This document shows positions 1 through 6,506 of a DNA stretch of 6,506 nt, in pieces. Source of the DNA: a virus (taxonomy: Duplodnaviria > Heunggongvirae > Uroviricota > Caudoviricetes); IMG/VR virus record IMGVR_UViG_2531839233_000013; one strand, 5' to 3'. Positions within the stretch are counted from its first letter, which is position 1. Each line of letters starts with the position of its first letter. Under the pieces are notes generated by a model. That model worked only from the letters and a program-made list of their open reading frames with translations. It made no database searches and was not told the DNA's origin. Made by a program: the position numbers and the translations under genes.

Positions 1-26
1 TTACCGGAATTGAAGCAGTTTTTACG

Positions 27-581
27 TCAAAAAGCAATAACTTTTTTCTCTATACCAAAAGCCATAACCATTGGTTTGTACAAAATAAATTCTGCCACCT
101 TTAGCCAATGCTCAATGCGTCTTTCACAGGTTCTTAAACTCCATTCCGGATGTGCATCATTCAGCAATTCAGCCATTTTGCGCTTAGTCATCCCCCGCCC
201 CACATAACGCTGACTCAGAACATTGAGCAGCCCGGGATAACCTGCCAGTACTTCACCAATAACCCTGTCGATTATTAACGCCTCTGAATCGGTACAATGC
301 ACCAGCCAGCTTTTTTGCTTGCCGTTGATCATATCCCGCAAAAAAGCCTCAAGTTTAGGTTTGTCCAGACCTGCTTTTTTCATCCTCCGGAGCGCCTCGT
401 TAATTGCCGTTTTTGTCAGCTTTTTAGAGGTCAGCAACTGGTTGAACATATTTCCCGTCTTACCGCCGCCAATATACGACCAGCGCCCCCACATACGTAG
501 TTTCCCCTGAATCCAGACACTTTCCAGCGTGGTGAGACGAAGGTGCTCTCCGCTTTTTCCTGTGTTCGTTGGGTAAATCAT
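27..581 (-). CDS. Phage late-gene antitermination protein Q-like (quuD / phage-82 type), 184 aa from the preferred start
   Basis: The ORF track gives 224 aa from an ATG at 701, but the in-frame ATG at 579-581 (MIYPTNTG...) overlaps the stop of the upstream gene as ATGA and has AAGGA about 7 nt upstream. The protein has the pattern I recall for DLP12 QuuD-type Q proteins (LRMWGRW, LTSKK, EALRRMKK, LLNVLSQRYVGRGMT) and sits where Q sits in lambdoid nin-Q regions. The stop is TGA at 27-29. Family assignment is from memory. Confidence 0.6.
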   Translation of the reverse strand: MIYPTNTGKSGEHLRLTTLESVWIQGKLRMWGRWSYIGGGKTGNMFNQLLTSKKLTKTAINEALRRMKKAGLDKPKLEAFLRDMINGKQKSWLVHCTDSEALIIDRVIGEVLAGYPGLLNVLSQRYVGRGMTKRKMAELLNDAHPEWSLRTCERRIEHWLKVAEFILYKPMVMAFGIEKKVIAF

Positions 582-868
582 AAATAACCGTCCTTTCTCC
601 AGATCTCTTGTGTGCGAAAAACACCTTCTGCATGCATCAGGCGCAATTCTTCTTTGGTGTAATCGCTGGTTTTTACTCTCCCGTCGATTAAATCGTGGCA
701 TGAGTTACAGGCAATCGCTGCCTGCATATCGTGTGGCTTTATCGCTGTTCCGCACGTTCCCGCCAGCCTGTAATGCGCCAGCACAGAGGTTTCGGGATTG
801 TGATTGCAGTAGCCAGGGATTCTGATCTGGCATATCTGGCCTTTAGCCGCTTTACGTAAATTCACCAT
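578..868 (-). CDS. ybcO: YbcO-like putative nuclease (DUF1364 family), 96 aa
   Basis: The translation MVNLRKAAKGQICQIRIPGYCNHNPETSVLAHYRLAGTCGTAIKPHDMQAAIACNSCHDLIDGR... is nearly colinear with E. coli DLP12 YbcO as I recall it, including the conserved Cys/His cluster. Its ATG at 866-868 overlaps the stop of the upstream gene (TAATG), with GGAG about 10 nt upstream. Confidence 0.8.
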   Translation of the reverse strand: MVNLRKAAKGQICQIRIPGYCNHNPETSVLAHYRLAGTCGTAIKPHDMQAAIACNSCHDLIDGRVKTSDYTKEELRLMHAEGVFRTQEIWRKDGYL

Positions 869-1467
869 TACGCAAACTCCAGTAGTTGTGCGGCCACATT
901 TTCAACTTCCTCCTGAGAGGAGAATTTACGGAACAGAATCCAGTTCCACAGCACATTCAGTACAGATTTATAAACCTGCTGAAACTCGACTTCGTCCATA
1001 TTCGCAAAAGCGATGGATTTTGCCCGACGCCCACGGCTACCGTCCGGATAAATATGCTCGGTGTAAAATCCGGCCTGAATGGTTACCCACTCGCGGAAAG
1101 CCTCAAACGACTTTAGCAACGCCGTATCCCGGGTTCTACGAGTCGCAACGGTGTTAAGGTATTGCTCTGCGGCATCACTCAGGGCTGGCGTGTGTTCCCG
1201 ACCAACTGATTCGCACAGGTAATCAACGAAACCAGACAGCAGTTCTCGTTCGCGAGGCGTGATCGCCCCACCGACCGGAGTCCAGTAATCGAATCCCAGT
1301 TGCAGGAGTTTGAAAAAACGCTTGTGGAATGCGTAGTTACGCACACGCTTAAAATCTGCGTGTATCCACTCACCTATTTTGATTTGATGCAGAAAATCGC
1401 AACTCTCCGGCGTCGCCGGGAGAAGTAAACCAGAAGAAGTTTGTTTGACCAGTTGTATATGCGCCAT
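868..1467 (-). CDS. Phage protein, DUF1367-like, 199 aa
   Basis: A clean 199-aa ORF, translationally coupled to the ybcO-like gene downstream. Its size and its position immediately before DUF1364/YbcO match the DUF1367 proteins of lambdoid prophages. The family name is from memory and has not been verified. Confidence 0.55.
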   Translation of the reverse strand: MAHIQLVKQTSSGLLLPATPESCDFLHQIKIGEWIHADFKRVRNYAFHKRFFKLLQLGFDYWTPVGGAITPRERELLSGFVDYLCESVGREHTPALSDAAEQYLNTVATRRTRDTALLKSFEAFREWVTIQAGFYTEHIYPDGSRGRRAKSIAFANMDEVEFQQVYKSVLNVLWNWILFRKFSSQEEVENVAAQLLEFA

Positions 1468-1886
1468 TTCTCAATCTCTCGATGGCGCAGTGCAGCAGAT
1501 GCCAGTTGTTCAAGCTAGCACGCAAATTGTAAACCAGAATGCCAGGAAAAAACAAAACCCGCCGAAGCTGGTTGTGTGCGGTTGCGTTGAAGTCTCCTAG
1601 CCAAAGAGTAGCGGTGACCACTCCCCGCCGATAATCTTAGTTGTTTAATTTCGTAAGCTAACTAGGCTAAAAGCTCTCTGTTGTCTGCCTGTTGTACAAT
1701 TAACAAAATGAACAACGAACTAGATATACCAACGCCAGAATGGTGCAACAAATCCCAAACAACACAGCAATGCAACAATAACATATGTTATTTTCCTCTC
1801 ACGGGATTCAGTCCTGAATTCTCATAAAGCTAATCTTTTTTTAAAAACATACTGTTAGATCACATGCACTTTCTTTCTTAACATCG

Positions 1887-1914
1887 TTGACTTCGCATGC
1901 GAAGCGTTTAAAAT
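1887..1914 (+). promoter_or_regulatory. Candidate sigma70 promoter for the ATPase operon: -35 TTGACT (1887-1892), 16-nt spacer, -10 TAAAAT (1909-1914)
   Basis: Hexamers are read directly from the sequence, 52 nt upstream of the ATG at 1967; AGAGAG at 1955-1960 is a plausible RBS. A perfect 14-bp palindrome CTTCGCATGCGAAG (1891-1904) overlaps the -35 and spacer. Confidence 0.4.
1891..1904. promoter_or_regulatory. Perfect 14-bp palindrome CTTCGCATGCGAAG, candidate operator in the ATPase-operon promoter
   Basis: The sequence equals its own reverse complement and lies between the -35 and -10 elements. Confidence 0.35.
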
Positions 1915-1966
1915 CAACAATTTGCACTTAAGGTATTTATTTTCCCAAACACATAGAGAGTAAATT

Positions 1967-3358
1967 ATGACTGAGAACACGACTCCAACAGCAGACTTTA
2001 GTCCTAGTAAAAGATTTTTTGTAAGTATGCTAACTCGAGATATCGACTTAAACGATGCCATACTTGATCTGCTTGATAACTGCGTCGATGGGGCTTTACG
2101 TACAATAAAAGACACAAAAAAAACTTCAAAACCATATGAAGGATTTTATGCGAAACTTACGATTAATAAAGATGTCTTTATTATAGAAGACAATTGCGGA
2201 GGTATCCCTAAAAGCTTCCGAGAATATGCTTTTAAAATGGGACGACCCCATCAAAAAGAAGAAGAAAATGAAGGCACCGTTGGCGTCTATGGTATTGGTA
2301 TGAAAAGAGCCATTTTTAAAATGGGTAGAGATTGCTCAATACAATCGAATAATCCCGATGGCGCATTCACTGTAGATATAACACCTGATTGGATCGATGG
2401 TGATGGTTGGAAAATACCGATGCACGAGAGTGACTATGATAACAAAAATCCAACAGGCACAACTATAGAGATAAAAAAACTCCATTCTAATGTGGCACAA
2501 AAATTTAATGAGAGCACATATCTTACTGATCTCTTTTTACAGATAAAACACTCATTGTCATTTATTATTCAAAAAGGATTTAAAATAGAATTAAATGGAG
2601 TTGTTGTTGAACATAATCCGATTAACATCATAACTGATCATTCTAAAATAGAACCATACATATATAAAGCTAAAATAGACGATGTTGATATCGATTTAGT
2701 TGTTGGCTTCTATAAAAATTTAGAAGATGACAATGATGATGTTTTAGAAAAAAGGAGTTCTGATGATGCTGGATGGACTGTCATTTGCAATGACCGCGTT
2801 GTTCTATATTGTGATAAGACACATCTCACAGGTTGGGGCTTTGCTAATGTACCAAGGTTTCATACCCAATTTATAGCAATTTCTGGGGTTGTTCGCTTTA
2901 CCAGTAAAAACCCAGAAAAATTACCAATAACAACAACGAAACGAGGTGTCGATCTTAGTTCTACATTGTACAATGATGTACGAAATAAAATGATTGAAGG
3001 GATGATGCATTTTATTCGATTCACCAATCAGTGGAAAGGTGAGCATCTTGAAGAAGGGAAAAAATTACTTAAGTCAGCTCAGTCACATGAAGCTCAATCT
3101 TTATTTGAAATTACCCCACAATCAACTCCAGAAGATAAAAAAAATAACTGGTCCAACCCTAATAGAAACAAAAATGAGTGGCGATATACACCTAAGCTGC
3201 CTACCCCAGTAAAAAAAAGCTCTACTGTACGAATAATCTTCACCAGAGAGAAAGAAGATGTTAAAATTTTATCTAAATATTTCTTTGGACATGAAGATGC
3301 TAGCGCTTCTGATGTGGGGATGCAATGCTTTGATACGGTGATTGAAGAGGTGAAGTGA
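1967..3358 (+). CDS. GHKL-superfamily ATPase (MutL/MORC/Hsp90-like Bergerat fold), 463 aa
   Basis: All four Bergerat-fold motifs are present in order: N-box D34-L-L-D-N38-C-V-D41-G-A (compare MutL ELVENSLDAGA and MORC ELxDN), G1 box I-E-D75-N-C-G-G79-I (compare MutL DNGCGI), G2 box G106-V-Y-G109-I-G111, and G164-T-T-I-E-I (compare MutL GTTV). The roughly 260 C-terminal residues are unassigned. Stop is TGA at 3356-3358. Confidence 0.8.
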   Translation: MTENTTPTADFSPSKRFFVSMLTRDIDLNDAILDLLDNCVDGALRTIKDTKKTSKPYEGFYAKLTINKDVFIIEDNCGGIPKSFREYAFKMGRPHQKEEENEGTVGVYGIGMKRAIFKMGRDCSIQSNNPDGAFTVDITPDWIDGDGWKIPMHESDYDNKNPTGTTIEIKKLHSNVAQKFNESTYLTDLFLQIKHSLSFIIQKGFKIELNGVVVEHNPINIITDHSKIEPYIYKAKIDDVDIDLVVGFYKNLEDDNDDVLEKRSSDDAGWTVICNDRVVLYCDKTHLTGWGFANVPRFHTQFIAISGVVRFTSKNPEKLPITTTKRGVDLSSTLYNDVRNKMIEGMMHFIRFTNQWKGEHLEEGKKLLKSAQSHEAQSLFEITPQSTPEDKKNNWSNPNRNKNEWRYTPKLPTPVKKSSTVRIIFTREKEDVKILSKYFFGHEDASASDVGMQCFDTVIEEVK

Positions 3359-4347
3359 TGTCTGGACAATACATTCCCTATCACTTAAGGCATAATAAGT
3401 CTATTGATAGAGAGATTTTTCTCGAAAGCCTAAACCTCTTAAGCAAAAGACTAAATATTCAAGAATATACATATATAGGTTTTGGTGGTCCGATGCTTGA
3501 AGATTTTAGAATCATGCATAATCGTATCGCTCTTTCTGATATGATTTCTCTCGAAGAACAAGAGTCTACTCACATCAGACAAAAATATAATTTGCCTTAT
3601 AATTGTATTGATTGTAAGCTAATATCAGCTCATGACTTTATTCTTGATTATAGTTTTTCTAAACCATCAATAACATGGTTAGACTATGCCTCCCCGAAAA
3701 AAATACAAACGGATCTAGATGATATACACTTACTAAGTACTAAAGTAAGCTCTTTTGATATTTTGAAGGTCACCTTCCCCATAAATCCTAGTTCTTATTA
3801 CCAACGTAGAGTTGGAGAAAGTTTAGATATTTTTAAAGAAGCTTTTATTAATTCATTAAAATCATTGCTTGGGAAAAAGTATCTTGATTTTAATCTTCAG
3901 ATATCAAATGCAGATCTTTCAGATCGTAAGATTAAAGCTCTTTTAATACGAATTATTACAAACGCTTTTAGATCAGCAATAGAACGTGGTCTTTCAGGAC
4001 GTAAGGATAAGATTCAGTATTACCCATTATCCTTAAATCAATATAATGATGGCAGTCATACCATGTTGACAATATCAGGTTTTTTCTCCTCAGAACAAGA
4101 ATATATAGAGTTATCTAAGGCATGCGACCTTTCTAACTGGCAATTTTATTCAACAAATTGGGAAGACGTGCAAGAAATAGCAATACCAACACTAACAATT
4201 AAAGAAAAGATAAATTTAGATAGTAAACTGCCTGATAAAGAAGCATATCAGGCAGCCGCTGAAGAGTTCTCTTTAAACGAAAATGAACGGGATAACTATT
4301 ATAAATACTATAGGTTATACCCTAACTTCCAAAGAATTATGGTTTAA
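3358..4347 (+). CDS. Hypothetical protein, 329 aa, translationally coupled partner of the GHKL ATPase
   Basis: A long ORF with the same AT-rich composition as the ATPase gene. The ATG at 3358 overlaps the ATPase stop (TGATG), with a GAGG core at 3347-3350 about 7 nt upstream; the track's GTG at 3355 is an alternative start. No transmembrane stretch and no motif I can assign. Stop is TAA at 4345-4347. Confidence 0.7.
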   Translation: MSGQYIPYHLRHNKSIDREIFLESLNLLSKRLNIQEYTYIGFGGPMLEDFRIMHNRIALSDMISLEEQESTHIRQKYNLPYNCIDCKLISAHDFILDYSFSKPSITWLDYASPKKIQTDLDDIHLLSTKVSSFDILKVTFPINPSSYYQRRVGESLDIFKEAFINSLKSLLGKKYLDFNLQISNADLSDRKIKALLIRIITNAFRSAIERGLSGRKDKIQYYPLSLNQYNDGSHTMLTISGFFSSEQEYIELSKACDLSNWQFYSTNWEDVQEIAIPTLTIKEKINLDSKLPDKEAYQAAAEEFSLNENERDNYYKYYRLYPNFQRIMV

Positions 4348-5466
4348 ATATTCGGGCTGTACTCTTTTATTTAATAAATTGTACAGCCCCTTTAATATAT
4401 ATTCAGCAACTATTGGTGACACGCTATTTCCTATTTGTCTGAAACTATGCCATTTAGTTACATGAAAGCGAAACCAATCAGGGAAGCCTTGTAATCTAGC
4501 AGCTTCTCTTGGTGTAATCACTCTTGGATGATAAGGGTGGATCGGCCTGACGGCTTGAAAGCTTCCTTTATCTCTAGCGGTTCCCGCCCTTAAAGTCGGG
4601 CAAAAACCATTTGGATCTAATCTTGTAGATCTTGAAATTTTATCAGTTTCCCCAAAAGATAAGGAAGCATAACGCTCTTGGACGATTTTGCTATGTAATG
4701 TTCCGGTACATCCAGATATGATATTATTTTTTAACTTAGCGATCGATTCTGTATCACCAACATTCCGAGGGATCTGCCCCCATAATTTTTCATAAAATCC
4801 CCCTTTTCGATCTTTTTTAATTGTTCGCCAACTCTCAGAGTCTGATTGCCAATTGGCATCGATAATATCTGGTAATCCATACAAAGCATCTTTTACAGTA
4901 ACCGGATCAATCATTTTAGGCATAAATACTTCATCTGAAATATCAAGCTTCAATGATTTTTTTACACCGATAAAAAAATATCTAGTTCGAATAGTTGGAG
5001 CACCATAATCAGATGCTTTTACCTTGATGGGATCAAGAATATCATAATCACCGCTAACCAAATTAAATGCTTTATTTCTAATGCCAGAATATTTCTCTTG
5101 CATAATACCTGGAACATTTTCTGCCAAAAAGAATAATGGCTGTAATTCTGATACTAAACGGTAGAAATGCATGTAAAGCTGATTCCTGCTATCATCAGGA
5201 TTCCCCTTGCCTATTGAACTAAATCCTTGGCACGGAGGACCGCCAATAATACCATCTATGGGCATATCGTTTTTAAAAAAACCCTTAATTATTTCTGCAT
5301 TTAGTAAAGAAACATCTTCTTGGACGTGCAAACTTCTTGGAAAATTAATTGCGTGAGTATTAATAGCATGTTGATCAATTTCAACTGCCATTTTAACATC
5401 AAATCCAGCACGTGCAGCACCAAGACTTAGACCTCCAACGCCAGAAAACAAATCTATTACATTCAT
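4315..5466 (-). CDS. DNA (cytosine-5)-methyltransferase, Dcm-type, 383 aa
   Basis: Canonical C5-MTase motifs: motif I D-L-F7-S-G-V-G-G12 (AdoMet binding), motif IV G-G-P-P78-C79-Q-G-F-S (catalytic Cys), motif VI F-F-L-A-E116-N-V, motif VIII P-T-I-R-T-R-Y-F-F-I-G, motif X R-Q-I-G-N-S-V-S-P. The variable target-recognition region lies between VIII and IX. Confidence 0.92.
   Translation of the reverse strand: MNVIDLFSGVGGLSLGAARAGFDVKMAVEIDQHAINTHAINFPRSLHVQEDVSLLNAEIIKGFFKNDMPIDGIIGGPPCQGFSSIGKGNPDDSRNQLYMHFYRLVSELQPLFFLAENVPGIMQEKYSGIRNKAFNLVSGDYDILDPIKVKASDYGAPTIRTRYFFIGVKKSLKLDISDEVFMPKMIDPVTVKDALYGLPDIIDANWQSDSESWRTIKKDRKGGFYEKLWGQIPRNVGDTESIAKLKNNIISGCTGTLHSKIVQERYASLSFGETDKISRSTRLDPNGFCPTLRAGTARDKGSFQAVRPIHPYHPRVITPREAARLQGFPDWFRFHVTKWHSFRQIGNSVSPIVAEYILKGLYNLLNKRVQPEYLNHNSLEVRV
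4354..4400 (+). terminator. Candidate intrinsic terminator for the ATPase-partner operon
   Basis: A perfect 9-bp inverted repeat GGGCTGTAC (4354-4362) / GTACAGCCC (4381-4389) with an 18-nt AT-rich loop, followed by CTTTAATATAT. It starts 7 nt after the partner stop and lies inside the 3' coding end of the convergent methyltransferase gene. The loop is longer than in a textbook terminator. Confidence 0.35.
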
Positions 5467-5498
5467 ATAGTTGCAACGTCTCTTATTAGTTTCTATGT

Positions 5499-5528
5499 AT
5501 TATAACACAACTGTTCTTGATGTTTTAA
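5499..5528 (-). promoter_or_regulatory. Candidate promoter for the methyltransferase with extended -10 (TGTTATAAT on the minus strand)
   Basis: Plus-strand ATTATAACA at 5499-5507 reads TGTTATAAT on the minus strand, about 33 nt upstream of the ATG at 5466. The -35 is weak (best TTAAAA-like), which is usual for extended -10 promoters. Confidence 0.4.
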
Positions 5529-5728
5529 CCCCATAAGATAACCTCATAAAGGCTATCCCTTGAAAATACCGGATCGCATAAATTTAATCTTTCAAAACTA
5601 CTTGTCTATTAATCGAGCAATTTAAGGTTGTTTTAGTCATGTCGATACCGACATAGTTAACTAAACCCATTTCATCGTCCAACAAATGGGGGTAATACAC
5701 TTTGATTTATAGTCGGGTGGGTTTTTCT

Positions 5729-5764
5729 CTATCTGCCTTTGGTGTTCATGCCCAAGGCAGATAG
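5729..5764. repeat. Near-perfect 13-bp inverted repeat CTATCTGCCTT(T)GG ... CC(C)AAGGCAGATAG with a ~9-nt spacer, at the right island/backbone transition
   Basis: Read directly from the sequence. No U-tract follows on either strand, so it is not a typical intrinsic terminator. Confidence 0.5.
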
Positions 5765-5897
5765 CCTCAAGCACCCGCAGCAATTCTACTTAACTATCCT
5801 TTTCCCGCAAACCGTTTTTATCCCCAGCGGCAAATCGAATACACAACCAGCACCACCGCCATTACTGTTCCTACATTTGCGAATGCTTCAGGCCAGG

Positions 5898-6293
5898 TCA
5901 TTGATTCACCTTCTGCTCAATATTTTTAAGGTCATTTTCCGCATACAGTATTGCAGTTCTTGCTGCCCGCAACCGTGCTTTGGTGTTCTTTTCTTCACGC
6001 TCGAGGCTGGCAACAGATTCTCGGAGCTGATCGTGTCTGTTATGAAGCTGTCTAATCTCTCTCACCACAGCCTCACCATCGTTCGCACACCGCAGAACAT
6101 ACTGAAAAGGGTCCACAACACATCCGCACTGCAAGCACAGGATAACGTGATCCTGTTCATGAACCTCAATGGCCCGATGCTTACAGCTCTGTTGTGTGTA
6201 GTTTTTTCTGCCAGTTACTGTAATGTTCAGCAGCTTCTCTTCATCGCGCTTTGGCTGCACCAGTGTGATGATATTATCGCCTTCATTTTCCAT
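5898..6293 (-). CDS. Phage hypothetical protein, 131 aa, with a Cys/His cluster and a charged C-terminal helix
   Basis: The ATG at 6291-6293 has a strong RBS (AGGAGGT about 7 nt upstream) and overlaps the upstream stop as ATGA; the track's longer 156-aa start at 6368 lacks this support. The sequence contains CKHRAIEVHEQDHVILCLQCGC and an R/E/K-rich tail. Backbone-like G+C. Confidence 0.55.
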   Translation of the reverse strand: MENEGDNIITLVQPKRDEEKLLNITVTGRKNYTQQSCKHRAIEVHEQDHVILCLQCGCVVDPFQYVLRCANDGEAVVREIRQLHNRHDQLRESVASLEREEKNTKARLRAARTAILYAENDLKNIEQKVNQ

Positions 6294-6478
6294 CAGTTCA
6301 CCTCCTGCGGCGGTTCTGGTAGCGGCATCCAGTGTGACGGTTTCCACGACGCACCAGGAATTATCCACCCATCATTAGCGTCAGGATGCCCCGGGATGTA
6401 AGTCGCCCACTTCATTCGCCAGTCACCTTTCCTGTCAAACTCCACGGCAACAAGAACGGCTGTTTTGGTATCCGGCAT
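6293..6478 (-). CDS. Phage hypothetical protein, at least 61 aa, possibly 5'-incomplete
   Basis: The ORF is translationally coupled to the downstream gene (ATGA at 6293). The reading frame stays open upstream of the ATG at 6478 to the window edge at 6506, so the true start may lie outside the window. Confidence 0.45.
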   Translation of the reverse strand: MPDTKTAVLVAVEFDRKGDWRMKWATYIPGHPDANDGWIIPGASWKPSHWMPLPEPPQEVN

Positions 6479-6506
6479 TCGCTCACTACAACTTATCCAA
6501 CCATCC

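Follow-up and report, generated by a model that had tools for sequence, protein, structure and literature searches.

How did a block of three AT-rich genes come to lie in the early-right region of a lambdoid prophage, and what might these genes do there? The window analysed here, a stretch of 6,506 nucleotides, matches prophage Sp10 of E. coli O157:H7 Sakai (ECs1953-1955) at ~99.8% identity, and this Sp10 DNA, including S-loop 93 of O157:H7 Sakai, is already public. The insertion site is the region between the replication genes of the prophage and its DUF1367-YbcO-Q module, and the block encodes a MORC-like ATPase, a protein of the PF20553 family and a C5 cytosine methyltransferase (Table 1). 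We consider it reasonably probable that this horizontally acquired cargo, carried in the hok/sok locus of a Sp10/Rac-like lambdoid prophage, is a methylation-based immunity module that resembles restriction-modification.

Table 1. Features of the window, with coordinates, strands and the matches on which they rest.
Feature	Coordinates	Strand	Evidence	Remark
Q-like late antiterminator gene (DUF1133 / Phage_antitermQ)	27..581	-	Pfam PF06576 1.7e-105, PF06530 7e-8	backbone, not cargo
YbcO (DUF1364) putative nuclease gene	578..868	-	Pfam PF07102 5e-43	backbone
DUF1367 / NinB-Orf-like gene	868..1467	-	Pfam PF07105 6e-98; phrog_319	backbone
hok mRNA locus 3' end (fold-back and terminator region), remnant	1492..1590	-	DNA identity to hok loci	
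Junction sequence TGCCAGTTGTTCAAGCTAGC, 20 nt	1500..1519	.		common to all compared prophages, whatever lies upstream
Hok/Gef-family pseudogene	1685..1789	-	tblastn, DNA alignment A5, translations	second hok type
GHKL-PF20553 operon promoter (predicted), TTGACT-16-TAAAAT	1887..1914	+	scan and conservation	
MORC-like GHKL + S5 ATPase, 463 aa, ECs1955	1967..3358	+		
PF20553 ('Methyltransf_35') protein, 329 aa, ECs1954	3358..4347	+		class I SAM-methyltransferase fold
C5 DNA cytosine methyltransferase, 383 aa, ECs1953	4315..5466	-	Pfam PF00145 2.6e-61; PADLOC MTase_II 2e-98	
Methyltransferase gene promoter (predicted), TTAAAA-18-TATAAT	5499..5528	-	best score of scan	TG upstream
hok promoter and hok mRNA 5' leader (sok-target region), remnant	5719..5823	-		points into methyltransferase gene
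Phage early-region ORF	5898..6368	-	phrog_1621 (7.5e-60)	homologue of 933W L0139; backbone
DUF551 ORF	6293..6478	-	Pfam PF04448 7e-15	backbone

The composition of the block sets it apart from the DNA on either side. The G+C content is 0.349 in the island (1591-5718) and 0.486 in its flanks (z = 10.8); along a sliding window it runs at 0.47-0.55 up to ~1600, at 0.29-0.41 from ~1650 to 5700, and at 0.44-0.51 beyond. Third codon positions tell the same story: the three island genes have a GC3 of 0.25-0.27, their neighbours on either side one of 0.47-0.53. A sequence-only reading of this DNA had described an AT-rich moron with a sharp shift in composition at both ends and had called for such a profile of G+C and codon usage; the strong discontinuity bears that description out. 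The limits it had given, 1650-5750, differ by no more than ~60 and ~30 bases from the homology breakpoints, which are found at 1590/1591 on the left and 5718/5719 on the right.

Is the block a mobile element in its own right? The ORF list and the Pfam scan hold no integrase or transposase ORF in the window, no tRNA was found in it, and the island ends offer no convincing case of terminal inverted repeats or of a target-site duplication. An IS, a transposon and an integrative island were rejected on these grounds, and the ORF, domain and repeat searches agree with the earlier remark that integrase, transposase and a clear target-site duplication are absent.

What, then, was interrupted? The Q, YbcO and DUF1367 genes overlap and are coupled; the Q-like gene, annotated as ECs_1958 with its start at 581, overlaps with the YbcO stop by 4 nt. 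The proposal that the island breaks an otherwise continuous operon holds for this coupling, but the interrupted element is a hok/sok locus rather than a plain operon. The cargo lies within the broken remains of a hok/sok type I toxin-antitoxin locus, the usual occupant of the slot upstream of DUF1367-YbcO-Q, and both ends of that locus still flank it. The left remnant shares 90% identity with the DNA immediately following hokD in locus L004 and 97% with the variant hok locus found in L096, while the right remnant shares 99% with the hokW/sokW locus of phage 933W and 89% with hokD of L004. These two stretches correspond to the opposite ends of intact hok loci, which supports an insertion into hok/sok, and the Hok pseudogene at 1685-1789 fits this as well. 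The two remnants belong to two different hok types, and the 318-bp centre of an intact locus has been replaced. Over the sok region, the first ~60 nt are strongly conserved and nearly all of the sok gene annotated in 933W falls within the replaced part; the Rfam sok match at the leader reaches 50.2 bits (E 3e-9), which is under the gathering score of 59.

The toxin itself has decayed. There is no intact Hok reading frame, just a Hok-like ORF that lacks a start codon and carries a 1-nt deletion (frameshift) and a premature stop; the 41-aa Hok/Gef protein of L096 matches it in tblastn at 45.7% identity (E 8e-7). Since the hok promoter and leader are on the right, and the decayed frame and the 3' end on the left, the toxin is severed from its promoter and dead. 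The left 200 bases of the 'island' are this second decayed hok gene and not cargo. Pedersen and Gerdes reportedly described, in 1999, chromosomal hok loci inactivated by insertion elements, and the hok locus of the window has likewise been killed by inserted DNA. Unlike an IS-disrupted hok locus, it contains a 3.65-kb promoter-bounded gene cassette with neither transposase nor repeats, or ~4 kb of inserted DNA once non-conserved linker sequence is counted. The leader and 3' end in the window are homologous to those of hokD and hokW loci, and the hokW-sokW loci of Sp5/933W are known hok/sok loci of Stx phages (PMC8621323). In the junction sequence 17 of the 20 alignment columns are invariant (alignment A1). 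The cargo was probably acquired by recombination within or near the conserved hok flanks.

Do related prophages carry the same genes at this position? A survey of 5,426 complete E. coli genomes found the island in 172, as a single chromosomal copy at the same place; these copies are at least 99.9% identical, so their patterns of gene decay are uninformative. A query made of the left flank (the DUF1367 gene and the intergenic region up to 2000) matches 2,645 E. coli genomes, and the island is present in 172-173 of them. The alignment of relatives that the sequence-only reading had proposed thus finds the same DUF1367-YbcO-Q module with a cassette that is far from uniform. The cassette was absent from all 13 related prophages sampled (a sample of loci, not a census), where the slot holds an intact hok locus with or without other cargo. 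For example, IetAS is found in L012 and L096, RmrA of RosmerTA in L014, a PD-Lambda-2 component (PD-Lambda-2_C) in L002, a Mrr+nSTAND1 protein in L015, and a PDC-M36A-like STAND NTPase (P-loop) beside a truncated hok in L005; L098 and L099 carry IS elements, and other relatives hok only. The suggestion of a variable cargo hotspot can be made more specific: the interval at hok/sok, upstream of DUF1367-YbcO-Q in Rac/Sp10-like prophages, is a variable hotspot for defence cargo. No paper describing the hok/sok-DUF1367-YbcO-Q slot as a hotspot was found in the literature.

The moron itself is ordinary: an extra block between conserved phage genes that is missing from close relatives, has an atypical composition and has promoters of its own at predicted sites. 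Well-known lambdoid morons include rexAB, sieB, bor and lom of lambda. As in these and in the defence hotspots of P2/P4 prophages (Rousset 2022, PMC9122126; Vassallo 2022, PMC9519451), the position between conserved phage genes is fixed, the anti-phage cargo can be swapped, and the cargo brings its own promoters and atypical composition. Unlike the P2/P4 hotspots, the slot belongs to Rac/Sp10-like lambdoid prophages and lies beside or inside hok/sok, upstream of DUF1367-YbcO-Q. The terminator that had also been attributed to the island did not survive: none is found between the convergent methyltransferase and PF20553 genes, whose 3' ends overlap by 33 bp (4315-4347), and the sole terminator-like element (~1545-1575), a weak hairpin with a mismatched stem that folds no better than shuffles, is part of the hok remnant.

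The portable unit is narrower than the AT-rich block and spans 1880-5528, bounded by two predicted sigma-70 promoters. Promoter-like sites are not in excess overall (19, against 17.8 in shuffles), and the two with the highest scores each immediately precede one of the two divergently placed start codons. Among cassette relatives of 70-80% DNA identity, TTGAC of the GHKL-PF20553 promoter is invariant in 4/4 and TAAAAT is kept in 3/4; in the Enterobacter copy (L104) the -10 has diverged to a TATTAT-like hexamer and is slightly displaced. The spacer of this promoter contains a 14-bp palindrome, CTTCGCATGCGAAG (1891-1904). The methyltransferase promoter is conserved in the Klebsiella copy, and L104 has only a loosely similar promoter-like pair. 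Homology stops just upstream of the -35 on the GHKL side, and in L102 it ends at 5528, at the -35 of the methyltransferase promoter. The earlier attribution of own promoters to the island is therefore upheld for these two conserved edge sites, as predictions. In growing Sakai lysogens, transcripts of ECs1954 and ECs1955 were detected and fell 2.6-3.2 fold at the growth transition (PMC2241611).

The same unit travels to other places. A Klebsiella aerogenes prophage carries it at 79.7% DNA identity over 1880-5528 only, with lambda-P/DnaT genes on one side and DinI/DUF968 genes on the other, and in an Enterobacter prophage it adjoins umuDC. A Pseudomonas Pf inovirus has a distant, similarly ordered trio (ATPase, 317-aa ORF, cytosine methyltransferase) beside its repressor. 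Could the AT-rich genes nonetheless be ancestral to the phage lineage and have been lost by relatives, with no insertion at all? The single location of all 172 E. coli copies fits this idea, but these changes of neighbour and the Pf trio speak against it, as do a GC3 half that of adjacent genes, the two hok-locus ends around the block, with the intact locus present in many relatives, and left-flank matches without the cassette in ~15 times as many genomes as with it. We regard ancestry followed by loss as extremely improbable.

What do the three proteins look like? In the ATPase, the N-terminal GHKL domain (PF13589, 2.9e-9) is followed by an S5-fold transducer domain. The ATP-binding motifs are intact, and DLLDNCVDG, DNCGGI and GxYGIGMK are invariant in 25 homologues. 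Its stop overlaps the start of the PF20553 gene (TGATG), and the pair is translationally coupled; the PF20553 protein adopts a SAM-methyltransferase fold in which the SAM site is invariant. The methyltransferase matches PF00145 over residues 1-361, its catalytic motifs FxGxG, PCQ, ENV and GNSV can all be read in the translation, and it is essentially PDB 3G7U (E 1e-254), for which a crystal structure exists. Of the three, the methylase alone matches PADLOC models, most strongly the generic MTase_II and more weakly but significantly DruM (Druantia) and DrmMII (DISARM). Against the 5,027 models of PADLOC-DB 2.0, the ATPase and the PF20553 protein have no match at E <=0.01, which counts against an immunity function. 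The same is true of the domain and structure searches, which recognised no nuclease or helicase domain in either of these candidate effectors; no cognate endonuclease with a recognisable nuclease fold was found in the window.

Is this set of genes peculiar to phages? Homologues of the ATPase number >5,000, from many bacterial phyla and one archaeal genome, and a comparison of 80 loci shows that the trio, often with Vsr, recurs in many phyla, mostly on the chromosomes of free-living bacteria. In 76 of the 80 the ATPase is followed by PF20553, 68 have an adjacent C5 methyltransferase, and 32 contain Vsr; in a few there is another GHKL protein or an HNH protein in addition. The ATPase-PF20553 pair lacks an adjacent methyltransferase in 12 loci, nearly all cyanobacterial, which would be unusual if the pair were lethal without the methylase and which counts against immunity. 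Three further loci, where the ATPase is directly followed by the methyltransferase without PF20553, count in the same direction.

It might be asked whether the MORC-like ATPase acts as an analogue of MutL and, together with PF20553, assists very-short-patch repair of the T:G mismatches that arise when the 5-methylcytosine set by the linked methylase is deaminated. However, the structural matches to MORC proteins are much closer than those to MutL, Vsr is missing from the window and from 48 of the 80 loci, and a SAM-methyltransferase fold has no obvious repair role. Its transport as phage cargo and its place in a hotspot for defence genes also speak against repair. A repair accessory is thus a highly unlikely identity for it.

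Taken together, the anatomy of the locus, its foreign composition, the hotspot, the protein folds, the conserved linkage, expression in the lysogen and the precedent support the reading of the cassette as an immunity moron, and from them we infer a defence role with a self/non-self logic. The methyltransferase would mark resident DNA, and the ATPase-PF20553 pair would act on incoming DNA without the mark, to the benefit of the lysogen. The methyltransferase gene is co-oriented with phage early-right transcription and with the surviving hok promoter, and the ATPase operon is antisense to the early-right transcription. Because of this orientation the methylase should also be made at induction and mark progeny phage DNA, and some interplay of the cassette with phage and hok transcription is likely.

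A different possibility is that the module modifies without restricting, its methylation protecting phage DNA or tuning host gene expression, while the ATPase and PF20553 assist in loading the methylase or set another SAM-dependent mark. Phages commonly carry orphan methylases, the cassette has two methyltransferase-fold proteins and zero nucleases, its methylase gene runs in the direction of early-right transcription and of the hok promoter, and some cyanobacterial loci pair the ATPase with one methyltransferase-fold protein only, as if the two were alternatives. We nevertheless think this unlikely: free-living bacteria from many phyla carry most copies of the module on their chromosomes, its tight operon with Vsr is conserved as in self-marking systems, and the slot otherwise holds bona fide defence systems. 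In addition, we know of no DNA methylase that needs an ATP-driven clamp.

How does an immunity module of this kind compare with established systems? The combination of a candidate restriction unit tightly linked to an active-looking C5 methylase is reminiscent of Type II restriction-modification with a Dcm-type methylase and Vsr, as are the convergent layout, the separate promoters and Vsr as a frequent companion; unlike in those systems, there is no recognisable endonuclease, and the candidate effector consists of two subunits and should depend on ATP. In BREX, DISARM and Hma, a methylase marks self and ATPase-containing partners provide immunity by a poorly understood route. The cassette likewise joins a methylase to an ATPase without a classical endonuclease, but none of the proteins of these systems matches the ATPase or PF20553, and with three genes it is much smaller. 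VcSduA, or paraMORC3, a Shedu type with an N-terminal GHKL domain, has been validated experimentally as an anti-phage protein (PMC12137116). It shares the use of a GHKL ATPase, but it has a fused DUF4263 PD-(D/E)xK nuclease and needs no methylase; the ATPase of the window has no such domain.

A further close parallel is with the MORC and paraMORC ATPases, for which Iyer, Abhiman and Aravind predicted in 2008 a role in restriction-modification operons alongside Dcm and Vsr (PMC2292703). Their operons, too, link a GHKL+S5 ATPase to a C5 methylase, often with Vsr, and form a laterally mobile unit that is sporadic across phyla. What defines those operons, however, is a helicase or a nuclease (of restriction-endonuclease fold, of the HNH type, or a fused nuclease or TIR domain), and the cassette has none; term searches of the main text of PMC2292703 found no mention of its constant PF20553 partner with the methyltransferase fold. 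No reported experiment on the methylase-ATPase-PF20553 cassette was found in the literature. Tentatively, the ATPase and PF20553 could act as an effector without nuclease in a form of epigenetic immunity that would be new, although we hold this to be doubtful. A prokaryotic MORC clamp might then read the absence of the linked 5-methylcytosine mark, and foreign DNA might be inactivated uncut, whether it is entrapped, compacted or given a second SAM-dependent modification by PF20553. If true, this would be a bacterial counterpart, and possibly a forerunner, of the coupling between MORC and DNA methylation in eukaryotic genome defence.

The hok/sok-DUF1367 interval behaves as a slot for defence cargo, and such slots have been productive for finding new immunity systems. 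In this case the cargo is a compact, widespread three-gene module made up of a MORC-type ATPase, an uncharacterised protein with a SAM-methyltransferase fold and a cytosine methylase. As the cassette is present in a tractable E. coli strain and the structure of its methylase is known, the 2008 prediction that bacterial relatives of MORC act in methylation-based immunity becomes directly testable.

The window comes from a lambdoid prophage and spans its nin/Q region, in which an AT-rich block lies between the pieces of a broken hok/sok locus. Over positions 1-5901 it matches prophage Sp10 of E. coli O157:H7 Sakai, and many O157:H7 and O111:H8 genomes, at 99.8% identity. Identity to Sp10-type genomes ends at 5901, while the sequence right of 5719 (5719-6506) shares 99.2% identity with 933W-type Stx phages. 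No complete genome in the collection spans the whole window, which makes the source prophage one more mosaic. The longest reading frame of Q (27-701) would extend 124 nt into YbcO; with the annotated start at 581 the two genes share the usual 4 nt.

Features of the window
Feature	Position	Strand	Remarks
Q	27-581	-	backbone; ends of Q, YbcO and DUF1367 overlap
YbcO	578-868	-	backbone
DUF1367	868-1467	-	backbone
hokD-downstream piece	1492-1590		
Shared 20-nt sequence	1500-1519		just upstream of DUF1367
Match to second hok type	1554-1752		
Hok/Gef-family pseudogene	1685-1789	-	second hok type
Palindrome, 14 bp	1891-1904		
HATPase_c_3 protein (ATPase), 463 aa	1967-3358	+	between DUF1367 and phrog_1621 ORF
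PF20553 'Methyltransf_35' protein, 329 aa	3358-4347	+	start overlaps ATPase gene stop
Rfam rli31 match	3819-3920	-	within PF20553 gene
Convergent overlap, 33 bp	4315-4347		3' ends of PF20553 and methylase genes
C5 DNA methyltransferase, 383 aa	4315-5466	-	convergent with PF20553 gene
sok match, sub-threshold	5652-5776		
hok promoter and leader piece	5719-5823		
phrog_1621 ORF	5898-6368		right end of window
DUF551 ORF			right end of window

The sharp change in composition noticed from the sequence alone is large and real. Sliding G+C falls from 0.47-0.55 outside to 0.29-0.41 from about 1650 to 5700; it averages 0.349 in the island against 0.486 in the flanks (z = 10.8), and GC3 is about halved, from 0.47-0.53 in flanking genes to 0.25-0.27 in island genes. 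The window holds no integrase or transposase, as had been stated, and no tRNA that could serve as an integration site. Searches for terminal inverted repeats and a target duplication returned short chance-level matches only.

What did the block interrupt? Elsewhere in E. coli prophages, the counterpart of the left piece of the hok locus lies directly downstream of hokD; the right piece corresponds to promoter and leader sequence of these hok loci and of 933W hokW/sokW. An intact hokD locus (L004) has 318 bp, with the mok/hok frames, between the two pieces; here the gap is 4,128 bp, and the toxin is cut off from the hok promoter. The well-conserved part of the sub-threshold Rfam match to sok ends at 5719. 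The only other Rfam match in the window, to the Listeria sRNA rli31 (27 bits, E 0.41), is almost certainly due to chance in AT-rich DNA. Positions 1554-1752, which overlap the left piece, match a second hok type (L096), at 97% over the first 120 nt, and the Hok/Gef-family pseudogene at 1685-1789 lacks a start codon and carries a frameshifting 1-nt deletion as well as a premature stop. The leftmost 200 bases of the island are thus a hok remnant and not cargo. The right leader comes from one hok type and the left decayed body and 3' end from another, so the flanking remnants belong to different hok lineages. The hok terminator remnant folds no better than shuffled sequences, and no function is claimed for it.

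The idea that this position is a variable cargo hotspot is supported by related prophages. A query made of the DUF1367 gene and the intergenic region up to 2000 matches 2,645 complete E. coli genomes, 172 of which carry the island. In a small sample of 13 relatives, the hok locus nearly always adjoins DUF1367 (the DUF968/RusA module in one case), and variable cargo, mostly anti-phage, lies beside or inside it, with breakpoints that vary between relatives. The cargo includes IetAS (L012 and L096), a RmrA (RosmerTA) gene (L014), a PD-Lambda-2 component (phage Rac-SA53), a Mrr-nSTAND1 protein (L015) and, in E. coli ISHS7 (L005, 6064-8358), a STAND-like P-loop NTPase of the Sll1717 family with a weak PDC-M36A match. 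Other relatives have IS elements (L098 and L099) or plain phage genes (L013, L100 and L101). The ISHS7 NTPase replaces the 5' half of hok in the same slot, a second independent case of hok broken by cargo. Homology to other prophages on the DUF1367 side usually stops at 1516-1519. A 20-nt sequence at 1500-1519, TGCCAGTTGTTCAAGCTAGC, is common to all compared prophages regardless of what adjoins it; this may be a module-boundary (linker) sequence at which exchanges occur. No paper describing the slot was found in the literature, and the Tai paper has no bearing on it.

The three cargo genes also travel as a unit outside this slot. In a Klebsiella aerogenes prophage (L102) the same convergent trio lies between lambda-P/DnaT replication genes and DinI/LexA-like/DUF968 genes, and its DNA homology to the window, at 79.7% identity, is confined to 1880-5528. 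In an Enterobacter asburiae prophage the trio is at the prophage edge, next to umuDC. The filamentous Pf inovirus/prophage PfAC20 of Pseudomonas (L107, 280-3711) has a distant trio in a similar order: an ATPase (32% identity), a 317-aa ORF and a cytosine methyltransferase adjoin a repressor and excisionase. Among 50,697 phage genomes, no record besides the Pf inovirus has the ATPase, and no DNA-level copy of the cassette was found in the phage or plasmid collections.

Does the cassette carry its own signals, as the sequence-only reading proposed? Promoter-like sites are not enriched overall (19, against 17.8 in shuffles), and the two top-scoring ones lie immediately upstream of both outward-facing gene starts. 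The Klebsiella homology begins and ends at the -35 hexamers of these two predicted promoters. For the ATPase operon, TTGAC is unchanged across four relatives, three of which also keep TAAAAT; the Enterobacter copy has a divergent TATTAT-like hexamer instead. For the methylase, the extended -10 is conserved in the Klebsiella copy. These homology limits and conserved hexamers indicate that the cassette brings its own predicted promoters, in line with the proposal. The claimed terminator fared differently: none was found between the convergent genes, which overlap at their 3' ends. The same convergent overlap occurs in Methylomonas (L008), Enterobacter (L090), Azoarcus (L093) and Klebsiella (L102), and in most other phyla all cassette genes are on a single strand. 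The spacer between -35 and -10 of the predicted ATPase-operon promoter contains a perfect palindrome, CTTCGCATGCGAAG. Its outer arms, CTTC/GAAG, are retained in the Klebsiella copy, and in another compared locus (L106) the left arm has one base changed (CATC); the palindrome may therefore be the operator of an unknown regulator.

Database homologues of the ATPase number more than 5,400. In a sample of 80 genomic loci from cyanobacteria, Chloroflexota, Acidobacteriota, Planctomycetota, Firmicutes, Proteobacteria, one archaeon and others, the ATPase is followed by PF20553 in 76. In 68 of the 80 a C5 methyltransferase gene is a direct neighbour, in most cases upstream in the same orientation and in 7 convergent; 32 loci have Vsr. 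An adjacent methylase is missing from twelve loci, almost all of them cyanobacterial, and in three the methylase comes directly after the ATPase. Cyanobacterial pairs without an adjacent C5 methylase include L017, L018, L024, L027, L031, L033, L039, L049, L058, L068 and L082; in L057, L069 and L095, also cyanobacterial, a methylase follows the ATPase and PF20553 is missing. In the cyanobacterial copies the two methyltransferase-fold proteins look like alternatives. At the Serratia loci L010 and L011, and at L023, L036 and L044, the pair is accompanied by another HATPase_c_3 protein of larger size (537-608 aa), in most cases together with the methylase; Serratia also has an HNH_2 protein close by. 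These loci resemble the MORC and paraMORC1 operons described in 2008 (PMC2292703).

The methyltransferase matches PDB 3g7u (E 1e-254) and has the usual C5 motifs. No nuclease or helicase domain is recognisable in the ATPase or the PF20553 protein; Pfam searches with their C-terminal pieces (E up to 10) gave no further domain, PADLOC models gave no match, and NCBIfam and PDB sequence searches gave nothing useful. Among the PF20553 profile matches listed (120 of 353), all are single-domain proteins of 177-346 aa, the full-length ones about 320-345 aa. Foldseek against viral structures found generic methyltransferase similarity only (TM ≤0.41), and by eye the K-D-K-E (2'-O-methylase) and DPPY (amino-methylase) motifs are not convincingly present in PF20553. 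M.BatI (PMC8936443) is unrelated. In the literature, no paper found names PF20553 or tests ECs1953-1955.

How might the cassette act? ECs1954 (PF20553) and ECs1955 (ATPase) were transcribed in growing Sakai lysogens on microarrays (PMC2241611), and Sp10 genes ECs1950-1955 were reported to be O157:H7 lineage I-specific (PMC1890555). The methylase gene has the same orientation as the surviving hok promoter and phage early-right transcription, to both of which the ATPase operon runs antisense. This arrangement suggests that the methylase would be expressed first on induction. The best fit for the cargo is the predicted class of MORC/paraMORC restriction-modification operons. Unlike these, it has no associated nuclease or helicase, and it adds a constant methyltransferase-fold partner for which no description was found. 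We tentatively infer a restriction-like logic, in which the methylase would mark self DNA and the ATPase-PF20553 pair would act on unmarked DNA; its weak points are the lack of a nuclease and the cyanobacterial pairs with no adjacent methylase.

As a moron in a prophage hotspot, the block is nothing new in kind, and its sequence is already public. There is strong support for the anatomy, the foreign origin and the hotspot. A role in defence is slightly more likely than not, given the cassette's company in the slot, the methylase and Vsr linkage typical of self-marking systems, its carriage by unrelated temperate phages and the 2008 prediction for MORC relatives (PMC2292703).

Follow-up and report, generated by a model that had tools for sequence, protein, structure and literature searches.

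The cassette and its prophage setting

The DNA analysed here (the window, a stretch of 6,506 nucleotides) comes from an E. coli lambdoid prophage: its positions 1-5901 are a 99.8% match to prophage Sp10 of the O157:H7 strain Sakai. At least 80% of the window is present in about 172 complete genomes of E. coli, including O157:H7 and O111 strains. The flanking phage genes are all encoded on the minus strand (Table 1). Between them, within the nin region, lies an AT-rich island (GC 0.30-0.37 vs about 0.49 in the flanks), whose ATPase operon runs in the opposite direction and converges on the gene of a cytosine methylase.

Table 1. Features of the window, and promoter spacers of the eight cassette variants
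Feature	Position	Strand	Basis and remarks
Q-like antiterminator	27-701	-	
YbcO	578-868	-	
DUF1367	868-1467	-	
hok-type toxin gene remnant, frameshifted, with 3' UTR	1555-1784	-	85.5% identical to the Hok/Gef locus of L002
Conserved cassette block	1882-5528		blastn against L117, 78.7%; two inward-facing promoters at its ends
-35 hexamer TTGACT	1887-1892	+	Consensus scan; TTGAC invariant in 8 cassette variants
-10 hexamer TAAAAT	1909-1914	+	Consensus scan; TAnnAT and CA invariant in the alignment; CA at 1915-1916
Shine-Dalgarno-like GAGAG	1956-1960	+	Read from the sequence; 6 nt before the ATG; purine-rich block conserved in relatives
GHKL (HATPase_c_3) ATPase, 463 aa, first operon gene	1967-3358	+	Pfam PF13589; AlphaFold model
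PF20553 protein (Methyltransf_35, "putative O-methyltransferase")	3358-4347	+	Pfam, E = 2e-89; RefSeq coordinates
Dcm-type C5 cytosine DNA methyltransferase	4315-5466	-	Pfam PF00145; convergent with the ATPase operon
Hairpin GGGCTGTAC...GTACAGCCC	4354-4389		Inverted repeat; directly after the operon stop codon, within the 3' end of dcm
dcm promoter, extended -10 type, TTAAAA-18-TATAAT with TG, TGTGTTATAAT	5499-5528	-	Consensus scan and conservation
hok/sok-type leader	5652-5776	-	Rfam RF01794, 50.2 bits, below the gathering score of 59; E = 1.7e-10
156-aa phage ORF	5898-6368	-	
DUF551	6293-6478	-	
Spacer, window			TCGCATGCGAAGCGTT
Spacer, L083			TCCCTATCGAAGCGCT
Spacer, L084			TCACATTGCAAGTGCA
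Spacer, L171			TCATCCTTCAAGTGCA
Spacer, L085			TAGCTGGTGAAGCATT
Spacer, L170			ATCAATCAGAAGTGCT
Spacer, L173			TACTTTTATCAATATC
Spacer, L086			TGTATTTTGCAATCAT

The AlphaFold model of the ATPase (pLDDT 84) matches the ATPase modules of Hsp90/TRAP1, SMCHD1, MORC2/3, and topo IV over about 400 columns; the modelled structure combines a GHKL domain with an S5-like transducer module, and no sequence-specific DNA-binding domain is recognisable in it. The second gene of the operon, whose start overlaps the ATPase stop codon, encodes the PF20553 protein. PADLOC found no match for either of these two proteins, HMM profile searches of the PDB with both returned no sequence relatives, and no nuclease or helicase is recognisable among the cassette genes by sequence search (Pfam, PADLOC, PDB).

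The methylase, Dcm, aligns with PDB 3g7u over almost its whole length (residues 1-367 of 383, E 1e-254, 847 bits). Its Pfam DNA_methylase match covers residues 1-361, and the alignment to 3g7u begins at query residue 1 and 3g7u residue 3; since the Pfam match starts at residue 1, Dcm has no N-terminal HTH or other DNA-binding extension. The PDB entry gives a generic molecule name only, and a literature search found no paper mentioning 3g7u. The same search returned no specificity or function for 3G7U, ECs1953, or PF20553/Methyltransf_35, and none from the O157 methylomes. The candidate dcm promoter has a weak -35 box (TTAAAA), and its relatives keep TGnTAnAAT or TGnTAAACT at the extended -10 element.

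At their 3' ends, from 4315 onward, the ATPase/PF20553 operon and dcm have 33 bp in common. The hairpin at 4354-4389, the only good one after the operon, falls within the last dcm codons and is probably a terminator; transcriptional interference or shared termination of the two convergent units is possible. The block conserved in blastn begins at 1882, 5 bp before the -35 box of the ATPase operon, and ends at 5528, the upstream edge of the dcm promoter; other relatives match the window from 1947 or 1985 to 5472 or 5518. Prophage morons are accessory cassettes of lambdoid prophages that bring a promoter and a terminator of their own. The present cassette resembles them in being AT-rich, in lying between nin-region genes, in having a near-consensus promoter to itself and a hairpin downstream of the operon, and in having an operon that runs opposite to the flanking phage genes; unlike them, it has an inward-facing promoter at each end (1887-1914 and 5528-5499) and consists of convergent units with overlapping 3' ends.

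From the sequences at its two borders, the island appears to have entered a type I toxin-antitoxin locus of the hok/sok type. Both ends of an intact hokD-type locus (L175, 2147-2605) have a match in the window. At the left flank, comparison with the Hok protein of L002 revealed no intact Hok/Gef reading frame: the frame of the Hok-like peptide (…CCTILALVYLVRCSFC*) is without a start codon and stops early. A 9-mer common to the L002 Hok start region, CTTCGCATG, was considered as a displaced hok start and rejected as a chance match, because no similarity extends past it. In L002, another E. coli prophage, a different moron (two hypothetical genes and an S8 peptidase gene) lies beside the same hok, and insertions may recur in the hok neighbourhood. 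Immediately upstream of the hok leader lies an unannotated 27-codon ORF (5818-5901, minus strand) for a hydrophobic peptide, MTWPEAFANVGTVMAVVLVVYSICRWG; it and the 156-aa phage ORF overlap at the end of the latter. Rfam returned nothing credible in the interval 1450-2050.

The promoter of the ATPase operon and its palindrome

The sequence TTGACT-16-TAAAAT upstream of the ATPase gene has 10 of 12 matches to the sigma-70 consensus, with a 16-bp spacer. It is one of four promoter-like sites of this score in the interval 1400-5800, and the only one of them that precedes the ATPase gene. Promoter-like sites as a class are at chance level in the scanned region (19 found vs 16.2 expected), and we credit the promoter for its conservation across variants and not for its consensus match. 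Within E. coli there is little variation to use: 173 genomes carry most of the palindrome/promoter stretch, all at 99% identity or more there, so that selection within the species cannot be judged, and the single E. coli variant checked (1 mismatch in a 461-bp query) has an identical promoter and palindrome. The E. coli stretch being invariant, contigs encoding more distant ATPase homologues (57-87% identity) were compared.

Eight distinct variants of the cassette (the window, L170, L083/L117, L171, L084/L172, L085, L173, and L086; ATPases 75-87% identical) were obtained in this way. All eight keep TTGAC, a spacer of 16 bp, TAnnAT, and the adjacent CA. The distance from the start of the -35 box to the ATG is 71-82 nt in the seven scanned variants and comparable in L086, which was read separately; the intergenic DNA around the promoter is unalignable between variants. 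The ATPase-operon promoter proposed in the first-pass annotation thus has a clear phylogenetic footprint, and its identification at 1887-1914 as a genuine sigma-70 promoter is well supported by this comparison. Transcription would start near 1921, given the usual spacing, and the promoter is probably constitutive. Sequences resembling canonical LexA boxes occur about 280 nt upstream of the ATPase gene in three relatives from other prophages (CTGTATATATAAACAG in L083, ~3720-3740; CTGTATGTATGAACAG in L084, ~3710-3730; CTGTATTTATATACAG in L085, ~3705-3725) and probably belong to the neighbouring phage gene; CTGT-N8-ACAG is absent from the window.

A perfect 14-bp palindrome, CTTCGCATGCGAAG, occupies positions 1891-1904, as the first-pass annotation had reported. 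Its overlap with the -35 box and spacer of the promoter, claimed there as well, holds in detail: the palindrome covers the last 2 bases of TTGACT and the first 12 of the 16 spacer bases. As for the methylation-target cores that it was said to include, GCATGC indeed forms its centre (1895-1900), and the description "GCGC-like" is loose, GCGC being absent from 1891-1904.

The chance level of such a feature was estimated with 2000 dinucleotide-preserving shuffles of the window. Perfect palindromes of at least 14 bp are expected 0.56 times per shuffled window, with P = 0.43 for one or more, and two are observed; with the search restricted post hoc to the 182-bp intergenic region, P is 0.018. A general dyad statistic scores the best inverted repeat (gap 0-8) among the 140 bp that precede the ATPase gene; its p value for the window is 0.12. 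By these single-sequence statistics the palindrome exceeds chance only weakly, and neither the palindrome nor the promoter is persuasive from the window sequence alone. A role as terminator or attenuator was considered and discarded: the stem is 5-6 bp, neither strand has a T-run, the palindrome lies upstream of the inferred start site, and single-stranded folding of the region is no better than that of shuffles (z = -0.59).

The other of the two palindromes is longer (16 bp), perfect, and AT-rich. This sequence, AATAACATATGTTATT (1777-1792), spans the ATG of a degenerate ORF in the hok frame; it falls outside the conserved cassette block, with about 95 bp between it and the downstream -35 box. 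For a single 182-bp spacer, two perfect palindromes of at least 14 bp are an unusual number; for the whole window, P for two or more is 0.11.

The spacers of the orthologous promoters are given in Table 1. The palindrome is confined to the E. coli allele among the eight cassette variants and was found in none of the seven orthologous promoters. At its register the window has 7 of 7 complementary pairs, and the relatives have 2, 4, 4, 4, 4, 1, and 1 of 7; their sum, 20 of 49, is equalled or beaten at control registers of the same alignment (22, 20, 19), and the dyad is neither conserved nor symmetric beyond those registers. The GCATGC centre, which only the E. coli allele carries, is the most variable part of the spacer across the variants, and four of the five spacer differences between the window and L083, the most similar promoter, fall within it. 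Conservation is greater at the outer positions: CTT...AAG is kept in three relatives (L084, L171, and L085), the right-arm AAG in five of seven, and the full GAAG in three (L083, L085, and L170). The CT of the outer arm is itself part of the -35 hexamer. The semi-conserved block AAG(C/T)(G/A) beside the -10 box runs past the palindrome, and the left side lacks a mirror image of it; the block may reflect common descent or spacer contacts. The variants share ancestry, and therefore their common bases are not independent.

The general dyad statistic singles out only L085 among the close relatives (p = 0.02), for an unrelated repeat downstream of the -10 box. Among 37 distant convergent loci, five have an upstream dyad with p < 0.05; an enrichment is not clear, because three of these five carry one same repeat.

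Because the related promoters keep the promoter signals and not the palindrome, the latter is most likely a coincidence, and we regard it as probably fortuitous, in an ordinary sigma-70 promoter of a moron cassette. The sigma-70 promoter at 1887-1914 would drive the two-gene operon (GHKL ATPase and PF20553) rightwards to the hairpin at 4354-4389, and dcm would be transcribed convergently from its own extended -10 promoter. The palindrome may have arisen as a by-product of drift in the weakly constrained spacer of the E. coli allele, its outer arms being supplied by the CT that closes the -35 box and by the semi-conserved AAG; no dedicated protein or methylation switch would be needed.

Possible control by a repressor, methylation, or autoregulation

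The first-pass annotation suggested that the palindrome might serve a dimeric repressor or, alternatively, contain the methyltransferase target. In the former case a host or prophage protein encoded outside the cassette would bind CTTCGC-AT-GCGAAG in the E. coli allele and exclude RNA polymerase from the -35 box and spacer, so that the ATPase operon stays low until a signal arrives. A perfect dyad over the -35 box and spacer is the classic geometry for occlusion, the palindrome is locally improbable (as the intergenic P value indicates), and such sites can be lineage-specific. The cassette also has no regulator of its own: the remark of the first-pass annotation that no small HTH gene is visible in the island was borne out, since none of the small ORFs matches a Pfam family and conservation is limited to three genes; nor is there any ORF between the promoter and the ATPase ATG. 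However, the site is missing from every orthologous promoter, with its centre the least conserved part of the spacer. No other site with at most 3 mismatches was found in 17.9 kb of prophage Sp10, a scan that takes in the cI/cro immunity region and the replication and late regulatory regions, and no palindrome resembling 1891-1904 is present in the dcm promoter of the window or its relatives. The exact 14-mer occurs in 72 IMG/VR contigs, once per contig and clustered in none; 11 of these are this prophage, and the scattered remainder is consistent with chance. To our knowledge, no E. coli regulator has such a consensus. An operator is, on balance, unlikely, and the claim of one is not supported.

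C-protein R-M systems have paired C-boxes, unlike the single 14-bp dyad here. Among the type II R-M systems controlled by C-proteins through C-boxes (AhdI, PvuII, and Kpn2I; PMC2275141, PMC2175313, PMC6237814), AhdI resembles the present locus: its units are convergent, and control acts through an inverted repeat close to the promoter that serves the "restriction" unit. In contrast to these systems, the island has neither a C gene (there is no small HTH ORF) nor a recognisable endonuclease gene.

It is quite improbable, in our estimate, that the palindrome holds the recognition site of Dcm itself (for instance GCATGC or a longer sequence), such that 5-methylcytosine alters promoter strength and the ATPase operon senses the modification state of the genome in the manner of CfrBI. 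The layout is R-M-like, with a C5 methylase paired with a convergent operon, and the cytosines lie in a symmetric core of 6-8 bp. Control by promoter methylation is documented for CfrBI, where, according to bioRxiv 10.64898/2025.12.04.692298 and PMC3874152 (ref. 174), a single recognition site lies in a promoter region shared by divergent genes and its methylation tunes expression. The present locus is similar in having a short C-containing palindrome in a core promoter of methylase-linked genes. It differs in that its genes are convergent with separate promoters, and in that the site is missing from all orthologous promoters of the cassette.

The orthologous methylases are colinear and homologous in their target-recognition regions: the two most variable 40-column blocks (about residues 190-270) are 45-71% identical to the window protein, the next 40-column block is 51-82% identical, and the motifs SGCxGTxHS and DKISRSTRLDPxGFCPTLRAGT are common to them. 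No GCATGC or other short C-containing palindrome is common to the eight ATPase promoters, whose invariant bases are TTGAC and TAnnATCA, and the dcm promoter has no such site. If the methylases share a target, a methylation site is not a conserved feature, because no short site is common to the orthologous promoters; if their specificities differ, an allele-specific site in the E. coli promoter is possible. Moreover, 68 of 130 distant loci have dcm directly before the ATPase gene and in the same orientation. This co-directional order suggests a single operon, and a separate ATPase promoter may therefore not be a family-wide feature.

Binding by the methylase, as distinct from methylation, has its own precedent. 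SsoII-type methylases use an N-terminal DNA-binding extension; unlike them, Dcm has a Pfam methylase domain that begins at residue 1, and the dyad is not in the dcm promoter. What the locus shares with SsoII, EcoRII, and MspI, as they are presented in PMC3874152 (refs 169-173), is that a C5 methylase occurs together with an inverted repeat in one of the promoters; in those cases the methylase itself is described as binding the repeat in its own promoter region. We consider it very improbable that the spacer of the E. coli allele has recently gained a site recognised by the cassette's C5 methylase or by a host repressor, which would turn the promoter into a methylation- or repressor-gated switch.

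Least probable of all is a conserved autoregulation in which the ATPase dimer or the PF20553 protein would bind a degenerate dyad, CTTC-N6-GAAG, of which E. coli would carry the most perfect version: the outer bases retained in part of the relatives, one invariant spacer A, and the ability of MORC-type GHKL ATPases to dimerise and bind DNA (PDB 9cdh, "MORC2 ... with DNA", is among the fold matches) speak for it, but the left arm is largely the -35 hexamer, the relatives' symmetry score is unexceptional among registers, the most distant variants (L173 and L086) pair at 1 of 7, bases shared by descent do not count as independent, and the ATPase model is without an identified domain for sequence-specific DNA binding.

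Distribution and significance of the trio

The three-gene cassette is also found in other prophage backbones and in chromosomes, and all three proteins diverge in parallel. The combination Dcm-GHKL-PF20553 is present at 437 confirmed loci among GTDB species representatives from many phyla; of 130 loci checked, 119 have all three genes with Dcm adjacent, 68 of them co-directional and 51 convergent. These relatives are distant (at most 47% identity) and were used for gene order, being unsuited to promoter alignment. At the DNA level, the phage and plasmid collections contained no relatives of the island except a 176-bp conserved dcm motif, and a metagenome scan yielded identical copies only. A locus of Serratia marcescens (L088, 6672-9398) has a different architecture with the same theme: the ATPase-PF20553 pair is followed by a longer second HATPase_c_3 protein of 608 aa and by a more distant Dcm, 46% identical.

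Association of paraMORC/MORC GHKL ATPases with DNA methylases in predicted R-M systems was described by Iyer, Abhiman and Aravind (2008, PMC2292703), whose neighbourhoods usually include helicases and/or endonucleases. Similarly, in the present trio an ATPase of GHKL-plus-transducer type adjoins a cytosine methylase and is sporadically distributed across phyla; in contrast, the trio has the methyltransferase-like PF20553 protein, and no nuclease or helicase was detected in it by sequence.

This analysis pins down the predicted ATPase-operon promoter and the predicted extended -10 promoter of dcm in the cassette of E. coli O157:H7/O111 prophages, and removes the tempting annotation of an operator as unsupported. 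The cassette is of more interest than its palindrome: the Dcm-GHKL-PF20553 trio occurs in hundreds of species with no assigned function, and its role appears to be undescribed. If the palindrome were functional, it would be an allele-specific add-on, outside the conserved design of the system. Should a methylation- or repressor-gated switch nevertheless prove true, the palindrome would be the first experimental handle on the restraint of a widespread, uncharacterised three-gene system.

Follow-up and report, generated by a model that had tools for sequence, protein, structure and literature searches.

A predicted methyltransferase-fold protein is the constant partner of a MORC-type ATPase in a mobile, C5 methylase-linked cassette

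INTRODUCTION

In 2008 Iyer, Abhiman and Aravind (PMC2292703) predicted restriction-modification neighbourhoods for prokaryotic MORC and paraMORC ATPases, and proposed that prokaryotic MORC ATPases act in restriction-modification and are ancestral to the eukaryotic MORC silencers. About 70% of the MORC neighbourhoods in that paper have SF2 helicases and others have recognisable nucleases. We found no experimental study of a prokaryotic MORC ATPase in the literature searched. A GHKL ATPase does occur in an experimentally shown anti-phage system, GHKL-Shedu (paraMORC3, VcSduA; PMC12137116). There, the ATPase and a PD-(D/E)xK nuclease (DUF4263) are fused in one protein, for which no methylase or methyltransferase-fold partner has been described.

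Cassettes with a parallel logic consist of a C5 methylase, a GHKL protein (HEF_HK), Response_reg_2 and Vsr; they are found in Bellieny-Rabelo 2021 (PMC8011034) and, as 'Kinase-methylase', in the supplement of Rousset 2022. The small partner in these is receiver-like, and HNH or GIY-YIG nucleases are often present.

Type I and Type III restriction-modification systems, as well as BREX with its PglX, employ a SAM-binding methyltransferase-fold subunit within an ATPase complex, which tells methylated from unmethylated DNA. In these systems that subunit is itself the protective methylase. To our knowledge, BREX has no known nuclease.

Here we analyse a window of 6,506 nucleotides (the whole stretch of DNA), which carries a three-gene cassette of about 4 kb that is native to E. 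coli O157 prophages. We use the name MT35 for the 329-aa PF20553 protein encoded at 3358-4347. The cassette and its genes are:

1620..5750, no strand: low-GC island bearing the three-gene cassette, in the nin region of a lambdoid (Rac-like, CP-933R-type) prophage, recognised by composition and prophage context
1967..3358, + strand: MORC-type GHKL ATPase, 463 aa, with a GHKL domain, an S5 transducer domain and a C-terminal strand-helix-helix tail
3358..4347, + strand: MT35 gene, 329-aa product, Pfam PF20553, predicted class I SAM-methyltransferase fold
4315..5466, - strand: C5 cytosine DNA methyltransferase, 383 aa, with intact catalytic motifs (Pfam DNA_methylase, E=3e-61; PADLOC type II MTase)

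The cassette family resembles the MORC neighbourhoods of PMC2292703 in that an ATPase of GHKL+S5 architecture and MORC signature is linked to a cytosine methylase and Vsr, with a second GHKL paralogue in some loci. In contrast to those neighbourhoods, our cassette has neither an SF2 helicase nor a recognisable nuclease, and the text we consulted makes no mention of a constant methyltransferase-fold partner. With the cassettes of PMC8011034 and 'Kinase-methylase' it shares a C5 methylase, an HATPase_c_3 ATPase and a small partner in tight linkage, in many cases with Vsr as well; the partner here is of methyltransferase fold. We rejected a paraMORC3/Shedu or HEF_HK identity for our ATPases, which match neither DUF4263 nor HEF_HK. 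The likeness to Type I/III restriction-modification and BREX lies in a methyltransferase-fold subunit accompanied by an ATPase and, for BREX, in the lack of a known nuclease. However, the C5 methylase is a separate protein here, and the ATPase is of the GHKL/MORC type rather than a helicase or AAA+ protein.

RESULTS

The MT35 gene and its junctions

A preliminary description of this DNA had placed an open reading frame at 3358-4347 on the + strand. We consider it genuine, because 329 codons would be improbable by chance in DNA of about 32% GC and because the product has a full-length profile match; the ORF listing likewise ends at 4347. The listing program gives GTG 3355 as an alternative start, and ATG 3358 agrees with RefSeq and with the N-termini of the family, MSGGxIPYHLR. 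The reported 1-nt overlap with the ATPase gene is also correct, with the ATPase stop TGA at 3356-3358 and the MT35 ATG at 3358-3360; this junction is consistent with translational coupling of the two genes. The GAGG of a Shine-Dalgarno-like site lies at 3347-3350, 7 nt 5' of the ATG. At its 3' end the gene overlaps the convergent C5 methylase gene, and a similar overlap recurs at many homologous loci (14 examples were noted).

3344..3352, + strand: Shine-Dalgarno-like GAAGAGGTG, within the end of the ATPase gene, which would serve the MT35 ORF
3356..3360, + strand: TGATG stop/start junction with a 1-nt overlap, from sequence
4315..4347, no strand: convergent 3'-end overlap of the MT35 and C5 methylase genes, 33 nt, from ORF coordinates

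MT35 and its ATPase form a strict pair

A prokaryotic MORC-type GHKL ATPase is the obligate companion of MT35, and translation of the two is probably coupled. The MORC ATPase gene lies immediately 5' of MT35 in 64/64 homologous loci, so that not one of them holds MT35 outside the pairing, and the two genes overlap by 8, 4 or 1 nt in 52 of the 64. The reverse test, which starts from the ATPase, returned MT35 in 3/3 look-ups. Pairwise identities of MT35 and of the ATPase are correlated (rho 0.55).

The assignment of the ATPase to MORC is based on GHKL motifs I-IV, an S5 domain with its conserved basic residue and the MORC-specific GhXhhpXXRhl motif. We do not retain a ribbon-helix-helix assignment for its C-terminus, the basis for which was only a predicted strand-helix-helix order with no Pfam match. 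Some homologous loci have a second, larger GHKL paralogue.

MT35 belongs to a known family with a methyltransferase fold

The protein had been described as belonging to no family and as having no recognisable motifs. The first statement is wrong: MT35 matches PF20553 (Methyltransf_35, 'Putative O-methyltransferase'; E=2e-89) and PHROG 19983 (E=2e-154). The PF20553 match is full-length, residues 1-328 against profile positions 1-308 of 309, and scores 300.4 bits where the gathering cut-off is 27, which makes MT35 a full-length member of a family whose annotation is silent on the strict MORC ATPase pairing. The second statement holds for Walker motifs and nuclease families and fails for the landmarks of class I methyltransferases, which are present. 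RefSeq also uses the name "O-methyltransferase". Literature and database searches with the family name and accessions found no characterised PF20553 member; the 'O-' in the name is putative. All of the best 150 relatives of MT35 stand alone and have a similar length, mostly 300-380 aa.

An AlphaFold model of MT35 (pLDDT 89, confident) shows a Rossmann core of alternating strands and helices that ends in a beta6-beta7 hairpin, and a structure search with it matches only class I SAM-methyltransferases. By this model, MT35 has a class I SAM-methyltransferase fold and is no motif-less protein. The Gly-rich motif I loop after strand 1 is G41-F42-G43, an invariant acidic residue, E66, stands at the end of strand 2 (the SAM ribose contact position), and strand 4 ends with the invariant pair D109-Y110. 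Across phyla, and down to about 25% overall identity, G41, F42, G43, E66 and D109 are kept in at least 93% of family sequences. MT35 is predicted to bind SAM. In the motif IV region, W-L-D109-Y110-A-S-P, an invariant Asp is followed by a nearly invariant aromatic residue; the (D/N/S)-P-P-(Y/F/W) of amino-methyltransferases is not found after strand 4, where MT35 has D-Y without PP.

The top structural neighbours of the model are rRNA and tRNA methyltransferases and the closest folds are base N-methyltransferases; some Foldseek matches are natural-product methyltransferases. That said, MT35 has no detectable sequence similarity to the Trm1/RsmD-type nucleic-acid N-methyltransferases, and the TM-scores do not exceed 0.45. 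Against E. coli RsmD and RlmJ, hhalign gave no signal above noise, and neither the single sequence nor the family profile found a sequence relative with a solved structure. Compared with the solved Trm1/RsmD cores, MT35 appears to add a stretch of helices (142-219), a helical domain at the C-terminus and, at the N-terminus, an invariant YHLRxNK peptide, which is of low confidence in the model. The pI of both MT35 and the ATPase is about 6, mildly acidic, against about 9.2 for the C5 methylase.

No recognisable nuclease accompanies the pair

Pfam, NCBIfam, PADLOC and PHROG annotation bear out the view that MT35 has no Walker motifs and belongs to no nuclease family. The same protein had been proposed as the place where nuclease or effector activity would be expected, and as to the nuclease we disagree: a PD-(D/E)xK, HNH, GIY-YIG or PLD nuclease was rejected, as there is no family match and the structural matches are all methyltransferases. 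Nor was a nuclease found in the MORC ATPase or in the larger GHKL paralogue, and none is conserved among 140 neighbouring proteins, with HNH_2 in only 2. The cassette therefore has no recognisable endonuclease component and is not a canonical restriction-modification system.

No defence model of PADLOC v2.0.0 matches the ATPase or MT35, and only the C5 methylase is matched; in a published PADLOC run on the Pf phage PfAC20, the cassette of that phage was called an incomplete RM system. The literature searched (Pfam name, accessions, MORC with defence, PDB code) held no reported phenotype or characterisation. Rousset et al. include the cassette in their tables for the P2 hotspot, where we found no sign of a test.

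The C5 methylase, Vsr and other neighbours

As in a restriction-modification system, a linked DNA methyltransferase is present. The C5 methylase of the window is essentially identical to PDB entry 3G7U (3g7u_A, E=1e-254). Among about 58 usable loci, 47 have a C5 methylase next to the ATPase-MT35 pair, and the order of the genes takes three forms. Between the C5 methylase and the pair, identities correlate only weakly (rho about 0.1). Vsr is found in about 20 homologous loci (about a third), sometimes in the same operon and sometimes overlapping the ATPase gene; most cassettes, the present one included, are without it. In 7 or 8 loci, mainly from Nostocales and Parabeggiatoa, an intact pair has no methylase within 8 kb, and a search beside the cyanobacterial pairs for another type of methylase found none.

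There is no conserved fourth gene. The neighbours of about 45 loci match 147 Pfam families, none of which occurs in more than 3. The only shared neighbours of MT35 are the ATPase, the C5 methylase and Vsr, and no biosynthetic or metabolic theme is evident.

Genomic setting

GC content is about 31-38% within the island and 47-52% in its flanks, and in sister prophages with the same flanks a hokD toxin-antitoxin cassette occupies the slot instead. Candidate regulatory sites are:

1887..1914, + strand: promoter-like TTGACT-16-TAAAAT, about 50 nt 5' of the ATPase start (consensus scan, 10/12 matches; candidate only)
1891..1904, no strand: perfect 14-bp palindrome CTTCGCATGCGAAG, in the spacer of the 1887..1914 promoter-like site, from sequence
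5499..5528, - strand: promoter-like TTAAAA-18-TATAAT with extended TG, just 5' of the methylase start (consensus scan; candidate only)

Promoter and terminator scans gave no more sites in the region than expected by chance. Judged by its sequence, the palindrome could be an operator; the upstream regions of homologous operons yielded no similar palindromes. Rfam finds no RNA elements in the window.

Elsewhere the cassette occupies lambdoid nin slots, the accessory region of a Pf phage and the P2 gpQ-gpA hotspot, the last being an experimentally documented defence hotspot (Rousset et al.). It is also found on integrase islands, Tn7-like elements and conjugative elements, and beside STAND, HsdR or ScoMcrA genes, and many cassettes are small chromosomal islands rather than phages. 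The MT35 family (more than 2,000 clusters at 50% identity) is spread patchily over many bacterial phyla and includes one archaeon.

DISCUSSION

How might such a cassette work? With about even confidence, we read the ATPase-MT35 pair and the C5 methylase, joined elsewhere by Vsr, as a compact, horizontally mobile and restriction-modification-like cassette, in which the pair forms the non-methylase arm and MT35 is its SAM-binding reader or catalytic subunit. We infer a defence role, DNA as the substrate and an action of the pair on its target. The C5 methylase would mark resident DNA with 5mC, and a dimer of the MORC ATPase would form an ATP-gated DNA clamp. MT35, as the SAM-binding subunit, would interrogate DNA and act where the mark is absent, either through covalent modification of the unmarked DNA or by permitting the clamp to entrap it. 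The outcome would be inactivation of unmodified incoming DNA.

The preliminary description had also considered a restriction-like reading. Its ATPase partner stands and the cassette has proved to be methylase-linked; the effector, on the other hand, is not a nuclease and is of known family and fold. Several points speak against our restriction-like reading: the lack of a nuclease, the acidic pI of MT35 and the ATPase, a D-Y motif IV in place of the canonical (D/N)PP(Y/F) and the weak tracking of the methylase. Pairs without a methylase would also be unexpected were the pair toxic in the absence of its methylase. A more specific proposal, which we hold to be possible but unlikely, is nuclease-free restriction: an ATP-gated MORC clamp and a SAM-dependent MT35 would inactivate DNA that lacks the 5mC mark by covalent base modification or damage, or by topological entrapment and silencing, and not by cleavage.

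Other explanations draw on the same observations. MT35 may be a second, ATPase-assisted nucleic-acid methyltransferase (making e.g. m4C, m6A or m2G) that sets a protective or regulatory mark on the DNA of its own element, the cassette then being a double-modification, anti-restriction or epigenetic module. Its intact SAM-site landmarks, its closest folds among base N-methyltransferases, the pairs that occur without a C5 methylase and the lack of any nuclease in the cassette all suit this. Phages commonly carry orphan protective methylases, a habit that the carriage of the cassette on phages would fit. Yet the dedicated MORC ATPase of 64/64 loci is left unexplained, many cassettes sit on small chromosomal islands instead of phages and MT35 is acidic, unlike the adjoining DNA methylase; we regard the idea as doubtful. 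Quite unlikely, in our estimate, is abortive infection, where the MORC ATPase would sense foreign or unmethylated DNA and MT35 would be a toxic effector that stops growth by methylating RNA (rRNA, tRNA) or protein. The rRNA and tRNA methyltransferases among the top structural neighbours, the neutral to acidic pI of MT35 and the defence hotspots point this way, and the invariant, low-confidence N-terminal peptide would suit a regulated switch. However, no toxin-like regulation or antitoxin is evident, and the pair would have no reason to be linked so tightly with a C5 DNA methylase and Vsr.

That link is the starting point for mutation avoidance, in which the pair would aid the C5 methylase: the MORC ATPase would stimulate Vsr in the manner of MutL during very-short-patch repair of deaminated 5mC, with MT35 helping strand or site recognition. 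Vsr does co-occur at about a third of loci, where it sometimes overlaps the ATPase gene, and Iyer et al. (PMC2292703) had already drawn the parallel between MutL-Vsr and MORC-Vsr. We nevertheless think this very unlikely, since Vsr is absent from most cassettes, the present one included, some pairs have no methylase at all and the role given to a methyltransferase fold is ad hoc. Finally, the Pfam and RefSeq names and the natural-product methyltransferases among the Foldseek matches would make MT35 an ordinary small-molecule or protein O-methyltransferase, unrelated to DNA or defence. This is barely credible for a gene strictly confined to mobile cassettes, with a name behind which we found no characterised member and with the ATPase, C5 methylase and Vsr, and nothing biosynthetic or metabolic, as its conserved neighbours.

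The cassette is widespread and yet goes unrecognised by PADLOC, the defence-annotation tool that we used. It is also tractable, being small, native to E. coli O157 prophages and with a methylase structure in hand (3G7U). It thus offers a direct route to the function of bacterial MORC, and a route to how methylation-linked immunity could work without a recognisable nuclease. Whichever way the answer falls, it would be new: a mechanism of restriction or an ATP-dependent modification of nucleic acids. Nuclease-free restriction, if true, would be a new restriction chemistry; it would also give the eukaryotic connection of MORC ATPases with DNA methylation a living parallel in prokaryotes.

MT35 and its fold

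MT35, the 329-aa product of the gene at 3358-4347 (+), is better defined than the preliminary description could see. The open reading frame proposed there is real, and RefSeq annotates exactly the same coordinates in E. coli O157:H7. The 1-nt TGATG overlap also stands, with the TGA of the upstream ATPase gene at 3356-3358 and the MT35 ATG at 3358-3360; a GAGG motif lies 7 nt 5′ of this ATG. The view that the protein belongs to no family has to be given up: its entire length matches Pfam PF20553 (Methyltransf_35, "Putative O-methyltransferase"; E=2e-89). RefSeq names the product "O-methyltransferase", the PHROG family to which it belongs is of unknown function, and NCBIfam and PADLOC returned no match. 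The family comprises 2,126 clusters at 50% identity (E<=1e-3), and the best 150 relatives are all standalone proteins, mostly of 300-380 aa. It is already catalogued by Pfam, but uncharacterised.

The reported lack of a nuclease signature holds for motif and fold alike. In a restriction-like reading, nuclease or effector activity had been expected of this gene, and what we find in place of a nuclease fold is that of a methyltransferase. The AlphaFold2 model (36 homologues in the alignment) is confident, with a pLDDT of 89 and a pTM of 0.87, and in this structure prediction, suggested in the preliminary description, the strands follow the order of class I methyltransferases and include the terminal beta6-beta7 hairpin. 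A search at sequence level found no relatives of solved structure. Conservation was scored over 47 full cassettes, down to ~25% identity. It is at least 93% in the Gly-rich loop (G41-F-G43), in E66, which closes strand 2, in W107-x-D109, with which strand 4 ends, and in a peptide at the N-terminus, Y8-H-L-R-x-N-K...R18, which is ill-defined in the model (residues 1-9 have pLDDT below 50). Motif IV is D-Y and not the canonical (D/N)PP(Y/F), and we found no feature of MT35 that links it to O-methylation. The pattern of conserved residues is compatible with a working SAM site.

A conserved pair with a MORC-type ATPase

We sampled 61 loci from species-representative genomes, plus others fetched by identity. 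The ATPase gene lies directly 5′ of MT35 in every one; its stop overlaps the MT35 start in 52/64 loci, and in a further nine the two are at most 5 nt apart. In the reverse look-up, MT35 follows all three sampled ATPase homologues. MT35 and the bacterial MORC ATPase make up an obligate pair, whose pairwise identities co-vary (rho 0.55). MT35 is the fastest evolver of the cassette: its mean identity is 35%, that of the ATPase 46% and that of the methylase 47%. A C5 methylase adjoins the pair in 47 of ~58 usable loci, which show three different gene orders. Vsr is encoded in ~20 loci, its gene at times overlapping that of the ATPase or the methylase. The neighbourhoods are otherwise mixed: among 131 flanking proteins no family occurs more than three times, and no conserved nuclease was found. 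A Rhodoferax locus (L015:11400-13709) has two pairs around one C5 methylase, the second far more divergent.

The 463-aa protein encoded upstream (1967-3358, +) belongs to the true MORC-type ATPases. Its GHKL motifs are invariant, and so are lysine K325 of the S5 domain and the MORC-specific GhXhhpXXRhl motif (here G269-WTVICND-R277-VV), which agrees with the definition of Iyer et al. The C-terminal ~45 residues are predicted as strand-helix-helix and might act as a tail that binds DNA as a dimer; profile searches gave this no support. In nine homologous loci (L017, L018, L019, L020, L025, L026, L028, L032 and L033) a second GHKL paralogue of 546-610 aa adjoins the C5 methylase, e.g. L017:9061-10824. 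The MORC-like S5 motifs are present in it too; its C-terminal extension of ~170 aa is poorly conserved, and no nuclease domain matched. This paralogue and the 460-aa ATPase may heterodimerise.

The C5 methylase of the window (4315-5466, -) is essentially the protein of PDB 3G7U (E=1e-254), so that an experimental structure is already at hand for one component. Its recognition sequence was looked for and not found. The 3′ ends of its gene and of the convergent MT35 gene share 33 nt (4315-4347). Many distant loci have similar convergent overlaps, of 15-50 nt, a recurrence suggestive of transcriptional interference or antisense control between the arms of the cassette.

Genomic context and other features of the window

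The window represents the nin region of a lambdoid, Rac-like prophage, and the three genes form an island (~1620-5750) of 31-38% GC between flanks of 47-52%. The island is present at 99% identity or more in 173/5,426 complete E. coli genomes, mostly STEC. In related lambdoid prophages that share the DUF1367 and DUF551-side flanks (H29-H40), a hokD (Hok/Gef) type I toxin-antitoxin cassette replaces these 4 kb; the site thus behaves as an exchangeable accessory-gene slot.

Mobile elements carry the cassette, and its sites are variable accessory slots. In E. coli and Yersinia this is the nin slot of lambdoid prophages; in Cronobacter, Enterobacter and 49 further E. coli genomes it is the gpQ-gpA slot of P2-like prophages, an experimentally established anti-phage hotspot (Rousset et al. 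2022). PfAC20, a filamentous phage of Pseudomonas, has the cassette in its accessory region; a PADLOC run published for this phage recognised only an "incomplete RM" system there. Further carriers are integrase islands, Tn7-like elements and conjugative elements, and some loci adjoin STAND, HsdR or ScoMcrA genes.

Three further reading frames were considered:
5898-6368, -, 156-aa ORF; residues 26-155 match PHROG 1621 (unknown function)
5739-6401, strand opposite to the 5898-6368 ORF, 220-aa ORF; no family evidence
27-701, -, DUF1133 Q-antiterminator-like ORF; 224 aa if read from the upstream ATG that overlaps the YbcO gene

For the first, RefSeq has just an 81-aa product with the same stop (strain PA20); the second looks like a shadow ORF. 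RefSeq starts the DUF1133 gene at 581 (184 aa), and this shorter form is favoured because, in the long one, Pfam similarity starts at residue 41. The best promoter-like site 5′ of the ATPase gene has a 14-bp perfect palindrome, CTTCGCATGCGAAG (1891-1904), in its spacer. We estimate the chance of such a palindrome in a stretch of this length at ~1%. It may serve as an operator, perhaps one bound by the ATPase through its strand-helix-helix tail. Seven upstream regions of homologous loci do not conserve it.

A restriction-modification-like reading and its rivals

Prokaryotic MORCs were predicted in 2008 to act in restriction-modification systems with cytosine methylases and Vsr (Iyer, Abhiman and Aravind, PMC2292703). 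The cassette fits this prediction, and parallels the methylase-GHKL-receiver-like cassettes of 2021 (Bellieny-Rabelo, PMC8011034). We give about even chances to its being a mobile, restriction-modification-like system with the MORC ATPase and MT35 as the non-methylase arm; defence, DNA substrate and chemistry are all what we infer. Compared with the neighbourhoods and cassettes described there, ours has neither helicase nor nuclease, and the constant partner of its ATPase is a protein of methyltransferase fold. For this reason we propose an ATP-gated clamp, the target of which would be DNA without the cassette's 5mC mark; MT35 would be its SAM-binding subunit, as reader or as catalyst. A nuclease-bearing relative of the same design is found in file 7 of the supplement of PMC9122126.

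Some findings call for caution with this reading. Seven or eight intact pairs, mainly from Nostocales, have no linked methylase, MT35 and the ATPase are mildly acidic whereas the methylase is basic, and methylase identities follow those of the pair weakly. Loci with no methylase within 8 kb include L011, L013, L014 and L016 (Nostocales) and L031 and L036 (Parabeggiatoa); the Nostocales pairs are inserted between ndh genes, and in several of these loci the flanking genes encode NADH-dehydrogenase/antiporter-family membrane subunits (Proton_antipo_M). The pair might instead make a second, ATPase-assisted protective modification, which we think rather unlikely, and a role in abortive infection, as an effector methylating RNA or protein, is less probable again. 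A MutL-like accessory of very-short-patch repair is, in our judgement, quite improbable. An ordinary O-methyltransferase, as the annotation has it, is very improbable indeed.

The cassette is widespread, is missed by PADLOC models and can easily be tested in E. coli.

What the first reader, a model, noticed from the sequence alone, without database searches (positions are those of the whole stretch)
1967..3358. GHKL ATPase with Asp at the canonical catalytic-Glu position of the N-box, plus an unassigned C-terminal half
In MutL, GyrB, Hsp90 and MORC the N-box is E-x-x-x-N-x-x-D, and the Glu acts as the general base for ATP hydrolysis. Here the equivalent stretch is D34-L-L-D-N38-C-V-D41-G-A, with Asp at that position. 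The Mg-ligand Asn, the G1 and G2 boxes and the GTT motif are intact. This may mean slow or regulated hydrolysis, making the protein more of an ATP-gated switch than an enzyme with rapid turnover. Residues from about 200 to 463 could hold a transducer-like or DNA-binding domain, but I could not place it.
Basis: partly seen in the sequence, partly recalled or inferred. Interest (0 to 1): 0.55.

Follow-up and report, generated by a model that had tools for sequence, protein, structure and literature searches.

The report
Asp-type paraMORC ATPase with methyltransferase partner
The gene encodes a MutL/MORC-like ATP-driven switch whose unusual catalytic aspartate is fixed across a large, uncharacterised family; the family always travels with a methyltransferase-fold partner and sits next to DNA-methylase-based phage-defence genes.

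Summary
ORF 1967-3358 encodes a 463-aa GHKL protein with D34-L-L-D37-N38-C-V-D41. Profile alignment puts D34 on GyrB E42 and HtpG E34. The Asp is a clade signature, not a quirk of this protein: 174 of 177 aligned relatives have it, and no conserved Glu exists elsewhere. D37 (the second catalytic acid), N38, the G2 box, the GT motif and a transducer-loop Lys (K325) are also near-invariant. The G1 box reads D-N-C-G-G.

Residues about 196-332 fold as an Hsp90/GyrB/MORC-type transducer, so this is a complete GHL ATPase module and probably hydrolysis-competent.

The context is the main result. The ATPase is translationally coupled to a class-I SAM methyltransferase-fold protein (Pfam Methyltransf_35), whose fold resembles RsmD/Trm1. 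This pair lies beside a C5 DNA methyltransferase in about 70 of 80 genomes and 72 of 73 viral contigs. In a large proteobacterial clade it sits inside DISARM class 1 operons. Sister proteins with the same Asp are fused to a HEPN (Ymh) RNase.

I read it as the ATP-switch subunit of an undescribed methylation-linked defence module with no recognisable nuclease, carried here as a low-GC moron in an EHEC lambdoid prophage. Function and ATPase kinetics are inferred, not shown.

The parts
1650..5750 (.). Low-GC island (32-38% GC against about 48-52% in the flanks) holding the three-gene module. It is a moron in the nin/Q region of a Rac-like lambdoid prophage.
   Evidence: Composition profile. Annotation of the identical locus in E. 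coli SD134209. Found in 173 of 5426 complete E. coli genomes, always on the chromosome and at least 99% identical. Other prophages carry hokD at the same site.
1887..1914 (+). Sigma-70-like promoter candidate (TTGACT-16-TAAAAT) about 50 nt upstream of the ATPase start codon.
   Evidence: Consensus scan. The number of such sites in the region does not exceed that in shuffled sequence, so this is only a candidate.
1967..3358 (+). GHL-type (paraMORC-like) ATPase of 463 aa: Bergerat fold, transducer domain and helical C-terminal extension.
   Evidence: phrog_20521, unknown function. No PADLOC or NCBIfam family.
2033..2044 (+). Invariant T23-R24-D25-I26 in the N-terminal strap region just before helix 1. 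Role unknown.
   Evidence: Invariant in alignment A1. T 165, R 167 and D 175 of about 179 in the extended alignment.
2066..2092 (+). N-box D34-L-L-D37-N38-C-V-D41-G. D34 is at the general-base (N-4) position, D37 is the second catalytic acid (N-1), and N38 is the Mg ligand.
   Evidence: Translation. hhalign to GyrB E42/D45/N46 and HtpG E34/N38. D34 in 174 of 177, D37 in 176 of 177, N38 in 176 of 177.
2189..2206 (+). G1 box variant D75-N-C77-G-G-I. D75 is the adenine-binding Asp; the first Gly of D-x-G-x-G is replaced by Cys.
   Evidence: Aligned to GyrB D-D-G-R-G-I-P and MutL D-N-G-C-G-I. C77 in 178 of 180.
2282..2299 (+). G2 box G106-V-Y-G109-I-G111 (ATP lid), followed by invariant K113-R114.
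   Evidence: This is also the stretch that weakly matches MORC3 and MORC4 in the PDB.
2456..2461 (+). Motif IV, G164-T165.
   Evidence: G 189 and T 179 of about 193.
2552..2962 (+). Transducer / S5-like middle domain, residues about 196-332.
   Evidence: Foldseek aligns 370-430 columns of the model with the Hsp90/TRAP1 N+M domains, the ParE ATPase+transducer, and the SMCHD1 and MORC2 ATPase modules, at E 3e-12 to 1e-10.
2771..2803 (+). G269-W-T-V-I-C-N-D-R277-V-V. It fits the GhXhhpXXRhl pattern that Iyer et al. 2008 give as the S5-domain signature of MORCs.
   Evidence: Pattern quoted from PMC2292703. G269 in 194 of 194, N275 in 192, R277 in 193. Positional equivalence to MORC is not verified.
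2921..2950 (+). Loop L-P-I-T-T-T-K325-R326-G-V between the last transducer strand and the long helix. It is the candidate 'switch' Lys/Arg that reaches the gamma-phosphate.
   Evidence: Greedy hhalign places it within 1-2 residues of GyrB Q-T-K337 and the HtpG L-P-L-N-V-S-R loop. K325 in 186 of 188.
2963..3355 (+). Helical C-terminal extension, residues 333-463, with family-specific conserved W356-K357, L411-P412 and G451..F455. Unassigned; possibly a partner or dimer interface.
   Evidence: Secondary structure of the model. Invariant columns.
3356..3360 (+). TGATG: the ATPase stop codon overlaps the ATG of the downstream gene, indicating translational coupling.
   Evidence: A 4-nt start/stop overlap is the commonest junction in the 73 related loci.
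3358..4347 (+). Methyltransf_35 (PF20553) protein of 329 aa from the ATG, with a class-I SAM-methyltransferase fold. It is the obligate partner of the ATPase.
4315..5466 (-). C5 cytosine DNA methyltransferase of 383 aa, convergent with the partner gene and overlapping its 3' end by 33 nt.
   Evidence: PF00145 E 2.6e-61 covering 1-361 with no extra domain. PADLOC MTase_II E 2e-98. Orthologues at 50-66% identity travel with the pair across phyla.
5499..5528 (-). Promoter-like site (TTAAAA-18-TG-TATAAT) upstream of the methyltransferase gene.
   Evidence: Candidate only.

Best explanation
ORF 1967-3358 encodes a paraMORC-type GHL ATPase: a Bergerat ATP-binding fold, a transducer domain and a helical tail. 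Its catalytic carboxylate at the N-4 position is Asp (D34) instead of Glu. This Asp is the ancestral state of a large clade. It comes with an intact second acid (D37), Mg-Asn (N38), ATP lid and transducer Lys (K325). The protein is therefore most likely a hydrolysis-competent but slow ATP-dimerising clamp or switch, like MutL, Hsp90 and MORC, and not a dead ATP binder.

It acts as one half of an obligate, translationally coupled two-protein module. The other half is the downstream Methyltransf_35 protein, a SAM-methyltransferase fold closest to the nucleic-acid amino-methyltransferases RsmD and Trm1.

The module is attached to immunity systems based on DNA methyltransferases. In most lineages, including this prophage, it sits next to a co-inherited C5 cytosine methyltransferase, sometimes with Vsr. 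In a large proteobacterial clade it sits inside DISARM class 1 operons. Sister ATPases with the same Asp carry a fused HEPN (Ymh) RNase in place of the separate partner.

By this displacement logic the ATPase is the sensor/switch, the methyltransferase-fold partner is the output (effector or marking enzyme), and the C5 methyltransferase marks self DNA.

Shown: residue equivalence, conservation, folds, gene linkage. Inferred: ATP hydrolysis, complex formation, a defence role, substrates.
For: Residue equivalence: D34/D37/N38 align with GyrB E42/D45/N46 and HtpG E34/N38.

Conservation: D34 in 174 of 177, D37 in 176 of 177, K325 in 186 of 188, across 34 homologues, 149 representatives at 50% identity and remote paralogues. 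Relatives at 23-38% identity all keep Asp: Pf phage, Sinorhizobium, Microvirga, HEPN-fused and long forms. A neighbouring GHKL of a different family has Glu, and one family member has reverted to Glu (P0317).

Fold: GHKL plus transducer.

Mechanistic precedent: in MutL and GyrB the N-1 acid shares the general-base role (PMC13614785).

Linkage: the partner lies directly downstream in 73-75 of 80 genome loci, usually with a 4-nt overlap, and a C5 methyltransferase lies within 2.5 kb in about 70 of 80. Among 73 viral contigs, 67 carry the full trio. Searches started from the partner recover the same trio.

Defence context: the pair lies between drmMI and drmA in DISARM class 1 operons of Microvirga, Ferribacterium and Burkholderia, and that clade has more than 120 clusters. 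Other occurrences are a P4-like satellite hotspot with ScoMcrA-HNH and Abi_2, the accessory region of a Pf inovirus, and a prophage moron site that elsewhere holds hokD.

Sister fusion: ATPase plus Ymh/HEPN, E 7e-34, noted earlier as a paraMORC-Ymh fusion in R-M neighbourhoods (PMC3710099).

Partner enzyme: its SAM-binding and catalytic motifs are 100% conserved.
Against: There is no biochemical or genetic test of any kind. No nuclease or other classical effector is recognisable in the trio, so a restriction-like mechanism has no obvious executing step. Six to eight cyanobacterial loci have the pair without an adjacent C5 methyltransferase, and a few have the ATPase alone, so the three genes are not strictly interdependent. 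PADLOC (2023) does not list either protein. Carriage by temperate and filamentous prophages is equally compatible with a phage-serving role such as self-methylation or anti-restriction. The register of K325 against GyrB K337 and the Hsp90 Arg is uncertain by 1-2 residues. I could not inspect model coordinates.
Confidence: 0.55

Rival explanations
1. Neutral conservative substitution. The Asp is simply an isofunctional replacement of Glu in an ordinary MutL/MORC-like ATPase with ordinary GHL kinetics, and carries no special regulatory meaning.
For: Every other catalytic element is intact. One family member carries Glu at this position in an otherwise identical N-box (P0317), so the two are interchangeable in evolution. 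The second acid can act as base in MutL and GyrB.
Against: A frequency of 174 of 177 over sequences as distant as 23% identity shows strong purifying selection for Asp specifically. Under neutrality a D/E mix would be expected. The change co-occurs with other clade-specific active-site changes: Cys in the G1 box and the invariant T-R-D strap.
Confidence: 0.25
2. The trio is a cryptic Type II-like restriction-modification system. The C5 methyltransferase protects host DNA, and ATPase plus partner together form an ATP-dependent restriction enzyme whose nuclease site is unrecognised.
For: The gene order M-X-Y matches, the same methyltransferase lineage is co-inherited, and Vsr is present in 29 of 80 loci. 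There is mobile-element and defence-island context. paraMORCs were predicted to act in R-M systems (PMC2292703).
Against: No PD-(D/E)xK, HNH, PLD, GIY-YIG or other nuclease signature appears in any of the three proteins by Pfam, PADLOC, NCBIfam or fold search. The residues conserved in the partner are those of a SAM methyltransferase. The pair exists without an adjacent methyltransferase in several cyanobacteria. In DISARM operons the nuclease candidate is supplied by other genes.
Confidence: 0.15
3. A module that serves the phage. The prophage uses the C5 methyltransferase, and perhaps the second methyltransferase loaded by the ATPase clamp, to modify its own DNA and escape host restriction. 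It is not a host defence.
For: The module sits in the nin region of a lambdoid prophage, a place where orphan methyltransferases are common (established knowledge; context). It also occurs in a Pf inovirus and in 73 IMG/VR contigs. Both proteins have PHROG families.
Against: Most of the 80 genome loci show no phage context. The pair is embedded in DISARM operons and in a satellite defence hotspot. The sister family is fused to a HEPN RNase, a toxin-type effector. No hit was found by DNA in the collection of sequenced phage genomes, and only one by protein.
Confidence: 0.1
4. The GHKL domain is a phosphotransferase (kinase) rather than an ATPase. This would be like histidine kinases and SpoIIAB-type kinases, where the N-4 Glu is commonly replaced. 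It would phosphorylate the partner or a nucleic acid.
For: The canonical Glu is absent. In histidine kinases it is typically replaced (PMC13614785). GHKL kinases do act in bacterial immunity, for example CapK (PMC13373217).
Against: The architecture is GHL-type, with a transducer domain and a conserved Lys loop, which kinases lack. The best fold matches are Hsp90, GyrB/ParE, SMCHD1 and MORC2, not kinases. The second catalytic acid is retained. The Pfam match is to HATPase_c_3, and the match to the kinase-type HATPase_c is below threshold.
Confidence: 0.05

Closest known systems
paraMORC / prokaryotic MORC GHKL ATPases of restriction-modification neighbourhoods (Iyer, Abhiman & Aravind 2008, PMC2292703)
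   Same: An N-terminal GHKL domain plus an S5/transducer domain with a conserved basic residue. Sporadic, laterally mobile distribution across bacteria and archaea. Neighbourhoods rich in C5 cytosine methyltransferases and Vsr. The S5-domain pattern GhXhhpXXRhl is matched by GWTVICNDRVV. The only PDB sequence hits are MORC3 and MORC4, and they are weak.
   Different: Asp replaces Glu at the general-base position, and Cys sits in the G1 box. The fixed partner is a Methyltransf_35 protein, not an SF-II helicase or nuclease. I could not assign it to any of paraMORC1-5 from the published text: there is no ExxxH motif, RE-fold domain, TIR domain or HxH domain.
paraMORC-Ymh (HEPN) fusions in R-M neighbourhoods (Anantharaman et al. 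2013, PMC3710099), proposed analogues of PrrC/RloC
   Same: The same Asp-type ATPase clade: the L071 paralogue has F-D-L-I-D-N-A-I-D, the C-N-D-R motif and the N-T-A-K loop. It lies directly downstream of a C5 methyltransferase, and in L071 it shares an operon with a copy of the present pair.
   Different: There the output is a fused HEPN RNase. Here it is a separately encoded SAM-methyltransferase-fold protein, and no RNase is present.
DISARM class 1 (DrmD, DrmMI, DrmA, DrmB, DrmC)
   Same: A clade of the pair at 38% identity to the window ATPase is encoded between drmMI and drmA in such operons, with overlapping or abutting genes. Both rely on DNA methylation for self-marking.
   Different: The window has none of DrmA, DrmB, DrmC or DrmD. 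The DISARM papers I could read do not mention the pair.
MutL / GyrB / Hsp90 ATPase modules
   Same: The fold and the order of motifs: N-box, G1, G2, GT and transducer loop. There are two acidic residues at N-4 and N-1, as in MutL E29/E32 and GyrB E42/D45.
   Different: Asp at N-4. No MutL C-terminal endonuclease or dimerisation domain, no Toprim, no Hsp90 C-terminal domain. There is a family-specific helical tail.
C5-methyltransferase + HATPase_c_3-HEF_HK-HATPase_c + Response_reg_2 clusters (Bellieny-Rabelo et al. 2021, PMC8011034)
   Same: A three-gene theme of a C5 methyltransferase followed by a paraMORC-related GHKL protein and a small partner.
   Different: The domain architecture and the partner differ. 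No HEF_HK or receiver-like domain is present here.

Membership tests
GHKL (Bergerat-fold) ATPase superfamily | Motif I Asn that ligates Mg2+-ATP | tested here: met
   N38. Aligned to GyrB N46 and HtpG N38. 176 of 177.
GHKL (Bergerat-fold) ATPase superfamily | General-base Glu four residues before the Asn | tested here: not met
   Asp (D34) in this protein and in 174 of 177 relatives. No alternative conserved Glu.
GHKL (Bergerat-fold) ATPase superfamily | Second acidic residue at N-1 (MutL E32 / GyrB D45-D51), shown to share the base function | tested here: met
   D37, 176 of 177. Criterion taken from PMC13614785.
GHKL (Bergerat-fold) ATPase superfamily | G1 box D-x-G-x-G with the adenine-binding Asp | tested here: inconclusive
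   D75 is present and aligned to GyrB D73, but the first Gly is Cys (D-N-C-G-G), 178 of 180.
GHKL (Bergerat-fold) ATPase superfamily | G2 box G-x-x-G-x-G (ATP lid) and motif IV G-T | tested here: met
   G106/G109/G111 and G164-T165.
GHKL (Bergerat-fold) ATPase superfamily | Pfam HATPase_c_3 above the gathering score | tested here: met
   37.5 bits against 25.
GHL subgroup (GyrB/Hsp90/MutL/MORC): ATPase + transducer | Second domain with the S5-like transducer fold | tested here: met
   Foldseek aligns 370-430 columns to two-domain modules of Hsp90/TRAP1, ParE, SMCHD1 and MORC2.
GHL subgroup (GyrB/Hsp90/MutL/MORC): ATPase + transducer | Conserved Lys/Arg on the transducer loop that contacts the gamma-phosphate | tested here: inconclusive
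   K325 (186 of 188) and R326 lie in the equivalent loop. The alignment register against GyrB K337 and the HtpG Arg is uncertain by 1-2 residues, and I could not measure distances in the model.
MORC family sensu Iyer 2008 | S5-domain motif GhXhhpXXRhl | tested here: inconclusive
   GWTVICNDRVV fits the pattern, and G, N and R are invariant. No sequence-level match of this region to solved MORCs.
MORC family sensu Iyer 2008 | Neighbourhood with an SF-II helicase (about 70% of prokaryotic MORC operons) | tested here: not met
   No helicase in the window or in the 80 closest loci. Helicases appear only in the DISARM-embedded clade.
Type II restriction-modification system | Cognate DNA methyltransferase | tested here: met
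   C5 methyltransferase at 4315-5466.
Type II restriction-modification system | Recognisable endonuclease | tested here: not met
   None found in the three proteins or as a recurrent neighbour. The only recurrent extra gene is Vsr, in 29 of 80 loci.
DISARM | Core DrmA (helicase), DrmB (DUF1998/MZB) and DrmC (PLD) | tested here: not met
   Absent from the window and from the 80 closest loci. Present around the related clade.
Class I SAM-dependent methyltransferases (the partner, Methyltransf_35) | Rossmann-like MTase fold with a Gly-rich motif I, an acidic motif II and an Asp in motif IV | tested here: met
Class I SAM-dependent methyltransferases (the partner, Methyltransf_35) | O-methyltransferase chemistry, as the Pfam and NCBI name states | not testable with these tools
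   The nearest structures are N- and C-methyltransferases acting on RNA, and a K-D-K-E tetrad is not conserved. The substrate is unknown.

The most novel reading that the evidence does not exclude
The Asp-type paraMORC and its Methyltransf_35 partner form a nuclease-free immune effector. The ATPase clamps on DNA that lacks the cognate methyl mark (5mC from the linked methyltransferase, or m6A from DrmMI in DISARM). Through ATP-driven dimerisation it licenses the RsmD/Trm1-like methyltransferase to methylate a nucleic acid, either tRNA/rRNA or the invading DNA. Infection would then be aborted or silenced by methylation rather than by cleavage. This would be the functional counterpart of the HEPN RNase fused to the sister ATPases, and a prokaryotic parallel to MORC/SMCHD1-type silencing coupled to DNA methylation.
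Probability: 0.2. Interest if true: 0.85.

Novelty: new variant of a known kind. Interest (0 to 1): 0.55.

Why it matters
If the reading is right, there are three consequences.

1. A clade of at least a thousand sequence clusters of GHL ATPases runs on an Asp/Asp catalytic pair instead of Glu/acid. That is a natural experiment for the two-carboxylate mechanism just proposed for MutL and GyrB.

2. A widespread, unnamed two-gene module (ATPase plus methyltransferase-fold protein) is an accessory or stand-alone component of methylation-based immunity. It occurs in EHEC prophages, Pf phages of Pseudomonas, P4-like satellites and DISARM operons, yet defence-system catalogues do not list it.

3. The module has no nuclease. 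Its mode of action would therefore differ from classical restriction and could shed light on how eukaryotic MORC and SMCHD1 ATPases came to work with DNA methylation.

The Asp substitution alone, without the context, is a modest curiosity.

Tried and rejected
- Sequence search of the full protein and of a profile against the PDB gave nothing, or only weak MORC3/MORC4 hits restricted to the G1-G2 region. The transducer region alone, as a single sequence and as a 13-sequence profile, found nothing meaningful. MORC membership therefore could not be settled by sequence.
- hhalign against single E. coli MutL, GyrB and HtpG sequences has low formal probability (1-7%), because the templates are single sequences. 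I rely on it only for the unambiguous N-box and G1 register.
- I looked for a hidden nuclease. D276 and D283 in the transducer looked like metal ligands, but D276 is Gly, Glu or Asn in remote relatives, so I rejected the idea.
- I considered a 2'-O-methyltransferase K-D-K-E tetrad in the partner (K14, D109, K137). K137 is Leu, Ile or Arg in remote homologues, so I rejected it.
- PADLOC, NCBIfam and relaxed Pfam scans gave no further family for either protein.
- Literature searches for the Pfam name, the RefSeq accessions, and combinations of GHKL or HATPase_c_3 with methyltransferase and defence found no description of the pair. CapK GHKL kinases and WonAB/VcSduA are unrelated architectures.
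- Conservation of the target-recognition region of the C5 methyltransferase was examined to see whether specificity is fixed. The result was intermediate and not informative.
- The promoter and terminator scan was not above chance.
Full report
**Where the window comes from.** The 6.5-kb window is identical to a stretch of a Rac-like lambdoid prophage found in 173 of 5426 complete E. coli genomes. Many of these are EHEC/STEC of serotypes O157, O111 and others. The match is always chromosomal and at least 99% identical. The flanks are the phage late-regulation region: a Q-like DUF1133 gene, YbcO/DUF1364 and DUF1367 on the left, and small phage ORFs on the right. Between about 1650 and 5750 lies a low-GC island, 32-38% against about 50% in the flanks. 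It holds three genes:
- the GHKL ORF of the finding (1967-3358, +);
- a Pfam Methyltransf_35 gene (3358-4347, +);
- a convergent C5 cytosine DNA methyltransferase (4315-5466, -).

In other prophages the same site carries hokD, so this is a variable moron locus.

**Checking the observation.** The ORF and the motifs are as described. Translation gives D34-L-L-D37-N38-C-V-D41-G, G106-V-Y-G-I-G and G164-T-T. Pfam HATPase_c_3 is matched above threshold. Two corrections are needed. The G1 box is D-N-C-G-G, with Cys in place of the first Gly of D-x-G-x-G. Only G-T of 'GTT' is conserved.

**Is D34 the equivalent of the catalytic Glu?** Yes. I took real MutL, GyrB and HtpG sequences from E. coli K-12. 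Profile alignment of a 34-member family alignment places D-A-I-L-D34-L-L-D37-N38-C-V-D41 on GyrB H-M-V-F-E42-V-V-D45-N46-A-I-D49. It places the same stretch on HtpG R-E34-L-I-S-N38-A-S-D41.

**Is the Asp peculiar to this protein?** No. The family is large. More than 5430 clusters at 90% identity share words with the query. An exhaustive profile search of 1.84 billion representatives found 2878 at E<=1e-3 and 1034 at E<=1e-30. I combined the 34 homologues, 149 representatives and remote relatives into one alignment:
- D34 is present in 174 of 177;
- D37 in 176 of 177;
- N38 in 176 of 177;
- D75 in 178 of 179.

Relatives down to 23-38% identity all keep Asp. These include the Microvirga plasmid, Pseudomonas phage PfAC20, Sinorhizobium pSymA, second paralogues in the same loci, and long forms in prophages. 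One member has Glu in an otherwise identical N-box (P0317). An unrelated GHKL protein encoded next to one of the loci has the canonical A-E-F-I-D-N-S-I-D. The Asp is thus a selected clade signature. It is accompanied by other clade-specific features: C77 in the G1 box, the invariant T23-R24-D25 strap, and C274-N275-x-R277.

**The C-terminal half.** An AlphaFold2 model built on the alignment has mean pLDDT 82. Foldseek against the PDB aligns 370-430 columns to two-domain ATPase modules, at E 3e-12 to 1e-10. The targets are Hsp90/TRAP1 N+M, topoisomerase IV ParE, SMCHD1 and MORC2. Residues about 196-332 are therefore a transducer (S5-like) domain.

The loop L-P-I-T-T-T-K325-R326-G lies between the last strand and the long helix. 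It falls within 1-2 residues of GyrB Q-T-K337 and of the Hsp90-type L-P-L-N-V-S-R catalytic loop in greedy alignments. K325 is present in 186 of 188 sequences. The strand G269-W-T-V-I-C-N-D-R-V-V fits the GhXhhpXXRhl pattern that Iyer et al. give as the MORC signature. The only sequence-level PDB hits are MORC3 and MORC4, and they are weak. I could not confirm positional equivalence. Residues 333-463 are helical and specific to the family.

**What the Asp means.** A 2026 study of MutL and GyrB shows three things (PMC13614785). The N-4 Glu mainly positions the attacking water and supports ATP binding. The N-1 acid (MutL E32, GyrB D51 in Aquifex) shares the general-base role. One carboxylate at either site suffices for hydrolysis. 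Wild-type rates are already only 0.65-2.4 per min.

Here both positions are Asp and both are near-invariant, and the lid and the transducer Lys are intact. The simplest reading is a hydrolysis-competent, slow, ATP-gated clamp, which is what every GHL ATPase is. Whether the shorter side chain slows or gates hydrolysis further cannot be decided without assays.

**Gene linkage.** In 80 genomes from at least a dozen phyla and one methanogen, the partner follows the ATPase directly in 73-75. The junction is mostly a 4-nt overlap. A C5 methyltransferase lies within 2.5 kb in about 70 of the 80. It is usually upstream on the same strand, and in about 14 loci it is downstream and convergent, as here. 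It is mostly the same lineage, at 50-66% identity to the window protein. Vsr is present in 29 of the 80, and nothing else recurs. In IMG/VR, 67 of 73 contigs carry the full trio. Searches started from distant partner homologues return the same trio. One is in Leptospira. Another is in a P4-like satellite hotspot beside a ScoMcrA-HNH enzyme and Abi_2. PfAC20, a Pseudomonas inovirus, has it as ORF1-3.

There are exceptions. Several cyanobacteria have the pair without an adjacent methyltransferase. One cyanobacterial lineage has the ATPase alone, or with the methyltransferase, in a conserved housekeeping context. In Sinorhizobium the partner is split by an IS66 element.

**Two informative relatives.** First, a clade at 38% identity to the window ATPase comprises more than 120 clusters that are at least 79% identical to each other across alpha- and beta-proteobacteria. 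It places the pair between drmMI (an MmeI-like methyltransferase) and drmA in DISARM class 1 operons of Microvirga, Ferribacterium and Burkholderia, with abutting genes. In Burkholderia a C5 methyltransferase and Vsr lie upstream as well.

Second, sister ATPases with the same Asp N-box lack the partner. Instead they carry a C-terminal Ymh/HEPN domain (PF09509, E 7e-34) or another 170-residue tail, again just downstream of a C5 methyltransferase. The HEPN fusion was noted in 2013 as a paraMORC-Ymh architecture in R-M neighbourhoods, proposed to be analogous to the anticodon nucleases PrrC and RloC (PMC3710099).

**Interpretation.** The ATPase belongs to the paraMORC radiation of Iyer et al.. 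It forms a distinct Asp-type clade whose output module can be a fused HEPN RNase or a separate methyltransferase-fold protein. The clade is tied to DNA-methyltransferase-based self-marking, by a C5 methyltransferase or by DISARM. I therefore propose the following roles: the ATPase is the ATP-driven sensor/switch, the partner is the output, and the C5 methyltransferase marks self. No nuclease is detectable, so a classical restriction mechanism is not supported. The rival readings are a neutral substitution, cryptic R-M, phage self-protection and a kinase. They are weighed in the rival-explanations section. None of the searched literature, PADLOC or NCBIfam describes the pair. PHROGs lists both proteins as unknown.

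**Verdict.** The Asp alone is a modest point. The conserved, unnamed ATPase-methyltransferase module and its links to DISARM and HEPN-fused relatives make the locus a worthwhile experimental target. Novelty: a new variant of a known kind. Interest: 0.55.

Noticed in passing
window 3358-4347: The gene annotated 'O-methyltransferase' (PF20553) has RNA N-methyltransferases (RsmD-like, Trm1, RlmI) as its nearest solved structures. Its invariant motif IV is W-x-D-Y, not an O-methyltransferase signature, so the database name may be misleading.
   Followed up: partly
window 1650-5750 and flanks 868-1620 / 5800-6506: In other E. coli lambdoid prophages the same flanks (DUF1367 ... DUF551) enclose a Hok/Gef (hokD) toxin gene instead of the trio. 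The site is a variable cargo slot.
   Followed up: partly
L085 2868-15401; L088; L090/L091: DISARM class 1 operons in Microvirga, Ferribacterium and Burkholderia carry the ATPase-partner pair between drmMI and drmA. The ATPase in this clade is unusually conserved, at least 79% identity across genera. Ferribacterium also has an SLFN-like helicase and an unknown 595-aa gene in the operon.
   Followed up: partly
L071 5210-6850; L163 5974-7719 (also L158, L159, L161, L162): Sister Asp-type ATPases are fused to a Ymh/HEPN domain (L071) or to an unassigned tail of about 170 residues with a conserved L-N-S-A-A-H-N motif (prophage contigs). Each lies downstream of a C5 methyltransferase and has no partner gene.
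   Followed up: partly
L028, L039, L063, L078, L081, L006: In one cyanobacterial lineage (Leptolyngbya/Phormidesmis/Nodosilinea-like) the ATPase sits in a conserved housekeeping context (cinA-like, aroQ and neighbours). The partner is absent, and the C5 methyltransferase is sometimes absent too. L006 has two tandem ATPase copies. This may be a domesticated or decaying version.
   Followed up: no
L087 5926-11071: On Sinorhizobium meliloti pSymA the partner gene is interrupted by an IS66-family transposase, leaving the ATPase intact.
   Followed up: no
P0317 (representative library): The only family member found with Glu at the N-4 position has I-I-E-L-L-D-N-C-V-D-G. It is a natural D-to-E revertant that could serve as a comparison protein.
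   Followed up: no
window 2033-2044, 2081-2083, 2195-2197, 2786-2788: There are clade-specific invariant residues of unknown role near the ATP site: the T23-R24-D25 strap, C39 (Ser in remote relatives), C77 in the G1 box and C274 in the transducer strand.
   Followed up: no
L166 2240-9177: In a P4-like satellite (integrase, AlpA, Ash, primase) the trio is flanked by a ScoMcrA-type SBD-HNH enzyme and an Abi_2 protein. This looks like a compact defence hotspot.
   Followed up: no
window 27-701 (-): The longest ORF for the Q-like DUF1133 protein (224 aa) extends upstream of the RefSeq-annotated start (184 aa) and overlaps the end of the YbcO/DUF1364 gene (578-868). This is only a start-codon ambiguity.
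   Followed up: no

Follow-up and report, generated by a model that had tools for sequence, protein, structure and literature searches.

Genes and features of the cassette

The sequence analyzed here, the 6,506-nt Caudoviricetes record IMGVR_UViG_2531839233_000013 (hereafter the window), carries a three-gene cassette of an E. coli O157 prophage. An ATPase gene and a second gene, here termed the partner, follow one another on the plus strand, and a C5 DNA cytosine methyltransferase gene converges on them from the minus strand (Table 1). The ATG of the partner, which is its annotated start at 3358, shares 1 nt with the TGA of the ATPase gene (TGATG). The equivalents in the Sakai prophage Sp10 are ECs_1955 for the ATPase, ECs_1954 for the partner and ECs_1953 for the methyltransferase. 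The cassette is mobile among prophages, and the two hairpins described below, H1 and H2, are both internal to it and away from its borders. Phage transcription is co-directional with the methyltransferase gene in 7 of 9 genomic contexts, and in Scytonema the ATPase-partner pair occurs without a methyltransferase inside 5 kb.

Table 1 Positions of genes, junction features and promoter-like sites in the window
Feature	Coordinates	Strand	Description
Promoter-like site, ATPase gene	1887..1914	+	TTGACT-16-TAAAAT; 10/12 consensus matches; 53 nt upstream of ATG 1967
ATPase gene	1967..3358	+	GHKL, HATPase_c_3, MORC/Hsp90-like (PF13589, 2.9e-09); first gene of the plus-strand operon
Partner gene	3358..4347	+	Methyltransf_35 (PF20553, 2e-89); alternative GTG start at 3355
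Predicted transcript complementarity zone	4218..4398	.	~175-180 nt; predicted from where H1 and H2 lie and which strand each favors
H2	4226..4257	-	Core arms 4228-4237 / 4246-4255, plus two G.U pairs on the minus strand; candidate 3′-end hairpin of the methyltransferase transcript
Convergent ORF overlap	4315..4347	.	33 bp; methyltransferase stop antisense to the partner Leu321 codon (TTA)
C5 DNA cytosine methyltransferase gene	4315..5466	-	PF00145 (2.6e-61); PADLOC type II MTase (MTase_II, 2e-98); TIGR00675
Methyltransferase C-terminal extension	4318..4371	-	18 codons, NKRVQPEYLNHNSLEVRV; measured against non-overlapping relatives
H1	4354..4389	+	Arms 4354-4362 / 4381-4389; antisense within the methyltransferase ORF; candidate 3′-end hairpin of the ATPase-partner transcript
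Promoter-like site, methyltransferase gene	5499..5528	-	TTAAAA-18-TATAAT, extended TG; 10/12 consensus matches; 33 nt upstream of ATG 5466

The AF2 model of the ATPase (pLDDT 82.6) gave Hsp90/TRAP1, the topoisomerase IV ATPase, SMCHD1 and MORC2/3 as its top fold matches, and neither Pfam nor fold comparison of this model detected a nuclease domain in the protein. The partner was modeled with a pLDDT of 88.4 as a class I SAM-methyltransferase fold. Searches of Pfam, PADLOC and NCBIfam returned no restriction endonuclease or nuclease family anywhere in the cassette, and no helicase was found within it. PADLOC and NCBIfam gave no match to the ATPase and partner beyond generic GHKL, a sequence search of the PDB gave none for either protein, and the PHROGs matches were confined to families of unknown function. 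Furthermore, megablast of the cassette against phage GenBank records gave no match, a literature search for PF20553 or the RefSeq protein accessions of the cassette found no mention, and an Rfam scan of the whole window identified no family.

The two best promoter-like sites of the window flank the cassette and point inward; both are consensus matches only, and the number of such sites in the window is not above shuffled expectation. In a published Sakai array (PMC2241611), ECs1954 and ECs1955 were expressed and co-regulated, with log2 falls of 2.6 and 3.2, respectively, on entry into stationary phase. ECs1953 is not in the table of >4-fold changes at the transition point (Table 2 of that report), nor in the rows of its Table 3 examined here.

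The convergent overlap is conserved, and the methyltransferase has a C-terminal extension

The partner ORF ends at 4347 and the methyltransferase ORF at 4315, so that the two share 33 bp. RefSeq annotation of an identical sequence places the gene ends at the same points (7459-8448 and 8416-9567 in locus L001), as it does for ECs_1954 and ECs_1953 of Sakai Sp10. The identical 33-bp overlap is kept in 12 distinct cassettes, whose partner identity ranges from 54 to 100%. In alignment A2, which comprises the window, L007, L009, L011, L013 and L015 and includes two non-overlapping relatives, the Leu321 codon of the partner is TTA or CTA at all 6 loci, each of which is an antisense stop.

In the non-overlapping relatives, the methyltransferase stops 3-4 residues past an aligned ..LYNL/..LVKL motif, and it is against these proteins that the C-terminal extension in Table 1 was measured. 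All 12 overlapping cassettes keep the methyltransferase frame open through H1, whereas stops interrupt each remaining minus-strand frame in 11 of them; the probability that a shuffled sequence leaves the methyltransferase frame open is about 0.26. Moreover, a 3-nt indel in the H1 loop in alignment A2 preserves this frame. Synonymous substitutions in the conserved partner C-terminus are reflected in the final 11 methyltransferase residues.

A covarying hairpin lies directly past the partner stop codon

The arms of H1, GGGCTGTAC at 4354-4362 and GTACAGCCC at 4381-4389, form a perfect 9-bp stem with 6 G-C pairs and enclose a loop of 18 nt, or of 8 nt when three weak inner A-U/U-A pairs are formed. 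The hairpin begins 6 nt past the partner TAA, and its arms coincide with the methyltransferase codons for G-L-Y and V-Q-P. Given the 6-nt distance from the stop codon, a terminating ribosome could mask the 5′ arm. The preliminary description had reported both the 33-bp convergent overlap and a perfect 9-bp stem beyond the partner stop and within the methyltransferase coding sequence; the ORFs and RefSeq ends confirm the former, which is maintained across 12 diverged cassettes, and the sequence bears out the latter. Its placement of the hairpin inside the overlap zone needs correction for the ORF overlap, 7 nt outside of which H1 lies, and agrees with the predicted overlap of the transcripts.

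As plus-strand RNA, H1 folds at -17.2 kcal/mol (z = -4.2), a stability reached by 0 of 200 shuffles. The hairpin ranks among the three most stable of 730 50-nt plus-strand segments in this cassette of 35% G+C. The minus-strand fold in the window, at -17.7 kcal/mol, is about equal. The window contains 15 inverted repeats of at least 9 nt, and a 9-bp repeat alone is not far beyond chance; the significance of H1 thus rests on comparative evidence rather than on the repeat in a single sequence.

In all 12 overlapping cassettes, H1 occupies the same alignment columns. In an alignment built without reference to structure, 89.9% of its cells were paired on the plus strand, compared with 24-51% after the 3′ partners had been slid by 1-3 columns. 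Of the 14 pairs, 11 carried substitutions in both arms (35 cells), and none of 500 shuffles matched the observed values; the sequences share descent, and shuffle counts for the hairpins are not to be read as probabilities. RNAalifold independently recovered the same helix from the homologues. The compensatory changes alter the encoded methyltransferase residues, with GLY..VQP replaced by RLR..TQP, KLY..AQL and others, indicating that it is the nucleic-acid structure, and not the peptide, that is conserved. Separately, conservation of the methyltransferase tail was considered as the cause of the conservation of the arms and rejected; the residues vary, and the central CTG/CAG (Leu/Gln) alone is constant.

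The G.U/U.G wobble cells of H1 number 20 on the plus strand and 1 on the minus strand, which identifies plus-strand RNA as the fold under selection. Consistent with this, the free energy of the hairpin alone favors the plus strand in 11 of 12 cassettes, by a mean of 4.5 kcal/mol, and among plus-strand 50-nt folds H1 ranks first or second in 10 of 11 scanned 3.7-kb cassettes and third in the window. The plus-strand preference is a property of the family; the copy in the window is perfectly Watson-Crick paired and equally stable on both strands.

The homologues of H1 have stems of 11-17 bp and begin 6-12 nt past the stop codon. Their minimum-free-energy loops measure 8-13 nt across 12 sequences, with a consensus loop of 11 nt, against the ~3-8 nt of canonical terminators. 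Of the 9 nt in the tail of the window copy, CUUUAAUAU, 5 are U, including a run of 3; across the family, the plus strand averages 3.6 U per 9 nt (range 1-6) and the minus strand 3.4, with a single U in the H1 tails of L009 and L050. No strand bias was detected in the U tracts of H1, and that of H2 is weak. The U residues of the tail do not constitute independent evidence, since it is conserved Lys codons in the gene on the other strand that supply them. A scan for consensus terminators called neither H1 nor H2.

A second hairpin has the opposite strand bias

H2, which the preliminary description did not report, falls within the partner gene some 57 nt downstream of the methyltransferase stop, where it is antisense to the codons for KLPDKEAYQAA and is followed by the tail UUUACUAUCUA. 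Every one of the 12 overlapping cassettes carries it, with hairpin-only energies of -15 to -20 kcal/mol and a register shifted by one in L050; all 4 non-overlapping relatives lack it. The minus strand forms the more stable hairpin in 10 of 12 cassettes (mean difference 3.9 kcal/mol), and 16 wobble cells fall on the minus strand against 4 on the plus strand. Covariation is modest, at 4 of 12 pairs (6 cells); RNAalifold also predicts the hairpin. The opposite strand biases of two hairpins 100 nt apart rule out an artefact of base composition.

Relatives with other junctions were also compared. In L015 and L051, whose genes do not overlap, one symmetric hairpin fills the intergenic gap, and that of L051 is a textbook bidirectional terminator; this layout suggests that junction hairpins in the wider family would act as terminators. 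The distant Azoarcus locus L002 has an independent 19-bp overlap, and no strong hairpins were found at its junction.

A model of crossed 3′ ends and its alternatives

We propose that the junction comprises crossed, largely strand-specific RNA hairpins that would mark the 3′ boundary of each of the two convergent transcription units, a reading to which we assign a probability of roughly 0.68. H1 would fold in plus-strand RNA 6 nt past the partner stop and would end or stabilize the ATPase-partner mRNA, keeping plus-strand transcription from running antisense into the methyltransferase gene and the phage genes beyond. The methyltransferase ORF would be translated through the complement of H1, stopping 33 bp within the partner gene, and its transcript would continue to H2 (4257-4226, minus strand), ~57 nt past the stop codon; H2 probably ends this transcript. 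Because the predicted 3′ ends are crossed, the two mRNAs would be complementary over ~175 nt. We infer that the 3′ ends would form at H1 and H2 through intrinsic termination, through pausing or collision, or through a block to 3′ exonucleases, and that the transcript overlap may have a regulatory consequence.

The preliminary description had proposed that H1 probably stops plus-strand read-through into antisense methyltransferase RNA. The covariation and wobble bias, which mark a selected plus-strand RNA structure just past the stop codon, speak for such a role, but the long loop, the lack of a clearly canonical U tract and the negative terminator scan speak against it. Coupled expression of the two arms through convergent transcription, which that description also put forward, is a possible consequence of the predicted transcript overlap. 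The same description had referred to an effector arm, which proved to be an assumption: the ATPase is GHKL/MORC-like, the partner has a SAM-methyltransferase fold, and searches of the cassette did not find a nuclease.

A more far-reaching version is that the crossed hairpins and the maintained methyltransferase extension constitute a dedicated 3′-antisense switch of the three-gene system. Each arm would hold the other down in the lysogen, either by the ~175 nt of RNA complementarity or by colliding polymerases; once the prophage is induced, antiterminated phage transcription would pass H2, raising the methyltransferase and silencing the ATPase-partner operon. We regard this version as speculative and doubtful.

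Among the alternatives to crossed 3′ ends, the one that survives best, although unlikely, is that H1 serves as a bidirectional pause or collision element like those of Ju et al. 2019 and Wang et al. 2022, which would stall RNA polymerases arriving from both directions at one defined position and work on either strand, and not as a terminator of plus-strand transcription only. H1 does lie between convergent promoter-like sites, neither strand shows a clearly canonical U tract, the two strands of the window copy fold with equal stability, and the described examples of collision elements are unlike intrinsic terminators and need a stem-loop to fix the collision site (bioRxiv 10.1101/2022.10.23.513370). 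The family argues otherwise: wobble pairs accumulate on the plus strand only, and the minus-strand hairpin is therefore weaker, by a mean of 4.5 kcal/mol, in 11 of 12 lineages. Moreover, translation of the methyltransferase across H1 should keep the minus-strand RNA unfolded, and a separate hairpin biased to the minus strand, H2, is present downstream.

It is less probable still that H1 acts in the methyltransferase mRNA, on the minus strand, for instance by delaying ribosomes toward the 3′ end of the ORF or by stabilizing the message. Its position 13-24 codons ahead of the methyltransferase stop, the maintained frame and a minus-strand fold in the window as stable as that of the plus strand would all suit such a role, but across the family pairing falls from 89.9% on the plus strand to 78.6% on the minus strand, where the G.U positions become C.A mismatches, and the minus-strand fold ranks 2nd to 28th in the cassettes while the plus-strand fold ranks 1st to 3rd.

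We consider it very unlikely that H1 and H2 are features of the DNA itself, such as a cruciform, a palindromic protein-binding site or a recombination site. Both are inverted repeats in DNA, and the cassette that carries them moves among prophages. The sequences of the arms vary, however, and complementarity alone is conserved, which argues against a protein-binding site; G.T tolerance on one strand, opposite for H1 and H2, is unexpected for a duplex or cruciform, and the hairpins are not at the cassette borders. A functionless origin of the overlap and hairpins, left behind neutrally as the genes of a phage moron were compacted, is equally improbable and already disfavored: compact mobile DNA often shows short convergent overlaps, one 9-bp inverted repeat is not very unlikely in 6.5 kb of AT-rich DNA and the last 11 methyltransferase residues follow synonymous changes in the partner, but such an origin is at odds with covariation through amino-acid-changing compensations across 12 lineages, with the opposite strand biases of the two hairpins, with the absence of H2 exactly where the genes do not overlap and with a methyltransferase frame open in 12 of 12 cassettes when each other frame has stops in 11.

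Significance and comparison with known systems

The junction is real and conserved. Crossed terminators of convergent genes are already known and are common in E. coli, and the locus introduces no new principle. Its value is that of a clean comparative case of selection on RNA structure within two overlapping coding regions: base pairs are kept at the price of amino-acid changes, and the transcript served by each hairpin is apparent from the opposite wobble biases. The hairpins would also mark the ends of the transcription units in a widespread prophage cassette (MORC-like ATPase, PF20553 and Dcm), which is useful for its cloning and dissection. Furthermore, the model of crossed 3′ ends gives precise predictions that can be checked against public Term-seq and dRNA-seq data from EHEC Sakai (GSE143631; Sy et al. 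2020, PMC7547250). The ATPase-partner transcript would end at about 4390-4398 (NC_002695.2 1,936,194-1,936,202, minus strand of that record) and the methyltransferase transcript at about 4217-4225 (1,936,367-1,936,375, plus strand), with start sites near 1920 (+) and 5490 (-).

In gene content, the cassette resembles the MORC/paraMORC operons (Iyer, Abhiman and Aravind 2008, PMC2292703), in which mobile DNA encodes an ATPase with GHKL and S5-like domains beside a cytosine methylase. This cassette likewise combines a GHKL module with a neighboring methylase. The published systems include SF-II helicases or nucleases, neither of which was detected here, whereas the invariant partner of this cassette has the SAM-methyltransferase fold of PF20553. 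The mutually antisense placement of the methyltransferase and partner genes is likewise similar to that in restriction-modification systems with antisense transcription, namely EcoRI, with its reverse promoters, and Eco29kI (PMC3141266; PMC12707154), where such transcription has been proposed to set the methylase-to-partner ratio. Those elements are internal reverse promoters and concern 5′ ends, whereas the elements here concern 3′ ends. Of the components of a type II system, the DNA methyltransferase is present; a cognate restriction endonuclease is not, and the partner proteins are no recognized endonuclease.

With respect to termination, H1 shares with canonical intrinsic terminators a G+C-rich stem directly past the stop codon, and departs from them in lacking a short loop. 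Bidirectional terminators and collision termination (Ju et al. 2019; Wang et al., bioRxiv 10.1101/2022.10.23.513370) likewise involve a stem-loop without a canonical U tract at the point where transcription units meet, and L015 and L051 have exactly one symmetric hairpin of this kind. The overlapping clade differs in carrying two hairpins of opposite bias 100 nt apart, one of which would be translated through. A single bidirectional terminator also does not describe H1, which is inside an ORF and has unequal strands in 11 of 12 cassettes, being equal only in the window copy.

The closest counterpart is the convergent excludon (Toledo-Arana and Lasa 2020, PMC7154746; PMC12288877), in which the terminators are crossed and the 3′ regions are always complementary, the layout predicted here. 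In E. coli MG1655, 146 of 165 convergent excludons have each terminator inside the unit of the other (ExcludonFinder 2025, PMC12288877). The present junction differs in that both hairpins lie within coding sequences and the ORFs themselves overlap by 33 bp. At the sequence level, it reproduces the feature of a terminator inside the other unit on both sides, with H1 in the methyltransferase ORF and H2 in the partner ORF.

A conserved hairpin beyond a convergent gene overlap

The 33-bp overlap previously described between the partner and methyltransferase ORFs was confirmed, with ORF ends identical to those in RefSeq, as was the perfect 9-bp stem just past the partner stop, inside the methyltransferase ORF. 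This hairpin (H1), however, lies just outside the overlap and not within it as the preliminary description had stated: its stem begins 6 nt past the partner stop, and its arms encode G-L-Y and V-Q-P in the methyltransferase ORF. Folded as RNA, H1 reaches -17.2 kcal/mol on the plus strand (z = -4.2), and is equally stable on the minus strand; in an energy scan of the cassette plus strand, at most two other 50-nt windows were more stable. Because 15 inverted repeats of at least 9 nt occur in the window, H1 is only suggestive when judged from this single sequence.

Features of the window
Feature	Position	Strand	Basis or sequence
GHKL ATPase (HATPase_c_3)	1967-3358	+	gene call and Pfam domain
Partner, Methyltransf_35 (PF20553)	3358-4347	+	gene call and Pfam domain
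C5 DNA cytosine methyltransferase	4315-5466	-	gene call and Pfam domain
Partner/methyltransferase ORF overlap	4315-4347		
H1, 5' arm	4354-4362		GGGCTGTAC
H1, 3' arm	4381-4389		GTACAGCCC
H2	4226-4257		core arms CTGCCTGATA and TATCAGGCAG
Promoter-like site	4394-4422	-	GTGTCA-17-TATATT
14-nt inverted repeat	5729-5764		CTATCTGCCTTTGG and CCCAAGGCAGATAG

Using partner-protein homologues, we obtained genomic loci from Klebsiella, Enterobacter, Yersinia and metagenomes (numbered with the prefix L). The exact 33-bp overlap was kept in 12 distinct cassettes with partner identities of 54% to 100%, and in a six-locus alignment (the window, L007, L009, L011, L013 and L015) the methyltransferase stop, or the position aligned with it, is the antisense of the partner Leu321 codon, TTA or CTA. 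All 12 overlapping cassettes carry a hairpin at the H1 columns, with widely different arm sequences.

H1 arms in four cassettes
Cassette	5' arm	3' arm
Window	GGGCTGTAC	GTACAGCCC
L009	AGGCTGCGT	ACGTAGCCT
L047	AAAAGTTGCGCG	CGCGCAACTTTT
L048	CTGTACGATGTC	GGCGTCGTACAG

Scored on a MAFFT alignment built without structure input, H1 was paired on the plus strand in 89.9% of cells (one base pair position in one aligned sequence), versus 24-51% when the 3' partners were slid by 1-3 columns. Double-sided changes occurred in 11 of 14 pairs (35 cells), none of 500 shuffles reached the observed values, and RNAalifold also predicted the helix. The compensatory changes alter the methyltransferase residues encoded there, and it is therefore base pairing, not peptide sequence, that is conserved.

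Evidence for a plus-strand fold of H1 and for an open methyltransferase frame through it

G.U/U.G wobble cells of H1 numbered 20 on the plus strand versus 1 on the minus strand, where the same G.U positions become C.A mismatches and pairing drops to 78.6%. In 11 of 12 cassettes hairpin-only energies were lower on the plus strand, by a mean of 4.5 kcal/mol; the sole exception was the copy from E. coli, in which every pair of the stem is Watson-Crick. The wobble bias and these energies thus place the selected fold in plus-strand RNA, where the ATPase-partner transcript has its 3' end. Of the earlier proposal that H1 limits plus-strand read-through, this comparison backs the plus-strand role, the limiting effect itself being putative, as is the suggested coupling of expression between the two arms.

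The methyltransferase frame through H1 is open in 12/12 cassettes, whereas the other two minus-strand frames each contain stops in 11/12; the chance that a shuffled sequence stays open in this frame is approximately 0.26, and an indel of 3 nt in the H1 loop keeps the frame. Continued translation through H1, or the methyltransferase tail itself, therefore appears to be under selection. The last 11 methyltransferase residues mirror synonymous variation in the strongly conserved partner C-terminus (YRLYPNFQRIMV), a motif also retained by distant homologues and by those without overlap. Since the tail peptide is poorly conserved, we favour translation over the peptide as what matters in this extension: ribosomes would keep the H1 complement unfolded in the methyltransferase mRNA, allowing the transcript to reach a second hairpin.

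A second hairpin with the opposite strand preference

In most cassettes, the strongest minus-strand fold in energy scans lay approximately 135 nt upstream of the partner stop; its counterpart in the window is H2, a hairpin missing from the preliminary description. H2 lies inside the partner ORF over the codons for KLPDKEAYQAA, and on the minus strand its start is 57 nt beyond the methyltransferase stop. All 12 overlapping cassettes have H2 (L050 in a register shifted by one), and the four relatives without gene overlap lack it. Its minus strand is more stable in 10/12 cassettes (mean 3.9 kcal/mol), its wobble cells number 16 on the minus strand versus 4 on the plus strand, and RNAalifold also predicts it; covariation, found in 4 of 12 pairs, is weaker than for H1. 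Base composition as the cause of the hairpins is ruled out by the opposite strand preferences of H1 and H2, 100 nt apart.

Just upstream of the H1 complement lies a weak minus-strand promoter-like site with 9/12 matches, a chance-level score; any transcript initiated there, if the site is real, would cross the partner 3' end in antisense and extend to H2.

A proposed crossing of the two 3'-end hairpins

The reading best supported by these comparisons is a convergent gene pair in which the 3'-end hairpins are crossed and the transcripts are predicted to overlap by approximately 175 nt (about 4218-4398). H1 and H2 may serve as intrinsic terminators, pause or collision sites, or 3' exonuclease barriers. 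Each has a long loop (8-13 nt) and a weak U tract that derives from Lys codons in the opposing gene, and a consensus terminator scan of the window called neither. By consensus matches, the two highest-scoring promoter-like sites of the window flank the cassette and point towards each other. In an array study, ECs1954 and ECs1955 were expressed and fell together at stationary-phase entry, and ECs1953 was absent from the >4-fold transition-point table and from the rows covered of a second table (PMC2241611).

A lambdoid rightward operon surrounds the cassette in 7/9 genomic contexts (window 1-1467 and 5898-6478, L007, L015, L046, L047, L048 and L050), the cassette separating Q from either the replication genes or holin. 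There the methyltransferase is co-directional with the phage genes, to which the ATPase-partner operon is opposed; under antitermination, phage transcription would thus give sense RNA of the methyltransferase and antisense RNA of the ATPase and partner. In the stretch from the upstream phage ORF to the methyltransferase promoter region there is a 14-nt inverted repeat with 93% complementarity and an 8-nt loop, part of which coincides with a terminator-like call (5714-5738).

Gene content and distribution of the cassette

The 6.5-kb window is a lambdoid prophage segment present at >=99% identity in 173 complete E. coli genomes, chromosomal in all, including O157:H7 Sakai (prophage Sp10, ECs_1953-1955), EDL933 and 86-24. 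The three genes lie in a low-G+C insert (1600-5600; 31-37% versus 45-51% in the phage DNA on either side), a contrast expected of a moron gained by horizontal transfer. The ATPase structure model (pLDDT 82.6) matches the ATPase modules of Hsp90/TRAP1, topoisomerase IV, SMCHD1 and MORC, and a class I SAM-methyltransferase fold is predicted for the partner (pLDDT 88.4). Because no nuclease was found in the cassette and PADLOC had no match for the ATPase or partner, the earlier label of "effector arm" for the plus-strand operon is an assumption. At TGATG (3356-3360) the ATPase stop and partner start have one base in common, suggesting that translation of the two is coupled; this arrangement recurs in enterobacterial homologous loci with called genes, and the overlap is 4 nt in L051 and Scytonema L052.

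In two relatives without overlap, L015 from Yersinia and L051, the stop codons are separated by 58 nt and 28 nt, respectively, and this space is taken up by one symmetric hairpin; that of L051, with an A tract and a U tract, is a classic bidirectional terminator. The overlapping clade looks like a derived, compacted state, in which the methyltransferase ORF would have been lengthened by 18 codons and a single bidirectional hairpin replaced by two strand-biased ones, each buried in the other gene.

The trio is kept as far as Azoarcus, Spirochaetales and Smithella, with the methyltransferase usually convergent, and ATPase homologues number >5,400. Azoarcus sp. Aa7 (L002; partner identity 36%) has an independent 19-bp convergent partner/methyltransferase overlap (5993-6011), near which no strong hairpins were found. 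In a four-gene variant (L013, about 5208-8249; L049, about 4274-6990), a second HATPase_c_3 protein (608 aa) adjoins the methyltransferase, both being convergent to the ATPase-partner pair across a gap of 218-284 nt. By tblastn, no C5 methyltransferase was detected within 5 kb of the Scytonema hofmannii ATPase-PF20553 pair (L052/L053, 5001-7438); the pair therefore need not always adjoin a methylase, an argument against its being simply a restriction enzyme.

Comparison with known systems

Overlap between 3' regions is already recognized as a regulatory layout (PMC7154746), the terminator lies inside the neighbouring convergent unit in 146/165 convergent excludons of E. coli MG1655 (PMC12288877), and non-canonical stem-loops at convergent junctions are already known (bioRxiv 10.1101/2022.10.23.513370). 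Restriction-modification systems also offer described cases of antisense control (PMC3141266, PMC12707154), but at 5' ends, unlike the 3' ends here. The crossed-hairpin layout is of a known kind, to which this locus adds a new and well-documented member; what distinguishes it is the interleaving of both hairpins and both ORF ends within coding sequence.
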